This document shows, piece after piece, positions 1 to 64,000 of a stretch of DNA of 64,000 bases. Made by a program: the position numbers and the translations under genes. The stretch is from Chiloscyllium plagiosum (taxonomy: Eukaryota): NCBI RefSeq assembly GCF_004010195.1, contig NC_057753.1, positions 10,123,358-10,187,357 on the forward strand, written 5' to 3'. The notes beneath the pieces were generated by a model. The model made no database searches. It saw only the letters and a list, made by a program, of their open reading frames with translations, and had not been told where the DNA came from. How positions within the stretch are numbered: position 1 is the stretch's first letter; each line of letters opens with the position of its first letter.

Positions 1-784
1 GAAGAGTGCTAGCAAACCTACCTCCCAGGATATTGGTGCCCTTCTGGTTCAGGTGCAACCTGTCCTGCTTGTATAGGTCCCACCTTCCCCAGAATGCAGT
101 CCAATTGTCCAGATACCTGAAGCCCTCCCTCCTACACCATCCTTGCAGCCACGTGTTCAACTGCACTCTCTCCCTATTCCTTGCCTCACTGTCACGTGGC
201 ACCGGCAACAACCCAGAGATGACGACTCTGTCCGTCCTAGCTTTTAGCTTCCAGCCTAACTCCCTGAGCTCCTGAATGACCTCCCCACCCCTCTTCCTAC
301 CTATGTCATTGGTGCCAAAGTGCACCACGACATCTGGCTGCACACTCTCCCCCTTAAGGATTCTGAAGACACGGTCCGAGATGTCTCTGACCTTGGCACC
401 CGGGAGGCAACAAACCATCCGAGAGTCTCGCCCATGTCCACAGAACCGCCTGTCCGTCCCTCTAACTATAGAGTCTCCTATAACTAGCACTCTCCTCCAC
501 TCCCCCTTTCCCTTCTGAGCCTCAGAGCTGGACCTCGTGCCAGAGACCCGGTCACTGCAGCTTACCCCTGCTAGGCCGTCCCCCCCAACAGTATCCAAAG
601 TGGTATACTTATTGTTGAGGGGAACGACCACAGGGGATCCCTGCACTGCCTGCTTCCTCCCCTTCCCACCTCTAACTGTTACCCTGCTACCTCTGTTCTT
701 CGGCGTAACTCTGTCCCTGTAGCTTCTGTCTATCACCCTCTCAGCCTCTCGAATACACCTCAGTTCATCCAACTCCAGCTCCAA
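1..784 (-). mobile_element. CR1-type LINE, 5'-truncated within ORF1 (SGNH/GDSL esterase-like domain); continues off the left edge
   Basis: Manual minus-strand translation is open throughout: LELELDELRCIREAE...VLVIGDSIVRG...CCLPGAKV...VVHFGTNDIG...DLYKQDRLHLNQKG. GDS, GTND and DxLH are the esterase blocks of CR1 ORF1. Confidence 0.9.
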
Positions 785-1210
785 ATTATTGTTGAAAATT
801 ATTGTGGTCCTGATGGATTGAGCGACTGTCAGACATTGATTCTCCAGTGTCTGCAGTCCTCACTTTCACGTCAGAGTCAAATTGCAGTGCTGGAAAAGCA
901 CAGCAGGTCAGGCAGCAACCAAGGAGTCGGAGAGTTGACATTTCGGGCATAAGCCCTTCATCTGTTGATTTTGAAACGTCGTTCTTCAGATCTTCAAATA
1001 ATCTGTATAAAGAGATTACAAAAGTCATCAATGTCAGTCCAGGGTACAAATTCAGAACAAGCAATTTTACTTGCCGTGGAACATTGTTTTCTTTTGTTAT
1101 TCCACAAGATTGAAAGCACTATCCCATTCTCTCTCTCTATCTCTCCTCCTCCCCCCCCCTCCCCACCCCCCTCATTCTCACTCTGCTCTTACAAATTCTC
1201 CTGAAGATTC
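785..1210 (-). pseudogene. Zinc-finger gene module A: acceptor and exon leader only, interrupted by the CR1 insertion
   Basis: Colinear with the leaders of paralogs at 6380-6640, 32110-32480, 57270-57640 and 63760-64000; acceptor TTTATACAG near 1004-1012 (-). Confidence 0.75.
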
Positions 1211-1554
1211 GGAGAGAAACTGAACAGAGTCAGAGGTATACAGTGCAGAAACAGACCCTTCGGTTCACCTTGTCTGTGGCGACCAGATATCCTAACTTAA
1301 CCAAGTGCCATTTGCCAGCACTTGATCCATCTCACTCTTAAACCCTTCCTATTCATATACCTATCCAGATGCCTTTTAAATGCTCTAATCATACCAGGCC
1401 TCTCCATTTCCTTTGGTAGTTCATTTCATACACCCTCTGTGTGAAATAGTTGCCCCTTATGTCCAATTTATAAATCCCCCCCACTCCACCCTAAACCTAT
1501 TACCCTCTAGTTCTGGACTCCCCCATCCCAGGGAAAAGACCTTGTCTATTTACT

Positions 1555-1990
1555 GGATCCAGTGTGGAAGCAGCCCACTCTGCCCAATGAGCCAACACCT
1601 TCCTGACAAAGGGTAATCCACCCAGACCCATTCCTCTATCCCTGTTGCTCTACATTTACCCCTGACTAATGCACCTAATCTGCACATCCCTGGGCACTCT
1701 GGGTAATTTAGCACAGCAAATGCACCCAAACCTACACTTGCCTGGGCACTGTGGGACAACTTAGCATGGCCAATCCTCTCCAACCTGCACATCCCTGGAC
1801 AGTATGGGCAATTTAGCCTGGCCACATCACCCTAAGCTGCACATCTGTGAGAGGAAATTGGAGCGCCCAGAGAAAACACATATAGACACGGGGTGGGAGG
1901 AAGATGGTGCAAACACCACACAGTCATGCCCGAGGCTGGAATGGAAACTGGGCCCATGGCACTGAGGAAGCAGTGCTAACCACTGAGCCT
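1555..1990 (-). mobile_element. HE1/V-SINE-like SINE with internal ~52-bp tandem expansion
   Basis: SINE head and tail recognisable; CTGCACATCCCTGGGCACT..GGG.AATTTAGC unit repeated about 3 times at 1680-1845. Confidence 0.7.
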
Positions 1991-2164
1991 TCCTTTTCCA
2001 CTGCCCACCAAGTCACTCAGTTTGAGTTCAAGCAAAGCTCTGTGTTTAATTTTAGCTTCACACTCCTCAAACCTTTCTCCTGAATAAAACACTCTATTTT
2101 CCTCCCTCACCCCGACCGTGGGAAAGGCAAAGAGTTCTGAGACTCTGGAACTGGGGAATACCAT

Positions 2165-2480
2165 AGAATCCCTATAGTGTGGAAACAGGCCATTTGACCC
2201 AAAACGTCCACACCAAACTTCTGAAGAATAACCCACCCACACCCATTCCTCTACATTTACCCCTGACTAATGCACTGAGCCTGCATGCTATGGGGAAACT
2301 TAGCATGACCAATTCACGCTAACCGACACATCTTTGAACTGTGGGCAGAACCGGAACACCCGGAGGAAACCCACGTGGATACGGAAAGGTAATACGCAAA
2401 CTCCACACAGTCACCCTGAGGCTGGAATCGAACCTGGGTTCCTGGTGATGTGAGGCAGCAATGCGAACCAGTGAGTCACT
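2165..2480 (-). mobile_element. HE1/V-SINE-like SINE (diverged)
   Basis: Similar to the younger SINE copies in the window. Confidence 0.7.
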
Positions 2481-3135
2481 TTACCATACCAGTGTGCTGA
2501 AAGAGTGCACACTATATTGATTGTATGGCACGGTGGATTATTGAGTAAGGTTAAATCTCACAGGGTCTGGAGAGATCTAACCGACTGGGTACAAAATTTA
2601 GGAGCGCATTCCTGCAGGTGCTGGAATCACTCCTGAAAATAACAAATGCTGGAGATCACAGTGGGTCAGGCAGCATCCATGCAGAGAGAGCAAGTTAATG
2701 CTGAGTCAAGGCGACTCTTCATCTTAGAGATTCATAAAGTCATGACTGGGTATAGATAAGATGAATGGCAGGGGTCTTTTTCCTGGGCTGAGGGATTTCA
2801 AGACTAGGGGACATATTTTTAAGGTGAGAGCAGAAAGATTTAAAAACTAAACAAGGGGCAATGGTTTTATACAAAGAATGGTGCATGTTTGGAATGAATT
2901 TGCAGAGGAAGTGATGGGTGTGGGTACTGTCACAATATTGAAAAGACATTTGGATAAGTACGTGTTTAAGAAATGTTTACACGATATTGGGACAAGCGCT
3001 GGCAGGTGGGACTAGTTTAGTTTGGGATTATAGTCGACATAGATTGGTTGGACCAAAGGGTCTGTTTCTATTCTGTGCAATTCTATGATTGGATACAGTG
3101 AATGTGGAAAAGAGTTTTCCACAAGTAAGAGAGAC

Positions 3136-3441
3136 TAGATTTAGATTAGATTAGATTAGAATACAGTGTGGAAACAGGCCCTTCGGTCCAACAAATCCAC
3201 ACAACCCGCCGAAGCGAAACCCACCCATACCCCTAACACTATAGGCAATTTAGTATGGCCAATTCACCTGACCCTGCACATCTTTGGACTGTGGGAGGAA
3301 ACCGGAGCACCCGGAGGAAACCCACACAGACACGGGGAGAACGTGCAAACTCCACACAGTCAGTCGCCTGAGGCGGGAATTGAACCCGGGTCTCTGGCGA
3401 TGTGAGGCAGCAGTGCTAACCACTGTGCCACCGTGCCACCC
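3136..3441 (-). mobile_element. HE1/V-SINE-like tRNA-derived SINE (young)
   Basis: A-box GGTGGCACAGTGG, B-box GGTTCAATTCC, V-domain GGGTTTCCTCCGGGTGCTCCGGTTTCCTCCCAC and (TCTAA)n tail, all on the minus strand. Confidence 0.9.
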
Positions 3442-3672
3442 ACTAAGACCAGAGGACATAGGCTCAGGGTGAAGGGATGCCCTTCAGAACTGAGTAGAGG
3501 AGGAATTTCTTCAAATAGAGGGTGGTGAACTTGTGGATCTCGTTGCTGCAGAGGGCTGTGGAGGCCAAATCATTGAAGGCATTTAAGACAGGGATAGATA
3601 GGTTCTTGATTAGTAAGGGGATCAAGGGTTATGAGGAGAAGGCAACAGAACAGGGTTGAGAAACATATCAGA

Positions 3673-3895
3673 GCTGAAAATGTGTTGCTGGAACAGCGCA
3701 GCAGGTCAGACAGCATCCAGGGAACAGGAGAATCGACGTTTCGGGCATAAGCCCTTCTCCATGCATTCCTGAAGAAGGGCTTATGCCCGAAACGTCGATT
3801 CTCCTGTTCCCTGGATGCTGCCTGACCTGCTGCACTGTTCCAGCAACACATTTTCAGCTCTGATCTCCAGCATCTGCAGACCTCACTTTCTCCTC
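3673..3895 (+). mobile_element. Palindromic non-autonomous PLE-derived element with hammerhead motif
   Basis: Inverted arms of ~90 bp; 16-bp TSD TGAGAAACATATCAGA at 3657-3672 and 3896-3911; inserted in a CR1 3' end. Confidence 0.8.
3763..3801 (+). ncRNA. Minimal type I hammerhead ribozyme motif
   Basis: CTGAAGA(3769-3775)-A-GGGC-TTAT-GCCC-GAAAC-GTC(3794-3796); palindromic ACGT stem III; stem I is weak. Confidence 0.7.
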
Positions 3896-4554
3896 TGAGA
3901 AACATATCAGACATGATTGACTGGTGGAGCAGACTCCATGGACCAAATGGCCTCATTCTGATCCTGTGTATTATGGTCTTAAAACTGGGCAGATGACTGA
4001 AGTGGTTTTCATGAATAATTTCAGAATCCCAAAGAAGAGTCGTTGGACTCGAAACATTAGCTCTACTTTCCCTCCACAGATGCTTATAGTTTCTCCAGTG
4101 ATTTCTGGTTTTTGTTTTAGATTTACAGCACCCGCAGTTCTTTGTTTAATTTATCACAGACACTTCTTGCCCTCCCTGATGCACAAACTATTCACTTATT
4201 GTAGAAATGATCACTACCTCCCTATCAGAGTAGATCCTTTTGTTACACAATGATTGTTCAATTTTGTGACCAAAATAGTTGGATTCATCATTACTTACCC
4301 CAGAGACTCTCATTATCTCAAACAAGCACACAGCCGAATTGTTTCAGACCCTACATTTATGTGATTCAATACAATTCCCTCTTCCCTACTTAACCAGAAA
4401 TGGAGGGTTTGGGTTATGAGGAGAGGCTGGATAGACTGGGACTTTTTCCACTGGATCCGAGGAAGTTGAGAGGTGACTTTATAGAGGTTTATACAATCGT
4501 GAGGAGTATAGATAAGGTGTCTTTTCCCTAGAGTTGACAGTCAGGAGGCTGATT

Positions 4555-4865
4555 GAATCCCTACAGTGTGGAAACAGCCCTCGGCCCAACAAGTCCACAT
4601 GGGCCGTCTGAAGAGTAACCGAACTGGGCCCATTTGTCTACATTTACCCCAGGCCAATGCACCTGTCCAACACAAATACAGTATGGACAATTGAGCATGG
4701 CAAATTCACCCAACCTGAACATCTTTGGATTGTGGGAGGAAATCAGAGCACCATGGGAGGTGGGGATGTGCAAAGTCCACACGGACACTCACCCTGAGGC
4801 TGGAATTGACACTGGGCCCCTGGCACTGTGAGCAGCAGTGCTAACCACTGAACCACCGTGCAACT
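4555..4865 (-). mobile_element. HE1/V-SINE-like SINE (diverged)
   Basis: Head, V-domain and tail similarity; equivalent position to the SINE at 34105-34445 in the duplicated block. Confidence 0.7.
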
Positions 4866-5024
4866 ACACATCCAACTTCTACCATTCTACATCCAACCAA
4901 GAATCCACCAGCTCAACAAACAGGTTTTCAGTTTCATTTTCAATATGAACAATTGGAAATTTGCAAAACCCTGCTCTCTCGGCTCAAAGGTGGAAGACAG
5001 AGGGTGGTGATGGATAGTTGTTTT

Positions 5025-5365
5025 TCCCCTCCCCCCACCTTATCTCAGTCCCAACCCCTGGATTCAGCACCGCCCTCTTGACCTGCAATCTTCTTCCCAA
5101 CCTCTCCGCCCCACCCCCTCTCCGGCCTATCACCCTCACCCTCACCTCCTTCCACCTACCGTATTCCCAGCACCCCTCCCCCAAATTCCCTCCCCCCTAC
5201 CCTTTATCTCAGCCTGCTTGACACACCAGCCTCATCCCTGAAGCGGGGCTTATGCCCGAAACGTCGATTCTCCTGCTCCTCAGATGCTGCCTGGCCTGCT
5301 GTGTTTTTCCAGCACCCCACTTTTCAACTCTGGTCTCCAGCATCTGCAGTCCTCACTTTCTCCTA
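5025..5365 (+). mobile_element. PLE 3' end / pseudo-LTR with mutated hammerhead
   Basis: C/T-rich tract, then CTGAAGCG-GGGCTTATGCCC-GAAACGTC (5238-5265) and the GATGCTGCCTG...CATCTGCAGTCCTCACTTTCTCC tail; same layout as the GIY-YIG-bearing copy at 20755-21300. Confidence 0.75.
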
Positions 5366-5374
5366 GGAGACAGT

Positions 5375-5680
5375 GTACAGTCAACCACACTGCTGTGGGT
5401 CTGTCACGTGCAGGCCAGACCGGGTAAAGGATGCAACTGGGATGACTGAATGCATCCTTTCCCACAACGACAGTTTCCTTCCCTGAAAAGGACGTGAGTG
5501 AATCAGATGGGGGTTTTCTCCAACCACCACATCCCCCTCCCTGAAGATGGTTTCATTGTTACATTCTGAATTCCAGATTTCTGACCGAATTCCAAATCAG
5601 CCATCTGTCACAGCGGGATTCGAACCCGGGAGTCCCTGGAACTGGGGTGATAGTCCAGTAGATTATGGCACTTTACCGTC
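5375..5680 (-). mobile_element. Deu-domain (SacSINE1-like) SINE in the 3' UTR of ZNF module B
   Basis: Minus-strand B-box GGTTCGAATCCC and TTCAGGGAAGGAAACTG core; a related remnant follows the stop codon of ZNF D (27700-27810). Confidence 0.55.
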
Positions 5681-5686
5681 CCTCTT

Positions 5687-6215
5687 TCAGTTCCCCTGCG
5701 ATGGCATGTGAACTCACTGGTGCCTCAACAGGGCAGAGGTCTAGGTAAATCCCTTCCTGAACTCGGGGCAGCTGACCTGCTGGTTTGTGAGCAGGGTAAA
5801 GGCCTGCATAAAGCCTTTCCCACACTCAGGGCAGACAAAGGGCCTCTCCCCAGTGTGGACACGCCAGTGGGTCAGCAGGGTGGAGGAATTGCTGAAGGCC
5901 TTCCCACATTCGGGGCACGGGAACAGCCGCTTCCCCCGTGTATATCCACTGGTGCATCAGCAAGGCAGAAGAATTGCTGAAGACTTTCCCGCATAAGGGG
6001 CAGCTGAAGGGCCTCTCTCCTGTGTGGATCCGCCGGTGGGCCAGCAGGTGGGATGAATTGCTGAAGCCCTTCCCGCACTCGGGGCAGGAGAATGGCCGCT
6101 CCCCGGTGTGACTGCGCCGATGAGTCTCCAGGACAAACAGGGCACAGAAGCCTTTCCTGCGGTCCCCACACTTCCACGGTTTCTCCATGGGGTGGAATTT
6201 CTCTGGTTTCTCCAT
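5687..6215 (-). pseudogene. C2H2 zinc-finger pseudogene (module B), about 6 fingers
   Basis: [23 protein letters not shown] start with TGERP linkers; frameshift near 5930, deletion near 5775 and stops in the last finger; exon acceptor at 6591. Confidence 0.85.
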
Positions 6216-7177
6216 GGCCGAAGCCTCAGCTGCACACGTGTAGAGCCCCTCCCTGCTGTGAACTCTTCTTTCCAGGCCCATACTCAGTGAGCTGCAGCAG
6301 TAAGATCTCTCATCCACTCCCACTGATGCTGAAAACATACTCAAACGGAACCAAAAAGCTTTGTTCCTTCTCTCGGAATGACAGTCGAAAATCCTTGCTG
6401 TCCTGATGGATTGAGTGACTGTCAGACATTGACATCAAAGTGAGGTCTGCAGACACTGGAGAGGCAGAATTAAAAAAGTGCAGTGCTGGAAAAGCACAGC
6501 AGGTCAGCCATCATCCGAGGAGCAAGGGAGTCGATGTTCCAGGCCTCATCTGTTGATTTTTGAAAATTCTGTCTTCAAATCTTCAAATACTCTGTAAAAA
6601 GAGACGATTAAAGTCGTGCCTGTCAGTCCAGGGTAGAAAAGAAAAGATAAAGTAAAAACAGAAAAGAGATTTATTCCACCTCCTTCCTAATCTCTATCCT
6701 TCTGTCCCTCCTCACCTGGGTAATTAAGACACATACCTGAATTTGCAGAGTCTGCTCCCTCCCTGGATTAACTCTAGTTGCTTCAAGTGAACAGATTTCC
6801 CTCTCTCTGTCCCTCCCAGGATGAAGTGTTGTCCAGACGAAGTGAGTTTCACTCCGAAATTGACAGGGCCATTGTGACGACAACAATTGGAACGGGGGTG
6901 GGAGGGACAAGAGGGGGAGGAGCAAGGGGCAGGGCAAAGCCAACAGCGGGTCCCCACTACGCCTTTGCAAAAATCCCTTCCCCTTCAGAGAATCCCCACA
7001 GTGTAGAAGCAGGCCACCCGGCCCAAAGACTCCACACCTACCCGCCGAAGGGTAATCCACCCACAGCCATTCCCCTACCCCTATTGCTTTGCATTTACCC
7101 CTGACTAATACGCCTAATCTGCACATCCCTGGGCCCTATGGGTAATTTAGCATGGTCAATCCACCCTAACCTGGACA

Positions 7178-8580
7178 ATGTTAAAAATCACACAACACGA
7201 GGCTAAAGTCCAACAGTTTATTAGGAAACACTAGCACTCTTCTTCAGGTGATTGTGGAGAATAAGATCATAAGGCACAGAATTTATGGAAAAACATTACA
7301 GTGTCCTGCCACTGAAATGATGTATTGAATAAACTTGGGTTGTTAAGTCTTTCATATTTTAGAATAGGTTGCAAGTATCATTAATATGTAAATTCCAGAA
7401 CTTCCTGTAAGGCACCTTCAAGATAGAGTCACAGAGATGTACGGCACAGAAACAGACCCTTCAGTCCAACTCATTCAGGCCGATCAGATATCCTAACCTA
7501 ATAGATAGGTAGATTAGATAGATTACTTAGTGTGGAAACAGGCCCTTCGGCCATCAATAGCCTAAGGTTTTCATAACAAAAGGTGACATCTCAGCTCAGA
7601 CAATGCATTAAAGGTGTGAGGTCAGAATCTCTGTTTTTCAATCTTCAGTCAGGCTGGTTATAAGAGTCATAGAGATGTATAGCAGGGAAACAGACCTTTC
7701 GGTCCAACCCGGCCATGCCGACCAGATATCCCAACCCAATCTAGTCCCAGCTGCCAGCACGCGGCCCATATCCCTCCAGTTGCCTTTTAAATGTTGCAAT
7801 TGTACCAGCCTTCACCACTTTCTCTGGCAGCTCATTCCATACACGTACCACCCGCTGTGTGAAAAAGTTGCCCCTTAGGTCTCTTTTGTATCTGATATCC
7901 CAATCCAATCTAGTCCCAGGTGCCAGCACGTGGCCCATACCCCTCCAGTTGCCTTTTAAATGTTGCAATTGTACCAGCCTTCACTACTTCCTCTGGCAGC
8001 TCATTCCATACACTTACCACCCGCTGTGTGAAAAAGTTGCCCCTTAGGTCTCTTTTGTATCTTTCCCCACTCACCCTAAACCTATACCGTCTAGTTCTGG
8101 ACTCCCCAACCCCAGGGAAAAGACTTCGTCTATTTATCCTATCCATGCCCCTCATGATTTTATAAACCTCTATAAGGCCAACCCTCAGCCTCCAACACTC
8201 CAGGGAACCTCCCTAGCCTATTCAGCCTCTCATGTATCTAAATTAAACTCCATTTGACACTTCTCAGCCCATTGCCTTATCTGATTAAGATCCCATTGTA
8301 ATCTGAGGTAATCTTTGCTGTTCACTACACCTTCAATTTTGGTGTCATCAGCAAACTTACTAACTATACCTCTATGCTCACATCCAAATCATTTATATAA
8401 ATGACAAAAAGTAGTGTGCCCATTATCTATTATCAAGGTGGAATTTACAAAATATTACATGTATTGACTGCCTGCAGATTGTGCAGTTTTTGAGCAAAGT
8501 AAAATGTATCTGCAAACATCATACTGCAAATACAAAATCACTCCCATTGACGCGTGCGTGTGCGCGTGCATGCATGAGAT
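7178..8580 (-). mobile_element. PLE pseudo-LTR/3' region interrupted by CR1 3' fragments (7422-7560 and 7662-8420)
   Basis: Similar to 38370-38860, 23594-23988 and 25585-26008; the PLE sequence resumes at ~8430 after the CR1 piece. Confidence 0.7.
7725..8061. repeat. 169-bp tandem duplication inside a CR1 3' end
   Basis: GATATCCCAA...CTTAGGTCTCTTTTGTATCT starts at 7725 and again at 7894, nearly identical. Confidence 0.9.
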
Positions 8581-9726
8581 AGAGAAAAAGTCTATTTCCT
8601 TGCTGTATGTCTCTATGTCTATTGGTGTAAATGTTGTAAATCATAGCTGGGTACTAATAGTTAGATGTGAGTGCACTGTAAGAATCCTGGGAGAACCCTA
8701 TTTTTGGTTTACTTGCTCATGAACAAACATTAAGCACGAGTGCCTATTTATTTATGATTTTGTTTCATTTTTCTTGTTTGATTCCCTGCTGTGACTATAC
8801 CCTGGGTCTGGATGGTTGACAGGCTGGGAGATTATGGGTTGGATGTCGATTGAATGTTATATTGTTCCAGAAGTTGTAAAAGGGGGGTGAAAGCTTTAGC
8901 AGAAATCCAGCAGAATTGAGAACAGACCGACCTCTTACTCTGTGGGAACAGGGAATTCAACAGAGGACAGGAAAATCAGGACCTAAAACCTAAGCTGACA
9001 CCAGACTACCCTGCTAGTGCTTTGATTAGCAGTGCCAACCCTCTACCTTTACTGAGCTTCCCATTTGACTACCCCCTCGATATTCAGGATCCAATCCTTG
9101 TTATCCTGAAGCCATGTCTCTGCAAGGAGTCACAGATCATAATTATTCTCTTCAATGTGTGCAGTCAATTCATTCGCTTTTGTTACAATGCAGCACATGT
9201 TCTGACGTGCTGTTTTTGGTTTGAATTTTTGTGATATTTAAAACCAGTTTTGAGTGCTGGTATATTTACTCTCCTTGTCCCTTTCTATTGTTCTCTGATG
9301 TATATTTTCCACATCACTACATTGCTCACCAGCCTTGATATAATTGGCCATGCTAAATTGCCCATTGTGTCCAGGGATATGCAGGTTAGGTGGGTTAGCC
9401 ATGGGAAATGCAGGGTTACAGTTTCATGGTAATAGAAGCAGGAGGCGGCTATTTGGCCCATCCAGCCTGCTCCACCATTCATTAAGATCATGGCTGATCT
9501 TTACATCGTCTCAGCTCCTCCTCCCTGCATTATCCCAACCACCCTTTATTCCCCTACTGTGCAAAAACCCATCCAACTGTGTTTTGAACATACTTAATGA
9601 AGCTGCCTCTACTGCTTCCTTGGGCAGAGAATTCCATAGATTCACTACTGTCCAGGAAAAGCAGTTCCTCCTCATCTCTGTCCTAAATCTATTCCCCCTA
9701 ATCTTGAGGCCTAGTTGCAGCCGCCA

Positions 9727-12700
9727 GCAGAAATGACTGGATAGAGCAGGGCTTCATCCCCACAGTGCAATGAATTCCCACTTTCCACCAAAATCCTGGA
9801 TGTACTCACTCAGTTGCTGTCTCACAAATGAAAGATTTCATTGCAACTTATTCTACTCCCAGTAGGGGCAAAACACCTTGGAAAGCTGCTCTCAAAGTCC
9901 GGTGTTCACAGCCACACTTCTGCTTTCACCGAAGACGATAGAGTCATCCAGCGTGGAAACATACCATTGCTTCCAGCTCGTCATGCTGACCAGATATCCA
10001 AAATTAATTGAGTTCCTTTTGCCAGCATTTGGCCCATATCCCTCTATTCATGTACTCATCCAGGTGCCTTTTAAATGTTGTCATTGTACCAGCCTCCGCC
10101 ACTTCCTTTGGCAGCTCTTTCCAGACATGCATCACCCTCTGTGTGAAAAGGTTGCCCCTCAGGTCCCTTTCCCCACTCACCTTAAACCTGTGCCTCTCTC
10201 GTTCTGGACTCCCCTACCCTGTGGAAAAGACCTTGGGTATTCAGCCTATCCATGCCCCTTATAAACTTCAATAAGGTTGTTAAAGTACAGATTTGAGATG
10301 GCCCTGGGAATCCCTTATGAATTCAACCTGTAAGCCTCTCTTGGTTTGTCCCGGAGATCGTACTCTTTGGAAGTCTGGAATAAAAAAACCTCTTACAGAC
10401 AGTTTAGTTTAATTTTAGTCACTTACCAATAGCATCACTGTTAAAACATAACACTGATACTGAGAAGCTAAACTAACTGGGTTCTAATAACCCAGAAGAG
10501 TAGGATATCAGCTTTTCAAGACCCCTGGCAGGCTACTCTGCTGTACTGTCTGAAACAGGCTTTATTTATACAAAAAGCACTTAATTAGACAGATAACAGT
10601 AAAAGACAATAATTCATAAGGAAGCAAAGTGAATTGACAGATCTGTGCGCGCTTGACTGATCACTCCTACAGGCCTTGAGCTATCCGTCAGGTGGGAAAA
10701 ATAAATCCGCCGAGTTAGATGTCTGTTGGCGAGATAAGTTCCTATAAAGAAGTACCAGTCTAAATTAAGTGGGAGATGGCATAAGGTAACCTTGCATAGT
10801 TCACATATCTGATACAATTGTTTTACAAAATGGCGTCTTAGCAAGGAGGGTAAACTTTTGACTATAAAATGGCTTCCCGACCGATTGTGTCAGAATCTCT
10901 TCAATGTTAGGTTTAGAATAATTTTAAGCTGGGAGCAGACTCCTGCTTTTTATCTTAAGCACTGAATCATTTTGTACCCGAGGCTGAAATGTTACTGTAA
11001 AGTTGCATTTAAACTGATTCATTAGTCTCAAATTAAACATGCTTTCTTTTCAGGGTTGTGATTCAAATTCAAATAAGACATAAGATCTGATTAGTTAGAA
11101 TTGACAGTGGGGCAGTCTGGGAGGTCTGTAGAGTGGTGTGCAAGCACCAGCATGGAAACAGACCCTTCGGCCCAACTCATCCATGCTGATCAGATATCCA
11201 AAATTAATCTAGTTCCATTTGCTGGCATTTGGCCCATATCCCTCTAAACCCTTCCTATTCATGGACCCATCCCGATGCCATTTAAATGTGACCATTGTAC
11301 CAGCCTCCACCACTTCCTCTGGCAGCTCATTCCATCACGCACCACTGTCTGTGTGATAACGTTGCCCCTCAGGTCCCTTTCCCCTTAAACCTCACCTTAA
11401 ACCTATGCCCCTCGAGCTCGGACACCCCCACCCTGGGAAAAAGACTTTGGGTATTCACCTGATTCATGCCCTTTAAAACTTCGATAAGGTCACCCCTCAG
11501 CCTCCCGGTGCTCCAGGGAAAATTATTCCTGGCCTATTCAGCCTCTCCCCTGTAGCACAAACCCACCAACATGATCTCCCAACTCCTATTCTCAATGCTC
11601 TGACTAATGAAGGAAAGCATAGGAAATGCCTTCTTCACTATCCTATCTACCTGCGACTCCACTTTCAAGGAACTATGAACCTGAACTCCAAGGTCTCTTT
11701 GTTCTGCAATACTCCCCTTAAGTGTGTTGGTCATGCCTGGATTGCTGGATCAAAATGCAAACCTCTCATATCTCTAAATTAAACTCCATCTGCCAGTCCT
11801 CGTGCTGCCTGACCTGCTGCGCTTTTCCAGCAACACATTTCCAGCTTTGCTCGTCTCAACCACTAGCAGAAATGACTGGATAGGGTAGGGCTTCATCCCC
11901 ACAGTGCAATGAATTCCCACTTTCCACCAAAATCCCAGATGTACTCACTCACTCAGTTGCTGTCTCAAGAAGGAAACATTTCATTGTAACTTCTTCTGCT
12001 CACATGAAGGGCAAAACATCTTTGAAAGCTGCTCTGAAAGTCCAATCTTCACAACCACACTTCTGCTTTTGCCAAAGACGAGTAGAGTCATGCAGCACGG
12101 AAACAGACCCTTCGGTCCATGCTGATCAGATATCCAAAATTAATAGAGTTCCATTTGCCAGCATTTGGCCCATATCCCTCTAAACTCTTCCTACTCATGG
12201 ACCCATCCAGATGCCATTTAAATGTGATCATTGTACCAGCCTCCATCACTTCCTCTGGCAGCTCGTTCCATCACGCACCACCGTCTTTGTGAAAATGTTG
12301 CCTCTCAGGTCCCTTTCCTCTTAAACCTCACCTTAAACCTCTGCCCCTCTAGTTCGGACTCCCCTACCCTGGGAAAAAGACTTTGGGTATTCACCCGATT
12401 CATGCCCCTTTACACTTCAATAAGATCACCCCACAGCCTCTGATGCTCCAGGGAAAATTATCCCTGGCCTATATGCCTCTCCCTGTAGCTCAAACCCTCC
12501 AAATCTGGTAACCGCCTTGTAAATCTTTTCCGAGCGCTTTCAAAATTTCACAACAGAGACCAGAATTACATGTAACTTTCCAAAAGTGGGCTAACCAATG
12601 TCTTGTACAGCCACAACATGATATCTCAACTCCTTTACTCAATACTCTGATCAATGAAGGAAAGCATAGGAAATGCCTTCTTCACTATCCTATCTACCTG

Positions 12701-15070
12701 CGACTCCACTTTCAAGGAACTATGAACCTGCACTCCAAGGTCTCTTTGTTCTGCAACACGCTCCTTAAGTGTGTTGGTCATGCCTGGATTGCTTGGCCAA
12801 AATACAAACCTCACATATCTCTAAATTAAATTCCATCTGCCAGTCCTCGGCCCATTGGTCTATCCAATCAATTCTAATTGATAGTGAACTCTTTTTCCCC
12901 TCATTCCCTAGAAGCTGAAAATCTCCATCTGACACACTCTCCCTTCATTCTCACTTTGTTGAACCTCATCCTGAAGGGTTTGGTTCATGCTGATTAACCG
13001 GCCACACTCAAACGGGATCTAATTGAAACACACAGAATCCTGAACGGCCTGGACTGAGTGGACATTGGGAATTTGTTTCCATTGGTCAGAGAGACTAGGA
13101 CCCAGGGACACAGCCTTAGAATAAAGGGAAGATCTTTTAGACTGGAGATAAGGAGGAACTTCTTCAGCCAATGAGTGGTGAATCCGTGGAATCCATTGCC
13201 AACGAATGCTGTGAAGGCCAGGTCACTGAGGATATTTAAGACTGAGCTAGAAGGTTCTTGAGTATCAAGGAGATTGAGGGTTACGGGGAGAAAGCTGGAG
13301 AATGGGTTTGAGAAACTGATCAGCCACAATCATATGGTATGAATAGATCTGATGGGCTGAATGGCCTATTTTCTCTTCCTATGTCTTATGGTCTCTTGCT
13401 GTCCTGGACACAGTTGGAGAATTGGGAGCAGGAGCAGGTCTTTCAAGCCTGCACCAGCATTGAACAGATCATAACTGGATATGAATATACTTACATCCCG
13501 GTGGATGACTGAGACTTTTTCACTGGAGCACAGGAGGTTGAGAGGTGACCTGAAATAAGTTTAAAAAACCATGAGGAGTATAAATGAGGTGAATGGCAGG
13601 TGCTGTTTCCTTAGGGTGGGGGTTTAAAGATTAGGGAGCAAATTCTTAAGATGAGGGGAGAAAGATTTTTAAAAGATTTCAAAATGCATTTAAAAAAAAA
13701 GACATGAGCATTTTTTTTGAGTGGTTTGTGTGTGGAATGAACGTCCAGAGGAAGTGATGGAAGCAGGTATGGTTACAACGACATTTGGAGAATTACATGA
13801 ATATGAAATATTTAGAGGGACACGGGCCAAAAACTGGCAGGTGGGACAAGTTTAGTTTGAGAACTAGTCAGCATGGACTAGTTGGACTGAAGGGTATGTT
13901 TCTGTGCTGTCTGACTCTGTAACTGTTCTAAACTAGTCTTAAAACTATTTTCTTGCTTTCACCCATAAACTCCACTTTCAAGGAACTATAAACCTGCATT
14001 CCAAGGTCTCTTTCTTCTGCAACATTCCCCTTAACTGTGTCAGTCCTGCCTGGATTGCTTGACCAAAACACAACATCTCACATTTCTCTAAATTAAACTC
14101 CATCTACCACTCTTTGGCCCATCACCACATCCGATCAATTCTAATTTAGAGTGAACTCTCTTTCCTCTCTCATTCCCTAGAAGTTAAAAATCTCCATCCC
14201 ACACTCTCCCTCCATTCTGAACCTAATCCCTACTGTACCTCATCCTGCAGGGTCTGGTTCATGCTGATTAACAGGCCCACACTCAGGAGGGATCTAATTG
14301 AAACATACAGAATAGTGAATGGCCTGAACAGAGTGGAAGTTGGGAAGATGTTTCCATTCAAAGGAGAGACTAGAACCAATGGACACAGCCTGAGAGTAGA
14401 TTAGATTAGATTCCCTACAGTGTGGAAACAAGCCCTTTGGCCTAACTAGTCCACACTGACCCTCTGAAGACCCACCCAGACCCATTCCCCCTTATTTACA
14501 CCAATGGGCAATTTAGCGTGATCAATTCACCCAACTTGCACATCTTTGGTCTGTGGGAAGAAACCAGAGCACCCAGAGGAAATCCACGCAGACACAAGGA
14601 GAATGTGCAAACTCCACACAGACCGTCGCCCGAGTAAAGGGAAGATCTTTTAGAATCGAGATAAGGAGAAACTTCTTCAGCCAGAGAGCAGTGAATCTGT
14701 GGAATTCATTGTCACAGAAGGCTGTGGAGGCCGGGTCAGTGAGGATATTTAAGATTGAGATGGAGATGTTCTTGAGTATCAAGGGGATCGAGGGTTACAG
14801 GGAGAAAGTGGGAAAATGGGGTGGAGAAACTTATCAGCCATTATTGAATAGTGGAGCAGACCTGATGGGCTGAATGGCCTAATTTCTGCTCCTATGTCTT
14901 ATGGTCTCTTGCTGTCCTGGACACAGTGGGAGAATTGGGAGCAGGAGTAGGCCATTTGGTCTTTCAAGCCTGCACCAGATCATAACTGGATACATCTAGG
15001 TGGATAGTCTGGGACTTTTTCATTGGAGGAGGTTGAGAGGTGGCCTTGCAGAGGTTTATAAAATCATGAG
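9727..15070. repeat. Array of partial segmental duplications built from CR1 fragments plus unique spacers
   Basis: Spacer CAGAAATGACTGGATAG...GAAGACGA at 9727-9950, 11866-12090 and inverted at 25345-25572. Spacer TCAATTCTAATT...CATGCTGATTAAC at 12868-13010, 14136-14290, 29105-29245 and inverted at 24385-24545. Confidence 0.8.
10278..11106. mobile_element. Possible solo LTR-like element
   Basis: Single-copy 830-bp insert with TG...CA ends that truncates a CR1 fragment; TATA-like and polyA-like motifs on both strands; no TSD found. Confidence 0.35.
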
Positions 15071-16727
15071 GCACAGAGAGGCATGCTTTTTGTGGAACCC
15101 TACAGGAGTTTTCTGATCACAGCATCATGCAGTACAGAAAAGGCCCTTTGTCCCATCAAGTGTGTACCACCAAAATATTGCCACTTACACTAGATTCATA
15201 GAGCTGTACAGCATGGAACCTGACCCTTTGGTGTCCAAAACTAGGGTGCATAGGTTTAAGGTGAGAGGGGAAGGGGGATCTAAGGGGTAACCTTTTCACA
15301 CAGAAGGTATTGCATGTATGGAATAAGCTACCGGAGGGAGTGGTGGAAGCTGGTACTATTACAACATTTCAAAGTTATTTGGATGGATACATGAGAGATA
15401 TATGGTACAAATTCTGGCAAATCGGATGAGATTAATTTCAAATTAATCAGAGTGACCATGTTGGAAGAAAGGTCAGTTTCCGTGATCTCCAGCTCCATGG
15501 TGGGGACATAACCTGAGTCCACATTCCCCCCCTCCACCCTGCCACTAGCTCCAAGGCTCTGAGCTACACAACATCATTGGGTCACCCAGATCCTGACAAT
15601 TTTCAAATAGCTCCGGGCATTTCTCACAAGCACCACTCGGATTGTCAGCCGCTGTCAGAAACTTTAGTTGTCCTTTTTGTCCAACCTTCAGCACTGAACA
15701 AGCATTCTCTGTTCCCATTGTGGGATCGTGTTCAAATAGCGACCAAAATCAGCGACTTGTGCAACCCCAAGTTGCAAGGTTGCACAAGTTTGAGATGGTG
15801 ATGGATTCGCGAAATACCATCCTTACAGCAGCCTCTTTACACACTGTTCTTACAGAGATTAACACTCCGTCACTATGGTGTCCCACTGTTTTATCTATTG
15901 TACACAAACGCTGGCTGCTACTCCCGATAGGATTGAGATTGTCTGTGTGGTCTGCTTGCAGAATTAAGAGGTGTTAGTCCTTTCGTCTTTTAAGTCAGCA
16001 AATGTCAGTAAAAATACTAGGCCTGTATGCCCCAAATAAGTTGGACATTGTACCTGCACTGAATGAAAGAATAAAGGATATTAAACTGCTTCCCGCAGCT
16101 GGGTCGTGAGACTTGTTTAGTATTTGCCGGCGTGAGTTTCATTCATTCCTGCAATTTCATGGAAGCGCAGTCTCGATAGTCAGTTTCTTAAAGGGGACAG
16201 TGGCTGCGAGTCAGGGAAACTGTCGGATGCTCTGTATCTGTGCAGGTCCCGAGAGATAGTCGACAAGGGCTGATTTATTTTATAATCTTTCATGGAGACA
16301 AGATGGCAGGGGGTGGTATTGTTCTGAATATGTTACTACGTTGACAGTTATTCAGAGTTAGCTTTTGTTGTAGGAATAAGCCTAAACACTGCTTATAGCA
16401 AGAGCCGGTAAGGGTTGAAGGTGTGAAAAAGCAGTAACGAGTTGAAAGAGGTGTTTTAATTTAGTCTATCTTGTAATAGTAAATTATACTACAAAACCAC
16501 GGTTTTATGAATAAATGAATGAAAAAAGCATTTGTAAATGGGTTAGTAAAGACACCTATAATACAATATCTCACACCATGTTATCGTCTTGACACAGCCT
16601 CGTGGGGAAGGGAGAAACCGGAGCTAATCTTTACACAGGTAGATTTCTTCAGAGTTAATCATGACCCGTATCCACTTCCCGACTGAATTGCGTGTTCCAA
16701 ATCAGTAAGTGTGTCTTAAATAGGTGC

Positions 16728-17135
16728 TCAACACACCAGTGAATACAAATAATAATAGAAGTCACACCCACAAAGAATCCCAAAAGTTCTGTACTGGGTG
16801 CGACTGGATTGGTGTCTGAACAGATGGCATGACTGACTGAACACCTTCCCGCACACGGAGCAGGTGAATGGCCTCTCCCTGGTGTGGACCCGCTGGTGAC
16901 TCTGCAGGTTGGAGGACTGAACAAATGCCCTCCTGCAGACAGAGCAGGTGAACGGCTTCTCCCTAGTATGGACCTGCTGGTGGGTCACCAGGGTAGATGA
17001 ATGGAGGAACCCCTTCCCACACAATGATCAGGTGAACGGTCTCTCCCCAGTGTGACGGCGGTGATGGCTTTCAAGCAAGGTTGGGAATTTGAATTCCTTC
17101 CCGCTGTCCCCACATTTCCACGGTTTCTCCATCAT
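16728..17135 (-). pseudogene. C2H2 zinc-finger gene C, 4 fingers, disrupted
   Basis: [15 protein letters not shown]...[15 protein letters not shown]...; in-frame TGA at 17028-17030; finger 1 has Cys>Ser; acceptor AATTACAG near 17460. Confidence 0.8.
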
Positions 17136-17664
17136 GTGGAAATCCTCGCCCCAGCTTTGACAATTGATTGAAAGACCACTCACACATGGAACGTGTTCTG
17201 TCTCTCGCTGCTGTGAATGGGGTGTTGCTATTTCAGGCTGCGTAGCCAGTTAAAGGTCTTCCCACAGTCAGTTCACTGGGGACATTCATTGAGGTCTGCG
17301 TGCTTCAGAGTCACTGATGTTTGAAACTTTTCAAAGCAGACAGGACAGAAGAGAACTAAAATATCCTGTGAGATTCAAAGGTTGATGCCAATGAAATGAT
17401 TGTCTCTATCAGATCTTGTTTTGAGATTTCTGGCTGTAATTCCTTCCCTTCTCATATCCTGTAATTACATAATCCATCACTGTCTGTGTCTAACTTGTTC
17501 ATGCTGGTCAGTTATTTTGGATAACTCGAGTCCCATGTGCCAGCACTTAGTCCACATCCCTCTAAACCCTTCGTAATTCATACACACATCCACATGTCTT
17601 TTAAATGTTGTAATTGTACCAGCCTCCACCACTTCCTCGAGCAGATCATTCCGCGCGTACATAG

Positions 17665-18055
17665 AGAGTCATTCATCAGTCTAACAACGGCAGGGAAGAA
17701 GCTCTTTCTGAACCTGTTGGTGCATCTTCAAGAATCTGTATCTTCTGTCTAACCAAAGAAGTTGTAAGAGAGCATTAGCAGGGTGGGAGGGCACTTTGAT
17801 GTTTGCAGCTTTTCCACGGCAATGAGATGTGCAGATGGAGACCATAGGTAGGTTGGCTTCTGCGATCATCTGGGCTGTGCATAATCCCTTCTGTAGTTTC
17901 TTACAGTTCTGTGCAGAGCAGTTGCCGTAGCAGAATGTTACGCACCCAGATGGAACACTATTAATGGCGCATCTGTAAAAGTTGGTGAGGATCCTTATGG
18001 ACATGCTGAATTTCATATTCCTCCCGAGGAAAAGAGACATTGTTGTACTTTCTTG
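17665..18055 (-). mobile_element. Rex1/Babar-type LINE 3' fragment
   Basis: ILTNFYRCAINSVPSGCVTFCYGNCSAQNCKKLQK...KAANIKVPSHP resembles the Rex1/Babar post-RT C-terminal region. Confidence 0.75.
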
Positions 18056-18555
18056 ACTGAGATTGCCCTCATCATTATTCCAGATGGTGAGAACACTCAA
18101 ACAACCCGTTGTGGAGTTTGCATTGCTGGCAGAATGCAGTTTGTATCCAGCAGCAGCTTAGTTACTCAGGCACTTGGTGCTGTGAGACTAAAAGTACAGA
18201 AGGCCATGAGGAACCAGGGTGTTTCCAACCAACATTCAAACTGATCAGTGGAAACCTTTGAAGTGTCAAACGAAAACTGGAAGTTCACTAAGCCAAAAGC
18301 TAATGGAGGCATCCTCATAAAATTACCAGGAATACTTGGAATCCTGAGAAGGATTCAGGTGAATCTTGGAGCGATGTTGCATGCCTTGGACTATTCCCAG
18401 AAAGTGAATGAACTATCAAGATTCATGTAAAGATTTGTGGGAACTCTTGCAAGGAAGTAAAGAAAACTAGATTTACAATTTAAGGCCATACATGCTATTC
18501 TGCTAAGTTACTCCAGTTAATTGGTCATTTTTTTTTTGTTTTTTTTTGTTTTGGT

Positions 18556-18838
18556 GGGCGGCACGGTGACACAGTGCTTAGCACTGCTGCCTCACAGCGC
18601 CAGAGACCCGGGCAACTGTCTGTGTGGAGTTGCACATTCTCCCCGTGTCTGCGTGGGTTTCCTCCCACAGTCCAAAACTGTGCTGGTTAGGTGAATTGGC
18701 CATGCTAAATTGCCCGTAGTGTTAGGTGAAGGGGTAAATGTAGAGGAATGGGTCTGGGAGGGTTGCTCTTCGGAGGGTCGATGTGGACTTGTTGCGCTGA
18801 AGGACCTGTTCCCACACTGTAAGTAATCTAATCTAATC
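18556..18838 (+). mobile_element. HE1/V-SINE-like SINE with internal deletions
   Basis: GGGCGGCACGGTGACACAGTG head, V-domain and TAATCTAATC tail. Confidence 0.85.
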
Positions 18839-19139
18839 AAAAAGTATGAAAACTTGATGAACAATTCTTCCAGTTAATCACTGGGTATTCAAATTTCTCT
18901 TCAAAATTAAAGATCATAACAAAACTGGGTGTCATTGTGGGATTTTGAATCTGTAGCGTGTGCTTGGTATTTCAAAGTGAATTTAATCGTGTTAAGTACT
19001 GAGACTTTCTGGAGAGGAAAGATTTGCCCTTGTGTGTTTTGCAACACCGAACCAAGGTCAGTTCAATAGAATAAGCAGACAGATTGATGCTACAGTTGAG
19101 AATGCAAAATGTCAGAATTAATGCAGGCAGGAGCACAGC

Positions 19140-19712
19140 AATTAAGGTTAGAAAGTTAGCCAAAAATATAACAACAGGAAGGTAAGTTTTAGTCCGCTTT
19201 TAAAAGAAAAGTTAACAAAATATGTGTTTGTTCTGCGGAAACTGAGTCTGGGGATTCAATAACGGAGGATAAAGAGATGGCAGATGAATTGAAAAGAGCT
19301 TGAATCTGTCTTCACTCGAGACGATACAAATAACACCCTGGAACTAGCTGTAAATCAGGAATTGAAAAGGAGGGAGGAACTGAAGAAATTTACAATTACC
19401 AGGGAAGTCATTCTGAGTAAACCGCTGGAAGTACGAGTTGATAAGTCCCAGGTACTCGAAGGATTTCATTCTAGACTCTTAAAGAAAAACTAGCTAGTGA
19501 AATAGTTAATGTCTTGGTTTTAATTTTCCAAACGTCATTAGTTTCGGGGAAGATTTCCTTAGATTGGCAAACACCTTTCTTCAAAAAGGGAGACCGAGAA
19601 CAGGAAACTGCAGACCATTTACCTTAACATATGTCAGAGAGAAAATGTTCAAAGCTATTATTAAAGATATTATGACAGGGCATTTGTATAAGTTCAAGGT
19701 AATCAGGCAGTG
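19140..19712 (+). mobile_element. Old CR1 ORF2 fragment (endonuclease-RT linker)
   Basis: Degenerate frames read EDKEMADEL..SVFT, VDKSQ..GFHSRLLKE, SLVSGKISLDW, PFFKKGD. Confidence 0.75.
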
Positions 19713-20046
19713 TGAGTGGGAAATAATGTTGTATTAATTTTTTGAAGAACAGCCTCTTCCCATTGCGACTGAGCTGATGAATCTCCAGTGCCGACAAGGA
19801 CTGAAATCTCTTCCCACAGTCCCCACATTTCCACAGTTCTGGTGTCCTTTTGTCTCTCTGTTTCCGATCATTTGTATAAGTTCAAGGTAATCAAGCAGTG
19901 TGAATGGGAAATTAATTTTTTGAAGAACAGCCTCTTCCCACTGCGACTGAGCTGATGAATCTCCAGTGCCGACAAGGACTGAAATCTCTTCCCACAGTCC
20001 CCACATTTCCGCAGTTCTGGTGTCCTTTTGTCTCTCTGTTTCCGAT
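19681..20046. repeat. ~180-bp tandem duplication spanning a CR1/zinc-finger junction
   Basis: CATTTGTATAAGTTCAAGG...GTTTCCGAT at 19681-19868 and 19869-20046. Confidence 0.9.
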
Positions 20047-20190
20047 GAACAATTGAAACTGTGATCACACTCAGGAAACGTGTACAGTCACCCCCTGCCG
20101 CGAGTAGTGTAGTGTTTCTTCAGTCTGTGTAACTGGTCAAAGCTCCTTCCAACAGTCAGCCCACTGGGACACACTTTCTCTCAACAAGGT
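19922..20190 (-). pseudogene. Zinc-finger gene fragment
   Basis: GRSFDQLHRLKKH...FPECDHSFNCSS...KCGDCGKRFQSLSALEIHQLSRSGKRLF; no MEKPW start and truncated after the first finger. Confidence 0.75.
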
Positions 20191-20329
20191 GAAAAGATGT
20201 ATAAAAGTTGAGCAACGACACAAAATGCAAAAGCAATAAAATGTCAAACCACAGGGGGGAAAAAAAGATTGCGGTTCTACCCTTTTTTTTCCTATTGGCA
20301 TTTGGACACTGAAAATCTGTCAATAACAG

Positions 20330-20609
20330 CTGCATCCCCCAAAGAGCATACTGCGCACGCCCGCCGGTGTCAGCAAAGCACTGGGCATGTTCATCGCTGT
20401 CCGCACAAAAGTCGTGCGACCTTCTTTTGATTGTCCAATAGGGAGCACTGAAGGACCGGAAGGAGATTAGTCCTCCTGCCAATCAGAGTAAGCCCCATTA
20501 TCTGAATGCGGAAGTTGGACTGTGAGCTTCTGCTGCTCCTCTCTTTGTAAATGAAGATTGAGCTTCACTCCAGCCTGCAATCTCCTTCCTCTGTCCAACA
20601 TCTGTGAGT
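20330..20609 (+). promoter_or_regulatory. CpG-containing promoter and probable non-coding first exon (candidate for ZNF D)
   Basis: NRF1-like TGCGCACGC (~20352), two CCAAT boxes (~20435, ~20480), ETS CCGGAAG/GCGGAAGT, splice donor GTGAGT at 20604. Confidence 0.55.
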
Positions 20610-20754
20610 ACAACACTCTCTTTTCTCCTCACGTTTTCCATTTATTTTTTCATTCAGGGATCCAGGTGTCGACTTGCTGCAACTGAAAGGAAGGGGAGTG
20701 AATCGGGGTGGGGATAGCCTCTGGAAACGTTGCTCCAGGTCTGTGTCGCAATTG

Positions 20755-21300
20755 GCAAAATAGACAGCAAGAAGCTGGAAGAACACAGCAAGCAAGGCAG
20801 CATCAGGAGGTGGCGAAGTCGACATTTCGGGTATAACCCTTCTTCAGGTTTGGGGATGAGTGTAGGGGGCGACAAAGGGTGTGCTGGAGGCAGGATGGTG
20901 AAGTGGGGATAGGTGAAGACAGGTAGAGGGTACCACCTGGTTGGTCAATGGGAGGAATGGATCTGGTTGGTAGCAGGGAGGAGTGGAAATGAGGGGGAGG
21001 GACTGAGAAGGAAGTCGGGGGATGGGAAGTGAGGTTACTTGAAATTGGAGTCCTCTGGGCTGTAGGCTGCCCATATGAAAGATGAGGTGCCGTTCCTTCA
21101 ATTTGTAGTTTGGTCTGTTGTGGTAATGGAGGAGGTCAAAGATGGTCATGTCAGAAAGGGACTGGGAAGGGGAATGAAAATGGGTGGTGACTGTGAGGTC
21201 CCGTCAGCCTCTGTGGACCCGCCTGCGACGCTTGGCAAACCGTTCCCCACGTTTATGCTCGGTCTTCCCAATGTAGAGAAGACCACAACTGGAAAACACG
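20755..21300 (-). mobile_element. Penelope-like element 3' end: GIY-YIG endonuclease remnant plus hammerhead-bearing pseudo-LTR
   Basis: CGLLYIGKT...HFHSPSQSLSDMTIFDLLH...KLKERHLIFHMGSLQPRGL; hammerhead CTGAAGA-A-GGGT-TAT-ACCC-GAAATGTC at 20821-20847 (-). Confidence 0.85.
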
Positions 21301-21414
21301 TGGGAAATAGAGTACCACATTGTGAAGTTTGCTGTGAAAAAAAGCAGAAAGGAAGTGTATTATTTAAATTGTGATATATTGGGATGTGGAGAAAGTGAGA
21401 ACTGTCAATGATGG

Positions 21415-22730
21415 AGATTAAGAACATAGAAAAGTACAGCACAGAGCAGGCCCTTTGACCTAAGATTTTGTGCCGAGATTTAATCCTGATGTAAAATATA
21501 GTAATTTAGCCCACGCACCCCTCAACTCACTGCTGTCCATGTGCATGTCCAGCAGTCGCTTAAATGCCCCCAATGACTCTGCTTCCACCACCACAGCTGG
21601 CAACGAATTCCATGCATTCACAACTCTCTGCATAAAGAGACATCTCCTTTTTACGTTCCTCCTAATATCCTCAAACTATGACTTCTCCTAACAGTCAATC
21701 CTGCCCTGGGGAAAAGTCTCTGGCTATTGACTCTATCTATTCCTCTCATTATTTTGTACACCTCGATCAGGTCTCCTCTCTTCCTCCTTCTCTCCAGAGA
21801 GAAAAGTCCAGGCTTATTCAATCTTCGTAAGGCAAGCCCTCCAGTCCAGGCAGCATCCTGGCAAACCATCTTTGCACCCTCTCCAGTGCCTCTATCTTTC
21901 CTATAGTAGGGCGACCAGAACTGGACACAATATTCCAAGTGTGGTCTCACCAGGGACTTGTAGAGCTGCAGCAAAACCTCGCGGCTCTTAAGCTCGATCC
22001 CCCTGTTAATGAAAACCAAAACGCCATATGCTTTTTTAACAATTCTATCCACTTGGGTGGCAACTTTGAGGGATCTATGTACTTTCACACCCAGATCCGT
22101 CTGTTCCTCCAAACTGCCAAGAATCCTGTCTTTAATCCTATATTCAGCATTCAAGTTCGACCTTCCAAAATGCATCACTTTGCATTTATCCAGGTTGAAC
22201 TCCATCTGCCATTTCTCAGCCCAGCTCTGCATCCTGTCCATGTCGCACTGCAGCCTGCAGAAGCCATCTTTACTATTGACGACACCTCCAACTTTTGTGT
22301 CATCTGCAAATTTACTAACCCACCCCTCAACCACCTCATCCAAGTCATTTATAAAAACTACAAAGAGCAGAGGCCCAAGAACAGAGCCCTGCAGGACCCC
22401 ACTCAACACTGACCTCCAGGCAGAATACTTTCCACCTACAAGCACTTCAGTCGGCCAGCCAATTCTGAATCCAGATAGCCAAGTCTCCCAGTATCCCATA
22501 CTTCCTGACTTTATGAATGAGTCTACCATGGGGAACCCTATCAAATGCCTTGCTGAAGTCCATATACACCACATCCACTGTTTGACCGTCGTCGACCTGT
22601 CTTGACACCTTCTCAAAGAACTTGATAAGATTCATGAGGCATGACCTGACCCTCACAAAGCCATGCTGACTGCCTTTAATCACAATGTGCTTTGCCAAAT
22701 AGTCATAAATCCTATCCCTCAGAATTCTTA
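21415..22730 (-). mobile_element. CR1-type (HER1-like) LINE, 5'-truncated, RT domain and 3' end
   Basis: VDVVYMDFSKAFDRVPH, QGSVLGPLLF, KFADDTK, VRPHLEYCVQFW; several frameshifts. Confidence 0.92.
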
Positions 22731-22949
22731 GAGTCAAAGTGTGGCGCTGGCAAAGCACAGCAGGTCAGACAGCATCCGAGGGGCATGACAGTCGATGTTT
22801 CGGGCATGACCCCTTCATCGGGAAAGATGTGTGGATGTAGAAAGGGGGCGCAGCATCCTTCTACACCGGTCAATGCTGGTTGTCCGATAGGTGCAGCAAG
22901 AAATGAGCAAGGCAAGTGGTATATCAGCAAGAGGAATTGAGTTCGGAAG

Positions 22950-25335
22950 TGGGGATGTCTTCCTGCAGTTATGGGTCATTTACATATATTAAAGGCTGAA
23001 TTCATCTAATTTTTGAGCAACAATGAAGTGGATGTTTGTGGGGGAAAGCAAGAAAATGGTTTTAAGACCAGTATCGAACAGTTACAGAGTCATACAGCAC
23101 AGAAACAGCCCAACTAGTCCATGCTGACTATGTTCACAAACTAAATTAGTCCCACCTGCATGTGTTTGGCCCATATCCCTCCGAACCTTTCCTATTCCTG
23201 TACTTATCCAAATGTATATTAAAAGTAGCTGTACCTGCATCCACCACTTCCTCTGGACATTCATTCCACACATGTACCACTGTATAAAATAAAAAGGTGC
23301 TCATCCTGTCTTTTTAAAACCTTTCTCCTCTCTCCTTTCAAAAGTTGCTGCCTAATCTTGAAACCCCCAACCGAGGGAAACAACACCTGCCATTCACCTC
23401 ATGTATGCCTGTCATGAATTTATACACCTCTATAAGGTCACCCCTCAACCTCCTGTACTCCAGTGAAGAAAGTCCCAGCCTATCCACCTAGATGTCGTTA
23501 GATTCATATCCAGTTAAGGTCTGCTCAATGCTTGTGCAGGCTTGAAAGACCAAATGGCCAATTCCTGCTCCCAGTTCACATGCTCTATGTCCAAAGTTAA
23601 AAATCACACAACACAGGGTTAAGGTCCAATACGTTTATTTGGAAGCACTAACTTTCAGAGCGCTGCTCTTTCATCAGGTGGTTGTGGTGAATAAGATTGT
23701 AAGACACTGCATTTATAGCAAAGTTTACAGTGTGATGTAACTGAAATTACATATTGAAAAAGATCTGGATTGTTTGTTAAGTCTCTCCTCTTTTAGAATG
23801 ACCATGTTGGTTTCAGTTCTTGCTTATGTAAATAACAAAACCTCTTTTAAAAGTTACATTCCCAATTGGTGTCACATCGTCCCAGATAACGTATTGAAGG
23901 TGCGAGTTTCTCTATGTGAGGCTGTCTGTGCCACAATGGTCAGACTGATTCTAATCTAAAAAAAATGGATTAACAAAATCATGCAGTTTTGTGTCCAGGA
24001 CAGCAAGCCACCATCATCTATATGAGCAGAAATTAGGCCATTCAGTCTATCCGGTCTGCTCATACCATTCAATCGTGTCTAATAAGTTTCTCAACCGCAT
24101 TCTCCTACTTTCTCCCTGTAATCCTCGATCCCCTTGTACTCAGAACCTAACTATCTCAGTCTTAAATATCGTCAGTGACCTGGCCTCCACAGCCTTCTGT
24201 GGCAGTTAATTCCATAGATTCGTCACTCTCTGGCTGAAGATGTTTCTCCTTATCTCCATTTTAAAGGGTCTTCCCTTTACTCTTAGGACTGTGCCTTCAG
24301 GTCCTAGTCCCTCCTCCCAATGGAAACACCTTCCCAACATCCTCTCTGTCCAGGCTGTTCAGTATTCTGTATGTTTCAATTAGATCTCCCCTGAGTGTGG
24401 GCCTGTTAATCAGCATGAACCAGACCCTTCAGGATGAGGTGCAGCAGGGATTAAGTTCAGCAAAGTGAAGGAAAGTGTGTGGGATGGAGATTTTCAGCTT
24501 CGAGGGAATAAGAGAGGAAGGAGAATTCACTATAAATTAGAATTGACCGGATGAGCCAATGGGCCGAGGAGTGGTAGATGGAGTTTAATTTAGAGAAATG
24601 TGTGGTTTGCATTTTGGTCAAGCAATAAGGGCAGGACTGACACAGTTAAGGGGAGTGTTGCAGAACAAAGAGCCCTTGGAGTGCAGGTTCATAGTTCCTT
24701 GAAAGTGGAGTCGCAGGTAGCCAGGATAGTGGTGGTGGTGTTTGGTATGCTTTCCTTTATTGGTCAGAGCATTGAGTATAGATGTTGGGAGGTCATGTTG
24801 TGGCTGTACGTTGGTTAGGCCTCTTTTGGAATAGTGCATCCAGTTCTGGTCTCCCTGCTTTAGGAAAGAACTTGTGAAACTTTGAGAGGGGTCGGAAAAG
24901 ATTTGTGAGGATGTTGCTAGACTTGAAGGGTTTGAACTACAGGGAAAAGCTGAGTAGGTCAGGGAAATTTTCCCTGGAGCATCGGAGGCTGAGGGGCAGC
25001 CTTTTAGAGGTTTATAACGGGCATTGATAGGGTGAATATCCAAGGTCTTTTCCCCAAGGTAGGGGAGTCCAGAACTAGGGGGCATATGTTTGAAGTGAGA
25101 GGGGAATGATTTAAAAGGAACCTGAGGGGCAACGTTTTCACGCAGAGGGTTGTGCGTGTTTGAAATGAGCTGCCAGAGAAAATGGTGAGGTTGGTACAAT
25201 TATATTTAAAATGCATCTGGCTGGCTACACGAGTGGGAATGGTTTAGAACCATAAGTGTCACATGCTGGCTAATGGGACTAGATTAATTTCGGATATCTG
25301 TTTGGCACAGACGAGTTTGACCAAAGGTCTGTATC
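22950..25335 (-). repeat. Left arm of a ~2-kb inverted duplication flanking ZNF D
   Basis: Reverse complement is colinear with 28320-30222, including the non-TE spacers. Confidence 0.75.
23594..23988 (-). mobile_element. PLE pseudo-LTR insertion with hammerhead motif
   Basis: CAC-CTGATGA-A-AGAGC-AGC-GCTCT-GAAA-GTTA-GTG at 23646-23680 (-); flanked by TATGTCCA/TGTGTCCA; absent at paralogous sites ~13405, ~14920 and ~29620. Confidence 0.8.
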
Positions 25336-25584
25336 CGTGCTGTATGACTCTAATCGTCTTCGGTGAAAGCAGAAGTGTGGTTGTGAAGACTGAACTTTCA
25401 AAGCAGCTTTCAAAGATGTTTTGCCCTTCCTGGGAGCAGAAGAAGTTACAATGAAATCTTTGATTTGTGAGACAGCAACTGAGTGAGTGTGGACATTTGG
25501 GAGTTTGGTGGAAAGTGGGAATTCATTGCACTGTGGGGATCAAGCCTTCCCTATCCAGTCATTTCAGCTGGTGGATGAGACTCG

Positions 25585-26008
25585 GCAGTTCATGCAGGCA
25601 GTCAATCCAGGTTATATGTTATAAATTCCTGCTTTGGAAATAGAACCAGTCTGACTCCAAACTGGGATACAGACAAATGCTGACCTCATACCTTTAATGC
25701 ATTGTCTGAGCTGAGATATCATCTTTTGTTATAAAGCCATATGTTATCTTGAGAGGGTGCCTGACAGGAAGTTCTGGGATTTACATATTAATGATGTCTG
25801 CAATCCATTCTAAAAGTTGAAAGACTTAACAATCCAGGTTTGTTCAATATATCATTTCAGTGGCAGGACTCAAATGTTTTGCCATAAATTCTGTGCCTTA
25901 TGGTCTTATTCTCCACAACCACGTGATGAAGGAGCAGTGCTCTGAACGATGGTCCTTCCAAATAACCTGTTGGAGTATAACCCAGGCTTGTGTGACTTTT
26001 AATTTTGT
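25585..26008 (+). mobile_element. PLE pseudo-LTR with decayed hammerhead, same insertion as 7178
   Basis: GTGATGAAGGAGCAGTGCTCTGAAC at ~25924; joined to SINE sequence CCACCCTAACCTGGACAA at the same point as in module B. Confidence 0.75.
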
Positions 26009-26444
26009 CCAGGTTAGGGTGGATTGACCATGCTAAATTACACAGTGTCCAGGGATGGGCAAGTTAGGGTGGATTGGCCAAGTGCTGGCAAATGGGACTA
26101 AATTGATTTTACAATATCTGGTCAGCATGGACCTTTTGGTCCAATTTGTCCATGCTGACCAGATATTGTTCAGTTTCCCGCTCGTGTCTGTGTTAATGCC
26201 TTGATGTGTCTGGTTATTCCACAAGCTGCATTCCCGATTCATCCTGACTTGACACATTTTGTTGTGCCTCCCAAAATCAGACCTGCTCACTCTCAGCAGT
26301 ATCCCAATGTTGTGAAAGAGATTAAGTTTCAGGTGGAGTTAACCAATATGCAGAGAGATGTCAGTCTTGACGTTTTTGCTTTTCTGCCCCTGCTGAATCA
26401 GCACCTTCAGGAGAATTAGTTGGAATGGAGTGAGAACAAAAGGG

Positions 26445-26530
26445 GGAGGGAGAGAGGGAGGGAGGGAGAGGGAGGGAGAGGGAGGGAGGGAGAGGGAGGG
26501 AGAGGGAGGGAGAGGGAGAGAGAGGGAGAG
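26445..26530. repeat. G/A-rich microsatellite (GGGA/GAGG)n in the intron before the ZNF D exon
   Basis: Seen directly; shorter versions in paralogs (1128-1172, ~32440). Confidence 0.9.
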
Positions 26531-27003
26531 ATTTCAGTTTTGTAGACTAACAAAAGAAAAGAATGTTCTGTAGAAAGTAGAATTGCTTGTTCTGAATTTT
26601 CACCCAGCACTGACAGTGATGACTTCTGTAATCTTTTCTTAGAGTATTTGAAGATCTGAAGTATTGACTCACCTGCTCCTCGGATACTGTCTGACCTGCT
26701 GTGCTTTTCCAGCACCGCACTTTTCGACACTGACTCTCCCACGTCTGCGGTCCTCACTTTCACGTCACTATCTGACAGTCATTCAATCGATCGGGAGCGC
26801 AACGATTTTTGACTACAATTCTGTGAGAAGGAGCAAAGTTTTTTGGTTCCTGTTTGAGTACGTCTTCATTAAGAGTGGGCCTAGATGAGAGACCCTACTG
26901 TTGCAGCGCACTGAGTGTGGAGCCTGAAACAGTGATACGGCCTGGAAAGAGAAATTCACAGCAGGGAGGGGCTGTACATGTGTTTGTGGCTAAAGCTTCG
27001 GAC

Positions 27004-27693
27004 ATGAAGAAACCGTGGAAGTGTGGTAACTGTGGGAAAGGCTTCCGTACTCCGTCTGACCTGGAGATTCATCGACGCAGTCACACCGGGGAGAGGCCAT
27101 TCTCCTGTCCCAAGTGCGGGAAGGGCTTTGCCCAGACCTCTGCCCTGCGGAGGCACCAGCGGGTCCACACGGGGGAGAGGCCCTTCAGCTGCTCCGATTG
27201 CGGGAAGGCCTTCAGCCGTTCCTCCGATTGGCTGACCCACCGGTGGGTCCACACGGGGGAGAAGCCCTTCAGCTGCCCCGAGTGCGGGAAGGCCTTCAGT
27301 GATTCCTCCAACCTGCGGAGGCACCGGCGGGTCCACACGGGGGAGACCCCCTTCAGCTGCTGTGAGTGCGGGAAGGCCTTCAGCAATTCCTCTAATCTGC
27401 TAACCCACCGGCGGGTCCACACAGGGGAGACCCCCTTCAGCTGCCCCGATTGTGGGAAGGCCTTCAGCAATTCCTCTAATCTGCTGACCCACCGGCAGGT
27501 CCACACAGGGGAACGCCCCTTCAGCTGTCCCGAGTGCGGGAAGACCTTCAGCAATTCCTCCTACCTGCTGAGGCACCAACGGATCCACACGGGGGAAAGG
27601 CCCTTCAGCTGCCCTGAGTGTGGGAAAGGCTTCAACTGCTCCTCCCTCCTGCGGAGGCACCAGCAAATTCACGTGCCGTTGCACGGGGATTGA
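27004..27693 (+). CDS. Tandem C2H2 zinc-finger protein (module D), 8 fingers, 229 aa from the ATG
   Basis: [14 protein letters not shown] followed by 8 complete CxxC-x12-HxxxH fingers with TGE(R/K/T)P linkers; acceptor TTTTCTTAG before 26643; AATAAA at 27860. The ORF track start at 26854 is a non-ATG codon. Confidence 0.9.
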
Positions 27694-28319
27694 AGCGGCA
27701 ACGTCAGAGTGCCATTATCGACCAGTTCTGGGATCTGCCAGTTTTGAATCACACCGTGGCAGATAGCGGAATTGGAATTCAGTCAGAATCTAACAGTGAA
27801 ACCATTGCGGGGGGGGGGGGGGGATGCGGGAGAGAGAAGCTGTAACCAAGTTGGGTCACAATAAAGGTTACCTGAACTTACCACCAGTCTCAGACTCTCA
27901 TTGAAAGCATTTAGCTCCAAAAGGTTTTTGTTTTAAAACGGCTCATTTCTTTCAGCCTCCTGCACTAAGTTTCCAATGTCGTGGAGCAGATTGAGCAGTG
28001 AATGAGTAGCTAGTATCGTTAGAAAATGTAAATCTTTCAGGAGTGCAGGTACTGCATCGTTTTGTCAACATTGTAAAGTTTACTGGCAGCACTGGGAGGT
28101 GTGGGCTGTGTTCATTCGAAACTCTTAGCTTTAAAATTGAGAATAGCTAAAATGATATATTCAGAAACATCGTTAAAGTCTGAAAGTGTGTTCAATTTTT
28201 TAAGAGCTGCTGAAATCTTCCTGAAACTTGCACTGAAATATGTGCAGTTCAACCACAGCTATAAGGGGGGGATGGCTTATACCTCGTTTTGTGAAATTGG
28301 TTTCAATGATGTAGAAATA

Positions 28320-30222
28320 GTCATGGAGTTGTAGAGCTGGAAACAAATCCTTCAGTCCATATCTTAAATGAATCTAGTGACCCATTTGCTAGCATTTGGC
28401 CATGTCCATCTGTACCCTTCCTATTCATATCCCCATCCAGATGCCTTTTAAATGTTGTAATTGTACCAGTCTCCAGCACTTCTGCCGGCAGCTCATTCCA
28501 TACACGCACCACCCTCTGCATGAAAATGTTGCTCCTCAGGTCCCTTTCCCCACTCACCTTAAACCTATGCCTCTTTAGTACTGGACTTCCCTAACTAGGG
28601 AAAGACGTTGGGTATTCACCCGATCAATGTCCCTTATAAACGTCTATAAGGTTAGCCCTCAGCCTCCGATGGTCCAGGGAAAATATCCCTGGCCTATTTA
28701 GCCCCTTCCTGCAGCGCAAACCCTCCAAACCTGACAACAGATTTAAATATTTTCCGAACCCTCCCAAAGCTTCATAACATCGTTCACCACTAGAGAGACC
28801 TGAACAGAACACAGCATTCCAAAAGTGGCCGAACCAATGTCCTGTACAGCCACAATATGATCTCCCAACTCCTATACTCAATGCTCTGACTAATAAAGGA
28901 AAGCATACCAAACACCTCCTTCACTATCCTGCCTACCTGAGACTCTACTTTCAAGGAACTATGAACCTGCACTCCAAGGTCTCTTTCTTCTTCAACACTT
29001 CCCCCTAACTGTCAGTCCTGCTGGATTGCTTGACCAAAATGCAACACCTCAATTTCTCTAAATTAAACTTCATCTCCAACTCCTCGGGGCATCAGCCCAT
29101 CCAATCAATTCTAATTTGTGCTGAACTCTTTCTTTTTTTCCCTGGAAGTTTAAAATCTCCAACCCACACTTTGCTGAACCTAATCCCTGCTCGACCTCAT
29201 CCTGAAGGATCTGGCTCATGCTGATTAACAGGCCCACACTCGAGGGATCTAACTGAAACATACAGAATACTGAACAGCCTGGACATTGGGAAGATGTTTC
29301 CATTGGTAGGTGAGACTAGGACCCAAGGGGACAGCCTTCGAGTAAAGGGAAGACCTTTTAGACTGGAGATAAAGAGAAACTTCTTCAGCCAGAGAGTGGT
29401 GAATCTATGGAATTCATTTCCAGAAAGATGTGGAGGCTAGGTCACTGAGGATATTTAAGACAGAGAGAGGTTTCTCAACTCCATTCTCCCACTTTCTCCC
29501 CATAATCCTCGATCCCCTTGATACTCAAGAACCTTCCAGCCACAATTGTGTGGTATGAATAGACTCGATGAGCTGAATGGCCTAATTTCTGCTCCTACAT
29601 CTTGTGGTTTCTTGCTGTCTTGGACGCAGTGAGAGAGAATTGGGAGCAGGAGTAGACCATTTGCACTTTCAAGCTTGCACCAGCATTGACCAGATCATAA
29701 TTGGATATGAATCTACTTCCATCGAGATAAAGACTGGGATATTTTCACTGGAGCATAAGAGATTGAGAGGTGACTTTATGGAGGTTTATAAAATCATGAG
29801 GTCAATGGCAGGTGTCACTTCAAGATTTGGGAGCGAAGTTTTTAAGGTGAGAGGAGAAATATTTTAAAAAGACATGAGCACCTTTTGTTTTTAAACACAG
29901 ATGTTTGTGTGTGGTATGGTGAATGGTGGATGCAGGTAGAGTTACAACGTTTAAAAGACATTTGGATAAGTACATGAATAGGAAAAGCACAGAGGGATAT
30001 GGCCCAAACACTGGCAAGTGGGACTAGTCAATATTGTCAGCATTGACTAATTGGACTGAAGAATATGTTTCTGTACTGTATGACTCTGTAACTGTTCTGT
30101 ACTGGTTTTAAAATCATTTTCTTTCCTCCTTCCACAACCATCCACTTTGTTGTTCAAAAGTCAGATGAACTCAGCTTTGACTTTATTCAACGACATCCTA
30201 ACTGCAGGAAGACATCCCTACA
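28320..30222 (+). repeat. Right arm of the inverted duplication; also a direct copy of ~12090-13960
   Basis: Same order of CR1 fragments and spacers. Confidence 0.75.
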
Positions 30223-31254
30223 TTGGTATTTGTGTTTAGAGCTAACAAAGGAGCAAGAGATTTCAGCAGCTGCTGCACTGTTGGTATTGCACAAGGGAAA
30301 ACCAGCACTCTCAGTAATGGCACATACTCAAGCCAGGGCCTTGGATCAAAGGTAAGGTCACGGGAACCATAAGAAATAGGAACAGGAGAAGGCCATTGAG
30401 CCTGCTTCTCCATTCAGTAGGATCGTGGCTGATCTGACATTCCCCACATCCACTTTCCTGCCCTTTCCCTGTAACCGTTGATCCCCCGAACGAACACGAA
30501 TCTATCAATCCTAGTTTTAAATGTCACAGGAAGGCTGTCAATGTTTTAAATGTGAAAGTCTGGGAAACATGGCAATTGCTAATTTAACAATATTATATCC
30601 AAACCAACACGTCCATTGATGCGATAATAACAAACTTTTTTTATTTAGAAGTTTCTCAACAACACAGTAAGAAGTAACAAAACTAACACAAGAGACACTG
30701 CAATTGTTACTGTGTGCCTGCTCCTATTTGGAGACTAGCTGGTATTCTGTTAACTGTCTATCCAGTTCATAGCTATAAGAGGGGAGACACAGACTGCCTG
30801 ATACAGACAGACAAGCGACAGGAGAAGGCCACTTGGCCCTTCGAGCCTACCCCACCACTCAATAAGATCAATGGCTGATCTGATGTGAACCTCACCTCTA
30901 CATTCCTACACATCCCCAACAACCTTTCAGCTGCTTGGTTCGCAAGAACCTATCGACTCTGCCTTAAAGATTCTGAATCCACTGCCTTTTGAAGACACAC
31001 AACCCTCAGAGAGAAAAGAAATCACCCTCATTTCTGTCTTAAATGTGCAATCCCATACTTTTAGATTATGATTCCCTAGATTAAGATTAGGATACAACCT
31101 CCATTCAAATATCATCTATGGTACAGTTCACTATCTCAAAGTGCTTCACGTGAACATAATGAGAATTCCTTTAAAAATCACAAGACCGGAGCACAGGTTA
31201 GGACAGGTGACTAAAGACTTGGTCAAAGGGGCAGATTTAAGGCAGCCTTTTAAA

Positions 31255-31922
<668 letters not shown>

Positions 31923-32789
31923 GGCTGAAGCTTCAGCCGCACACAAACATGTGTACAGCCCCTCCTCGCATGAATTCCTCTTTCCAGGCCGTATAACTGT
32001 TTCAGTCTCCACACTCAGTGCAGTGCAACAATAGGGTGTCTCATCCAGTCCCACTGATGCTGAAATTGTATCAAAACAGGAACTAAAATGCTTGGCTCCT
32101 TCTCACAAAATCATAATCGAAAATTGTTGCGGTCCTGATGGATTGGGTAACTGTCAGATATTGACGTGAAAGTGAGGACTGCAGACGCTGGAGAGTCAGA
32201 GTCGAGAAGTGCAGCACTGGATCAGGTCAGGCAGCATCCGAGGAGCAGGAGAGTCAACATTTCGGGCACAAGCCCTTCATCTGTTGATTTTGAAACTTCC
32301 GTCTTCAGACCTTCAAATACCCTGTAACAAGAGATTATAGAAGTCATCACTGTCAGTCCATGGTAGAAATACAGAACAAGCAATTCTACTTTTTGCAGAA
32401 CTTTTTTTGCTTTTGCACAAAATTGAAAGCACCATCCCACTCTCTCCCTCTATTCTCACTCGGCTCTAGCTAATTCTCCTGACAGTGATGATTGAGGATC
32501 TTACTGGAATACAAACTGACGTCTGAATTTTGGATAACTCCGCCTGAAAGTTAATACCTTTTATGACATTGGGATACTGCTGAGTGTGAGCAGGTCTGAT
32601 TTTGAGAAGCAAAAATAAGTGTGTCAGTTCAGGATGAACCTGCAATGCAGCTTCTTGAGGAACATCCAGACACAAAATGGTTAATGTCGGGGGTGCGGTG
32701 AGGTGGGAGGAGGTGGAAATGAGACAAAGGCATTGACACCAACACCAGAGAGAAGCCGAACATACAGATGTAGCAACCGTTAGTGGCAA

Positions 32790-33735
32790 GCCAGAGTCAT
32801 AGAGATATACAGCACAGAAACACACCCTTCGGTCCAACTTGTCCATGGCGTCCAGATATCCTAACCTAATCAAGTTCCATTAGCCAGCATTTGGCCCATA
32901 TCACTCTAAACGTTTCCTATTCATATACTTTTCATCCAGATGCTTTTTAAATATTGTAATTGTACCAGCCTCCTTCACTTCCTCTGGCAGCTCATTCCAT
33001 CCACGCACCACACTCAGAATGCACTTCAGGTCCCGTTTAAATCTCCCCCCTCCTCACCCTAAACCTTCTACCCTCTGGGGAGCATGGTGACTCAGTGGTT
33101 AGCACTGCTGCTTCACAGAGCCAGGGATCTAGGTTCAATTCCCGCCTTGGGCGACTGTCTGTGTGGAGTTTGCATATTCGCCCTGCGTCTGTGTGGGTTT
33201 CCTCCAGGTGCTCGGTTTCCTCCCACAATCCAAAGATGTGCAGGTTACTTGAATTGCCTGCAAAATTGCCCATAGTGCCCTGGGATGTGTAGGTTAGGTG
33301 CATTAATCTGGGGTAAATGTAGAAGAGTGGGGGAATAAGTCTAGGTGGGTACTCTTCAGAGGGTCAGTGTGGACTGTGGAGCTGAAGGGCCTGTTTCCAC
33401 ATTGTAGGGATTCTTGGTCTCTAAGTAGTTGTGGACTCCCCCATCCCAGGGAAAATACCTTAACTATCATACCCTATCCATGCCCCTCATGATTTTACAA
33501 ACATCTATAAGGTCACCCCTCAGCTTCTGGTGCCCTTGGGAAAACAGCTCCTGCCTATTCAGCTCAAACTCTCAAACCCTGGCAACATCCTTGTAAATAT
33601 TTTCAGAACTCTTCAGGTTTCCCGACATCCTTCCGATTGGAGCAAGACTAGAATTACACACAATATTCCAAAAGTGACCTAACCAATGTCCTGTGCAGCC
33701 ACAACATAACCTCCTAACTCTTATACTCAACTAGA
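32790..33735 (-). mobile_element. CR1 3' fragment with a nested plus-strand SINE (33082-33412)
   Basis: CR1 3' UTR and RT C-terminal sequence interrupted by a full SINE. Confidence 0.75.
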
Positions 33736-34559
33736 GGAAAGTTTTCAAAACCTCCACAAAAAAACAAAGGAAAGAATGGAGGGTCAAACCAAACTTTTGA
33801 GGGTCAGCTTGGAAGAATCAACGCCTCAGGGTATAGATCCTTTTGTTACATAATGATCGTTCAATTTTGTGACCAAAATAATGTATTGTTTCAGACAGTA
33901 CATTTACGTGATGCGATACAATTCCCTGTTCTCAACTTTACCAGGATGTTGCCAGGAATGGTTTGAGTTATAAGGAGAGTCTGGATAGGCTGGGACGTTT
34001 TTCCACTGGAGCCAAGGAAATTGAGAGGTGACTTTATAGAGGTTTATAAAATCATAGGGGTATAAATAAGGTGTCTTTTCCCTAAGGTTGACAGGCAGAA
34101 GGCTCATAGAATCCTAACAGTGTGGAAACAGGCCCTTCGGCCCAACAAGTCCACACCGACCCACCGAAGAGTAACCTACGCAGACCCATTTCCCAACATT
34201 TATCCCTCATTAATGCACGTAACCTACACATCTATGAGCAACTGAGCATTGCGAATTCATCCAATCTGCACATCTTTGGATTGTGGGAAACCAGAGCACC
34301 TGGAGGAAAACTACACAGACACGTTGGGCGATGGGGGTGTGGAGAATGTGTAAACTCGACACAGTCACCCACCCCGAGGCTGGAATCGAAGCTGAGCCCC
34401 AGGCGCTGAGGCAGCACTGCTAACCACTGAGCCACAGTGCCACCATAGACTGAACCTCTACTATTCTATATCCAACGTAGAATTCCCCCAGCTCAAATAG
34501 TTTTTCAGTTTCATATCCGGTATATAAAATAATCGGAAGTTTGCAAAACTCTGCTCCTC

Positions 34560-34755
34560 TCACCTCCAGTCGGAGAACTCACTCGCTGTTCGAAATTCGC
34601 GCCCTGTTTCGGGCCGCTCGAGGCCCCGCCCCCACGCTGTGTCCATCTTCAGGCCACGCCCCACAGTGCCGCGGCAATTAGTCCCCGCCCCCGGGCTGCT
34701 GTGGACTACAGGTCCCGCCCCCACACCTCCGCAGCCTCAAGGCCCGCCCCGCGGA
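34560..34755 (-). promoter_or_regulatory. CpG-island promoter and probable first exon of ZNF module E
   Basis: Several GC boxes, ACTACAGGTCCC (ACTACAnnTCCC motif associated with ZNF143/THAP11) near 34705, and a minus-strand donor GTGAGT at 34582-34577. Confidence 0.6.
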
Positions 34756-35121
34756 GCCTCTGCGACGTCTCCCCGCCCCCACGCGGCCGCTGCCTCCAGG
34801 CCCCGCCTCCACGTCGCCTCTGCGACGTCTCCGCGCCCCCACGCTGCCGCTGCCTCCAGGCCCCGCCTCCACGTCGCCTCTGCGACGTCTCCCCGCCCCC
34901 ACGCGGGCCGCTGCCTCCAGGCCCCGCCTCCACGTCGCCACTGCAACGTCTCCCCGCCCCCACGCTGCCGCTGCCTCCAGGCCCCGCCTCCACGTCGCCA
35001 CTGCAACGTCTCCCCGCCCCCACGCTGCCGCTGCCTCCAGGCCCCGCCTCCACGTCGCCTCTGCGACGTCTCCCTGCCCCCACGCGGGCCGCTGCCTCCA
35101 GGCCCCGCCTCCACGTCGCCT
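34756..35121. repeat. GC-rich minisatellite, 60-61 bp unit, about 6 copies
   Basis: Unit GCCTCTGCGACGTCTCCCCGCCCCCACGCTGCCGCTGCCTCCAGGCCCCGCCTCCACGTC. Confidence 0.95.
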
Positions 35122-35524
35122 CCGCCTTCATGTGGGATGGGACAGAGGGTTTCTCTTTGTTTCGTTACTAGACTCTTAATTTATATTGCATTCAGATTCC
35201 ACCATCTGCCATGGCAGGTTTTGAACCCAGGTCCCAAGACCATTACCTGGGTGAATAGTCTGGTGACAATATCCCCTGAGCATATTAGCGTATTGTGTTG
35301 AGAGGTAGCAAAGGAAGAGCAAGGGGCTTCAGCAGCTGCTGAGCTGTTGATATTACACAAGGGAACATCAGCATTCTCAGTAATGGCACATACTGAAGCC
35401 AGGGCCTCACATCAGAGGTAAGGCCATGGGGAGTCACAAGGAATAGGAACAGGAGTATGCCATTCGGCCCCTTGAGCCTGCTCCTCCATTCAATAGGATC
35501 ATGCCTGACCTGACATTCCTCACG

Positions 35525-35667
35525 GGGTAAAAACAATGACTGCAGATGCTGGAAACCAGATTCTGGATCAGTGGTGCTGGAAGAGCACAGCAGTTCAGAC
35601 AGCATCCAACGAGCAGCGAAATCGACGTTTCGGGCAAAAGCCCTTCATCAGGAATAAAGGCAGAGAG
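35525..35667 (-). mobile_element. Short PLE-derived insertion with intact hammerhead core
   Basis: CTGATGA-A-GGGC-TTTT-GCCC-GAAAC-GTC at 35651-35624; the paralogous site near 30445 is empty. Confidence 0.8.
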
Positions 35668-35984
35668 CCACGTCCACTTTCCTGCCTTTTCCTTGTAACC
35701 GCTGATCCCCGACTGATCATGAATCGATAGTTCCTAGTTTTAAATGCTAATTTTCTAAAACCTGATCGTTTGGCCATTAAGAACTTGAGGGTATTGCCGA
35801 AAAAATATATCTGAGGGTGTGCCTGGGGGGCGTATATTTGAGGGGAGGAGTGTTTTTGAGGTGAGTATCTGGGGTGATATTTGATGGTGGAGTGCATGTG
35901 AGGGGGTATGGGGGTGATAATTGTGTGACTGTCTTGGAATCAGGTGCAGGGCCCTAGTCTTATGCAAAGTGGCTGAGCAGAAAG

Positions 35985-36290
35985 TAGATTAGATTACTTA
36001 CAGTGTGGAAACAGTCCCTTCGGCCCAACAAGTCCACACCGACCCGCAGAAGCGCAACCCACCCATACCCCTACATTTACACCTTTAACCTAACACTTAG
36101 GCAATTTAGCATGACCAATTCACCTGACCCGCACATCTTTGTGACTGTGGGAGGAAACCGGAGCACCCGGAGGTAAACCCACGCACACGGGGAGAATGTG
36201 CAAACTCCACACAGTCAGTTGCCTGAGTCGGGAATTGAACCCGGGTCTCTGGCGCTGTGAGGCAGCATTGCTAACCACTGTGCCACCGTG
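35985..36290 (-). mobile_element. HE1/V-SINE-like SINE (young)
   Basis: Full head, V-domain and tail. Confidence 0.88.
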
Positions 36291-36431
36291 CTTTCCAAAG
36301 TATCTGCACTCAATTGTTGTGTGTATAAAAGTTTGGTACTGTCTATTGCTGGAATGGGTGGAATTGCTGCTAATTGTACAAAAGTGATATTGGAAATAAA
36401 GTATTTAACAACTTGGGTAGTCACAGTATTC

Positions 36432-36615
36432 TAGGAGAAAGTGAGGACTGCAGATGCTGGAGATCAGAGCTGAAAATGTGTTGCTGGAAAAGCGCAGCAG
36501 GTCAGGCAGCATCCAAGGAGCAGGATAATCTCTTCTCATGCCCGAAACGTCGATTCTCCTGTTCCTTGGATGATGCCCGACCTGCTGCGCTTTTCCAGCA
36601 ACACATTTTCAGCTC
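36432..36615. mobile_element. Palindromic PLE-derived element, hammerhead partly deleted
   Basis: Inverted arms; 14-bp TSD TAGTCACAGTATTC at 36418-36431 and 36616-36629. Confidence 0.8.
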
Positions 36616-37399
36616 TAGTCACAGTATTCATTCCGTCACAATGATCTGTACTTGTACATCTCCATCACATCACCATCCTCAGCCCTAATCTTGGTTGATC
36701 TGCTGAAACCAACATCCGTGTCTTGATATCTCCCACCCCAGCAATCTCCTTGCTGTCCTGGCTCACCTTCTATCTCCCATTCTCCATAAATGTAATGTTC
36801 AAACCTCTGCTGCCCTTTGGCCTGATTCACTCCAACACGCAGAGGGCGGTGCATGTATGGAATGAGCTGTGAGAGGAGGTGGTGGAAGCTGGTACAATTA
36901 CAACATTTAAAAGGCATCTGGATGGATACATAAATAGGAAAAGTTTAGAGGGATATAGGCCAAATGCTAGCAAATGGGACGAGGTTATTTTAGGATATCT
37001 GGTTGGCATGGACAAGCTGGATTGAAGGTGCTGTTTCCATACTGTACAGCTCTCAGACTCTAATTACCATCCACTCCTCATCCCTGTGCCTGCTGATCCA
37101 CTTTGCCTCCTGATCTGGTTAGTCTCCATTATAAAATTCATACTTAGTTTAAATATGACCATCCTCCCTAACTACGTGAGCTTGAACTGCCTCACAACCC
37201 TGTGGGCAATTCTGATTTCTTTCGCTCCTCAATCTATGGATTTCCACCAACCCCCAACACCACCACCACCATGACAACCACCAGTCCCCCACTGAAGGCT
37301 GTCCACATTTACTTCCCTCTTGTGTTAAAAAAAATTCTGCACTTTGACAAAGTTTTTGGTCACACGCTTTTGAGCATCTTCAGGTTTACTGAACTGATA

Positions 37400-37860
37400 C
37401 ACTGTAGTCACCAGAGCAAATCAAAGACTAGGAATCCTGCAGCTCACCACCTCACTCCCCAAAGCCTGTCCACATAGTACAGGTCAGGAGTGTGATGGAT
37501 TAATTCCCAACTTGCCTGGATGGGTGCAGCTCCAGCAATACTGAAAAATACTTGACACCATCCAGAACAAAACAACCCTGCTTGATTGGCACCACATTCA
37601 CAAGCATTCATTCCCTCCACAACCAATGCTCAATAACAGCTGTGTTTCCCTCCACGCTACTCACCATCATGAGTTTGAAATATATCACAGTTTCTTCACT
37701 ATCGCTGGGTTAAAATCCTGGAATTCCTTCCATGGAGCATTGTGAGTCAACTTACAGCACACATGGACTGTAGAGGTTCAAGAAGACAGCTCACCACAAC
37801 CGTCTCAAGGACTGCTAGGGATGGTCAATATATATTGGCCCATGAATGAATGTAAAAAGT
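37400..37860 (+). mobile_element. Old CR1/L2-clade LINE 3' fragment
   Basis: Degenerate QVRSVM..S.LAWMGAAP..LK.LDTIQNK and a GGTTCAAGAAG.CAGCTCACCAC...ATGAATGAAT 3' end. Confidence 0.6.
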
Positions 37861-38369
37861 TCCTATATCATCCTGGAATAAAAAGCAAAATGCTAAGAAT
37901 ACTCTGCAGGTCAGGCAGTATCATTGGAAAGTGAAAACCTGTTGACACTTCAGGTTAATGGGTTTTGGTTAGATTCCCAAATATCTGCAGGATGCTTTTG
38001 CTGTTCTAGTATCTACTCGAGTGGCTCATGATATCTCATGAGAGAGTTTATGATATTAACACAGCCATATAAATTGTTGTGGGTCACAATGTGCCCAAGT
38101 GAGAAAGAACAAACTACCATCCTTAAATATTCATTTTTAAACCATGGAAATAGAATTAATGTTTGGAAAACACACAACTTGCCATGTATTAAGAAGATCA
38201 GAATTAGGAATGGGAGTAGGTAATTAATCGTTGAGATGCTCTGTCTTTCATCACCATCCATGGCTGATCATTTATCTAAATTCTCTCTCCTGCACATTTT
38301 TTTTCATGACTTCACCTGATGAAAGGGTTACGTTTCAAGAGCTTGTGATTTCAAGCAAACCTGATTTTT

Positions 38370-39760
38370 AGATGCCAGTGTTGAACTGGGGTGTACAAAG
38401 ATAAAAATCACACAACACCAGGCTATAGTTTAATTGGAAGCAGTAGCTCACGGAGCACTGCACCTTCATCAGGTCGTTGTCAAGTATAAGATCGCAGGAC
38501 ACATAATTTATAGAAAAAATTTACAGTGTGATGTAACTGAAATTATGTATTGAAAAAGACCCCAGATTGTTTAAGTTTCTCATCTTTTAGAATGGGCATG
38601 TTGATTTCAGTTCTTTCATATGTAAATCCCAGAACTTCCTTAAAGTTACATTCTCAAGTGGGCTTTAACAATAGGTGCCATGTTGGCCCAGATAGTGCAT
38701 TGAAGGTGCACTGTGTGATGCTGTCTGTGCCCCAATGTTCAGACAGATTCTAATCCAAAAAAGGATTTACAGAATCTTACATGGATTCATGCAGTTTTTG
38801 AACAAAATAGAATGTAATTCTGCAACTACAAATTCACCCCACAAACTTATATGTGAGTGTTTGTGAGGAGGGGGGGAATGTTCTGAGAGAGTGTGAGTGT
38901 AAACGGATATAAGTCTGTGAGAGGTTGCGTGTGAATGTGGAAGTGGATGTGTGAGTGTATGAGAAAGGGTCTGCATGAGTGTATGGGTCTGTAGCTGTGT
39001 CTGTGTGTGCAGTGCAGTGGGGTCACCTGTAGTGTGACATGAACCCAAGGTACCGGTTGAGGCCATTCCCATGGACACCGAACTTGGCTATCAGCCTCTG
39101 CTTGCCTACTTTGCATTGTTGCCTGTCCTGATGTCCGCGTGGAGGATCGTCACCTGGAGGTCGAGGTCGAATGCCCCGGACCGCTGAAGTGTTCTCAGAC
39201 TGGGTCTTTTTAAATTTATAATTTCAGTTAAATCACACGGTAACCTTTTGCTATAAATTCCGTGTCCTATGACCTTATACTCCACGATCACCTGATGAAG
39301 GAGTAGCGCTGAAAAAGCTAGTGCTTCCAAATAATCCTGTCAAATAAACATGTTAGACGCTGCCTGACCTGCTGCGCTGTTCCAGCAATAAAGTTTCAAC
39401 TGTGACATGAACCCAAGGTACCGGTTGAGGCCATTCCCATGGATACCGAACTTGGCTTATCAGCCTCTGCTCGCCTACTTTGCATTGTTGCCTGTCCTGA
39501 TGTCCGCTTGGAGGATCATCACCTGGAGGTCGAGGTCGAATGCCCCGGACCGCTCAAGTGTTCTCGGACTGGGTCTTTTTAAATTTATAATTTCAGTTAA
39601 ATCACACGGTAACCTTTTGCTATAAATTCCATGTCCTATGATCTTATACTCCACGATCACCTGATGAAGGAGTAGCGCTGAAAAAGCTAGTGCTTCCAAA
39701 TAATCCTGTCAAATAAACATGTTAGACTGTAATTTCGTGTCGTGTAATTTCTGACTCAAA
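38370..39760 (-). mobile_element. Penelope-like element: pseudo-LTR, GIY-YIG C-terminus and inverted pseudo-LTR, with a ~369-bp tandem duplication
   Basis: Minus strand EHFSGPGHS..DLQVTIL..QRLIAKFGVHGNGLNRYLGFMSHY (39030-39198, repeated 39401-39567); hammerhead remnants at ~38440-38475 (-), 39289-39323 (+) and 39658-39692 (+). Confidence 0.85.
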
Positions 39761-40121
39761 AACATGACTAAGGATGTTAATACACATCGCTAGAGCAGTC
39801 GAATTTGAATCTGGGCTTCAGGGCTCAGAGTTCGAGGGACACTACGACTTTGGCACAAAAACCACTGGAGCAAATAGGTCATTTTCTGTTGAATTATTGG
39901 GAATACCTCCCTCCCCAACAGAGGACACTACCATTGTACCCTCAGAGCCCATTATAGTAAATTAAGCCGGCACCTATTGAATGAGTGATGTGGAGATGCC
40001 GGTGTTGGATTGGGATGGACAAAGTTAAAAATCACACCTTCCTCCTCAACATGGGACTCTACCACGGAACCACTAGAGTCCAGTGTAGTAAATTGAGTCC
40101 TCTCCTGTTGAATGGATGAAT

Positions 40122-40321
40122 TTTTTTTAATTTCAAAAATATACTTTATTCATAAAATAATTTGATGGTCTGTACAATTGGTCATGCCATACATATGTAA
40201 ACATGTACATACAGAGATCAGAATTTATCATTTTTATACAGGTCTGTACATTTTTCAATCATATGCCCATATGATTAGCTGAGGCGTCAGCAGAGCCCAA
40301 ATGACTGCATGGGTCCCCTGT
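40122..40321 (-). mobile_element. 5'-truncated polyA retroposon (L1/Tx1-like 3' end)
   Basis: 19-bp TSD TCCTGTTGAATGGATGAAT at 40103-40121 and 40322-40340; minus-strand AATAAA and A-tail. Confidence 0.8.
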
Positions 40322-40344
40322 TCCTGTTGAATGGATGAATGGGA

Positions 40345-40640
40345 ACGGAAAGGGGCGGAGACACTGACGTTTACGTGTACCTCTCCGCCATCTGCGGTCG
40401 GTGCGGATTAATCGGAGAGCGACATTCTGGTGCGTGTGTCAACTGATGCCCGTAAAGGCTGGCCGCCATTGGTCAGGTGGAGTAAGGTGCGCTCTGATTG
40501 GAGGAGATGCGGATGACGCGCGTCACTGAAGGTGCAGCCGGAAAGAAGAAAAACAAAGATGGCGGCGCGAGGCTGCGGTTTTCTCATCGACTCAGCGGGC
40601 GGTTTCTGACGGAGGGAGGGGGGCAGACAGGCACCGTTTA
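40345..40640 (+). promoter_or_regulatory. CpG-island promoter (candidate for the ZNF exon at 46640)
   Basis: GC box, CRE-like TGACGT and palindrome TGACGCGCGTCA (40514-40525), reverse CCAAT boxes, ETS CCGGAA, YY1 site AAGATGGCGGC (40556-40566). Confidence 0.7.
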
Positions 40641-42360
40641 TCTCAGAAAATACCTTTAAAATACATTTCAAATTAAAGCCGGAACATTGGATTTGCTCAA
40701 GGCTTGTATCTATTAACTTATTTAAATGGTACCTACTGTATGGGGCTATGGTTTACATTAAAACCGGAGGGTCATGTCAGAGTGTTTGTTTATATTGAGC
40801 AGTTGTAGTTGGTAAAATACACTCCGTGGAGGAGCACCTTCTATGATGCTGCATTTCTTGCCTTCTGCTCTTCCCCATTTGATTTTATATTCTTTTTGGT
40901 CAAATTTAATTTCACATTAATCAGACTTGGTATTCACTGTGTGTTATTAATTAATGTGTTGGGTTATTGTAAAATAAAATTAATGATGTATTTTCATTTC
41001 TGATGTCGGAGTTTGACATTGAATGTGCTGGTGTGAATACCAGTCAGTTTTGAAACTAAGTCAAGAACTTGTCCTTTTTAACAAAATGCGTTCACTGATA
41101 TTGATGGCATTGCCTCCTTTGAGAAGGATGATTCAAGTCCGACCAACAAACCATTTCATGCAGTCACCCAGTTTAATTAAAGTCTTTTAGAAAGTAATTC
41201 TGGCTGACTAAGGTTTATACACCCCAAAATACAGTTGGTAACCATGTGTATTCTTACCTTTGTCACTTTGTACTTTTCTCGTGAACCTCTGACAGATGTC
41301 AGTAATTTTGTTCACTTTAAAAATAATTAAAGCAATGTTTTTTTTTCTAAATTGCACTTGGTTGGACAAAGTAATGGAAAATGTTCACAAAGGAATCATT
41401 ACAACTTGGGTTTATATGTAGTCGTTCATGCAGTAAGTCATTTCAAGGCAACACATGGGGATATTATCAAGCAGAGTTTGACACGCAGAGATATTAGGGC
41501 AAGAGATGAATGTTTTGAGGAGAGAGGTTTTTGGTCAGAACTTGGGGCCCAGATAGCTGATGGCAGATTACTTCCAACTGTGGAGCTTTGAAAACCAGTG
41601 AAAGACATGAGATCAGATTAGAAGATCAGAGAAATCTGAGAGATGTGGGGATGAAGGATGTTGGCGATGAGGTAAGGGCAAGCCTACACAATGATCAGAT
41701 AATAGTGGTGCGTGTTTTTAAATTATGACCCAAATCAAGACAGCGATGAAGCAACATCCTCAACAGATAAGAAATAACTCCTAATTCAGATTTCCTCCCC
41801 TATTCTCTTTCCCAGTTCTTTCAGAAATAAGAAATGTATTTTCCTTTGATGAGAAAATGGTCTGACAGTTTGTGGTGTCTGGAGTGTTATGCCATACACC
41901 TTTTAAGAATCCTTTAAATGTGTTTTTCAGATAATGGTGGAGGTGACCAAAAGCAATCATTTCACTCCTGTTCATTGCCCCATTTCTCCTGCTATAAACC
42001 ATTTTGTCATGTTGTCTGTTACAAGCACTTGGTTTTCTCAATGAAATTTGGCCACTGTAGTGAACAGGATAAATCTTTATCGATGGCAAGCTGTGTTTGC
42101 ACTAACTGTAATTATCCACCAATATGCTACCTTTTGTTCCACCAAAAATGGAAACAATGATCTGTGTTTATATTGCACTTAGAATGTACAAAATCATCCC
42201 AAAGATCTTCACAATATTATAGTTGACTGAAGCCGTAACAGGAGGCATTGCATGGCAGTTTGAAGCTAAAGACCTGGCTGGAAAGAATGTGGATTGATGA
42301 GGAAAATCAAAACGGCAGAGTCTCTGGCTACATCTAACAATCTGGCTTGATTGCATGAGT

Positions 42361-42569
42361 AGAAAGTGAGGTCTGCAGATGCTGGATGTATATGAATTAC
42401 TTGGATAAGTAAAATGAATGTACTATTGCCAAGTTTGCTGAAGAGACATTGATGGGAAGGCAGGTGATGCTGGAGGTCCTGAAGAAGGGCTTATGCCCGA
42501 AACGTCGATTCTCCTGTTCCCTGGATGCTGCCTGACCTGCTGCGCTTTATCAGCAACACATTTCCAGCT
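42361..42569 (+). mobile_element. PLE-derived insertion with intact hammerhead core and a captured local 84-bp segment
   Basis: 15-bp TSD CTTGATTGCATGAGT (42346-42360, 42570-42584); CTGAAGA-A-GGGCTTATGCCC-GAAAC-GTC at 42479-42506. Confidence 0.85.
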
Positions 42570-42849
42570 CTTGATTGCATGAGTGGTGGTTCTTCAAAAG
42601 CACCTTCCAAGCCATGACCTCAACCACCAAGAACAGACAAGTGTGAACACAGGATTCCGACTGCGGAATATATCGTATTGCTTTTTTGGTATTGACCAAA
42701 ATGCTGGAACTTGCTCCTCAACATTGTTGCAGACCATATCATAATTGTGAAGCAATTTAAGAGGCAGCTCAGCACCACTTTTTCAAGGACAGTTTGGGAA
42801 GAGTTGTTGGCATAGCCAATGATATTCACATTTCATGAAATAGTAAGCA

Positions 42850-43840
42850 AAGAGCCCAGGGTGTTGGGAGGCTGTATGTTAGCATGGATAGAGGATTGGC
42901 TAACCAATGACACGGTTGTGATAAGGGGCATGTTCAGTATGGTAACTAGTGGTGTGCCACAGGGATCAGTGCTGGGGCCAAACTTATTTGCAATATGTAT
43001 ATGAATTACTTGGATAAGTAAAATGAATGTACTATTGCCAAGTTTGCTGAAGAGACATTGATGGGAAGGCAGGTGATGAGAATGACATGAAATATCTGCA
43101 GAGGGAAATACACAGGTTAAGCAAATGCGCAAAAGCTTGGCAGATAGGAAAATGAGGTAATGCAGTTTGTCAGGAGGTGAAGAGCTGAATATTAAATGGA
43201 GAAAGTTGCAGAATAGAGGGATTTGGAAGCCCGCATCTATAAATCCCTTCATCTAATTTGTGAGTAATAGGGAGGCAAATGAGTGATTGGCCTTTTCAAT
43301 AGAGTATAAAAGTAGGGAGGTTATAGTGAACTATGTAAGGCACTAGTCAGGCCACAACTGAACACTGTGAACAGTTTTGGGCCCTTTACCTAAGAAAACA
43401 GAGACTGGCATTTGAGGCATTCCAAAGAAGGTTGCCCAGGATGATATTGGGTATGGGAAGAATGTCTAATGAGGAGAACTGAATAGGTTAGGCCTGTGCT
43501 TATTAGACATTAGAAGAATTAGAGATAACCTTGTCGTCACATACAAGGTTCTGAAGAGACTTGACAGACTAGATGTGGAAAAGTGGGTGAGTCTTGAACC
43601 AGAGGAAATAACCTCCAGATAAGGCATTGCATGTTTAAGACAGATAGGAATTTCTCCTGACTTGTTACTACAGAGGGCTGTTGAGCCTGGGTTGTTCAGT
43701 GCATTCAAGGCTGAGAGTTTTTCTAAAATCAGTAAGCAAAGTGAAGATTATGGGGAAATGGTAGGAAAGTGGATTTGATGTTTACCAGAATAATCATGAT
43801 CTGAGTAAATGGCAGAGTTGATTCAACGGGCTGAATTGAA
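42850..43840 (+). mobile_element. Old CR1 RT and 3' fragment
   Basis: LAWIEDWLT...VTSGVPQGSVLGP...AKFAE; heavily decayed. Confidence 0.75.
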
Positions 43841-44013
43841 TAGTAAATAGTAATGAGGAAAAGGATACAACTGGCAACTACAGGCCAGTCAGTGTTGGGA
43901 AACTTAGAGATTGTAGGGAGTTGGTGGCATTTTGGCATTGTTACTGGATTTAACATTTGGAGTTTGAAAGTGATGCTCCTATGCCCCGAGGCAATTTGAA
44001 ATCAATGAATTTA

Positions 44014-44793
44014 CAGAGGACCCTCGATTATCTGAATACCAATTATCCGAAAATGGGATTTTCCGAAGGAAATCTCGAGGTCCCGATAGAAACATTACAT
44101 CAAAGCCATGTTTCCGGCAGTGATCGTGTCTTTTATTTACAGTGATTAAACAGGCACCATCTCCAAATGACTGACCTCCCGCCCTTTCTCTGTATATTCC
44201 CACAATTTCCCTGCACCTTTACAGAGGGGTGTACGCTAAATCCTGCCATCCTCCCCAGATATTCTCTCCAATATTGTCCTGTACAGGGCAGACGTGAAAG
44301 CTGTCAAAAAGTTGTGTGTGTAGCTGTGGCTGTGTGTGCGTGCTGTTTGGAGACTTACCCCACAAGGGCAGCAGTAGCAGTCATGTTGATTTCTAGTCCA
44401 GCTGCCGCAGAGAGGGGTTGAGGGAGGATGGGGGGGATGGGGGCGCACGGCAGGTGCAGTGTTGGACTGGTTTGGAGATGGTGTTGGGGGGTCTAGGGGC
44501 GGTGGTGGGAGGGTGGGGAGGGTGTTGGACGGGTCGCGGGCGGAGTTGTGGTTTTGGGTGGGACGGGGCCGGGAAGGGTGATGTTGGGCAGGGGCAGTGC
44601 TGGGCGGGGGCAGGGGGCAGTGTTAGATGGGGTTGGGGGCAGGGCCTTGAGCACTGCGTGGTGCTGCAGTCCCCTGAATAGGGAGCAGACTTTAAATACC
44701 CAGTGGAAAAGCATTTAATCAATTAACCGAATAATCGATTATCCGCACAAAGCAGTGCCTGCCCATCATGTTCGGATAATCGAGGTTCCCCTG
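44014..44793. mobile_element. Non-autonomous Tc1/mariner-superfamily (Tigger/pogo-like) DNA transposon
   Basis: 23-bp terminal inverted repeats CAGAGGACCCTCGATTATCTGAA / TTCGGATAATCGAGGTTCCCCTG (20/23), TA on both sides, subterminal ATTATCCG repeats, no transposase ORF. Confidence 0.85.
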
Positions 44794-46995
44794 TATCTGG
44801 ATTATAAAGCTTATCACTGCTTCGGTGATCTTATCAATTGCCATAAGTACCTATCTTGTTCACTGATAACCTTTTTTAAGGAAATAAATCTTTAGTCCTT
44901 CCCCAGTTTGGTGAATGTATCACTCTCTTGATCCAAAGTCATGTGGTTGACTCTTAACTGCCCTCTGAAATGGCACTTGGTCTTTTGGGAGACAAAGTGC
45001 CACATTCCATGAACGAATAAAGGAAAATATTCAGGAGAAAATTGTCAGTAAAGGGAATACTGAGAGCTAGTGATACTGGTTGAGTAACCCAGAGATGTAG
45101 GACTTCTGAGAACAAAAATTCATCTCCCATCATGGCTGCTAGTGGAATTTATGTTCAACTAATAAAAAGATCTGGAAGTGAAAGTTTGTCTCAGTACTGG
45201 CAATCCGAAAACCATTATTGCTTAAAACAATGAATCACAGATGTTTGAGCTCAGAAACAAAAGTCACAATTGCTGGGGAAACACAGAAGATCTGGCAGTA
45301 TCTGTGGAGAGAAAACAGTTAATGTTTTGAATCCAGCCAAGTTTTGAAGGGCCACTGCACTAAAAACAGTAACACTGTCGTCTCTTCATAGATGCTGCCA
45401 GAACTGTTCTCCAACCATTATTGATTGTTGTGAAAGTGTCCTTCTCGGGAGGGAAATTTACCATTCAGAACCCTACATGCGTGTGTGCGTGCACACATAA
45501 CTCCAGACCTACTACAATGTATTTGACACTCAGCTGCCTTCTAGCATGTAGCCAATTGCTCGGTCCAAGGGCCATGACGGATGGTGAGCAAATGTTGGAC
45601 GTGTTGGCAACAATCACATCCCACAAAATATTTTCTCATAACTGAAAAAGCTCAGGTTAATGAAGGACAGCCAAACCAAACTACTATGGGAAAGTCATGC
45701 CCAACTAACTTGATTAGTTATAAATATTGTTTTAAAATCCTCTTCAGAGAGGTCATTGGTTCCATCACTGCTGGAATACTGCATGCAATTCTGGGTTCTC
45801 TACTGCAGGAAGGATGTTGTGAAACTTGAAAGGGTTCACAAAAGATTTACAAGGATGCTGCCAGGGATAGAGGGTTTGAACTACAGGAAGAGGCTGAATA
45901 GACTGGGGCCGTTTTCCCTGGAGCTTTGGAGGCTGAGGGGTGACTTTATAGATGTTTATAAAATCATGAGGGGCAAGGATAGGGTAAATAGACAAGATTA
46001 TGGGTAGACAAGGCAATGAAGAAGGCTTTCGGCAGGCTTGCTTTCATCTGTCAGAACATTGAGCACAGGAGTCGGGATGAATTGTTGCAGCTCTCTCAGA
46101 TTCCACACAACATCACAAGGCGTGACCCTGCCCCCTCGGACTGACCGTCCCTTTGAATATCAGGGGGAAGACACCTCTTTTATTGTGATGATCAGGAAAC
46201 ATGCCTTCCTTCAAAAAAGGGCTGTGCTCACGAATATTTGGATAGAGGACACAAGTTATCATTTGGGTGAAGATCAATCTTCTTTCAGAGAGAGGAGGAG
46301 CAGCAGCTTCAGAAGTTCATGGTCCAACTTCTGAAAAGACGTTGTCTGGTTTGCAGTTGTTTCTGGGCTTGTAATATCATACTGCAGCGTATCGTATATC
46401 TTCAGTAAGAGCGTCTCTACTGCACGATAGAGGTCCATTCAGCAACTTGAATCCATGTAAACTCTTTGTGGAGGTATGCAGTCTGCCCCATAATCCTGCT
46501 GGTTTACAGTTACATATAGATTTATACATATAGATCTTTGGAGATTAAGAGAGGAAAGAATGTTCCACAGAAAGTAGAATTGTGTTTAGATTTTCTATCA
46601 TGGACTGACTGTGATGACTTTTGCAATCTCTTTTCACAGGAATATTATAAGAGAAGAATTTGGAGGCAGAAATCTCAGACCAAACATCACGTCAAAGTCT
46701 GACAGTCACTTGATTCACCAGGATGTGGATATTGATGGCCTTGAAAACAAACGAGAGAAGGTCGACCTGTTTCATTAGGTTTTAAACATTAGTGTGACTG
46801 GAAACTCAGGGTCTCACATACCCACACACTAGAGTAGTGACTGGAAAAAGCTTTACAGACTGAATGAGAGTGTTCCAATTATCAGAGGGTTCACCACTAA
46901 CACGAGACACATGCTGTAAGCATGAGCGAATTTTCTGGTCCAACTGGTTTTGGTTTTCTGAATATTGAACTCAGAGAGATGAGGGTGCCTGCACC

Positions 46996-47503
46996 ATGGA
47001 GAAACCGTGGAAATGTGGGGAGTGTGGGAACGGTTTCCCTTCCCCCATCTGCACTGGACATTCATCGGCATTTGCACACCAGGCAGCGGCCGTTCACCTG
47101 CACTCAGTGCGGGTAAGGCTTCACTCAGTCACACCACCTCCTGGTCCACCAGTGGGTCCACACTGGCGAGAAACTGTTCATTTGCCCTATGTGTGGGCAG
47201 GGCTTCACTCAGTTGCACCACCTGCTGTTGCACCAGCGAATCCACACCAGAGAGAAGCCATTCGCCTGCACTGTGTGCGGGATGGGCTTCACCCAGTCGT
47301 ACCACCTGCTGCTCCACTTCCGCGTCCACACTGGGGAGAAGCCATTCACCTGCTCAGTGTGCGGCAATGGCTTCTGTGATTCTTCCACCCTGCGCAAACA
47401 CCAGCGCATCCACACCAAGGAGCAGCCGTTCACCTGCTCCATGTGCAGAAAGGACTTCACCCAGTCGTGCAACATGTGGAGACACCAGCAACTTCATAAG
47501 TGA
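46996..47503 (+). pseudogene. C2H2 zinc-finger gene H, 6 fingers, disrupted
   Basis: [14 protein letters not shown]; +1 frameshift in the C-run near 47045 and TAA at 47114-47116; downstream fingers intact; acceptor TTTTCACAG before 46640. Confidence 0.8.
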
Positions 47504-47934
47504 GATGGCACTGGGGGAGGGGTTGGATTCTGCTGTTACTGCTGCTGAGAGTCACAACCTGAACTCTGTTTAGTGGGTGAAGTGGGAGCAGTAAGGGGTT
47601 CCTTTACGCTGGATTGGCCACGCTCACACCCACTTTACTTTCAGTGGGGGCTGATGCTCTCTGAGCCCGAGAATGCACCTTATCTCTGGAAATGATCTGC
47701 AGAAGCAGATGAAGGACATTTTTTATCCTGGATGGAGCATAATGTTTGTCCAACCATTGCAGGTAGATTTGAAATAGACACATTTGTCTCTGTCCCATTG
47801 AATTTCCAGCACAGGGCTAGGCCGGTCAGCTCTGTCAGTGTTTTTGCTCCGCCTGAGCCTCCACCTGTCTTCATTGCCCCCCCATTAGCATACGGGTGTT
47901 CCCTGCTTTTTGAAAGTCTGCTTTACAACACTTC

Positions 47935-48240
47935 CTCAGTGGTTAGCACTGCTGTCTCACAGCACTAAGGTCCCAGTTTCGATTCCAGCCTCCAGCGACT
48001 GTCTTTATGGAGTTTGCACATTCTCCCCGTGTCTGCGTGGGTTTCCTCCGGGTGCTCCGGTTTCCTCCCACAGTCAAAAGGTGTGCAGGTCAGGTGAATT
48101 GGCCATGCTAAATTGCCCGTAGTGCTCGGTGCATTAGTCAGAAGGAAATGGGTCTGGTTGGGTTACTCTTCAGAGGGTCAGTGTGCACTGGTTGGGCCAA
48201 AGGGCCTGTTTCCACACTGTAGGGAATCTAATATAATCTA
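47935..48240 (+). mobile_element. HE1/V-SINE-like SINE
   Basis: Head, V-domain and tail. Confidence 0.85.
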
Positions 48241-48594
48241 AACTTCCCTTTTACAAAAAACCTGCATTAGTACTTATTTTCACTAACCGAAAAAAATCCA
48301 AAGAGGATTTTCGCTTTTGAGAAAATGCTTAATATTAATTAATTAATGGTCCTTACTACTTCGCTTTATGCCATTTTGGCTTACGAAATGTTTCATAGGA
48401 ACGCTGTATTTTTGGATAGTGGGAGAAACCTGCATCAATACAATACAGCACAGTCACAGTTCCTTCTTATTTAGTTTAGGCACCACCCCCAAGCCAATTC
48501 TTAATTTTGACTTTGACCCACTATTTATTGCCCATGCGTGGTTTCTATCCCTCTGTTAGCCTCCTGTTCATGTTTCTGTCAAGATGCACCTTAA

Positions 48595-48952
48595 ATAAGA
48601 CCATTAGTCATAGGAGCGGAAATAAGGCCATTCGGCCCATCGAGTCCACTCTGCCATTCAATCATTGCTGATGGGCATTTCAACTCCGCATTCTCTCCAT
48701 AGCCCTTAATTCCTTGTGATATCAAGAATTTATCAATTTCTGCCTTGAAGACATTTAGCATCCCAGCCTCCACTGCACTCTGTGGCAATGAATTCCACAG
48801 GCCCACCACTCTCTGGCTGAAGAAATGTCTCCGCATTTCTGTTCTGAATTTACCCCCTCTAATTCTAAGCCTGTGTCCACGGGTCCTAGTCTCCTCGCCT
48901 AACGGAAACAATTTCCTCGCGTCCACCCTTTCCAAGCCATGTATTATCTTGC
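48595..48952 (-). mobile_element. CR1 3' fragment (young subfamily, similar to 57725-58080)
   Basis: KIIHGLERVDARKLFP...TRGHRLRIRG...FFSQRVVGLWNSLP. Confidence 0.85.
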
Positions 48953-49944
48953 AAAGGTGCCTGTTTCTACCACTTGCATTGGCAGTGCGTTCCAGGCACC
49001 CAACACCCCCTGTGTGAAAACCCTTCCCCTCCACGTCTCCCCTAGGCTCACCCCCTCTGGCCTTGAATCTGTGACCTCTTGTAGCCTCTGACTATCGTAG
49101 AACCCCAATAATGCATAAACAGGCCATTCGGCCTAACAAGTCAACACCAACCCTCTGAAGAGTAACACACACAGACCCATTCCCCTACCCCATTACTCTA
49201 CATTTACCCCTGACTAATGCACATAACTTACACATTCCTGAACACAATGGGTTAATTTAGCATGGCCAATCCACCCTAACCTGCACATCTTTGTGACTGT
49301 GGGAGGTAACCAGAGCACCCGGAGGAAACCCAGACACTGGGTGGAAATATATGCAAACTCCATACAGACAGTTGCCTTGAGGCTGGAATCGAATCCAGGT
49401 CCCTGGCGCTGTGAGGCAGTGATGCTAACCACTGGGCCACCATGCTGCCCCTATCCAGCCAATCTGTGTCTCTCATCAGTTTGTCAAGGTCGCCCTCAGC
49501 TTCTGTCTTTTTAGTGAAAACAATCCAAATTTATCCCACCTCTCCTCATTATGAGAGCCCTCCTGACCAGGCAATGTCCTGGTGAATCTTCTCAGCACAT
49601 TCTCCCAGAGCATCCACATGCTTCCAGTAGTGTGGCGACTGGAACTGCACACAATATTCTGAATGTGGCTGGAAAAAATAGCAATACCATAACATGCCAA
49701 CGTTTACAGCACGCTTGCCTTCATTGAGTGTGTGCCTTCTTGATCACCGTACCTGCCTGCGTTGCTACTGTCAGGGTTCTGTATGTCCAGATCCCTCAGT
49801 ATGCCAGTCTTCTAAGAGTTCTGCCATTTATCATATAATTTTTGCATTTCCTCCTCTTCTTTTTGCCCTCGTGTCTGTATCCAGCTTCCCCTTAATTGTA
49901 TTTCCCTCTTTATATTTATTTCCTCCTCCTCAGCCCTCCATGCA

Positions 49945-50648
49945 TCAGAACATGGGAGCTGAAATTAGGCCGTTCAGCCCATTGAGTCTGGTCCACCATT
50001 CAATCATGGCTGATAACGCTTTTCAAACCCATCGTACACTTAATCCTTGATTCTCTTGATACTCAAAAAACCTACCTGTCTCTGTCTTAAATATACTGAA
50101 TGACCTGGCCTCCCTAGCCTTCTGTGGCAGTGAATTCCATAGATTCACCACTCTCTGGCTGAAGAAGTTTCTCCTTACCAAAAGGTCTTCCCTTTATTCT
50201 AAGGCTGTGCCCCTTGGCCCTCGTCTCTCCTACCAATGGAAATATCTTCCCACCATCCACTCTGTCCAGGCCGTTCAGTATACTGTAGATTTCAATTAGA
50301 TACCCCCTCATCCTTCTAAACTCCAAGTATAGACCCACAGTCCTCAAACATTCCTCGTATGTGAAGCTTTTCATTCCTGGGACCATTCTCATAATCCTCT
50401 GAACATGCTTCAGGACCAGTAAATCCTTCCTGAAGTATGGGGCCCAAAACCGTGCACAAAACTCCAAATGTGGCCTGACCAGAGCCTCAGAAGTACATCC
50501 CTGCTCAAAGTACATCCATCCTCTCAAAATAGATGCCATTGTTGCATTTGCCTTCCTAACTACTGACTCAGCCTGTAGGTTTACCTTGAGAGAATCCTGG
50601 ACTAGAACTCCCAAGTCACTTTGCATTTCGATTTTCTGAATTTTCTCC
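49945..50648 (-). mobile_element. CR1 RT C-terminal and 3' fragment
   Basis: DLGVLVQDSLKV...ALVRPHLEFCARFWAPY. Confidence 0.85.
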
Positions 50649-51578
50649 TGATAATTCTTCTGTTCCAAGAGTGACTGCCTGGTGTCAGGGCAGCACCAGA
50701 GATTTCCCAACCCATGGATTGTATTAGGGGATACCAAGCGACGTCAGGAACTGCCAGTATCGTAAGAGGAATAGTTATTCCTGGAGGAGTCAGAATGGAA
50801 TGTGGTGTGATCCTGTAAACTCCAGAACTTTCCTAACTTCATGGGTCAGCAATAACTCTTTCTGGATCAAGAAAGGAAAGGGCCAACGAGAAACTGCGAC
50901 AAGGCAGTCAAAAAAACACCGCGCTAGTTAACCATTCCTGGGAAGGAGGTAAAACAAGCAGTTTCCTGGTACAGACAAGATAACGGTGTTTAATAATGGC
51001 GTGACAAAAGGACAATTAAGTCTGCCTGTAGAAGGAAGGCCCGTATGTAAAGGGATTAATTGCAGGACAAGCTCTTTCAAACAGGCAGCTAACCCTCAAG
51101 GATAAGAAGGTAAGCTATAGACCCTCCAGAAGTGTGGAGAGGTGGTGTTAGAATCCAAAGACACCTCACACCACAAATTTGAAAACAAGAAACCTCTACC
51201 AGAATTTAACTCCAGAACGATGCAGCAGTACTTTGAAGAACAACACTGCATCGAACTCTAGTCACTTCCAGAGACAGGTACTGTCAGCAGAAACAGAGCT
51301 AAATCCCACCATCAATCGGGTGATAGCTAAGGTGGGGATAGGGGGTGAGGCTGAACTTGCTTACTTGAGAGGTTTTAGTTTTGGTTGCTACGTGCAATAA
51401 CATGTAAATGATTGTTTCAGCAGTTGATTCTCTGTCCTGTTTCTGAGACAGTAGTCAAATTAAGGTGATTCACCAGAGCGAGAGGCTGGGATTAATATTG
51501 ACTCCATTGCATTCAGCAGAACGTCGTCAATACTGTTATAAAGTGAAGGCTGAACCCCTCTCTTCCCCCACCCTAAGA
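50649..51578 (+). mobile_element. Possible solo LTR
   Basis: Single-copy sequence starting with TG exactly where the CR1 breaks; flanks TCTCC/TCTCA resemble a TSD; 3' end is not a clean CA. Confidence 0.3.
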
Positions 51579-51607
51579 TCTCAAACCGAAACACTCAAAG
51601 AGGAATG

Positions 51608-52698
51608 TGTCACCCTATAATCTGTAAAATTAGTGTGAAAAGTGGTGTACCTGCACTGGTGATAGAAATAAACATAAACATAAAACACTGATTTGAAAAA
51701 GCAATTTATTTATCCAAGTGTAACGGTGGAAAACTGAATTGAATGATCATTAAATCGAATAAATCCCTCCTAACCACTGACTATTCTGGAATAAAACAAG
51801 ATACTTGTAGTATGCCCTAATAAATGAGTCCCACCCACTGAAAAAAAATAGAAATTAGTCTCATGGAATTCAGCCAGGTTATATGTCTTCTGGAATATTC
51901 TGTACCACCTGTTGAATATTTTGTCAAAAATGCCATTGTTTTTTTTTAAAATGATGCTTTCTCTTTTCAAAGGTGACTGAGAGAGCCAATTTCTCTTTCT
52001 CAAGTTGAGGACTCAATTCTCGCAATGGGAAGTTAGCTCTGTCCAACTGCTCCCTTTTATACCCTTGATGACCTATCATTTTCTTTAACAATCGGATTGG
52101 TCCTCCATTGTCAAAACCATCAGATTTAAATTTGGTAGGCAAAGGTTTAAATTGATTGACTAAATTGAAAACTTGTCTTGGCTTGCTAATTGTACGGCCT
52201 TTTGATACAAATGTTTCCGTTCAGGTACTTTCTGTTGTTAACTGATACTGGCTAAGGCAACAATCACGGGAAAGGATTTGAGATTTTCTTTCAAACACTT
52301 GTACAATGAAAGTGCAGTTCTCCCATATTTTCCCCTGTTTTAGTTTGGGTTTTAGCAAGCAGTCTGCGTAAAGCTGCTGGGGGAAGAAAGGTTCCCCGAT
52401 TCAACAGACGTTTCTGGCAGACTCTCTCTAATATCTCTCCTGTAAGAACTTCTGTTTGAACTGACCGTTTTTTTGCCAAATGGGTGTGTTTATGGGAATG
52501 TTGCAAGAAATTGGGTTTTTGTATGGCTGCTATTTTAAATTTTTTTTGCTTGTGTTTCATTCGACCGTTTTCCTGGAAGTCAAGTGGTTTGACCAGTTGC
52601 ATTGTCCCTGGGATACCTCTACCTAAAACAACTAATGAAGTTAGGGTCTGGGCTACCGCCTTAGAATGTTTTGAGGGGGTCTGGCCTGTTCCATAACA
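51608..52698. mobile_element. Possible solo LTR-like element
   Basis: TGTCAC...CATAACA ends; minus-strand TATAAAA (~52058) and AATAAA-like signal (~51706); no TSD found. Confidence 0.35.
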
Positions 52699-54519
52699 CT
52701 ATACGCCTACAAATTATGCCTCCAGGAAGGTTCAGAAAAGATTCACAAGGACGTTGCCAGGATTGGAGGGTTTGAACTTGCGGCAGAGGCTGAATGAATT
52801 GCAGGTATTCTCACTGGAGTGTCAGAGGCTGAGGGGTGACCCTATTGAGGTTTACAAAATTATGCAAGGGGCACGGATAGATTATATAATCAAAATCTTT
52901 TCCCCCGGTGGAGGAATCCAAAACCAGAGGTTTCTACTGAGAGGGGAAAAAATTAAAAGGGTGTCTTGTTTTAAAGTCTCCACCACTTCCTCTGGCAGTT
53001 CATTCCATACATGCACCACCCTCTGGGTGAAAAAGTTGCCCCTTAGAGGTCCTTTTTAAACTTTGCTCCCTCTAAACCTATGCCCTCTAGGTCTAGACTC
53101 CCCTGCCTTAGGGAAAGTCCTTGTCTACTTACCCTATGGACTTTATAAACCTATATAAGGTCACCCCTCCGTCTCTGACACTCCAGGTAGAATAGCCTCA
53201 ATCCATTACAGCCCCTCCAAATAGCTCAAACCCTCCAATCCTGGCAGCATCCTTGTAAATCTTTTCGGAGCCCTTTCAAATTTCACAACTTGTTACAAAC
53301 ACGTCAACTTTGCTTGTCTGAGGTGGAAGAATTTTCTGCTTGAAGCATTCTGTCCGGAAGAGCCCTCCCCTATGCTGTGACAGAGCCATGGTGACTCTCA
53401 AAATCCTGACAAACTCTGTTACCAGTCAAAGATTAATTCTTTGGGGGGGGGGGCATTCATTTTAAGATCAAGTGAACTTAAGAGGCACCGCCTTGGCTTA
53501 GAAATGAGAGATCCTTGACACACACAGCTGAAGTCATCACTGTGCCATTAGCAGCAAATTAAGGCTGGATAGCCTGGGATGTTTTTCTGCTGGAGCAGAG
53601 GAGGTTGAGAGGTGATACTTATAAAACCACGAGTGGCATAGATGGGGTTAATGATAGTTGTCTCTTCCCTAGCATGGAGTATTTCAACACCGGGGGGGCG
53701 TGTGGAATGAACCTTCAGAGGAAATGGTGGACGCGGGTACAATTACAACATTTAAAAAGCATTTGGACAAATATGCAAATAGGAAAGGTTTAGAAGAATA
53801 CGGGCCAAGTGCAGGGAAATAGGGTTGGAGTTGACAAACATTTTGGTCAGCAAAGACCAATTTGGGCCCAAGGGCCTGTCGCTGTGGGCGTCTCACTAAA
53901 TCACACCAAATAAAAACCAATCTCATTCATCAGTGATTAGATTAGATTACTTACAGTGTGGAAACAGGCCCTTCGGCCCAACAAGTCCACACGGAACCGC
54001 CACACGAACCCACCCAGACCCAATCCCCTACAAAATCATTGCAGCCGGCTTAATACTGCGATGAGGAATACTGTACTTGTACCTGTGGCATTCATTTGTG
54101 GATATCATGTGCATTTTAAAATTAAAAACAGAAAAGTTATCCACACCTCCCCCTTCCCAATCTCAATCCTTCCTGGATTCACTCCAGTTGCTACAAGTGA
54201 ATAGATTAGATTAGATGACTTAGTGTGGAAACAGGCCCTTTGGCCCAAAAGTGCACACCGACCCTCAGAAAAGCAACCCACCGAGACCCATTCCCCTACA
54301 CTATGGGGCAATTTGACATGGCCAATTCACCTAACCTGCACATTTTTGGGCTGTGGGAGGAAACCAGAGCACCCAAAGGAAACCCACATAGACACGGGGA
54401 GAATGTGCAAACTCCACACAGACAGTCGCATGAGGCGGGAAAGGAACCCGGGTCTCTGACACTGTGAGGCAGCAGTGCTAACCACTGTGCCGCCCCATAT
54501 CTGGTGTATTGTGTTGGTT

Positions 54520-54701
54520 GGAGGTGCTGGTGTTGAATCGGGGTGGGACAAGGTCAGAAGTCACACGACACCAGGTTAGAGTCCAACAGCTTTCGGAGTG
54601 CTGCTCCTTCGTCAGATGAAGTGATGAAGGAGCAATGCTCCTCAAGTTTGGGATTTCAAATACACCTGTTGGACTGTCACCTGGTGTCATGTAACTTCTG
54701 A
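54520..54701. mobile_element. Palindromic PLE-derived element with two divergent hammerhead remnants (paralog at 60570-60788)
   Basis: TCAGAAGTCACACGACACCAGGTTAGAGTCCAACAG and its inverse flank CTGACGA-A-GGAGCAGCACTCC-GAAAGCT (-) and GTGATGA-A-GGAGCAATGCTCC (+). Confidence 0.75.
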
Positions 54702-56149
54702 TTTCAATTCTGGGTTCATGTTGAACTTGTCCAACTCTGCTTTTAAACGGTATTGCTTGGAGGGATTCATTTGAAACCTTTCAGGATGTTATTGCAACAA
54801 GATTGAACTATTCAAAGTTACTTGGACTTAGGTAAGGGGTAAATGTAGGGGTATGGGTGGGTTACGCTTCGGCGGGTCGGTGTGGACATGTTGGGCCGAA
54901 GGGCCTGTTTCCACATGTAATGTAAGCTAAAAAAAAAAATCTAATCTAATAATCTAGTCCCATTTGCCAGCATGTGGCCCATATCTCTCTAAAACCTTCC
55001 TATTCATGTCCACCTCCAGATGCCTTTTAAACGTAATTGCACCAGCCTCCACCACTTCCTCTGGCAACTCATTCCATGCACACACCACCCTCCGTGTGAA
55101 AACAATACCCATTAGGTTCCTTTTAAATCTTGCCCCCCTCACCCTAAACCTATGCCTTCAAATTCTGGTCTCCCCCAGAGGGAGAAGACCGTGTCCATTT
55201 ACCCTAACTATGCCCCTCACGATTTTATAAGCCTCAGACAGTCCAGGGAAAACTGCCCCAACTTATTCAGCCTCTCCATGAGGTCAAACCCTCCAAACCC
55301 CAGTGGATAGCACTGCTGCCTCAGCTCCAGGGACCCAGGTTCGATTCCAGCCTTGGACGACTATATGTGGAGTTTGTACAAACTCCCCATGTTTGCGTGG
55401 GTTTCCTTTGGGTGCTCCAGTTTGGCCATGCTAAATTGCCCATAGTATATTAGTTAGGGGTAAATATAGGGTCTGGATGGATATTGTTCGGAGGGTTGGC
55501 GTAAACTTGCTGGGCTGAAGGGCTATTTCCATACTTTAAGGATTCTAATTCTAACATCCTTGTAAATCTTCTTCAGTCCTGAAGAAGTGTTAATACCTGA
55601 AACGCTGACTTCTCCACCTCCTGGTGCTGCCTGGTTTGCTGTGTTCTCCCAGCCTCCTGCTTGCTTACTTTGGATTCCAGCATCTGCAGTTTTTTTTTGT
55701 TTCTAATGAGTGGCCTACCTTCTGCTCTTACAGTTTTAGGTTTGTGCAGATCATTTCATTGGGAATGTGCAGTCATGGGCTCAATGAGCAGCAGCACCCA
55801 CTAGAAGCAAAGTTCAAAGAATCACAGAAACCCTAATGTGGAAACAGGCCCTTCAGCCCAACAAGTCCACATCGACCCTCCTAAGAGTAACCCACCCAGA
55901 CCAGTTTTCCTGACCTATTCTACATTTATCCCTGACTAATGCACCATACCTACATGTCTCTGAATACTACGGGACAATTTAGATGGGACAATCCACCCAA
56001 CCGACACGTCTTTGGATTGTCGGAGAAAACTGGAGTATCAGGAGGACACCCATGCAGCCACAATGAGAGAAGATGCAAACTCCACACAATCGCCCTGAGG
56101 ATGGAATTGAACTCGGGTCCCTGTCGCCGTGAGGTAGCAGTGCTAATCA

Positions 56150-57103
<954 letters not shown>

Positions 57104-57724
57104 GGCTGAACCTTCAGCTGCAGGCAAATAAGTGTACAGCCCCTCCCTGCCGTGAATTAGTCTTTCCAGGCCGTATAACTGTTTCTGCAACAGTAGGGTC
57201 TCTCATCCAGTCCCACTGATGCTGAAAACATACTGAAACAGGAACCAAAAAGCTTTGCTCCTTCTCACAGAATCATAGTTGAAAATCGTTGTGGTCCCGC
57301 TGGACTGAGTGTCAGACATCGATGTGAAAATGAGGACTGCAGAGTCAGAGTCAAAGTGCAGCACTGGAAAAGCACAGCAGGTCAGGCAGCATCCGAGGAG
57401 CAGGAGAGTTGATGTTTCGATCATAAGCCCTTCACACCTGTTGATTTTGAAAAATAAGTCTTCAGATCTTCAAACACTCTAAAGAGATTACAAAAGTCAT
57501 CACTGTCAGTAGAAATTCAGAACAAGCAATTCTACTTTGTGGGACATTTATTTCTTTTGTTAATCCACAAGATTGAAAGCACCATCCCACATACCCTCTC
57601 TGTTCTCACTCCGCTCGAACTAATTCTCCTGAAGGTACTGATTCAGGATCTTACAGGGATAGAAAAGTAAAATACGTCAAGACTGACATCTCTTTGAATT
57701 TTGGATAACTCCACCTGAAAGTTA

Positions 57725-58658
57725 AGACCATAAGAGAATAGGAGTGGAACTAAGGCCATTCGACCAATCGAGTCCTCTTGCCATTCAACCATGGCTGATG
57801 GGCATTTCCCCGTGCTCTCCCTGTATCCCTTAATTCCTTGTGAGATTAAGAATTTATTGATTTCTCCCTTGAAGACATTTAATATCCCAGCCTGCACTGC
57901 ACTCCCTGGCAATGAATTCCACAGGTCCACCACTCTCTGGCTGAAGAAATGTCTCCTCATTTCCATTTTAAATTGAGCCCCTCTAATTCTAAGGCTGTGC
58001 CCACTGGTCATCGTATCCCCACCTAACAGAAACAACTTTCCAGCATCCATCCTTTCCAAGCTATGCATTATCTTGTAAGTTTCTATCAGATCTCCCCTCA
58101 ACCTTCTAAACTTTAATAAATACAATCCTAGGATCCTCAGCCGTTCATTGTATGTTAGGCCTACCATCCGTGTGAATCTCCACTGGACATGCTCCAGTGC
58201 CAGTATGTCCTTCCTGAGGTATGGTCCAAATCTGGACACAGTATTCTAAATGGGGCCCAACCAGAGCTTTATAAAATCTCGGAAGCATGCCACTGCTTTT
58301 ACATTCCAACCCTCTTGAGATAAATGACAACATTATATTTGCTTTCTTAGCCATGGACTCAACCTGCAAGTCAACCTTTAGAGAATCATGTACTAGCTCT
58401 CAGAGATCCCTTTGCATTTTGGCTTTATGAATTTTCTCACCATTTAGAGAACAGTCCATGCCAGTGTTCTTTTTTCCAAAGTGCAAGACCTCGCATTTGC
58501 TCACATTGAATTTCATCAGCCATTTCTTGGACCACTCTCCTAAATGTCTAAATCTTTCTGTAGCCTCCCCACCTCCTCAGAACTACGTGTCTGTCCACCT
58601 AACTTCTTATCATCGGCAAACTTCACCAGAATGGCCCCAGTCCCTTCGTCCAGAATAT
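57725..58658 (-). mobile_element. CR1 LINE, 5'-truncated, inserted upstream of ZNF F
   Basis: LVKFADDKKLGG...ALVGPHLEYCV; splits a sequence that is contiguous in module E (32545-32570). Confidence 0.88.
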
Positions 58659-58950
58659 CCTTCATGACATTGGGATACTGCCGAGAGTCAGCAGGTCTGA
58701 TGTTGGGAAGCAAAAAAAGTGTGTAAATCCAGGATGAAGCTGCAATGCAGCTTCTTGCGAAACAACCAGTCACAAAATTGTTAACGTGCCTGGGAGTATA
58801 TCTGGTGATGGGAATGAAACCTCAAGACATTGTCACCAACAACCAGAGAGAAACTCATCATACAGAGGTGGGAAACATTAATGGCAAGCCAGAGTCATAA
58901 AAATATACAGCACAGAAAAAGACCCTATGGTCCAATTCGTCCATACTGAC

Positions 58951-59258
58951 CAGATTAGATTAGATTACATTACAGCGTGGAAACAGGCCCTTCGGCCCAA
59001 CAAGTCCACACTGACCCGCCGAAGTGCAACCCACCCATACCCCTACATTTACCCCTTAGCTAACACTATGGGCAATTTAGCATGGCCAATTCACCTGACC
59101 CGCACATCTTTGGACTGTGGGAGGAAACCGGAGCACCCGAAGGAAACCCACGCAGACACGGGGAGAACGTGCAAACTCCACTCCTGAGGGCGGGAATTGA
59201 ACCCAGGTCTCAGGCGCTGTGAGGCAGCAGTGCTAACCACTGTGCCACTGTGCCGCCC
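58951..59258 (-). mobile_element. HE1/V-SINE-like SINE (young) nested in a CR1 3' end
   Basis: Full SINE; absent from the paralogous CR1 at ~32855. Confidence 0.88.
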
Positions 59259-60100
59259 ACGATATTCTAACCTAATCTAGTCCCATTTGCAGCACTCGAC
59301 CCATATCCCTCTTAACCCTTCATATTCATATACCCAGCCTTTTAAATGTCATAATTGTATCAGCCTCCACCACTTCATCTGGCAACTCATTCCTTGCACA
59401 CACCACCCTATGCATGAAAATGTTGTCCTTTAGGTTCCTTTTTAATCATCTCCCCCCGACCCTAAACTATCACCCTCTAATTCTGGTCTACCTTATCCTA
59501 GCAAAAATACCTTGTCTATTTACCCTATCCATTCCATTTATGATTTTATAAATGCCTATAAGGTCAGCCCTCGGCCTCGGCATGCTAGGGAAAGCAGCCA
59601 CAGCCGATGTAGCTCAAACCCTGAAAACATCCTTTTAAATCTTTTCTGAACCCTTTCAGGTTTCACAACATCCTTCCGATTGAAGGGAACCCAGAAATGC
59701 ACACAATATTCCAAAAGTGGCCTAACCAATATCCTGTACAACATTACCTCCCAACTCCAACACTCAGAGGATTGGGAAAGTTTTCAAAACCCACAAAAGA
59801 CAACTGGGAAAAATGGAGGAACAAACCGATATGTTGAGGGTCAGAATGGAAGCATCAACACCTCGGGTTGGGGGGGTGGGGATGGGGGAAGGAAGCCGAA
59901 TCTTGGAGCCAATGGGGAGGAAGAAGAGGATGCAAAATCATTGCAGCCGGCTTAATACTGCGATGAGGAATATTGCATGTGCTGTGGCATTCATTTGTGG
60001 AAATCAGGTGCATTTTAAAATTAAAAACAGAAAAGTTATCCACACCTCCCCCTTCCCAATCTCAATCCTTCTTGGATTCACTCCAGTTGCTACAAGTGAA

Positions 60101-60421
60101 CAGATTAGATTAGATTACTTACCGTGTGGAAACAGGCCCTTTGGCCCAACAAGTCCACACCAACCCACAAAGAGCAACCCACCGAGACCCATTCTCCTAC
60201 ACTTACCCCTTCACCTAACACTACGGGCAATTTAGCATGGCCAATTCACCTAACCTGCACATTTTTGGACTGTGGGAGGAAACTGGAGCACCCGAAGGAA
60301 ACCCACGCAGACACGGGGAGAATGTGCAAACTCCACACAGATAGTTGCCTGACGTGGGAATTGAACCCAGGTCTCTGGCGCTGTGAGGCAGCAGTGCTAA
60401 CCACTGTGCCACCGTGCTGCC
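60101..60421 (-). mobile_element. HE1/V-SINE-like SINE (paralog of 54203-54497)
   Basis: Full SINE at the same junction in both duplication copies. Confidence 0.88.
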
Positions 60422-61550
60422 CGGCATGGACCAGTTTGGGCCGATGGGCCTGTCTCCGTGCTGTAGCACTCTGACTCGTGTCTCTTTGTCGCTCCAACAG
60501 TTTGAGTTTTCAGATGTGCATCTCACTTTACCACACTGAATAAAATCCAATCTCATTATTTCACTCTGATGTGGAAGTGCTGGTGTTGGATTGGGCTGGA
60601 CAAGGTCAGAAGTCAAATGGCACCAGGTTAGAGTCCAACAGGTTTCTTTGAACTCACGAGATTTCGGAGCACTGCTCCTTTGTCAGTGAAGTGACGAAGG
60701 AGCAGCATTGAAGGAGGAGCAATGCTTCTAAAGCTTGTGATTTCAAATAAACCTGTTGGTCTGTAAGCTGGTGTTGTGTGACTTCTGATGTCTTCAGCTG
60801 GGGTTTGCGTCAAACGTAATGGGATATTTTGTCCAACTCGGCATTTTTAAACAGTATCACTTGGAGGGATTCATTTGAAACCTTTCAAGAGGGGAGTTCA
60901 ACAAGACTGAACTATTCAAAGTTACTTGGACTCCATTTTAAAACTTACATCAGGACAGGTAGACATAGAGATGTACAGCACGGAAACACGGAAACAGACC
61001 CTTTGGTCCAACTCATCGATGCTGACAAGACATCCTAAATTAATTTGGTCCCATTTGTCAGTATCATCCTTCTAAACCTTCCTGTTCATGTCCGAAACCA
61101 GATGCCTTCTAAATGGTAGAGTTGTACCAGTCTCCACTTTCTCTGGGAGCTCATTCCATGCACGCACTACCCTCTGCGTGAAAACATTGCCCCTCTCACC
61201 CAGCCAAATAGCCTCTCCCTGCAGCTCAAACCCTCCAACCCCCGGCGACATCCTGGTAAATTGTTTCTGATACAGAAGTCAATGTTTCGGGAAGAATCCT
61301 TCTTCAGTCCTGAAGGAGAGTTAATACCTGAAACGCTAACTTCACCTCCTAATGCTACCTGGCTTGCTGCGTTCTCCCAGCCTCCTGCTTGCCTACTTTG
61401 GATTCCAGCAACCGCAATTTGTTTTGTTTCTAACAGACGCAATGGGTTGAATGGCCTAATGTCTGCTCCAGTTGTCTTGTGGTCTTAGATTTCTGTGGAT
61501 TGTTTCAGTGGGAACGTGCAGTCCCAGACTCCGAGTAGCATCGCCCACTG

Positions 61551-61880
61551 ATTAGATTAGATTAGATTAGATTACTTACAGTGTGGAAACAGGCCCTTCG
61601 GCCCAACAAGTCCACACCGCCCCGCCGAAGCGCAACCCACCCATACCCCTACCCCTACATTTACCCCTAACCTAACACTACGGGCAATTTAGCATGGCCA
61701 ATTCACCTGACCTGCACATCTTTTGGATTGTGGGAGGAAACCGGAGCACCCGGAGGAAACCTCAGCAGACACGGGGAGAACGTGCAAACTCCACACAGTC
61801 AGTCGCCTGAGGCGGGAATTGAACCCGGGTCTCTGGCGCTGTGAGGCAGCAGTGCTAACCACTGTGCCACCGTGCCGCCC
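61551..61880 (-). mobile_element. HE1/V-SINE-like SINE (very young)
   Basis: Near-consensus copy with (TCTAA)n tail; the paralogous site near 55800 is empty. Confidence 0.9.
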
Positions 61881-62016
61881 CTGGAAGCAAAGTTCATGGA
61901 ATCACAGAACCCCTACAGAATGTAAACAGGCCCTTTGGCCCAACAAGGCAACACCAACCCTCCATAGAGTTACCCACCCAGACCCATTCTCTTAACCCTA
62001 TTACTCTACATTTATT

Positions 62017-62226
62017 TGGAGAAAGTGAGGACTGCAGATGCTGGAGATCAGAGTCGAGAGTGCGGTGCTGGAAAAGCACAGCAGATCAGGCAGTTTCCGA
62101 GGAGCAGGAGAATCAATGTTTCAGGCATCATTCCTGATGAAGGACTTATGCCCAAAACGTCGATTCTCCTGCTCCTCAGATGCTGCCTGACCTGCTATGC
62201 TTTTCCAGCACCACACTCTCGACCAG
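62017..62226. mobile_element. Palindromic PLE-derived element inside a SINE
   Basis: Inverted arms; CTGATGAAGGACTTATGCCCAAAACGTC (mutated hammerhead, ~62134); TCTACATTTA on both flanks. Confidence 0.75.
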
Positions 62227-62599
62227 TCTACATTTACCCCTGACGACTGCACCACACCTACACATCCCTGAACACTATGGACAATTTAGCTAGGCTAACT
62301 CACCATAACATGTACATCTTTGTATTGTGGGAGCAAACTGGAACACCCGGAGGAAACCCACACAGACACGGCAGGAGAACATGCAAACTCCACACAGACA
62401 GTCACCCCAAGAGTAGAATCAAACCCGGGTCCATGGCTCTATGAGGCAGCTGTGCTAACCACTGAGCCACCATGCCGCCCCGAGCTACTGTGGGGTTGCA
62501 CTTGGGGGTGCGAGGCGGTGTGCAGTCCAGAAAACTTTTTAAAAAGCCCACCAACTTTCCCACTGCACCCATTGTCAGAGTGGGGCAGAAGGTTTGGTC

Positions 62600-63580
62600 C
62601 ACAGTAGCGTCACTGGCAGAATCCGATTGTTGGGAGCACTGGTGCCCCCGCTGGGGTCTTCGCAAGTTGCTGGAAAATGTGAAGCTTTTGTTGCTTTCAG
62701 GGCAGTAGAACGGCCACTCCCCAGTGTGGACCTGCCGGCGGGTCAGTAGGTAGGAGGAGCAGTTAAAGCGTTTCTCGCACTCTGGGCAGGAGAACGGCTT
62801 CTCCCTAGTGTGGACCCACTGGTGCCTCAGCACGTGGGAGGAATTGCTGAAGGCCTTCCCGCACTCGGGACAGCTGAAGGGCCTCTCCCCCGTGTGGACC
62901 CACTGATGGGCCACGAGGTTGGAGGAGACCGCAAAGCCCTTTCTGCACACTGAGCAGGAGAATGGCTTCTCCCCGGTGTGGACCCGCCGGTGGGTCAGCA
63001 GTTGGGAGGGCTGGGTAAAGCCCTTCCCACACTCAGGGCAGGCAAACGGCCTCTCCCCAGTGTAGACCCACTGGTGTGTCAGCAGGGAGGAGGAACTGCT
63101 GAAGCCCTTCCCACATTCAGGGCAGGGGAACGGCTTCTTGCCTGTGTGGACCCACAGGTGCCTCAGCAGGGCAGAGGAATCGCTTCCCATACTCGGGCCA
63201 ACTGAATGGCCTCTCCCCGGTGTGGACCCGCTGGTGCTTCAGCGGGTCGGAGGATTTGCTGAAGGCCTTCCCACAATCAGAGCAGGGGAAGGGCCTCTCC
63301 CCGGTGTGGACACGCTGGTGCGCCAGCAAGTGGGAGGAGTGGGTGAAGCTGTTCCCGCACTCGGGGCAGGTGAATGATCTCTCCCCAGTGTGGACCCGCA
63401 GTGGTCCAGTAGGTGGGAAGAGCGGATAAAGCCTTTCCCACACTCTGGGCAGGAGAACAGCCTCTCCCTGGTGTGACTGCGCTGATGAATTTCCATGGTA
63501 GACGGGACAATGAAGCCTTTCCTGCAGTCGCAACACTTCCACGGTTTCTCCATGGGGCGAGATTCCTCTGGTTTCTCCAT
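62600..63580 (-). pseudogene. C2H2 zinc-finger gene G, about 11 fingers, frameshifted
   Basis: [23 protein letters not shown]; frame changes near 63400 and 63185; the distal ~6 fingers are open (ORF 62402-63190). Confidence 0.82.
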
Positions 63581-64000
63581 GGCCAAAGCTTCAGCTGTTC
63601 ACAAATGCATGTACAGCCCCTCCCTGCCGTGAATTCCTCTTTCCAGGCCGTATAATTGTTACAGGCTCCACACTCAATGCGCTGCCACAGTAGCGTCTCT
63701 CATCCAGCTCCACTGATGCTGAAAATGTACCAAAGAATTTTGCTCCTTCTCACAGAATCGTAGTCAAAAATCGTTACAGTCCCAATGGATTGATTGACTG
63801 TCTGTCATTGACATGAAAATGAGGACTGCAGACGCTGGAGTGTCAGTCAAAATGTGTGGTGCTGGAAATACACAGCAGGTCAGGCAGCATCCAAGGAGCA
63901 GGAGAGTTGCTGTTTCGGGCATAAGCCCTTCATCTGTTGATTTTGAAACTTGAGTCTACAGATCTTCAAATGCACTGGAAAAAAAGATTATGAAAGTCAT

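Follow-up and report, generated by a model that had tools for sequence, protein, structure and literature searches.

Several zinc-finger (ZNF) genes in the 64,000-nucleotide stretch of Chiloscyllium plagiosum DNA analysed here (the window) carry, in the leader of the finger exon, the same fragment of a Penelope-like element (PLE) with part of a hammerhead ribozyme. The question raised by this locus is whether the fragment, referred to here as the cassette, was kept for a job or has only been copied along with the genes. An earlier note on this DNA had placed it in six modules (A, B, D, E, F and G), and in all six we found the PLE piece at those positions, in the sense strand of the ZNF gene (Table 1). 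The distance from the acceptor AG to the cassette, which the note had put at about 20-40 nt, measured 40 nt in A, B, E and G, about 42 nt in F and 19 nt in D. Likewise, the 5' junction reads CAGATGA as described, the GGGC/GCCC stem II and the GAAA box were both found in A, E and G, and the triplets were those listed for A (GUC), E (GUU), F (AUC) and G. With both junctions common to 50 copies, the pattern is far beyond chance.

Table 1. Positions of the cassette, its host exon and related repeats (window coordinates, unless another sequence is named).
Feature	Position	Strand	Remarks
Module A cassette	837..962	-	837-873 (3' part) in inverted orientation, same site
Free copy of the parent PLE end	5150..5362	+	pLTR sequence upstream; led to the RT/GIY-YIG parent
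Module B cassette	6438..6551	-	8 nt of stem II deleted
cass2, partial PLE stub copy	22736..22827	-	antisense, about 3.8 kb upstream of the module D acceptor
Module D cassette	26662..26759	+	hammerhead part deleted
Module E C2H2 finger array, pseudogene	31250..31922	-	lower end approximate
Module E leader, host, 3' of the cassette	31923..32169	-	begins TCACGTCAA
Module E cassette	32170..32281	-	terminal PLE stub running from core base G5 (minimal hammerhead) to CTCACTT
Module E exon 5' flank, host, 40 nt	32282..32321	-	from acceptor AG (32322-32323) to the cassette; ends TCAACA
Module H leader, divergent ZNF subfamily	46640..46740	+	empty site at 46686/46687
Module F cassette	57328..57436	-	stem II broken
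Module G cassette	63817..63934	-	triplet AGC, no U16.1
L132 paralogue	acceptor ~8980, cassette ~8939-8823 (of L132)		

The six copies have aged in different ways. In module E the cassette comprises GAUGA, stem II, GAAA, GUU and the tail, with an 8-nt internal deletion, and the use of its acceptor is deduced from RNA depth at the level of the family. No frame is open from the start of this exon through the leader into the fingers; the array has an ATG at 31922, a TAG at 31881-31883 in the first finger and frameshifts, and module E is a pseudogene. The inversion in module A comprises the 3' ~30-37 nt of the cassette plus a few host bases, and about 60 nt beyond the cassette an inserted element that carries a GDSL-esterase ORF (frame 2-859) breaks the exon; ORFs of that sort belong to CR1-type LINEs. 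Module D has lost ~21 nt from the start of its cassette together with ~21 nt of flank, and what is left precedes an intact 8-finger ORF (frame 26827-27693). Elsewhere in the window, a GC-rich tandem array at 34528-35301 gives rise to long low-complexity ORFs.

The cassette consists of about 120 nt of a PLE end and starts at G5 of the minimal hammerhead core. Thirty free copies, taken genome-wide, read ...ATTC CTGAAGA A GGGC TTAT GCCC GAAA C GTC GATT... and finish at a sharp 3' end, CTCACTTTCTCC; the same-base 3' end was found in 105 of 315 PLE matches. Upstream of free copies lies a coding remnant matching GIY-YIG (Pfam, E 1.5e-5, above the cut-off), together with an RVT_1 match (E 1.8e-4, below the Pfam cut-off), although one of three parent fragments had no Pfam match. 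The PLE origin proposed for the cassette is thus supported by reverse transcriptase and GIY-YIG remnants, and the family has the terminal repeat with a minimal hammerhead, the variable 5' truncation, the inverted arms and the sharp 3' end of PLE fragments. According to the available part of one study, minimal hammerheads lie in the pLTRs of metazoan PLEs, mostly as single motifs on truncated copies (PMC4209133, Cervera and De la Pena 2014). The parent resembles the motif described there in its CUGANGA box, the extra base before G10.1, the G10.1-C11.1 pair, GAAA, the palindromic C15.2-G16.2 and GUC, whereas the cassette differs from it in being without the element's C3-U4 and stem I 5' arm and in having been multiplied by host gene duplication, not by transposition.

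At E<=1, no hammerhead family matched the window in an Rfam scan, and the cassette is therefore assigned to the hammerheads by its motif and its parent element. The nine Rfam matches that were obtained are miRNA or lncRNA models below their gathering scores, the best of them on inverted PLE hairpins. At 3702-3888, 36439-36595 and 62023-62194 there are almost perfect inverted pairs of PLE sequence that meet at the hammerhead core or close to it; such pairs produce spurious matches to Rfam miRNA precursors and could yield double-stranded RNA. Hammerhead-like motifs of the GANGA-stem-GAAA kind were also seen in other repeat families, at 39294 and 39663 on the plus strand and at 54613, 61305 and 20845 on the minus strand.

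The note had also described the ribozyme as disarmed, and in cis this was the case throughout: the CUGANGA core box is present in none of the 50 cassettes, vs 31 of the 37 copies of a second PLE stub used as a control (see below). The host bases AUCAA before the core position cannot pair with GACU, and stem I is absent from the predicted fold of module E. At its other end the cassette overlaps the host site by 2 nt (TC) and stops 3-5 nt before the usual PLE end. Neither a target duplication at the insertion site nor an inverted arm on the cassette was visible. We considered the flank TCAACA as a decayed inverted PLE arm and rejected this possibility, given that those columns have no CpG-type variation and that the empty sites read CAAACA.

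A start within the catalytic core might suggest that the cassette was clipped in a special manner. We collected 135 free copies of the same family with a full 3' end and, since raw counts of 5' ends are inflated by co-amplified families, clustered them by their flanks into 77 independent events; the clustering is imperfect (one cluster was joined via N or element-internal flanks) and the BLAST ends are good to a few nucleotides. The 5' starts were distributed as follows: 10 at >59 nt before C3, 7 at -19 to -6, 17 at -5 to 0, 8 inside CUGANGA, 15 at +7 to +26 and 20 later, and an inverted arm was present in 40 of the 77. In 200 kb sampled from 20 places on other contigs, 10 of 29 PLE matches also started inside the core; the density extrapolates to roughly 5 x 10^5 matches, related families included, in the 3.56-Gb genome. 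A G directly precedes 14 of 21 copies starting at -4, a count that was not de-duplicated and from which 9 of 30 copies were dropped as another family. A start at or inside the core is therefore common for this PLE, and the idea of a special clip does not hold.

How the cassette came to be in so many genes was addressed with a profile search that used the flanks only and covered 1.264 Mb of contiguous C44 around the window, 91 kb of it N. The upstream flank matched at 74 places, of which 50 are filled and 4 empty; for 18 the downstream flank gave no match, and 2 were dropped for gaps >200 nt. Several of the 18 are further divergent leaders without the cassette. The best 40 cassette matches had been picked for similarity to the cassette itself, and for this reason the flank-only models were those used in the rate tests; 22 of these 40 best-scored matches lie on other contigs, which implies that the filled family is larger than 50. 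Leaders of the H type form a separate family (40 scored of 245 candidates), and its 29 examined members were all empty, as the note had claimed for module H.

On a tree built from the flanks with the cassette removed, 50 filled and 33 empty rows are separated by a single change, vs a mean of 26 when the states were shuffled; the support for this split was 99/99, with a bootstrap that is incompletely settled. The filled group is star-like, as in a burst, and we observed no leader from which the cassette had been cleanly lost, as all 50 filled-side leaders paired by the flank models keep at least the tail. Module H is only distantly related and is not the immediate pre-insertion sister. Upstream of the acceptor the copies have intron blocks in common for 3.5 kb or more, implying that the unit was duplicated as DNA. 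The pattern is that of a passenger, with the same junctions in the paralogues, an empty site in the outgroup paralogues, one gain, and other repeats amplified together with it (37 copies of the second stub and the shared intron blocks). These results sustain the proposals that a single insertion marks a ZNF subfamily and that it was amplified with the family; the cassette was likely inserted once and likely copied passively by DNA-level duplications.

Some loci in the surrounding region have histories of their own. At C44 ~10243657-10243900 (+), a leader with the 5' junction of the cassette has a full PLE 3' end and another 3' flank, which is also found on two other PLE copies; this locus is likely a recombination of the cassette with another PLE copy. 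A filled leader near C44 9659700 (L025) contains a younger PLE stub downstream of the cassette, and at C44:9890702/9891187 a whole filled leader is duplicated in tandem (485 bp) and followed by an ORF with 14 fingers. The H-type subfamily, which has the empty site, is young, with end branches of ~0.02 vs ~0.1 in the filled one (L032-L060, mostly on unplaced contigs), and its burst is later than that of the filled subfamily.

The second stub, cass2, provided a built-in control. It is the largest cluster of free copies, with 37 members sharing both flanks (C44:9.52-10.79 Mb), and belongs to nearly the same PLE subfamily as the cassette, the two consensuses being ~95% alike. Twelve of the 37 copies sit upstream of a leader, antisense to it and at most 9 kb away; 7 others have a leader at 12-20 kb, and the remaining 18 have none within 20 kb. 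Its flanks resemble what we take to be an old LINE remnant. The neutrality of cass2 is an assumption, its place in the intron is putative, and the tie to a leader within 9 kb holds for 12 of the 37. The intron itself was dropped as the main control, because in about one third of the modules it has taken up unrelated insertions (mean 0.196, median 0.117).

Measured at non-CpG positions, the difference from the consensus was 66/919 (0.072) in the hammerhead part of the cassette and 284/3958 (0.072) in its tail, 0.061 in the 5' flank and 0.082 in the downstream leader of the host exon, and 293/4226 (0.069) in the cass2 control. The cassette thus decays as fast as the second PLE stub, with a rate ratio of 1.04 (95% 0.88-1.22, bootstrap over copies); this test is blind to a constraint slowing the rate by less than ~12% and to a function that depends on loose complementarity. 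In ten paired genes the cassette/control comparison gave 0.064 vs 0.072 (p 0.56; because the copies are related by descent, this and all other p-values are approximate). CpGs were kept at 149/423 positions in the cassette and 96/247 in the control. The note had itself offered neutral CpG decay as an alternative, and it is this alternative that the data bear out. Intron sequence close to the acceptor is somewhat more divergent than the cassette (medians of 0.089-0.117 and 0.071, respectively), which could reflect a mild exon-wide constraint. A conserved window at cassette nt 41-55 (p 0.0014; 0.027 by copy permutation) was not retained, its family-wise p being 0.27; after correction no 15-nt window of the cassette was better conserved than the control.

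The ribozyme structure has not been kept either. Gaps occupy 11.6% of the hammerhead part vs 2.6% of the tail, and 5.3% of the hammerhead part in the control. GANGA persists in 28/50 cassettes vs 32/37 control stubs (p 0.0025), stem II, with G10.1-C11.1, is fully paired in 23/50 vs 22/37, GAAA remains in 30/50 vs 22/37, and the AC-GUH site in 9/50 vs 15/37 (p 0.029), that is, worse than in the control; the whole remnant with the site is found in 4/50 vs 8/37. Out of 200 stem II cells, 121 are the same, 19 are wobble, 21 broken and 38 gaps, and just 1 is compensatory. Neither sequence nor structure is therefore more conserved than in the control stub. An ORF with at least five fingers and a start within 420 nt was found in 17 genes, whose first three fingers have a dN/dS of 0.35. 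The cassette is no better kept in these intact genes than in the 33 broken ones (0.069 vs 0.073; all p >= 0.24), which argues against the idea that the remnant was kept for a job. We conclude that the cassette probably decays neutrally.

The note had further proposed that the cassette is exonised. Four runs were compared, at 80% likeness, with a near-consensus paralogue (L132:8250-9300). In three contig sets the depth of the 40-nt exon-flank bin was about that of the downstream leader and 10-30 times that of the intron bins (1239 vs 96-107 in X13, 9935 vs 309-397 in X1 and 7722 vs 209-265 in X2); that these three sets are RNA is a guess, expression is poorly measured by contig depth, and the comparison has no DNA control. 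In the fourth run, X19, which is on record as RNA and of which 2% was read, sense reads numbered 16 at 8938 and 8941, 9 at 8972 and 1 at 8990, and reads of the opposite direction stayed at 9-11. Contigs in X1, X2 and X13 bridge leader and cassette by >31 letters per side. These three have different organism codes, and the insertion is thus probably older than their split. The reads mix many paralogues and, on the cassette, free PLE copies, so that the result is one for the family; as the upstream exon and a spliced junction were not seen, the exon boundary is drawn from depth. Retention of the cassette in spliced RNA is therefore probable, the depth step, the sense bias and the bridging contigs fitting the proposal at the level of the family and at 80% likeness. 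The RNA run search listed no run with module E itself, which has no bearing on the expression of that module. None of the 50 modules has a frame that stays open all the way from the exon start into the fingers, and changes in cassette length ignore the frame (22/14/14 by mod 3), indicating that the cassette is leader and not coding sequence.

Taken together, the data are best explained, with a probability that we put at roughly 0.8, by an ordinary short PLE copy that entered the untranslated leader of one ZNF gene, was dead on arrival, was duplicated passively and has been decaying neutrally. The observed part of this history consists of the PLE parentage, the shared junctions, the one change between filled and empty sites, the shared intron and second stub, and the equal decay. 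Its beginning would have been an ordinary short product of PLE reverse transcription, with a 5' end in the usual truncation zone around the core, and the insertion into the last-exon leader of the founder gene would have been tolerated because this leader is untranslated. The mRNA would then carry a cassette that should not cleave itself, having no U4 and no stem I partner, and that would mostly not be cleavable in trans either.

An alternative is that antisense PLE RNA, either piRNA or siRNA from the inverted hairpins, targets the mRNAs with the cassette, so that the activity of the element tunes the subfamily en bloc. The cassette lies in sense and is probably in spliced RNA, inverted PLE arms that might give double-stranded RNA are present in the 40 of 77 independent copies mentioned above, and clean losses are lacking. 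Moreover, all 50 cassettes match some sampled free copy exactly over at least 21 nt (median longest match 30 nt), but this is to be expected of any stub from so abundant a family. Loose complementarity is enough for targeting by small RNAs, and hence a weak sequence constraint would be expected; still, the rate equals that of the control stub and intact genes keep the cassette no better than broken ones. In addition, antisense PLE RNA would tend to lower ZNF output precisely when the elements are active. We regard this explanation as unlikely.

A little less likely again is that the ATGs of the stub and a short upstream ORF damp the output of ZNF protein, either incidentally or under mild selection. 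The cassettes have a mean of 2.46 ATGs each, with at least one in 47 of 50, the consensus contains an ATG-to-stop frame within the cassette, and the main frame leaves the leader untranslated. Against it, roughly one copy in four has lost or altered the first ATG (cassette nt 2-4), the contexts are weak, several ATGs outside the cassette already precede the best ORFs, and no window was conserved after correction.

The note had also raised the possibility that these mRNAs are substrates in trans, an intact PLE hammerhead pairing with the ACGU palindrome and the 3' arm of stem I and cleaving the ZNF mRNA. Such a putative mechanism is coherent with the dimeric model of minimal hammerheads in the available text of PMC4209133, and 9 of 50 copies still have AC-GUH; however, the site that it needs is gone from 41 of 50 and has been lost faster than in the control. 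Only ~8 bp of pairing would be available, and in module E the predicted partner of the site is the host flank UCAACA (fold z -1.19, not better than shuffles). Moreover, as far as these sources go, metazoan minimal hammerheads cleave poorly even as dimers (PMC4209133), and the hammerhead of an anole PLE needed its protein and left no cleavage ends in RNA-seq (PMC11167929). Cleavage in trans is accordingly very improbable.

Finally, that PLE machinery spread the ZNF modules with the stub as a cis signal, as in Adineta vaga, is hardly credible: PLEs can mobilise intron-containing host genes (PMC3846280, in the part available), the filled group is star-like and one locus combines the cassette 5' junction with a foreign 3' flank, but both stubs are internal with shared host sequence on either side, whereas mobilised units have terminal repeats as a frame, and the copies share intron blocks over 3.5 kb and are clustered in one contig region. 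The two cases are alike in the association of PLE ends with an expanded family of intron-containing genes, and differ in that, according to the same portion of that report, PLE termini frame the genes there, while here the stubs lie inside the duplicated unit.

Passive copying with the gene, the reading that we prefer, has a counterpart in the KZFP clusters of the mouse, where, in the portion of PMC11952569 consulted, segmental duplication multiplies TE copies and chimeric TEs mark recombination. In both cases a TE older than the duplication was copied within a block of ZNF genes; here, unlike there, it is a PLE stub in the finger-exon leader of a shark-type ZNF family. As for the insertion itself, the accessible parts of PMC8557442 and PMC11167929 report short PLE insertions that are frequently 5'-truncated, have 5' copies in inverted orientation and end sharply on the 3' side; unlike these, the cassette is without an inverted arm, ends 3-5 nt short and has no target duplication. 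In the literature covered, which leaves out most subscription journals, we found no description of PLE stubs in shark ZNF leaders, and the word 'shark' is absent from the accessible part of a preprint (10.64898/2026.07.22.740005).

In summary, the cassette can be classed as a fragment of a PLE and as a passenger amplified with its host genes, and it fails both as an active hammerhead and as a selected exaptation. The small-RNA explanation, if correct, would tie the activity of a retroelement directly to a large family of transcription factors, although our data give no support for selection. Two stubs from nearly the same PLE subfamily were present in the founder ZNF gene, and an mRNA leader can tolerate a dead hammerhead. 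As a passenger, the cassette is a clean cladistic marker that defines, and relatively dates, one burst of duplication of shark-type C2H2-ZNF genes, and its presence or absence can be scored across species.
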